16,699 nucleotides of DNA, from positions 1 through 16,699 of the forward strand of contig CAWEXY010000005.1 of NCBI GenBank assembly GCA_963813135.1. The letters run 5' to 3'. This document shows positions 1-16,699 of this stretch, one piece after another (positions within the stretch are counted from its first letter, which is position 1; each line of letters begins with the position of its first letter). The notes under the pieces were generated by a model. It did not search any database and had not been told where the DNA came from. It worked only from the letters and a program-made list of their open reading frames with translations. The translations under genes were made by a program, and so were the position numbers. This DNA comes from an uncultured Verrucomicrobiae bacterium (lineage in GTDB: Bacteria > Chlamydiota > Chlamydiia > Chlamydiales > Rhabdochlamydiaceae).

Positions 1-551
1 GAATAGATGTGCACGCGAGGCTGCAGCAATACCCAAGGCGTAGGACAGTTGATCCGCTTCACGTCTTTGGGCAGGTCCCCTTTCCATCCGGGCCCGACGA
101 GAGCAAACTTGCCGCCTTTGTAGCCTGTCGTTTTACCGCCCACGTAGGCAAAGGCGTTCGTCCACATATCGACGATCTCGACCATGTAATAACGACCGTC
201 CGAATCAGGCGCCTCCAAAATAATCGGATCCTCTCTTAGATCCATGAAACCAAAACCATATATCACATTGACATTGGGCGTGACATAACCGGCTACCTTC
301 GATAATTCAGGAGTGGAAACGTCTTCCATCCGCCAAATGGTATTGGGCCGTGCTATGGCGTAGGACCCCAAGGCATCATGGGCGCGTAGGGCGTACATCG
401 TTACCAAGGGCCCGCCCCATGTCGCCGCTTGCAATGCCAAGGAATAGCTCCATTCTTTTACAGTCTGCGATTGAAGGGGGGTCATTTTTTCTTCAGCTAT
501 GGCTGGGACCATCTGTGCAAAAAGGAGTATAGCCGCGCAAGTTTTATACAT
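1..551 (-). CDS. DUF1254 (DUF1254/DUF1214-type) exported protein, 3'-truncated by the window edge
   Basis: Not in the ORF track because there is no stop in the window. Manual translation from ATG 551 gives MYKTCAAILLFAQMVPAIAEEK... (signal-peptide-like), then TPNVNVIYGFGFMDLREDPIILEAPDSDGRYYMVEIVDMWTNAFAYVGGKTTGYKGGKFALVGPGWKGDLP, the typical DUF1254 pattern. The start overlaps the hydrolase stop by 8 nt. Confidence 0.82.
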   Translation of the reverse strand, partial: MYKTCAAILLFAQMVPAIAEEKMTPLQSQTVKEWSYSLALQAATWGGPLVTMYALRAHDALGSYAIARPNTIWRMEDVSTPELSKVAGYVTPNVNVIYGFGFMDLREDPIILEAPDSDGRYYMVEIVDMWTNAFAYVGGKTTGYKGGKFALVGPGWKGDLPKDVKRINCPTPWVLLQPRVHIY

Positions 552-1311
552 GCGATTTACACCCGCAGAGAAAATTTTCGACCAGGCTTGCAAGGTAAAT
601 AGGAGCTTCCTGCGGGGGAAAATGTCCGGCGCCTTCGCAACGCTGCAACGATGCATTCGGATACCAAACAAGAAAAGTCTTTCGCATAAGCTCTTCCGAT
701 CCTTCCATATCATGCTCTCCAAAGATCACGAGCATCGGCGTTTTAAGCCCTTTGACCTTATCGGAAAAATCGGTATTAGAAAACATCTGCAAAAAGCCAA
801 AGCGCGCCTCTGACGTAGAGCAGTTCCGCCAACTCTGCACCATACGTTTCACCACAAAGTCGTTATATCTCCGACCCGTTGACAGACGAATGCACTCCAT
901 ACCAAAATCATCATTGCCCAGCGCTGCCGCTTCCAAAAATCCCATGATTTCGGGGGATGCCGGCAAGCCACACGCGGGTGCCGGCGTAATTGCAATAATA
1001 CTTTTGAGTTGGGAGGTGTAATCAAGAGCCATTTTTTGCGCAATCATTCCAGACATGGAATGGCCCATCACGTGGAACTCCTTCCATCCTAACGAACTGG
1101 CGACCTTCATCGCATCTTGGGAAGCCTCTTCCACTGTGTAAGATCCTTTAATATCTTTAGACATTCCGTAGCCACGCAGGTCCATAAAGGCGTAGGTATA
1201 TTGATCCGTGTCAAAGTAAGGCATCATCGGCTCATAACTGGTACAGTCACAAAACCAATTGTGCATCACTAAAACTTTTTCTGGGCCAGAACCTAATAAT
1301 TTGTAGTTCAT
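544..1311 (-). CDS. alpha/beta-fold hydrolase (esterase/lactonase-like)
   Basis: Nucleophile elbow GHSMSG, DLRGYG motif, VIFGEHD acid, GAGHF catalytic His. The oxyanion loop is HNW rather than HGx. Confidence 0.9.
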   Translation of the reverse strand: MNYKLLGSGPEKVLVMHNWFCDCTSYEPMMPYFDTDQYTYAFMDLRGYGMSKDIKGSYTVEEASQDAMKVASSLGWKEFHVMGHSMSGMIAQKMALDYTSQLKSIIAITPAPACGLPASPEIMGFLEAAALGNDDFGMECIRLSTGRRYNDFVVKRMVQSWRNCSTSEARFGFLQMFSNTDFSDKVKGLKTPMLVIFGEHDMEGSEELMRKTFLVWYPNASLQRCEGAGHFPPQEAPIYLASLVENFLCGCKSHV

Positions 1312-1338
1312 TTTTTCTCCAGGGCTTAGTTGTCGTGT

Positions 1339-2439
1339 TCAGGCAAGAATAGGCGCAGGCTTCTTGTTTAAAAATTTAACCGAAAGTTGATATACTTTCC
1401 TCTCAATAAAGAAAAAATATAGGAAGGCTACAAGAAGGGAAAAGGCCATTAAAGCCAGCATCATACTAACAGTCATCGTAAGCCCCCACTTTTGAAAAAG
1501 CCGTCTTGCACCATTGAAAATCGGCTGGTGAATTAAATATATCGAAAAGGAGGCCTCTCCCAAAAACACCAGGATTTTGTTGTTCAAAAAGCGGCGCGCA
1601 CTACTGCCATTGCCTAAGCAGCATAACAACATCAAAACACTGAAAATAGCCGGAAGGGTAGAATATAAATAGATGGCATATGGAGAAAAATAATATCTGC
1701 ACATCGCAATAGTCAGTATTGACGCCAACATTACGATGAGGGGATTCATTTTGAATTTTGAAAAGGCTGCCGGGTTCTTAAAATAGGACCTGCATAGCAA
1801 AATGCCCAACAAAAATTCTGGCAATCTAAAGATGGGGAATACAAAAAAGAGCCAATGGGCAAATGGCTTAATGCTGAATATAACCCAGACCGTTTCCAGC
1901 AATAGCTTAGCCCCGCAAAGGCTTAAAAAAAGGATCCATAAGCTCTTTGTTGACTGTTTTCTTAGGAAAATGAAAGAGAGATAGAAAAACCATTCAACCG
2001 ATAGAGTCCAGGTGACCCCATTGAAACAAAAATTAATCGAGCGGTCGGGAATAAATGATTGTAGAAGAGTTAAATTTAAGACAGCTTTGGCAATATAATG
2101 GAAAAAATTTTCCCCTGCCACCAATGGCAGCACAAAAGTGAACCCTGCTATCGTCAGTGAAACTATCCAATGATTAGGAAATACTCGCGATAGTCTTTTG
2201 ATGAGATACGATTTCCATCCGGACCAATTCTGAGAAGCGTAACAAATAACAAATCCGCTGAGAATAAAGAAAAAGGAAACGATTCCACGTCCAGTATGCA
2301 AAATATATTTATCAAGAAATACGATAAACGAATTGTTTGTATAAAGCCCTAAGTTTAGATGATGAATAACTACGAGCAGGGTACAAAATAACCTAATCGA
2401 AGTGAGGCTATCAATTCTCGGATAATTTTCCTGCGGCAT
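1339..2439 (-). CDS. Acyltransferase-3 (OafA/YrhL-like) integral membrane O-acyltransferase
   Basis: RIDSLTSIR, VSFFFILSGF, KRLSRVFP, WTLSVEWFFY, GEASFSIYLIHQP and IER motifs; many TM segments. ATG 2439 is preferred over TTG 2445. Confidence 0.9.
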   Translation of the reverse strand: MPQENYPRIDSLTSIRLFCTLLVVIHHLNLGLYTNNSFIVFLDKYILHTGRGIVSFFFILSGFVICYASQNWSGWKSYLIKRLSRVFPNHWIVSLTIAGFTFVLPLVAGENFFHYIAKAVLNLTLLQSFIPDRSINFCFNGVTWTLSVEWFFYLSFIFLRKQSTKSLWILFLSLCGAKLLLETVWVIFSIKPFAHWLFFVFPIFRLPEFLLGILLCRSYFKNPAAFSKFKMNPLIVMLASILTIAMCRYYFSPYAIYLYSTLPAIFSVLMLLCCLGNGSSARRFLNNKILVFLGEASFSIYLIHQPIFNGARRLFQKWGLTMTVSMMLALMAFSLLVAFLYFFFIERKVYQLSVKFLNKKPAPILA

Positions 2440-2445
2440 TCTCAA

Positions 2446-3174
2446 TTAGGGAAAAAACCTTCTATATTCAGCGATACAAGCTCGAATAGGCAGATTACCG
2501 TTAAATTCTATCAATACATTCTTATTTTTATAGTATTCGACTGTTTCTATCAGATAGGGTTCGTACGTGTCGATCCTATTCTTGGCATTTACTGCATTGT
2601 CTGTATCCCTTTGCGCGAGAGGGCTGCCGCATAAGTCGCAAAGGCCCACCTTTTGAGGAGGAAATGACTTTAAATTGTAAATGTAATGACATTGACTGCA
2701 AGTTCTTCTATTTAAAATTCTTTGAAGACACTCATCTTTATTAGTATTTATATAAACAAAAATAGGGGATATATTCATATTTTCGTGTAAAAGCCCATCA
2801 AGATGCTGTGCCTGCTCTAAAGTTCTTATATGCCCATCTAAAATATAGACTTGGGGAGGCGAGGAATTAATCTTTCTTACTAAATCGGCTGTAACTTCTT
2901 TTACAACACCGATCGCTAAAATCCCATAAACTCGAATTTCCTCTTTCCATCTAAGGCCAACATCAGTCCCATTTCGGAACTCATTTCGTAAAAAATCACC
3001 AAGAGAAATATGAACAAAACCTTTATCGTTCAAGGATTGAGCAAAAGTGCCCTTGCCGGCACCCGGATGGCCTAGCACGACGATGACAGTAGATTTTTCT
3101 GTTGCAGCAGATGTCGAAAGGAAAAAAACTATAAATACAAACAAGAAACGAATAAAAAAGAAATTGTTTCTCAT
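2446..3174 (-). CDS. Adenylate-kinase-family NMP kinase with an N-terminal signal/anchor sequence
   Basis: P-loop GHPGAGKGT, HISLGDFLR, LDGHIRT (cf. LDGFPRT), zinc-type LID CSQC...CDLC. The N-terminus MRNNFFFIRFLFVFIVFFLSTSAA is hydrophobic. ATG 3174 is preferred over TTG 3198. Confidence 0.85.
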   Translation of the reverse strand: MRNNFFFIRFLFVFIVFFLSTSAATEKSTVIVVLGHPGAGKGTFAQSLNDKGFVHISLGDFLRNEFRNGTDVGLRWKEEIRVYGILAIGVVKEVTADLVRKINSSPPQVYILDGHIRTLEQAQHLDGLLHENMNISPIFVYINTNKDECLQRILNRRTCSQCHYIYNLKSFPPQKVGLCDLCGSPLAQRDTDNAVNAKNRIDTYEPYLIETVEYYKNKNVLIEFNGNLPIRACIAEYRRFFP

Positions 3175-3207
3175 AGAAGAAGCTCTTCGTTGACTCAATT
3201 TAGTTTA

Positions 3208-4236
3208 TTAGAAATCAGCGCCCCTTTCCCAATCCTTTAGGAAAGTGCTAAAAACGGGGTTAATATAATCATCGGATTGAGTGATAAGGCCTAATTCTCT
3301 AGTATAATCAATACTGTTGGTAAAGATATTACAAGACCCAAAATACATTTTCTTGAGCTCATCATCATCGATATCAATCATAATAACTTTTGAGTGAATA
3401 AAAGGTTCTCGAACAATCCTAATCTCTGCCCCAAAACGAGCAATCATTTTAAAATAATAGCTTGTATTAAGAGATTGCTCATTGAAACCAAAAAAATGAG
3501 GAGTATTGAGCACGAACACCTTCACGGATTTTTGCAGCAAGCCCTGTATAATCGAACAAATAGACTTGTCATTAAAATCTGACGCATAAATGTGTATGGA
3601 TTTTTTCGAGCTTAACAGCAATTCTTCTAAGGCCTTGCGTTGGTTCTCTGGACCAACAACAAAACCTAATCTTTCAAGCTGCTGCCCTTGATGTTCTAGA
3701 TTATTATAATCTCTAAAGAAAAAATCCCTTAGCGCATCGACCTTTTCCTTATCTGAGATTGTGAAACAAAAGTCACGTTTTTCGCATTTTGGAGAAGTTG
3801 CGATAAAGGCTAAATCATCTGCTACTAGCAGCTTGGGGTGATTGATATAGTATTTTCTATTTAAATAGTGAGGATAGATATTGTTATCGGTAAGAGTGTT
3901 TAGAAATTCAATATCTCTTTGAAGTCTCTCTTTCATGTTTTTTAAGGTTTGAATATCTGTGCCAAATTTCTTGGAGAGCAAAGTATAATCTGAGCCAACT
4001 TCAAAAAAGGGATTCGTTATTAACATGTGGACCTTCACTCCCCTATTGCGCGCATGGACAACCTCTTCCGCAAATTCTTGAGTGGGTATAGATAAAGCTG
4101 AGAAAGCAATGATTTCCTTGGCTTTTTTTAAACACTCCATTACGAAATCGGTATTCATTTCGGGGTGTATAAGAACTTTCGGGATGGAGTTAACATCTGA
4201 ATTATCAAAGCATGTTGGGCAAGACAAGGTTTTCAT
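3208..4236 (-). CDS. Phospholipase D superfamily protein (two HKD motifs)
   Basis: HPKLLVAD and HSKVIMID...GSCN, followed by RELGLI. Confidence 0.85.
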   Translation of the reverse strand: MKTLSCPTCFDNSDVNSIPKVLIHPEMNTDFVMECLKKAKEIIAFSALSIPTQEFAEEVVHARNRGVKVHMLITNPFFEVGSDYTLLSKKFGTDIQTLKNMKERLQRDIEFLNTLTDNNIYPHYLNRKYYINHPKLLVADDLAFIATSPKCEKRDFCFTISDKEKVDALRDFFFRDYNNLEHQGQQLERLGFVVGPENQRKALEELLLSSKKSIHIYASDFNDKSICSIIQGLLQKSVKVFVLNTPHFFGFNEQSLNTSYYFKMIARFGAEIRIVREPFIHSKVIMIDIDDDELKKMYFGSCNIFTNSIDYTRELGLITQSDDYINPVFSTFLKDWERGADF

Positions 4237-4284
4237 TGACTTAATCCATTTAACTATAACGGATAATTGCTAATCTTATCAAGA

Positions 4285-5100
4285 TTAACTGCCTGTGGAG
4301 CAGTAGCGTCGAACGCCAAAACGCCAAAACTGACAGGCTAGAAAAAGAAACACTATACCGGCAGCGGGTGCTATGACGCCCAGCCAAAAAGGAATTACCT
4401 CATGCTGCAGCAGAGCCGCAATAGGATAATAAGCAATGCATGCAAGAGGGATCAGAAAAGTAAAAATAAGACGATATAATTGATTATAAACACTCATCGG
4501 ATATTGTCCTGCCTGTAGACCTCCATAGGTGGCAATATTCATAAGCTCAAGGGCTTCAATGGTCCAGAAGGAGATCGTAGCCTGCATAATAAAGAGGCCG
4601 TAGAATAGGCTAGCTGCGCCCAGCACAGAAAAAAAGATAATCAAACTTTGTATGGAAAATAGGGTAAATGAGAGTTCATGAGCGCTCCAAATCAAGACGA
4701 TCAGGCCTTGCAAAAAGCGACCTATACGCATCACCTGCACATCACGGACAGCCATTTGAAATAATGAACTCATGGGCCGCAGAAGAACCCGATCAAACTC
4801 TCCTTGCTTGATCATTTGGCTGAATGTGTCAAAACCACGAGCAAAAGCTTCGGCAAAGGCAAATCCTATCTGGACAATGCCATAAATCAGTCCCACCTCA
4901 AACAGGGTCCAGCCTTGAACCATTTTGAATCGATCGAATAAAACCCAGATCCCTAATATGTCAATGAATGTTCCAAAAAAATAACTCATCGACAGCATCA
5001 AAAAGGAGGCAGGATATTGTAACTGCGAACGGATAGGAACAGCAAGAAGTTTCCAAAAGAGCATCCCATTAAGTTTAACACAAGCCCAATTACGGGGCAT
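4285..5100 (-). CDS. ABC-2 type transporter permease (ABC2_membrane_6/DUF990-like)
   Basis: QYPASF, GWTLFEV, GEFDRVLLRP, YPMSVY, PLACIAYYP and RRYCSTGS end; about 6 TM segments. Alternative ATG at 5064. Confidence 0.88.
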   Translation of the reverse strand: MPRNWACVKLNGMLFWKLLAVPIRSQLQYPASFLMLSMSYFFGTFIDILGIWVLFDRFKMVQGWTLFEVGLIYGIVQIGFAFAEAFARGFDTFSQMIKQGEFDRVLLRPMSSLFQMAVRDVQVMRIGRFLQGLIVLIWSAHELSFTLFSIQSLIIFFSVLGAASLFYGLFIMQATISFWTIEALELMNIATYGGLQAGQYPMSVYNQLYRLIFTFLIPLACIAYYPIAALLQHEVIPFWLGVIAPAAGIVFLFLACQFWRFGVRRYCSTGS

Positions 5101-5118
5101 CTTCCTAGAGAATACAGG

Positions 5119-6210
5119 TTATGAAGAAAAAGGCTTAGATAGAGGGAGCCTTTGGAGAAAATAGGATTTTTGTTTTCTTATATAGTCGTCGTCTATTGCA
5201 TGGCGATTTAATATAGAAACAACCTCCTCAACATCATCAACCTTCAAGAATAAAGCCAAAAACTGACTTGTGTAGAATATAAAAAAGACAAAATCCGAAT
5301 AATCATGAAAATGTTTGAAATTAGATGGATAGACATGCAACTGAAGCCCCTCGTTTTTGCATAACTGTAACAAAGGTTCATTTACATCCCATAAAACGCA
5401 ATCAACTCCAACAAACTTGTTTTCATTTATTGAAACTTTCAATGAATTCAAGAATTCGGCGTTATAAAACATACGGTTTTTTACAAGATATTTATCATCG
5501 GTATTCTCCAATCCGAAAATTTGTTTTGTATTAATCTGGGGCACAATTTTTATATGCCTATCATTATCTACTCTCATCTCGATCAGCTTTTTCAGTGTTT
5601 GTTCACTAGAAGAAGTGAAATATATAACATCAAAATCTATCGTGGAGGCTGGTTCATTTTTGACTCGGTCCTCTATCCACTCGATGCATTTAGTCGCAAC
5701 AGAAGGACTTTTAATATCAATATTCAGGATGAGCGGCTTTTGCCCTAATTCAGCACGTATAGAATTTGCTTCTTCAACTAGATCGAAAACTTCCATGAGC
5801 TTGGGAGCCTTCTGACCATCTGGGCCGACAGACCACCCTAAAAGATCTGACAAATTCTTTTTACTTACGCAGAAACTATCTTGGGTTTCCTTTTCTGGTA
5901 ATGCAAGACCATCTCTATCCATTCCATAAACGTTTTTCCACAACTCATCGTCATGAATTACTAAAAGGTGTCCGTCTTTTGTCTCAAAAACATCCATTTC
6001 TATGCCATCAGCACCCAAGATAATTGCTTGTTTGAAAGATTCAATCGTATTTTCTGGCATCGCATCAGCAAAACCTTGATTTGATAAACCCATACCTCGA
6101 TGTCCGATGATATAAAGCTGCGTAGGCAGCAAAGACTTTTGGGAAATGCAGCCTTCCATCTTTTCAATTTCAGCTGGAGAAAACATTATTCCGGGAAAGC
6201 GTAATTTCAC
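5119..6210 (-). CDS. Glycerophosphodiester phosphodiesterase (GDPD) family protein
   Basis: [40 protein letters not shown]. The GTG start overlaps the nudI TGA (GTGA). Confidence 0.88.
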
Positions 6211-6689
6211 TGAACTAGCTCTTCTGCAGGAACAGTGGCGAGTGGAACTGAGAGCCCGCTTGGTAAAAAGCCTTTTTGCACAAACGTCCGACGGGTCGCC
6301 GCGTTTAAATCATAGTCTTTTAAATTGTCAGCTGGCACCCATGCGTATTCAACAAACTCCTCATTATGCTCGATGTCGTCGTTTTCAGCTAAGCAATCAA
6401 AAATTAAATAGATCATATAGACCCATTCTTTTGTCCCATCCGCATGAATCTTTTCACGCACATCATCCCTAAATGTCCAAGGAACAATTTCAGAAATGCG
6501 AAGGGCGCTTCCCAGCTCCTCCGCGATTTCTCGATGGAGAGCTTCTAACATTTTTTCACCAGGCTCGATTCCGCCACCTGGGCAACACCACTGCCCTGGA
6601 TAAACTCCCCTATTGGGGGGCATTTTGCAGATTAGATATTCGTCACGAACATTGCGTATAAGGGGACAAACGATCACGCGCGTCCTCAT
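6207..6689 (-). CDS. nudI: Nudix nucleoside triphosphatase NudI (YfaO)-like
   Basis: [11 protein letters not shown]...LICKM...RGVYPGQW, Nudix box [46 protein letters not shown] and YDLN.ATR, all recalled features of enterobacterial NudI. An AGGAG lies 7 nt before ATG 6689. Confidence 0.85.
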
Positions 6690-7212
6690 CGACATTCTCC
6701 TGGTAGTTTTTATGACAGATCATCAGCGCCATATTATCCACTTTCTTCCAAAAGCGAAATCCCGCTTTCTCATAAGCGCGAATAGCGGCGGCGTTAGAGA
6801 CGTCAGGATCGACAAAACAGGCATCAAAATCATTCCAAACGCGTGTGGAGAGAATTTTTTTGATGCTCGATGATCCGTATCCTTTGCCCAGAACGGAAAC
6901 CTCTCCGATAAATATGTCGATGGCGGCCAGCCGCGGATGATCGATTTCATATCCTTCTCTAGGAAAGTGGCCTGCATTATAGTATTGGATGTATCCGATC
7001 GGCAGTTCATCTAGATAAATAATAAATGCATGCAGAGGTTTTTTCTCTTGTCCAATCCATTTATATCCTTCGATATAAGTTCCATATTTCCCTTGAACCA
7101 GGCTCTCGGTCCACACGGTGCCCCGATCCCAAAAATTTTGGACATGGGGCGCATTGAGCCAGAGAAGAAGAAGAGAAAGATGGTCTTGCCGCAACGGCTG
7201 GAAAGAAATCAT
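6643..7212 (-). CDS. GNAT N-acetyltransferase (AAC(6')-Ib/Acetyltransf_8-like)
   Basis: [28 protein letters not shown] and [18 protein letters not shown] motifs. ATGA overlap with the upstream carrier gene. Confidence 0.85.
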
Positions 7213-7958
7213 AGCTTTTCTCTATTAAGGCAATCGATCAAAATAACACTGGCAACACTATTGACCACCCTTATGAAGGCGCTAAGCGGCAGTCCTCGAA
7301 GCAGCGTACGTGGAGCCTCATTGAAAAAAGTCAGTTTCACATTGTGCCCCATTTTTCTTGTGCTGGCAAGATCAAAGGGAGCCGAAGTTAAGCTCACGAG
7401 CAGAGCCGCACCTGTGCCCACGGCCGCCAGCTGCCCCACCGTCAACTTTTCTTGACCTGCATAGGCTAAATAGCGGCTCCGAAGGTCCTTTTGTGCCGTT
7501 AGAAACACCACCCAAGCGACAGTCAGCTTGGCCCAATGGGGCGCAAACCCTTGAAAGATCGAATAAGTTTTATTTTCTTTCGCTATAGAAACGATACGAC
7601 GTTGTTCAAGGGGAATGGAAACAACTGCGCTCGCTGTCCCAATGGTCAAACCCGTCACGGCCTGCTGGGTTAAGGGGCCCAGATCCCAGCGTTCTAGAAA
7701 GGAGGGCATTCCGACAACGATGGGCCAAGAAAGCGCCTTCAAGCATGTTTTACTAATCTCTTGCCCGAATCCATGATAAAAAACGCCGCAACCGTTTTTT
7801 TTGAAAAGCCGCCAAGCTATGTCATGGCCTCTTTCCTGATTACCTAGCTTTTGTTGGTGAATTTTCACAACCTCGAATGGATACAGGAACGTATCTACAA
7901 ATAAATTCCGCGCAAGCCCCAAAACGGAGCTAGATAGAGGATTGGAGTCCGAGCTCAT
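7209..7958 (-). CDS. Mitochondrial carrier family (SLC25/MCF)-like protein, ~249 aa
   Basis: Three repeats with the Px[DE]xx[KR] signature (YPFEVVK, IPLEQRR, degenerate APFDLAS), each preceded by a small-residue helix and followed by [YF]xG-like motifs (FYHG, IFQG, LLRG). ATG 7958 overlaps the MFS stop (ATGA). Confidence 0.78.
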   Translation of the reverse strand: MSSDSNPLSSSVLGLARNLFVDTFLYPFEVVKIHQQKLGNQERGHDIAWRLFKKNGCGVFYHGFGQEISKTCLKALSWPIVVGMPSFLERWDLGPLTQQAVTGLTIGTASAVVSIPLEQRRIVSIAKENKTYSIFQGFAPHWAKLTVAWVVFLTAQKDLRSRYLAYAGQEKLTVGQLAAVGTGAALLVSLTSAPFDLASTRKMGHNVKLTFFNEAPRTLLRGLPLSAFIRVVNSVASVILIDCLNREKL

Positions 7959-9181
7959 GCGGCCGCAAGCACCTGTTTTTTCTTCTTGGCAAACGCCAAA
8001 CATCCAAAACTGGCGATCGCAAGGGCCATCCAATACCAAGAAACGCTGGCTACCGTCCCCGTCTGTTTAAATAGCCAAAGAGAAATAGCGGCCGTTGGCC
8101 CGCCGAGCAGTTGCGAACCGAGGGCATATCCAAACGAAATGATCGCATATCGATGCGCCGTGGGAACCAGCTGCTGGGCCCATGCATGAAACGGGGCAAA
8201 AAAAGCGACGCCGAAGAAGACAAAACAAACTCTGACGCAAATGACCGTGAAAATGGAGGCGTTTTGCAGCGACGTCAGCAGCAGTGTTGCGGTGAGGGCA
8301 ACGCAAAGAGCCGTACCCATCATGAGCTTCTCCCGAGAGATTTTTGAGGCGACCCACCCAAAGAAAGGCAGAGCGCAAAAATCGAGTACGAGAAGACCTG
8401 TGTTCAGGCTCATCATATCGGTCTTGGAAAGGCCTGTAATGAGAGGAACAAAGCCGTTCATCAAAACGAGCGCCATCGTGTACGTGGCGTAAGCGAAGCC
8501 CGCCGTGACCACGATGAAAAATAGCGAACGCCTCTCCTGCCAAAAAACTTTGAGCAGGGAAGGCGTCTTAATGGGCGGCAAAAACGGCAGATGCCGCCGG
8601 ATCAGAAGTCCAAAAAGGCCTGTTACGCAGCCCAGAGCATAAAGAATGCGCCATCCTTGATCGATGATGTGGAAATACGAAATGGCCGCAACTCCTGCCG
8701 AAGCTAGTAAAATGCCCCCAATCGTCGACGCGCTGTAAATGCTGCTGATCATATCATGTTTTTTTTCAGGGGCGCCCTCGAGAACATAGATCGCGCCGCC
8801 CATCGTCTCACCGGAGGAAAAGAAATTTTGTAAAATTCTTCCTATGCAGAAGATCACGGGTGCGAGGAGGCCGGCCGTTGCAAAAGTCGGGCTGAGGGCG
8901 ATGCAAGCTGAAACGACCGCCATGCCGCCGAGCGTGAGAAAAAGGGCTTGTCTGCGCCCATAGGCATCTCCAATATAGCCAAAGACCAAGGAACCTATGG
9001 GGCGGGCAAGCATGCCGAGCGGGATCATCGCATACGTTAGAATGAGGGCCACGAGGGGCTCCTTATCGGGGAAAATAAGAGGCGCTAAAAAGGGGGTCAG
9101 AAAGCCAAAAAGAGCCGCGTCGTAATGCTCAAAGAGATTGCCGAAAACGGCGCTCCATAATCTTAATTTTGAAATACTCAT
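7955..9181 (-). CDS. MFS transporter, MHS/ProP-like family; probable thiamine or thiamine-precursor transporter
   Basis: GNLFEHYD, RPIGSLVFGYIGDAYGRR (motif A), RILQNFFSSGE; about 12 TM segments. Lies directly downstream of a TPP riboswitch, so the substrate is inferred. GGAG is 7 nt before ATG 9181; alternative GTG at 9187. Confidence 0.88.
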   Translation of the reverse strand: MSISKLRLWSAVFGNLFEHYDAALFGFLTPFLAPLIFPDKEPLVALILTYAMIPLGMLARPIGSLVFGYIGDAYGRRQALFLTLGGMAVVSACIALSPTFATAGLLAPVIFCIGRILQNFFSSGETMGGAIYVLEGAPEKKHDMISSIYSASTIGGILLASAGVAAISYFHIIDQGWRILYALGCVTGLFGLLIRRHLPFLPPIKTPSLLKVFWQERRSLFFIVVTAGFAYATYTMALVLMNGFVPLITGLSKTDMMSLNTGLLVLDFCALPFFGWVASKISREKLMMGTALCVALTATLLLTSLQNASIFTVICVRVCFVFFGVAFFAPFHAWAQQLVPTAHRYAIISFGYALGSQLLGGPTAAISLWLFKQTGTVASVSWYWMALAIASFGCLAFAKKKKQVLAAA

Positions 9182-9438
9182 AATCACTCTCCCTCCGCCG
9201 GCATTATCCAGGTCAGGTTATTTTAAACGCGAGTTCATGATCAGCACCCATGAATATCGGTATCTTTCAGTGCCTTTTGCGCCAAAACTCGCTTGCTGGC
9301 GGCGTCTTCGACGCCAGCTTCGCTTATTTTGGTGCAAAATCCACCTGAAATCTCACCGATCTTAACTGGGCGGAGATCCCGAACTCGCGTTTGTTAAGGG
9401 TTTTTCTCAGCCAATATATTTTGGCACCCCTGGTGGTT
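9182..9438 (-). promoter_or_regulatory. TPP (thi-box) riboswitch, aptamer interrupted by a ~168-nt insertion
   Basis: Minus strand, 5' half: AACCAC-CAGGGGTGCCAAAATATATTGG-CTGAGA-AAAACCC (9438-9398). 3' half: AACCTGACCTGGATAATGCCGGCGGAGGGAGAGTGATT (9219-9182). Both halves match the TPP consensus, and the 3' end overlaps the SD of the MFS gene. Confidence 0.9.
9225..9392. mobile_element. Palindromic MITE-like element inserted in the riboswitch
   Basis: Perfect 12-bp terminal inverted repeat AAACGCGAGTTC (9225-9236) / GAACTCGCGTTT (9381-9392). Nested inverted pairs ATCGGT/ACCGAT, TTTCAG/CTGAAA and TTTTGCGCCAAAA/TTTTGGTGCAAAA surround a central GGCGTC-TTC-GACGCC. No transposase. Confidence 0.72.
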
Positions 9439-9450
9439 TTTGATGCGATT

Positions 9451-9459
9451 ATTATGACA
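9451..9459 (-). promoter_or_regulatory. Putative extended -10 promoter for the riboswitch leader
   Basis: The minus strand reads TGTCATAAT about 12 nt upstream of the P1 5' strand. No clear -35. Confidence 0.35.
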
Positions 9460-9492
9460 ATTTGAATGATTTCCAGCTAGAAAAAGTCTTTC

Positions 9493-9521
9493 TTGATCAA
9501 ATTTTGTCTTTCTCTTAAGGT
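9493..9521 (+). promoter_or_regulatory. Putative sigma70/66-type promoter for the rightward operon
   Basis: TTGATC-N17-TAAGGT, about 25 nt upstream of ATG 9546. Confidence 0.3.
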
Positions 9522-9545
9522 ATCTGAAAACCAGAGAGCTTGCAC

Positions 9546-10373
9546 ATGATTCTCGTCTACCTCCTACTAATACTGGCCACTCCCCTATCTGCAGCAGACC
9601 TTTGGAAAGGAAAGGAATACGCGCAAAACTCCGAATCTCAGCGCGTGTCTGCAGTGGCATTCCTAGAAAAATTATCGCTGGAGGGCAATGAGAAAATCTT
9701 AGACGTCGGATGCGGAGATGGAAAAATCACGGCAGAGATCGCCCGCATTCTCCCGCGAGGCTATGCTGTGGGGGTCGACATTTCTCCCTCGATGATACAA
9801 ACGGCAAAAACTACTTTTGCCGATCGAGAAAACGTTCATTTTGTTATCCGCAACGCTGCAGAGCTCAATTATGTGAATCAGTTCGATATCATTACCTCGT
9901 TCCGCGTGATGTTCTGGGTTCTTGAACAAGAAAAAGCGCTGCGTTCGATGTATACCGCTCTTAAAGACGGCGGAAAAGTATGCATTCAAATGCCCACAGG
10001 CCTTCCCGCCCCTTTACTAGAGGCCATACAACTTACGACTTCTCAAGATGCTTGGAAAACTTATTTTGCCGGATTCAATCCCCCTTGGCGCTTTTATCAA
10101 CCCGATGAGTACCGGGCCCTTCTTTTAAGAGCGCAGCTAACGCCTAAGCGCATCGAGGTCGTGCACAAAGAAGAATACTTTCCTTCTCGCGCAGCTTTCC
10201 ATGGCTTTATTCGCCAATGGCTCCCGTACTTATGGCCCCTTCCCGAACATTTGAAAGATAAGTTCCTCTCACAAGTGATCGATCTGTATCTTCAAAAAAC
10301 AGGAACTTCTCCCAATGGAAAAGTCCCTTTCTTTCTGGACCATTTAGAAGTCGAAGCGGTGAAAAACCCATGA
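9546..10373 (+). CDS. Class I SAM-dependent methyltransferase (Tam-like) with signal-peptide-like N-terminus
   Basis: ILDVGCGDG, GVDISPSM, FDIITS and LKDGG motifs; N-terminus MILVYLLLILATPLSAAD. Confidence 0.88.
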   Translation: MILVYLLLILATPLSAADLWKGKEYAQNSESQRVSAVAFLEKLSLEGNEKILDVGCGDGKITAEIARILPRGYAVGVDISPSMIQTAKTTFADRENVHFVIRNAAELNYVNQFDIITSFRVMFWVLEQEKALRSMYTALKDGGKVCIQMPTGLPAPLLEAIQLTTSQDAWKTYFAGFNPPWRFYQPDEYRALLLRAQLTPKRIEVVHKEEYFPSRAAFHGFIRQWLPYLWPLPEHLKDKFLSQVIDLYLQKTGTSPNGKVPFFLDHLEVEAVKNP

Positions 10374-11032
10374 ATTTAGTCATCGAAGCCAGAGAAACGC
10401 GCATCTTGGGAGCCTGTTTTGAAAACGATGAACTTGTCGATGCCTTCATGTTTTCGGTTCCTCTGGCCGATGAATTTTTAAAACGCCTCGAAGGAAAGAA
10501 CTTTGAAAAAATTCTCATCGCCCCGGCACATAATGGCGCTGCTGATGCCGTCCAAAAAATTCTGCCCGCGGGCGTAATAATGCAGCCCAGCCGCTTCTCT
10601 AAGCTTTGGCAAGAAAGAAAGCCTCTAACCTCTAGTCAGATTGCTAATATCTATGGCGCCTTGTATCATTTTCCTTCGAACGATTGCATCATCATTGACC
10701 TAGGCGAGACAATGCGATGCGATTATGTGACGAGCCAAGGGCAATATCTAGGAGGAGCTATTTTTGCTTTTCAAGCATCGGCAGACAAGCCAGCGGATGT
10801 CCTCGCCGACGAGCAGGCCACCGGCGCCTATTTCGGCTTGCTAGGCGCAGCCGAGAGAATAGCCGCAGAATTGCGCGCGACCTCTGCATCGCCCAGTACC
10901 GTCATGGCGATTGCTACAGGACTGCCTACCGCAAGCGAAATGCTTTCCGACGACTTAAGTGATTTTGTCGATGCCATCGATCCCTATTTGGCGATGAGAG
11001 GATTAAATGAAATTCTGAAGGAGAATAAATAA
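10370..11032 (+). CDS. Type III pantothenate kinase (CoaX)-like protein, degenerate motifs
   Basis: DCIIIDLGETMRCDYVTSQGQYLGGAI, IATG and DPYLAMRGL match the CoaX layout, but the DxGNT, GADR and DxGT motifs are substituted. ATGA overlap with the methyltransferase. Confidence 0.65.
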   Translation: MNLVIEARETRILGACFENDELVDAFMFSVPLADEFLKRLEGKNFEKILIAPAHNGAADAVQKILPAGVIMQPSRFSKLWQERKPLTSSQIANIYGALYHFPSNDCIIIDLGETMRCDYVTSQGQYLGGAIFAFQASADKPADVLADEQATGAYFGLLGAAERIAAELRATSASPSTVMAIATGLPTASEMLSDDLSDFVDAIDPYLAMRGLNEILKENK

Positions 11033-11033
11033 C

Positions 11034-12629
11034 ATGTCAGCCACAGCAAAAGAACTTATTTTCGAAGAAGATGCGCGAGAAAAACTCCGTTTAGGGATAG
11101 AACAGCTCGCCGATGTCGTAGGCGTCACGCTCGGCCCCAAAGGCCGCAACGTCGGCCTTCAAGCCAGCTGGGGCGCGCCGAATATCACCAATGACGGCAA
11201 TAGCATCGTTAAAGACATCGAATTTAAGGACCAATATCTCAACATGGGCGCTCTCATGGGCAAAGAGGTCGCTTCCAAGATGAAAGAAACATGCGGCGAT
11301 GGAACTACTACGAGCATTCTGCTTCTCCGCTCGCTCGTCCAAAACGGCGTGAAAAATATCGCATCGGGATCCAGCCCCATCGGCCTCAAGCGCGGCATGG
11401 ATAAAGCCGTCGACGCCATCCTCCAAGAGATCGACAAAATGGCCATCGCGATCCAAAGCGATGATGAAATTCAAAATATCGCCACCGTCTCCGCTTCCAG
11501 CAACACCGAAATTGGCCAACTCATAGCCGAAGCGATCAAAAAAACAGGCAAAAAAGGTGTGATCACCATCGAAGAGGGCAAGACCACTGAAACGGCCATC
11601 GAAATGGTCGAAGGCATGCAGTTTGACCGCGGATATAGCAGCCCCTACTTCTGCACCAACCCCGAAACTCTCACCGCAGAGCTTGCCCAGGCCAAGCTTC
11701 TCATTACGGATAAGAAAATCACCTCGGCGCAAGAAATCTTGACTATCCTCCAAGGCGTCGCAAGCACAGGGCAAGAGCTGCTCATCATCGCCGATGACAT
11801 CGACGGCGACGCTCTGTCCACTCTCGTCGTCAACCGCCTGCGCGGCCTCTTAAAAGTCTGCGCCGTGAAAGCGCCCGGCTTTGGCGATCGCCGCAAAGCA
11901 ATCTTGGAAGATATCGCCATTTTGACTGGCGCCACCGTCATCTCAGAAGATAAAGGAATGACCCTCAAAGATGCGGGCATCGAGGTGCTCGGCGAAGCGG
12001 AAAAGATCATCGTTTCAAAAGAGGCGACCACTCTCGTCGGCGGCAAAGGCGATGCCAAGGCCATCGCAGACCGCGTCAAGCAGATCGAAGTCGAGTCCCA
12101 AAAAGCCGCCAATGCCTATGACAAAGAGAAGTTCGATGAGCGCAAAGCAAAAATGTCCGGCGGCGTCGCCGTCATCAACGTCGGGGCCGCAACGGAACCC
12201 GAAATGAAGCAAAAAAAGCAGATGTTCGAAGATAGCTTGAACTCGACAAAAGCAGCGCTGGAAGGAGGGATTGTTCCCGGTGGCGGAATCGCCCTACTAC
12301 GCGCCAGCGCGGCCCTGCAAAACATGAAACTGCAAGGCGATGAGCTGACCGGCGCGCAGATCGTCTTTAAATCGTGCGAAGCTCCTTTCCGTCAAATCGC
12401 GCAAAATACCGGGTTCGACAGTTCCGTCATACTCGATGAAGTTCTTTCTAAAGAGACAAACTTTGGGTTTAATGCCCTCTCAGAGAAAGTCGAAGACCTC
12501 GTCAAAGCTGGCGTGATCGATCCTGCCAAAGTTGTGAAGAGCGGACTCAAGTTCGCCGCCTCAACCGCCGGCATGGTCCTACTTTCTGAAGTCCTCATAG
12601 GCGATGCTCCTGAGGAAGAAGAAAAATAA
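11034..12629 (+). CDS. groEL: Chaperonin GroEL paralog (no adjacent groES, no GGM tail)
   Basis: TLGPKGRNV, TNDG, GDGTTT, EGMQFDRGY, KAPGFGDRRK, GGVAVINVGA, GIVPGGG and GVIDPAKV motifs; ends in APEEEEK. Confidence 0.97.
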   Translation: MSATAKELIFEEDAREKLRLGIEQLADVVGVTLGPKGRNVGLQASWGAPNITNDGNSIVKDIEFKDQYLNMGALMGKEVASKMKETCGDGTTTSILLLRSLVQNGVKNIASGSSPIGLKRGMDKAVDAILQEIDKMAIAIQSDDEIQNIATVSASSNTEIGQLIAEAIKKTGKKGVITIEEGKTTETAIEMVEGMQFDRGYSSPYFCTNPETLTAELAQAKLLITDKKITSAQEILTILQGVASTGQELLIIADDIDGDALSTLVVNRLRGLLKVCAVKAPGFGDRRKAILEDIAILTGATVISEDKGMTLKDAGIEVLGEAEKIIVSKEATTLVGGKGDAKAIADRVKQIEVESQKAANAYDKEKFDERKAKMSGGVAVINVGAATEPEMKQKKQMFEDSLNSTKAALEGGIVPGGGIALLRASAALQNMKLQGDELTGAQIVFKSCEAPFRQIAQNTGFDSSVILDEVLSKETNFGFNALSEKVEDLVKAGVIDPAKVVKSGLKFAASTAGMVLLSEVLIGDAPEEEEK

Positions 12630-12645
12630 AAAAGGGAGGTACGTT

Positions 12646-13671
12646 ATGTGTGATTTGTTGAAGAAATCGATCGTATTTTTTGGCATTTGGTTAGGTGCTG
12701 TCAGCGCTTCCGAAGTGGAAGTGTTGGACCTGGATGTTATTCCCTACGAAGCTTTTGTCCGCGATGACCCGGCTGCATTGGGCGTGCTGAAGAAAGCGCT
12801 CCACGAGAAAGGCATCGTCGGGATCCGCGGGATTCCTGGATATAAAGAAAAAGTCCTTAACTACATTCAAATAGCCCGGCAATTTTCTGCCCTTCCTGAA
12901 GAAGTTAAAGAAAGCTATGCCCCAAACCACGATCTTGGGGAGACATTTCTCGGCTACGAAAAAGGCAAAGAAAAATTCAAGCGCCCGGATGGCCGATGGG
13001 TTGTCGACGATCTCAAAGTCTCCTATTACGGATTTGTCCCTGAAAACTCCCTCAACAAGTGGCCTCGTGAAATGGATTTGAGTACTCCTTTTCAAGAATT
13101 AGGAGGCTTGATGTCTGAAATGGGCGAAGCTGTCATGAAGAAAATTGGGCTTGTCGGGCCTGCCACGGGCATTTCTTTAGATGGAACACCCCGCGTGGGA
13201 CGCATGCTCTATTATCGAAAAGCCGAAAATAGCGCCGTTGACAATCCTTTCTGGTGCGGCGCTCACTTTGATCACGGCATGTTCACAGCGCTCCTCCCCG
13301 CTTTTTATTTCGTAGATGGAAAAGCTGTTCCCGAACCTATAGAAGCCGGTCTCTTTGTTAAAACAACGTTAGGAGAAGTCTTTAAGAAAGTTATGGCAGA
13401 CGACCCCGAAGTCATGATGTTTCAAGTGGGAGAGTTTGGCCAACTTGTAACCAACGATGGGATTAGAGCTACCGAGCATCGTGTTCATAAAGCAGCGGGT
13501 TCAATAGAACGCTATACGATGGCGCTCTTTTTTGAGGCTCCCATGGAGACCACGATCCATTCCACTTCCGAGCTGACCAAAGATAGCCGGTACGGAGGTA
13601 TCGCAGGAGACGCTTGTACCTATCAACGATGGGGTGAAGAATCCTTCAAACGCTACATCGTGAAAGAATAA
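12646..13671 (+). CDS. 2-oxoglutarate/Fe(II)-dependent oxygenase (IPNS-like) with signal-peptide-like N-terminus
   Basis: HxD motif (AHFDHG), distal His (TEHRV), RYT (RxS/T). GGAGG lies just upstream of ATG 12646. Confidence 0.82.
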   Translation: MCDLLKKSIVFFGIWLGAVSASEVEVLDLDVIPYEAFVRDDPAALGVLKKALHEKGIVGIRGIPGYKEKVLNYIQIARQFSALPEEVKESYAPNHDLGETFLGYEKGKEKFKRPDGRWVVDDLKVSYYGFVPENSLNKWPREMDLSTPFQELGGLMSEMGEAVMKKIGLVGPATGISLDGTPRVGRMLYYRKAENSAVDNPFWCGAHFDHGMFTALLPAFYFVDGKAVPEPIEAGLFVKTTLGEVFKKVMADDPEVMMFQVGEFGQLVTNDGIRATEHRVHKAAGSIERYTMALFFEAPMETTIHSTSELTKDSRYGGIAGDACTYQRWGEESFKRYIVKE

Positions 13672-13692
13672 AAAAGCTTGCCCAAATTTTGA

Positions 13693-13726
13693 AGGGCCAT
13701 TTTGTTGACCTCAACAAAATGGCCCT
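13693..13726. terminator. Perfect 16-bp inverted repeat between convergent genes; probable bidirectional terminator/stabiliser
   Basis: AGGGCCATTTTGTTGA-CC-TCAACAAAATGGCCCT. There is no strong U-tract on either side. Confidence 0.6.
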
Positions 13727-13759
13727 CGCTTAAGAGGAAGCTGTAAAATGGAAAAAGAC

Positions 13760-15334
13760 TTAAAAATCTTTCTCTTTGTGGATGAGGTGCCCCAGTCCGA
13801 AGCTATGCAGAAGCTGGGCCGGCTCTTCTTGGACCTCAGTGAGAAGAAGCCGCGCCTCTTCTTTTAAGCATCGCTGCTCCAATTCCCTGAGCGCATGAAG
13901 GCCTGTCGCATCGAGAAGCGGAACATGGAGCATTTTGAGCACAAAAAACTTTGGCCGATGAGGCAGATTTTGGAATGCATCTTTGAGCCGATCCGCCACC
14001 CCAAAGAAAAAAGGGCCCCGGATCTCGATCACCTCGATGCCTTTCTCGGTATCTCGATGCGCATTGGATAATAATTGCTGATTCTCGCTCATGCGCTTCA
14101 TGAAAAGAAATGCCGCTAGGATCATCCCCACTTCCACCGCCACCGTGATATCGACGAGGACGGTGAGCAAAAAAGAGGCCAGTAAGATAACGACATCCCC
14201 TTTCGGAGCTTTGAGCAGGTGGATAAAGAACGGCAAATGGCTCATATTCCATGCCACGACAATGAGGACGGCCGCCATAGCTACGAGAGGAATGGCCCCG
14301 ACCAGCGGGGCAAAAAGTAAAATGACTAAAAAAACGGTAGCCGCATGGATCATGCCCGCGAGCGGCGTCTGAGCCCCCGATTTCACATTCGTCGCCGTAC
14401 GGGCAATCGCTGCCGTGACAGGAATGCCGCCAAACGCGATCGAGCCTAAATTGCCTATCCCTTGCGCTACCAGTTCGCAGTTGGACTTATGCCGCGTTCC
14501 CATCATACCGTCGGCAATCACCGCGCAAAGAAGAGACTCAATAGCAGACAAAAGCGCAATCGTAATGGCATCAGGGAAAACATCCAAAACACGGCTCCAC
14601 TCTAAAGAAAAACTGGGGGCCGGAAGCGTCCGGGGGATTTCTCCGAAGCGCGAGTTGATCGTCTCAAGGGGCAGATGAAAGAGCGCCGCAACGAGCGTGG
14701 CTGCGACGATCCCCCCGATTGCCCAGGGAAAAGAAGGAACATATCGACGCAGACCCATCAGAAATAAGAGCGTCCCAAAGCCGAAGGCGAGCGTTACCGG
14801 GTCGCACGTCGGCATAGCTAAAAAATAGACTTTCCATTTAGCCAAGAACTCGGCGGGGACGGGCCCGGTTTGAAGACCAAAAAAATCTTTTATTTGAGAC
14901 GAAAAGACGATGACGGCGATCCCCGTTGTAAAGCCCGTTGTAAGAGGGGTAGGAATAAATTTAATTAAAGAGCCTAGACGAAAAAGGCCCATGGCGATGA
15001 GCATCAGCCCCGCTAGGAAGGTCGCAACAACCAATCCCTCATAGCCATGCCGTTGAACGATAGAATATACTACCACCACAAAGGCGGCCGTAGGTCCCGA
15101 AATCTGCACACGGCTCCCCCCAAAAAGAGCGACTAAAAAACCTCCGACAATGGCGGTATAAAGCCCTTTTTCAGGGTCCACGCCCGAGGCGATCGCCAGC
15201 GCCATCGCGAGGGGGAGGGCGACCAAGCCGACAGTGACGCCAGCCAGTAAATCTTTTTTGAAAAACTGGCGCTGGTACTTGCGCAAAAGCAAATAAGATT
15301 TTGGGATGAATTCCTGGTAATTTTTTAATCGCAT
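13760..15334 (-). CDS. SulP/SLC26 anion (sulfate/bicarbonate/dicarboxylate) permease with C-terminal STAS domain
   Basis: DLLAGVTVGLVALPLAMA, GLYTAIVGG, GGSRVQISGPT, NCELVAQGIGN, RTATNVKSGA, and STAS motifs GPFFFG and LDATG. Confidence 0.93.
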   Translation of the reverse strand: MRLKNYQEFIPKSYLLLRKYQRQFFKKDLLAGVTVGLVALPLAMALAIASGVDPEKGLYTAIVGGFLVALFGGSRVQISGPTAAFVVVVYSIVQRHGYEGLVVATFLAGLMLIAMGLFRLGSLIKFIPTPLTTGFTTGIAVIVFSSQIKDFFGLQTGPVPAEFLAKWKVYFLAMPTCDPVTLAFGFGTLLFLMGLRRYVPSFPWAIGGIVAATLVAALFHLPLETINSRFGEIPRTLPAPSFSLEWSRVLDVFPDAITIALLSAIESLLCAVIADGMMGTRHKSNCELVAQGIGNLGSIAFGGIPVTAAIARTATNVKSGAQTPLAGMIHAATVFLVILLFAPLVGAIPLVAMAAVLIVVAWNMSHLPFFIHLLKAPKGDVVILLASFLLTVLVDITVAVEVGMILAAFLFMKRMSENQQLLSNAHRDTEKGIEVIEIRGPFFFGVADRLKDAFQNLPHRPKFFVLKMLHVPLLDATGLHALRELEQRCLKEEARLLLTEVQEEPAQLLHSFGLGHLIHKEKDF

Positions 15335-15361
15335 AGGCTACAATCAATACAGAGGTATAAT

Positions 15362-15734
15362 ATGAATCATTCTAAACGTCCCATGACAGCTCAACTTCGA
15401 AAAAAAATGCGCAAGGCCATCAGAAGCGCGGTCCCCAGACCTGAAGAACGACTTACCAATAAAGATATCAAGGCCGAAGATCTCTTGTCCACACTTCGCC
15501 CGAAAAAAAAAGAAAAAAGAACTCGAAATCTTAAAATCTGTCGAAAAATCTCTTAAAATTAAAAAACAAAAGACCGCTAAACAATCGAAGCGCACCACTC
15601 CAGGCCGCGTCGATGAAGAGCGAGAACAGCCTGCCGCCCCTCATTTCGTGCATGTCGAAGGCGTTCGTTGGACAAAAACTCTCCAAAAACAGACACTCGC
15701 GCAGAATAAAATCATGTCGCGCAAAAAGAAATGA
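15362..15734 (+). CDS. Small Lys/Arg-rich hypothetical protein (~123 aa), frameshifted at an A9 run
   Basis: The ORF from ATG 15362 (AGAGG upstream) stops at 15556. Removing one A from A9 (15503-15511) continues it as KKKKKELEILKSVEKSLKIKK...VDEEREQPAAPHFVHVEGVRWTKTLQKQTLAQNKIMSRKKK to TGA 15734, which forms an ATGA overlap with the next gene. Confidence 0.6.
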
Positions 15735-16580
15735 CGCTCCGTTTTGCTCAGATCTCAGATCTTCATTACGCCCATGCGTCTTGGAACCCCCGGCAATTTT
15801 TTTCAAAGCAATGGCTGGGGAATTTTAACCTGCTGCTCTTTAGAAAAAAGCAGTTCTTGCCCGAGAGGCTCGATCACCTCGTCCCTTTATTGAAAGAAAA
15901 AGGAATTAACAACCTCGTCGTCTGCGGGGATATCTCGTCGACCTCCCGCCATGCGGAATTTGCTATGGGAAAAGCGTTTATTGAGAAAACAGGCATCAAA
16001 ACGCTAGCGGTACCGGGGAACCACGATCACTATACACGCCAGGCCTATCGCGAAAAATGGTTCTATGATTATTTCCCTGCCAAGTACCAGGGCGAGTTCA
16101 ACCTCAAAGACCATAGCGTGGCCGCTGAAAAATTAGCTCCTGGATGGTGGATGGTCCTTCTCGATACAGCCATCGCAACATCCCTTGCCTCCTCCGAGGG
16201 TCTTTTTTCTATCGTGGCAGAAGCCCACTAGAAAGGCTCCTGCGCCAAATCCCTGAAACCGACCGCATCATTTTGGTAACCCACTACCCTCTTTTCTCTC
16301 CGGACCATGATCGCAAACAGCTTCTGCGCGCCTCAGCTCTGCAAGCGCTGCTCCGCCGCCACAGCAACGTCAAACTCTATCTCCATGGCCATACCCATCG
16401 CCACTGCATCGCCGACCTCCGTCCTGACGGACTGCCGATCCTTCTCGATGCAGGAACCGTCTCTTTCGAAAACGAGCGACGTGCAATTTCTTCGAAATTT
16501 CTGATCAACAATGCACCATCGACGTCTATAGCTTTGGCAATAAATGGGAAAAAGAACGGAGCACTTCTTTTACGTGGTAA
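15731..16580 (+). pseudogene. Calcineurin-like metallophosphoesterase (Icc/CpdA-like), broken by two -1 frameshifts (possibly sequencing errors)
   Basis: SDLH, CGD and PGNHD are in the first frame (to 16231). THYP and LHGHTH are in the second frame. A third frame gives a plausible C-terminus ...ATCNFFEISDQQCTIDVYSFGNKWEKERSTSFTW* ending at 16580. Confidence 0.8.
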
Positions 16581-16699
16581 AAAAATGGTATAGAGACGGA
16601 CTCCGATTCCAATGCACCGGATGCGGCAAATGCTGCACGGGAGCGCCGGGTTATGTTTGGGTCACCCCCGAAGAGATCGAAGAAATTGCGGCCTCTCTG
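16574..16699 (+). CDS. YkgJ-family (CxxCxxCC) cysteine-cluster protein, partial
   Basis: Not in the ORF track. GTG 16574 gives MVKKWYRDGLRFQCTGCGKCCTGAPGYVWVTPEEIEEIAASL and runs off the window. Confidence 0.82.
   Translation, partial: MVKKWYRDGLRFQCTGCGKCCTGAPGYVWVTPEEIEEIAASL

Follow-up and report, generated by a model that had tools for sequence, protein, structure and literature searches.

A compact mitochondrial carrier family protein encoded in a candidate TPP-riboswitch operon of a chlamydia-like bacterium

What does a carrier of eukaryotic type do in a bacterial operon, and what would it transport there? Mitochondrial carrier family (MCF) proteins are described as a eukaryotic feature in review passages (PMC3355725), and the passage that lists the bacterial ones presents them as a handful that includes 'a few Chlamydiales' (PMC5621508). 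The stretch of DNA analysed here (hereafter, the window) is an entire 16.7-kb contig from an assembly of 1.83 Mb that is 82% complete (G000). A first-pass annotation of the window had proposed that one of its genes encodes an MCF protein, coupled to a TPP-controlled MFS transporter gene and serving to scavenge a thiamine cofactor from a host cell.

The source of the contig appears to be an environmental chlamydia-like obligate intracellular bacterium. Source labels of close MFS homologues read Chlamydiales, Rhabdochlamydiaceae or Chlamydiota, and the genome contains a gene for the FHIPEP type III export gate (E 2.8e-226). Between three and six TLC nucleotide transporters were found in each of five genomes, namely its own and those of four relatives.

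Sequence and fold of the carrier

The carrier gene (P0001) occupies positions 7209..7958 on the minus strand. Translation of the window places its ATG at 7958-7956 and its TGA stop at 7211-7209, giving a compact protein of 249 aa with a Ser-rich N-terminus and no signal peptide. The protein matched PF00153 (Mito_carr) with an E value of 9e-11 and 41.8 bits (cut-off 22.3), repeat 1 (residues 5-72) being the sole repeat above the Pfam cut-off by itself, and a six-frame search of its own genome with PF00153 gave 25.4 bits for the carrier, also above the cut-off. An exhaustive profile search returned 413 representatives at E ≤ 0.001, of which 84 reached E ≤ 1e-30. We aligned 129 of the 150 representatives listed by this search (alignment A2), all 129 of which matched PF00153. 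The small size remarked on in the first-pass annotation (~249 aa) is a family-wide trait, with relatives mostly 240-270 aa long. The profile of the compact family matches UCP2 at 1.7e-22, plus UCP1, Ggc1 and AAC, and the labels on two of ten weaker family matches read 'solute carrier family 25 ornithine transporter' and 'hypothetical protein'. Compact MCFs of giant viruses surfaced as a lead in Atlas.

An AF2 model of the carrier based on the 129-row alignment reached a pLDDT of 93.5 and a pTM of 0.89, and replaced a five-sequence run that was unusable (pLDDT 47.7). Its long helices span residues 7-35, 64-91, 95-126, 138-167, 174-205 and 223-248 and form three tandem repeats of two transmembrane helices each. 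The best Foldseek match of the model was UCP1 (8hbv_A, E 3.8e-7, TM 0.74), followed by the oxoglutarate/malate carrier and then by ADP/ATP carriers (1okc, E 1.3e-4, TM 0.69), and the ten matches at E ≤ 0.001 were all mitochondrial carriers. The comparison with the ADP/ATP carrier that had been proposed at first pass thus found the same six-helix barrel; the model is nearer to cytoplasm-open structures than to the bongkrekate-locked one (TM 0.55). Given the sequence profile and the fold matches, membership of the MCF superfamily is secure, as initially claimed, and the carrier departs from it in detail only.

These departures concern both sides of the barrel. In the model a matrix helix is clear only in repeat 1 (residues 44-55), repeat 3 keeps a 4-residue remnant (216-219) and repeat 2 has none; the canonical combination of a matrix helix per repeat with [FY][DE]xx[KR] on the even helices was not found in the carrier. 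The three Px[DE]xx[KR] signatures read from the sequence at first pass, the third of them degenerate, are indeed there, as PFEVVK (residues 27-32), PLEQRR (116-121) and PFDLAS (194-199). The matrix salt-bridge motif is canonical in two of the three repeats, and the third, PFDLAS, compares with a family consensus of PFDxAN, its basic position being S199 here and N in 63% and K in 12% of the family. Two of the three matrix salt bridges are kept, as is the Q36 brace. Across the family the cytoplasmic [FY][DE]xx[KR] network is mostly degenerate, with only D/E242 conserved (82%), and MCF carriers with a weak cytoplasmic network are thought to be capable of net import rather than strict exchange.

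The cavity is strongly conserved in the family, at R17 (88%), K74 (71%; K or R 86%), W78 (92%), P79 (95%), K144 (61%; K or R 84%), W149 (86%), F152 (91%) and Q156 (84%), with K70, W76 and D110 as further conserved residues. Position 110 is D or E in 80% of the family. In the window's genus D110 is lost (S110) and R230 is gained in place of the family-typical L230, so the carrier cavity of this genus departs from the family norm. As far as can be judged from residues alone, the conserved cavity would suit a substrate that combines a diphosphate with an aromatic cation; more speculatively, S110 and R230 would render the cavity charge more positive, in keeping with a shift towards TPP.

The carrier loops contain 12 K and R residues on the matrix side vs 4 on the opposite side, and hydropathy windows at or above KD 1.6 number about one per carrier vs about seven in the MFS protein. 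Low hydrophobicity is a general property of MCF proteins. The hydropathy and charge counts of the carrier leave the choice of membrane unsettled.

Operon anatomy and the interrupted aptamer

The carrier gene overlaps both of its neighbours, and the coupling described at first pass is present at both ends: MFS stop and carrier start overlap in an ATGA (7955-7958), as do carrier stop and GNAT start (7209-7212). The upstream gene (P0002; 7955..9187, minus strand) encodes an MHS-type MFS transporter of 410 aa from GTG 9187, which Pfam assigns to MFS_1/Sugar_tr (PF07690, 1.2e-18) and whose relatives are named in the sources as MHS proline/betaine-like family. ATG 9181, which lies 9 nt after GGAGGG (9196-9191), is a likelier start than GTG 9187. 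Downstream of the carrier are genes for a GNAT acetyltransferase of 189 aa (6643..7212, minus strand; PF13523 (Acetyltransf_8), 1.2e-20) and a NUDIX hydrolase of 162 aa (6207..6695, minus strand; PF00293, 1.8e-19), the latter overlapping the GNAT 3' end by 53 nt. The GNAT gene is confined to the genus-level group of the window: it occupies the same position in two relatives (L002 and L094) and is absent from the other 28 of 30 loci. The NUDIX gene was found in two of these three loci, the window and L002/L027, with an alpha/beta hydrolase in its place in L094.

At the Rfam gathering score, no TPP riboswitch was found in the window. An E-value search revealed two half-matches to RF00059, at 9329-9441 (30.7 bits) and 9173-9240 (30.2 bits; cut-off 54.3), and the aptamer stays below the cut-off because it is split by a 168-nt insert. 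The 5' half (9393..9441, minus strand) holds the P1 5' strand, P2, P3 and CUGAGA, and the 3' half (9185..9224, minus strand) holds P4, P5 and the P1 3' strand; with R1, our own covariance model built from 30 of the relatives' aptamers, the halves score 36.1 and 29.8 bits, respectively. Both retain all positions that are invariant in a six-sequence alignment (A3).

The insert between them, in the aptamer junction, is a palindromic repeat element (9225..9392, minus strand) with terminal inverted repeats of 12 nt (AAACGCGAGTTC / GAACTCGCGTTT). It is missing at this place from the five relatives' aptamers that were aligned (L002, L004, L025, L028 and L029). The insert folds into a single long hairpin, with P2/P3 and P4/P5 remaining free to form, and the whole 276 nt fold at -115.5 kcal/mol vs a shuffled mean of -73.3 (z -8.7). 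A second copy with 78% identity is present on contig 10 (G000:C10:1714-1871), which identifies the insert as a repeat element and not an assembly quirk. Intact aptamers stand ahead of the same genes in relatives with 79% and 58% identical carriers, scoring 64.8 bits with Rfam in L002 and 85.9 bits with model R1 in L094, where the aptamer is contiguous and free of the insert. The insertion is therefore recent.

The Shine-Dalgarno-like GGAGGG lies within the 3' half of the aptamer, which abuts the MFS start codon, and this placement suggests translational control that reaches the carrier via coupling. The first-pass description of a TPP-controlled MFS gene thus stands as regards the MFS protein; the riboswitch is represented in the window by split, sub-threshold halves only, so that thiamine control there stays a candidate.

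Family distribution, MFS pairing and thiamine links

Using the A2 profile on a sample of the phylum, the compact MCF family was matched in 91 of 400 scored genomes, all of the same order, and 38 of the 400 had a full-length carrier match at E ≤ 2.6e-51. Carriers that are almost identical are present in different GTDB families. The first-pass annotation had regarded bacterial MCFs as rare, host-targeted effectors. The survey did not support this view as it was worded, given the number of genomes and the translationally coupled metabolic operon in which the carrier is encoded.

Conservation of the MFS-MCF linkage, which had been suggested as a check, was confirmed. In 26 of the 30 best loci, the window's own among them, the gene immediately upstream of the carrier is an orthologue of P0002 on the same strand. 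In 25 of these 26 the MCF reading frame opens 0 to 41 nt before the MFS stop codon ends, including 12 ATGA overlaps and 1 TTGA overlap; L008 is gapped. The loci without an upstream MFS gene are L015, L018, L030 and L022 (the last cut by a contig end), and the genes beside MFS-less carriers are GH3, an ABC transporter and Fic, and MetRS. The carrier frame is open and full-length in 30 loci; in L017 a TAG falls inside the profile match, but the ORF ends at that position.

The MFS gene is the core of the unit, with matches in 178 of 401 genomes at E ≤ 1e-60. No carrier ORF was found in the fetched stretches of 20 selected genomes with a strong MFS orthologue and no adjacent carrier, and 14 of these 20 loci keep the riboswitch, 11 by Rfam and 3 by model R1 (77-84 bits), which was applied to the 9 loci lacking an Rfam match; two further loci gave weak R1 scores of 35-40 bits. 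The carrier is therefore dispensable. It also evolves much faster than the MFS protein, with about twice the divergence: outside the genus, identity to the window proteins is 30-45% for the carrier and 47-66% for the MFS protein.

A TPP riboswitch heads 22 of the 26 MFS-MCF operons, the split copy of the window counted, and the Rfam gathering score is reached in 18 of the 26. In nine loci it lies directly upstream of the MFS gene at the gathering score, and one more scores 52.5 bits. For 12 further loci, 5 kb upstream was fetched, and in nine of them Rfam placed the riboswitch ahead of an extra gene of ~235 aa, which belongs to TMP-TENI (ThiE/TenI family) in 11 of these 12 extended loci. Two riboswitches missed by Rfam were found by model R1 (79.6 and 74 bits). 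In half of the riboswitch operons (11 of 22) the riboswitch stands in front of the extra ThiE/TenI-like gene. L020/L058 showed no riboswitch within 5 kb upstream, and the remaining three of the 26 operons are cut by contig ends.

A sister clade of MCF genes is located between TPK and transketolase genes in four genomes. The order TPK, MCF, (second MCF), transketolase is complete in L086 and L087; the TPK of L088 is fused to adenosine deaminase, and L093 has two MCF genes followed by transketolase, with TPK on another contig beside an MCF fragment. Model R1 found no riboswitch in these loci. In a tree of 41 carriers two clades separated, each with an SH-aLRT of 97: one of 31 rows, 26 of them MFS-linked, and one of 10 rows, 7 of them TPK/transketolase-linked. 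The link to thiamine in the original scavenging proposal is supported by the riboswitch, TMP-TENI and TPK-transketolase associations of the relatives, while its claim of thiamine control within the window is not.

Thiamine supply, substrate and membrane

TPK was detected neither in G000 (82% complete) nor in the sister genome G275 (91% complete), and no ThiL was found in any of the five genomes, among which the only ThiE-like gene is the one in the operon of G202. Four of the five, G000 included, have transketolase, and G275 gave a weak match below the cut-off. A genus with transketolase and without TPK, ThiL and ThiE must take up ready-made TPP; as the assembly is 82% complete, genes not found may be unassembled. 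Most likely, the window's genus depends on ready-made TPP, and many of its relatives are able to phosphorylate thiamine that they import. Of the 38 carrier-bearing genomes, 18 have TPK, vs 132 of 400 overall, which means that thiamine rather than TPP may be the usual substrate.

We considered and rejected two other schemes. A role of the MCF as a replacement for TPK was set aside on these same TPK counts. Precursor salvage by ThiE together with two transporters (for HMP and thiazole) was set aside on the five genomes, in which ThiD is clear in one with one additional marginal match, ThiM at cut-off in none and ThiL likewise in none.

The reading that we consider somewhat better than even is that a working six-helix MCF solute carrier is produced from a TPP-riboswitch operon, resides in the bacterial inner membrane and acquires the thiamine cofactor for a chlamydia-like bacterium with an obligate intracellular lifestyle. 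In the aptamer, the 3' strand would contain the ribosome-binding site of the first gene, that of the MHS-type MFS protein, and the carrier would be translated by ATGA coupling to it, so that both could be governed by one translational switch. Oriented with the 'matrix' face on the cytoplasmic side, the carrier would import TPP, possibly against TMP or a nucleotide, as TPP carriers do for mitochondria. The MFS protein may carry thiamine or another vitamer, or may supply proton-driven uptake.

Here we infer the substrate, direction and membrane of the carrier and its regulation in this genome, and not all of these with the same confidence. Transport of thiamine vitamers is a role that we hold to be quite likely, and the substrate is probably thiamine or one of its phosphates, with TPP as the leading candidate; taken as the specific substrate, TPP has a less than even chance. 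Of the bacterial, inclusion and host mitochondrial membranes named at first pass, the bacterial inner membrane is favoured, by a modest margin over an even chance. The coupling to an inner-membrane MFS protein, the 12 vs 4 distribution of K and R and the six transmembrane segments lean this way.

Export of the carrier to the inclusion membrane or to host mitochondria, as with Legionella LncP (PMC3252375), leaving the MFS protein to import TPP, is an unlikely explanation with roughly one chance in its favour for every four against. Translational coupling within a metabolic operon speaks against it, although 26 of 30 loci retain two different transporters side by side where a single membrane needs only one. 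MCFs are eukaryote-type proteins that insert natively in eukaryotic membranes, and the twofold faster divergence would suit a host-meeting protein; the positive-inside charge pattern fits normal insertion in a bacterial membrane. The helices are weakly to moderately hydrophobic, with about one window per protein at KD ≥ 1.6 against about seven in the MFS protein, and moderate hydrophobicity is the niche that Krampen et al. (2018) give to secreted membrane proteins (PMC6110835), but low hydrophobicity is common to MCFs generally. The FHIPEP gate gene would offer a type III route. However, in the survey part of the same paper 36 of 174 type III substrates contain transmembrane segments, at most three each (PMC6110835), and the six of the carrier exceed the one to three of these substrates. 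The N-terminus is Ser-rich and without a signal peptide, yet no secretion signal or chaperone was recognisable computationally. A one-operon, two-membrane relay for host TPP, with the carrier placed in the inclusion membrane and the MFS protein in the inner membrane, we rate a shade lower than export as such.

It is improbable, and clearly more so than export, that the carrier is a passenger in the operon and moves a solute other than thiamine compounds, such as nucleotides, CoA or another cofactor. The best solved relatives of its profile are UCP, GTP/GDP and ADP/ATP carriers and not a TPP carrier; we know of no solved structure of a TPP carrier. In four of the 30 best loci the MCF lacks a partner MFS gene and has unrelated genes as neighbours, 20 MFS loci have no carrier in the stretches fetched, and MCFs of unknown specificity occur in other intracellular bacteria (Babela, PMC4378268). 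Set against this are the tight coupling of the carrier to a riboswitch-controlled gene and three independent associations with thiamine (riboswitch, TMP-TENI, and TPK with transketolase) distributed over two sister clades.

That the carrier no longer transports, and is decaying or has become an accessory membrane subunit of the MFS protein, is very improbable: the third signature and the cytoplasmic network are degenerate, the loops are short, only one matrix helix is left, divergence is fast and D110 is lost in the window's genus, but the frame is open and full-length in 30 loci, the cavity residues are strongly conserved, and the confident six-helix model keeps two of three matrix salt bridges and the Q36 brace.

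Returning to the inner-membrane carrier for a thiamine cofactor, its closest functional counterparts are yeast Tpc1p and human SLC25A19, which belong to the same superfamily and share the fold. They are eukaryotic proteins with at least ~300 aa and three matrix helices, and are not controlled by RNA. Both supply TPP to a compartment that is unable to phosphorylate thiamine, and the same would apply to the window's genus. Unlike them, the carrier is bacterial, has 249 aa, one matrix helix and no third salt bridge, and is encoded in a riboswitch operon. Bacterial thiamine transporters controlled by TPP riboswitches include ThiT, PnuT, ThiBPQ, YkoEDC and CytX, likewise encoded directly behind the THI-box with the aptamer overlapping the ribosome-binding site; to our knowledge, none of them is an MCF protein and none pairs two secondary transporters by start/stop overlap. 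The TLC (Npt) transporters of chlamydiae and rickettsiae, of which the same genomes have 3-6 copies, likewise import ready-made host metabolites, but their 12-helix family (PF03219) is unrelated and has no connection to thiamine.

Among bacterial MCF proteins, Legionella LncP and Lpg1137 also come from amoeba-dwelling intracellular bacteria (PMC3252375, PMC5621508). LncP is reported to be a stand-alone substrate of the Dot/Icm type IV system, transporting ATP in host mitochondria (PMC3252375), whereas the carrier described here is operonic, coupled to an inner-membrane MFS protein, tied to a riboswitch and widespread in one bacterial order. The MCF genes mentioned in a few Chlamydiales (PMC5621508) and in Babela massiliensis (PMC4378268) are probably members or neighbours of the family; the passages that mention them give no operon, riboswitch or substrate class. 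Full-text searches found no publication linking a bacterial MCF with either a riboswitch or thiamine genes, and in the literature we found no paper that names a thiamine-cofactor transporter of chlamydia-like bacteria. A review of obligate intracellular metabolism mentions neither thiamin nor TPP (PMC10995303).

MCFs have been treated as a hallmark of eukaryotes and the bacterial ones as injected effectors, and here a whole family is found in bacterial metabolic operons, where a metabolite-sensing RNA and neighbouring thiamine genes indicate the substrate class. The carrier is a directly testable candidate for acquisition of the vitamin B1 cofactor by chlamydia-like bacteria, a minimal MCF of 249 aa for mechanistic work, and a natural case of an MCF that probably works in a bacterial membrane. 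We know of no settled account of how solutes pass the inclusion membrane, and the carrier would bear on this if it were exported. Should the relay prove true, the carrier would be the first solute carrier encoded by a pathogen to be shown in the membrane of a pathogen vacuole, and the relay would independently repeat the way in which the early mitochondrion was connected to its host.

A ThiE/TenI-family gene behind the riboswitch

Eleven of the 12 extended loci (those fetched with 5 kb upstream) showed the order riboswitch, ThiE/TenI-family gene, MFS transporter gene, with the ThiE/TenI-family gene lying between the other two in L048-L057 and L059 (e.g., L048 4297-5004). Five genomes with this operon gene were tested for other thiamine genes: ThiD was clear in only one of them, none gave a ThiM match at or above the cut-off, and ThiL was not found in G202, the sole one of the five searched for it.

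Palindromic repeat and other genes of the window

The junction of the TPP aptamer is interrupted by a 168-nt palindromic repeat (window 9225-9392, minus strand) bounded by 12-nt terminal inverted repeats. A second copy with 78% identity is present in the same genome (G000:C10:1714-1871; L064), and the repeat has the appearance of a small non-coding element, mobile or REP-like, of a chlamydia-like genome.

On the plus strand, a type III pantothenate kinase-like gene is followed by a Cpn60 paralogue without an adjoining GroES (10370-12629), an order common to the window, L002, and L094; the kinase-like protein is short (220 aa) and matches its profile only partially. Of two overlapping plus-strand ORFs (15731-16231 and 16144-16593), one aligns with positions 1-89 of the Metallophos profile and the other with positions 137-190; the pair represents either a phosphoesterase gene that is split or frameshifted, or a sequencing error. 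An adenylate-kinase-like protein with a hydrophobic N-terminal extension is encoded on the minus strand (2446-3198); at L051, an adenylate kinase gene (2862-3569) is located directly upstream of the riboswitch.

Related carrier clusters and spread between lineages

Clusters in other chlamydial genomes had the gene order TPK, MCF, (second MCF), transketolase (L086 3286-7999, L087 2553-7301, L088 1898-6950, and L093 1-3637), and in L088 TPK is fused to an adenosine deaminase domain in a 727-aa protein. In the carrier tree, near-identical carriers came from four different GTDB families (L003, f7; L005, f24; L006, f1; L011, f30), with end branches of 0.06-0.3. Their closeness in the tree suggests that the operon was recently transferred among chlamydial lineages. 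The nearest ESM Atlas feature-space clusters of the window's carrier, P0001, were compact Nucleocytoviricota MCFs (242-244 aa) and a Pseudomonadota cluster (273 aa; score 0.93), neighbours that offer a lead, and only that, toward gene exchange among amoeba-dwelling microbes.

Follow-up and report, generated by a model that had tools for sequence, protein, structure and literature searches.

A TPP aptamer interrupted upstream of an MFS transporter gene

The window analyzed here is a stretch of 16,699 nucleotides from a draft assembly of 31 contigs, with a completeness of 82% and a total length of 1.83 Mb. On the minus strand of the window, the gene of an MFS transporter is preceded by a leader in which the two halves of a TPP aptamer are separated by a long palindrome. 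The features of this locus are listed below by position in the window.

7209..8039, minus strand: mitochondrial-carrier-family gene (Pfam Mito_carr, E 1.5e-10)
7955..9181, minus strand: intact MFS transporter gene, 408 aa, with its ATG at 9181 (Pfam MFS_1, E 9.4e-19; Sugar_tr, E 1.8e-15)
9185..9218, minus strand: aptamer 3′ half (Rfam half match and nhmmer positions 58-102)
9219..9225, minus strand: J2-4 right linker TAAAATA, containing the apparently decayed right target-site copy taaa
9226..9391, minus strand: palindromic element of 166 bp, almost certainly mobile (16-copy alignment)
9392..9394, minus strand: J2-4 left linker ACA, between the A53-equivalent and the element (sequence reading)
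9395..9435, minus strand: aptamer 5′ half (Rfam half match and nhmmer positions 5-58)
9448..9475, minus strand: promoter-like site TGGAAA-16 nt-AATAAT (consensus scan, 9 of 12 positions matching, which is weak evidence)
9540..10373, plus strand: divergent methyltransferase gene, which bounds the leader and is syntenic in a same-genus genome

The open reading frame of the carrier-family gene overlaps the end of the MFS gene and its start codon is uncertain; the two genes are probably co-transcribed.

The aptamer halves are collinear on the minus strand, at 9435-9395 and 9218-9185, and are located just 5′ of the ATG at 9181. When the arms were read directly, the 5′ arm was found to be GGGGTGCC...CTGAGA...ACCC, and the 3′ arm ACCTGA.CTGGATAATGCC.GCG.AGGGA, with 176 bases between them, which agrees with the original prediction that both halves lie on this strand about 180 nt apart. 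Along the minus strand of the region 9000-9600 the promoter-like site is followed by CACC-A-GGGGTGCC...GGCTGAGA...ACCC-TTA, three linker bases, the long palindrome, seven linker bases, ACCTGACCTGGATAATGCCGGCGGAGGGAGAGTG, ATT, and the ATG of the 408-codon frame. The 5′ half contains the P1 5′ strand CACC, P2, P3 (GCCAA/TTGGC), the J3-2 sequence CTGAGA, and the P2 3′ strand ACCC, while the U-U-A after the latter, still within this half, is the start of J2-4. The 3′ half contains A56, P4, J4-5 GAC, P5, the L5 sequence ATAATG, J5-4 CGG, and the 3′ strands of P4 and P1. All canonical pairs of P1-P5 are standard G-C, A-U or G-U pairs (20/20), and direct reading showed that the contact bases are present, namely J3-2 UGAGA, G60/A61, A69/A70/G72 in L5, C77/G78, and A53/A56/G83/A84 in the junction.

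At the gathering score of Rfam RF00059 (54.3 bits) there was no match in the whole window and none in the 1.83-Mb assembly. When the region 9100-9560 was searched in E-value mode, exactly two half matches were obtained, both on the minus strand, at 9329-9441 (30.7 bits, E 3.3e-4) and at 9173-9240 (30.2 bits, E 4.5e-4), each with local ends and with a false P1 partner taken from the insert. Hence, the RNA is half-detected by a standard covariance search, as had been anticipated. The further expectation that a full-length match would appear once the insert is excised was borne out with an nhmmer profile, which served as a proxy for the RF00059 covariance test. The profile HMM was built from 18 of 19 TPP matches drawn from 40 related genomes, with locus L023 omitted for its long P3. 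The native leader matched this profile in two pieces, at profile positions 5-58 (22.4 bits) and 58-102 (32.7 bits), while the leader with the insert excised by script gave a single match to positions 5-104 of 107, with 61.7-63.7 bits for three excised versions. The folding energy of the region 9182-9445 was -111.6 kcal/mol (z = -9.07), and none of 200 shuffled sequences was as stable. These data confirm that the leader contains one genuine TPP aptamer, split in J2-4, which is the only TPP match in its genome.

The insert almost certainly belongs to a family of mobile palindromes

The comparison of the insert with 15 other copies defined the inserted unit as 166 bp, at 9226-9391. The original prediction had placed it at 9225-9392, with a length of about 168 nt, which is slightly too long, but the perfect 12-bp closing stem that it described (9381-9392 versus 9225-9236) is present, and forms the end of arms 26 nt in length with 81% complementarity. 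The element has the terminal inverted repeats AACGCGAGTT... and ...AACTCGCGTT and a G+C-rich apical hairpin of 24 nt, and when folded alone it forms a hairpin of ~60 bp with an energy of -87.7 kcal/mol.

Searches with a 168-base query detected further copies on contig 10 of the same genome (78% identity) and in the same-genus genome (72%), and the apical 24-base hairpin is identical in these two copies and in the window. An exact search with this hairpin found it at 6 places in species-representative genomes and at 8 places in metagenome contigs, with the identity of the hairpin among these 14 places being built into the search. The genomes that carry it are labeled as MAGs of Chlamydiae or of Candidatus Rhabdochlamydia, with one exception, which is labeled as Verrucomicrobia. 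After removal of L026, which duplicates L024, and of loci identical to the window, 16 distinct copies were counted. They align with sharp common ends at a length of 166-168 bp; all 16 start with AACG, and 13 of them end with CGTT, while the remaining three have GTC (L002, L027) or ACGTT variants. Perfect 4-bp target duplications, always AT-rich, flank 6 of the 16 copies, and one more has a 5-bp duplication; the target-site flanks of the others, compared by eye, match at 3 of 4 positions in five copies and at no more than 2 of 4 in four copies. The flanks in the window (aaca versus taaa) match at 2 of 4 positions, and the apparently decayed left copy aaca consists of the left linker ACA together with the A at 9395. 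The open reading frames that flank the element do not match between loci, and the sole cross-locus protein matches are those over the element itself, which shows that the copies are at unrelated sites. BLAST with a consensus-like copy gave 1-4 matches per genome in 5 genomes. The family members are 70-95% alike, and the window copy is 81% identical to its nearest known relative.

In the RNAalifold model of the element the copies share 60 consensus pairs, of which 29 are supported by compensatory double changes, and 58 of the 60 are retained in the window copy. Over the family alignment, G-U pairs outnumbered A-C mismatches by 56 to 15 cells, and by 32 to 15 after two mostly fixed G-U pairs were dropped. 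This excess suggests selection acting on one strand only, which in the window would be the mRNA sense. The orientation of the 16 copies relative to the flanking open frames is mixed. A consensus scan detected neither a promoter nor a terminator on the mRNA strand of the element, and RF00059 had no match at E<=1 beside the other copies (15 loci), where only tRNAs and chance matches to microRNA families were found. A search of the same 82%-complete genome for a parent IS by its end pattern, allowing up to 2 mismatches, returned just the two known copies and scattered single matches, close to the level of a control with the reversed pattern (7 matches versus 4), and thus revealed no parent IS there.

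These features point to a MITE-like, non-autonomous palindrome that forms a low-copy family in chlamydia-like bacteria; a literature search for chlamydial MITEs found no paper on such an element. We regard the mobile nature of the insert as nearly certain. Membership in a mobile family, which the original prediction had not recognized, makes an insertion event the primary explanation of the split aptamer, rather than the evolution of an extra helix in place.

The same-genus genome retains an uninterrupted leader

The original prediction had proposed a search for empty-site alleles in relatives, and such a leader was found in a genome of the same genus, where an uninterrupted TPP match of 99 nt (64.8 bits) is located directly 5′ of the orthologous MFS gene (406/408 codons). 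The gene neighbors on both sides of the leader are common to the two genomes. In the same-genus genome J2-4 reads TTACAAAC, while in the window it reads TTAACA, the element, and TAAAATA. A CATAAT box is also present in the leader of the relative, in a position that corresponds to that of the promoter-like site of the window.

The MFS proteins are 79% identical (dN/dS 0.07, pS 0.69), the methyltransferases are 77% identical (pS 0.74), and the carrier-family orthologue, which is 3′ of the MFS gene also in the relative, is 55% identical over 124 residues (pS 0.70). Hence, the synonymous sites of the flanking genes are 69-74% different, which means that they are saturated. In contrast to these sites, 65 of 69 positions of the aptamer core are shared with the same-genus aptamer, with the 6-nt P3 loop excluded. 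This identity, despite the saturation of the synonymous sites, argues for purifying selection on the aptamer during nearly all the time since the lineages split, while it is silent on the period after the insertion.

The element is located in the variable linker of the aptamer core

To place the insertion in the aptamer, the window was numbered as thiM by alignment to the E. coli thiM sequence. This numbering agrees with the residue names used in published work (PMC2018614; PMC3764141). In the window, U52 and A53 still directly follow P2, and A56 still directly precedes P4; the element with its linkers takes the place of the two bases U54-C55. In thiM, the structural reports describe A53-A84 and A56-G83 as forming two stacked tetrads with P2 (PMC2018614; PMC3764141). 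The J2-4 of thiM is disordered without ligand, and becomes ordered in a compact junction when the ligand is present, according to a further study (PMC11751092). Hence, the structural adenines have been spared, while the ordering of the site in which the element resides is tied to ligand binding.

The window was compared with 59 other chlamydial aptamers (the 19 described above and 40 further ones), 46 of which were parsed by a pattern and 13 by eye. In 41 of the 46 relatives that were parsed, J2-4 is 4-6 nt long, and the same-genus genome has a J2-4 of 8 nt; the four remaining parsed rows were output as 10 nt, which by eye is 5 nt. The longest linker seen was thus already present in the genus. 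In the window J2-4 consists of 13 linker nucleotides and the 166-nt hairpin, which is different from the short form of the three-way junction. Judged from these sequences, the element is located between A53 and A56 in the J2-4 linker, which is the only length-variable part of the aptamer core. In a wider sample comprising 151 genomes of the phylum, the 64 matches that exceeded the cut-off all had lengths of 90-120 nt, and split half matches occur in this genome only.

The core aptamer of the window contains just two derived changes in 69 positions. At position 62 the window has C, while the chlamydial relatives have U in 58 of 59 cases and A in one, with C in none (46 of the U calls were made by the pattern, and 12 of the 13 unparsed ones by eye). 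The other change converts the U64-A75 pair into U-G. Position 79 is G in the window, as it is in the same-genus genome and in 12 others. In bound thiM, both U62 and U79 are flipped into the solvent, and 2-aminopurine at position 62 or 79 gives Kd values of 320-375 nM, so that sub-micromolar binding is kept, as described for that RNA (PMC2018614). These observations indicate that the identity of the two bases is not needed for binding as such. On the other hand, C62 is able to pair with G78 or G79, and the ViennaRNA minimum free energy (MFE) structure contains the C62-G78 pair. In this model, the pairing may hold the pyrophosphate pocket closed and compete with its opening.

Contigs from different studies cross both junctions

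Repeats are classic points of misassembly, and the genome is a draft MAG of 31 contigs and 82% completeness, so the insert could be a repeat copy misjoined to the leader. Pieces of the stretch were found with zero differences in Logan contigs of four runs, which belong to three studies, at a depth of 2-3.6. The right junction is crossed by a contig of run X1 (9122-9298), with 104 and 73 bases on either side, and the left junction by a contig of run X4 (9343-9564), with 49 and 173 bases on either side, both without differences. The two runs are from different studies, and one of the runs may be the source sample; the contigs cross the junctions singly, none spans the entire insert, and parts of the stretch are without cover. 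The original prediction had named an insert not spanned by reads as the mark of an artefact, whereas here contigs of independent runs bridge both of its junctions. Moreover, the sequences that flank the insert are the halves of a single aptamer, with order and strand both correct, as expected of an insertion and not of a random join. We therefore consider a chimeric assembly highly improbable. No contig with an empty site was found at >=95% identity among the short, low-depth Logan contigs, whose cover is partial, and this is evidence neither way.

A 395-nt X4 contig matches 9184-9218 with 4 differences and continues into the uninterrupted aptamer of a relative.

The predicted fold accommodates the insert as a fourth arm

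To compare the folding of the leader with and without the insert, the transcript was taken from 9445. Enforcing the aptamer fold costs 1.8 kcal/mol relative to the MFE in the native leader and 2.5 kcal/mol after excision. The pair probabilities of P3, P4, and P5 are 0.78-1.0 in the native and the excised leader alike, while that of P1 is 0.74 in the native leader versus 0.34 in the excised one. The helices and contact motifs of the aptamer are intact, and no conflict is predicted at the level of secondary structure. At that level, the energetics would allow a four-way junction, with the insert as a self-contained fourth arm.

The ribosome-binding site GGAGGGAGAG (9187-9196) is contained in the P4 and P1 3′ strands, and 3 nt separate P1 from the ATG. 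In 9 of the 19 relatives, the downstream frame also starts within the Rfam match. Because of the position of the ribosome-binding site, TPP binding should mask it directly, with no need for a separate expression platform.

We propose that a non-autonomous 166-bp palindrome transposed into the leader of an MFS gene controlled by a TPP riboswitch, making 4-bp AT-rich target duplications. In the RNA, the element would pair with itself into a hairpin of ~60 bp closed by the perfect 12-bp stem, which would bring the aptamer halves close together again, with 3 and 7 unpaired nucleotides left between them, and would convert the three-way junction into a four-way one. The result would be a compact translational OFF switch, in which the TPP-bound aptamer is equivalent to a hidden ribosome-binding site. 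Since a translational switch would lean on equilibrium folding more than on the timing of transcription, the delay caused by 166 additional nucleotides could be less harmful to it than to a switch of the terminator type. The insertion part of this proposal we hold with great confidence. To a continued response of the four-way form to TPP we give about an even chance, and the explanation as a whole, in which the inserted switch remains TPP-responsive through the four-way junction, stands at the same level. Several observations speak against a working switch. These are C62, which is unique among the chlamydial aptamers, with its potential pairing to G78, and the U64-G75 pair; there is also no second J2-4 helix among the 64 matches over the cut-off. 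Furthermore, an additional 60-bp helix at a junction segment that is ordered by the ligand could clash in three dimensions, which would be invisible to a secondary-structure model, and the long duplex could be cut by RNase III, which would separate the halves.

Alternative interpretations of the interrupted switch

It is a serious possibility, somewhat short of an even chance, that the switch no longer functions. The compact TPP-bound junction would then be blocked by the element, by itself or in combination with the U62C change, the ribosome-binding site would stay open, and the transporter would be made constitutively, while the insertion would be too young for the aptamer to have decayed. 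This is consistent with the lack of C at position 62 in all 59 relatives, with the weakening of P5 by the second derived change to U-G, and with the lack of any other J2-4 helix among the 64 matches over the cut-off in 151 genomes, and also with the coupling of J2-4 ordering to ligand binding in thiM (PMC11751092). With 58 of 60 pairs retained, the element resembles a young copy; if the insertion is indeed young, the intact halves are uninformative about selection. The bacterium is apparently intracellular, and ThiC, ThiE, and thiamine pyrophosphokinase were not found in its 82%-complete assembly. To a host-dependent cell a constitutive importer would perhaps be of little cost, so that drift could fix the insertion. 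On the other hand, the target-site flanks, which match at only 2 of 4 positions, and the 81% identity to the nearest copy hint that the insertion is not brand new, and yet the core has just two derived changes in 69 positions next to genes with saturated synonymous sites. The replacement of U62 or U79 is tolerated in vitro (PMC2018614), and the energetics of the secondary structure are unchanged by the insert.

It has also to be considered that the hairpin was co-opted and contributes further regulation to a switch that works fully or in part, either as an RNase III site that sets the half-life of the mRNA, or through cleavage that yields a two-piece aptamer whose parts are joined by the lower stem. 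A gene for RNase III is present in the genome (113.4 bits), and the leader contains a hairpin of ~60 bp with a perfect 12-bp closing stem, so the long duplex may be cut. The excess of G-U pairs, which suggests selection on one strand, the mRNA sense in the window, would also fit such a role. However, the arrangement occurs once, no other copy of the family is found in a riboswitch, and the orientation of the copies relative to the flanking frames is mixed, and we consider co-option distinctly unlikely. The particular combination in which the four-way TPP switch works and RNase III cuts the duplex, leaving a two-piece aptamer on the 12-bp stem and coupling sensing to mRNA processing, appears to us unlikely as well, if slightly less so. 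We keep insertion into a switch that may still respond to TPP as the preferred reading.

Relation to known riboswitches and repeats

Compared with the canonical TPP riboswitch (RF00059, E. coli thiM), the window has the same P1-P5, CUGAGA, AUAAUG, J5-4 CG, and junction adenines, and its aptamer likewise precedes a gene for a thiamine-related transporter and would mask the ribosome-binding site, while it differs in the four-way junction, in C62, and in a native score below the gathering threshold. Large extra stems in a standard aptamer are known from TPP riboswitches with a long P3, such as L023 of a same-family genome, and from fungal examples (PMC11683625). The detection of L023 by the covariance model also suffers (52.7 bits over 202 nt). 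In those RNAs, however, an existing peripheral P3 is extended, whereas in the window a new helix emerges from the core junction.

A folding repeat that is co-transcribed in a riboswitch leader has been described in pneumococcus, where a BOX element is located between two T-boxes of the trp leader, and the RNA-seq data of the authors suggested that regulation still works (Croucher et al. 2011, PMC3049150). There the repeat is positioned between two complete riboswitches, and not within an aptamer core. Similarly, a Rickettsia palindromic element is present in the tmRNA gene of R. bellii, which is also a case of a palindrome in a structured RNA gene of an obligate-intracellular host; it is different in element family, host phylum, and RNA, and has no ligand-sensing junction (PMC1458961). 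These two were the nearest published cases found, and neither of them is inside an aptamer core. No published case of a mobile element inside a riboswitch aptamer was found in a search that reached few subscription journals. Among bacterial MITEs, the transcripts of Correia elements are cut by RNase III. The element itself resembles the MITEs Correia, ERIC, and RUP in its length of ~100-170 bp, terminal inverted repeats, short target duplications, intergenic sites, and hairpin-forming transcript, as these have been reviewed (PMC10969869; PMC3184786). Unlike them, the family of the window is low-copy (1-4 per genome), and its whole hairpin is kept by compensatory changes.

Implications for thiamine uptake and for riboswitch evolution

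The genes that follow the 19 related TPP riboswitches encode 12 MFS proteins, three ThiE, one ThiC, one ThiM, one ABC ATPase, and one ORF of no family. By this association, the product of the MFS gene in the window is a probable importer of thiamine or TPP. Since the 82%-complete assembly yielded no member of the ThiC, ThiE, or thiamine pyrophosphokinase families, and the split aptamer is its only TPP match, the MFS gene and the carrier-family gene are a candidate route for the uptake of thiamine or TPP from the host.

The locus amounts to a natural experiment that probes the tolerance of the core junction in the most widespread class of riboswitches. If the switch works, J2-4 would be a permissive site for a whole extra helix, a result that would be relevant to the engineering of riboswitches, to structural models of the junction, and to annotation. 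Because covariance searches at curated thresholds miss this RNA, genomes scored as free of TPP riboswitches may hide interrupted ones. If the four-way switch works and is also processed by RNase III, it would be a natural split riboswitch made by a transposable element. If the switch is dead, the locus would capture, at a dated stage, the decay of regulation in a host-dependent bacterium seemingly unable to make TPP. Either way, the insert represents an apparently unreported, low-copy palindromic mobile element of chlamydia-like bacteria, whose hairpin appears to be maintained by compensatory change.

Conservation of the palindromic element

The element family was analyzed using the copy in the window (9226-9391), which interrupts the J2-4 linker of the split TPP riboswitch, together with further copies (loci L002, L024, L025 and L027-L038). 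The element is present in few copies, with 1-4 matches per genome. Its 60-pair hairpin is maintained across the family, with compensatory changes in 29 of the 60 pairs, and G-U pairs outnumber A-C mismatches (56 versus 15). An identical 24-nt apical hairpin was common to the first three copies, which were found by BLAST. This combination of features is atypical of a plain MITE and hints that the folded strand has a function. Two copies have a tRNA gene within a few hundred bases:

L002 1980-2143, element copy
L038 208-278, element copy

Within the 5′ arm of the element lies GGTGGATTTT (window 9336-9345, minus strand), which could pair at 9 of its 10 bases with AAAAACCACC in the region of the P1 5′ strand (window 9428-9437, minus strand), and which Infernal took as a false P1 partner. 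The family consensus at this place is GGATGGATTTT. The GGTGGATTTT-AAAAACCACC pairing could form transiently while the leader is transcribed.

Other TPP riboswitches and TPP-like matches

The TPP riboswitch of a same-family genome (L023) scored 52.7 bits, slightly below the Rfam cut-off. In genus g47, each of nine genomes of ~1.1-1.3 Mb contains one sub-threshold RF00059 match (26-34 bits), the majority being 108 nt in length; these matches may represent diverged or decaying TPP-like elements.

G021:C11:16875-17076, L023, P3 extension of ~100 nt
G048:C1:214717-214786, g47 match, example
G060:C1:134016-134123, g47 match, example

Genes and reading frames in the window

9394-9660 (-), 88-codon reading frame overlapping the promoter region and aptamer 5′ half
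15731-16231 (+), Metallophos reading frame
16144-16593 (+), Metallophos reading frame, overlapping the previous one
7209-8039 (-), mitochondrial-carrier-family protein gene (Pfam Mito_carr, E 1.5e-10)

The 88-codon frame had no match in the Pfam search, and it is probably not a gene. One Metallophos frame matches the N-terminal part of the family and the other its C-terminal part; together they look like a single phosphoesterase gene broken by a frameshift or sequencing error.

The Mito_carr gene is located immediately 3′ of the riboswitch-controlled MFS gene, and the same-genus genome keeps this gene order. The assembly of the window organism, which is 82% complete, yielded no ThiC, ThiE or TPK. 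The adjacency, the conserved order and this result suggest that the two genes may constitute an operon for taking up host TPP or thiamine via a eukaryote-type carrier.
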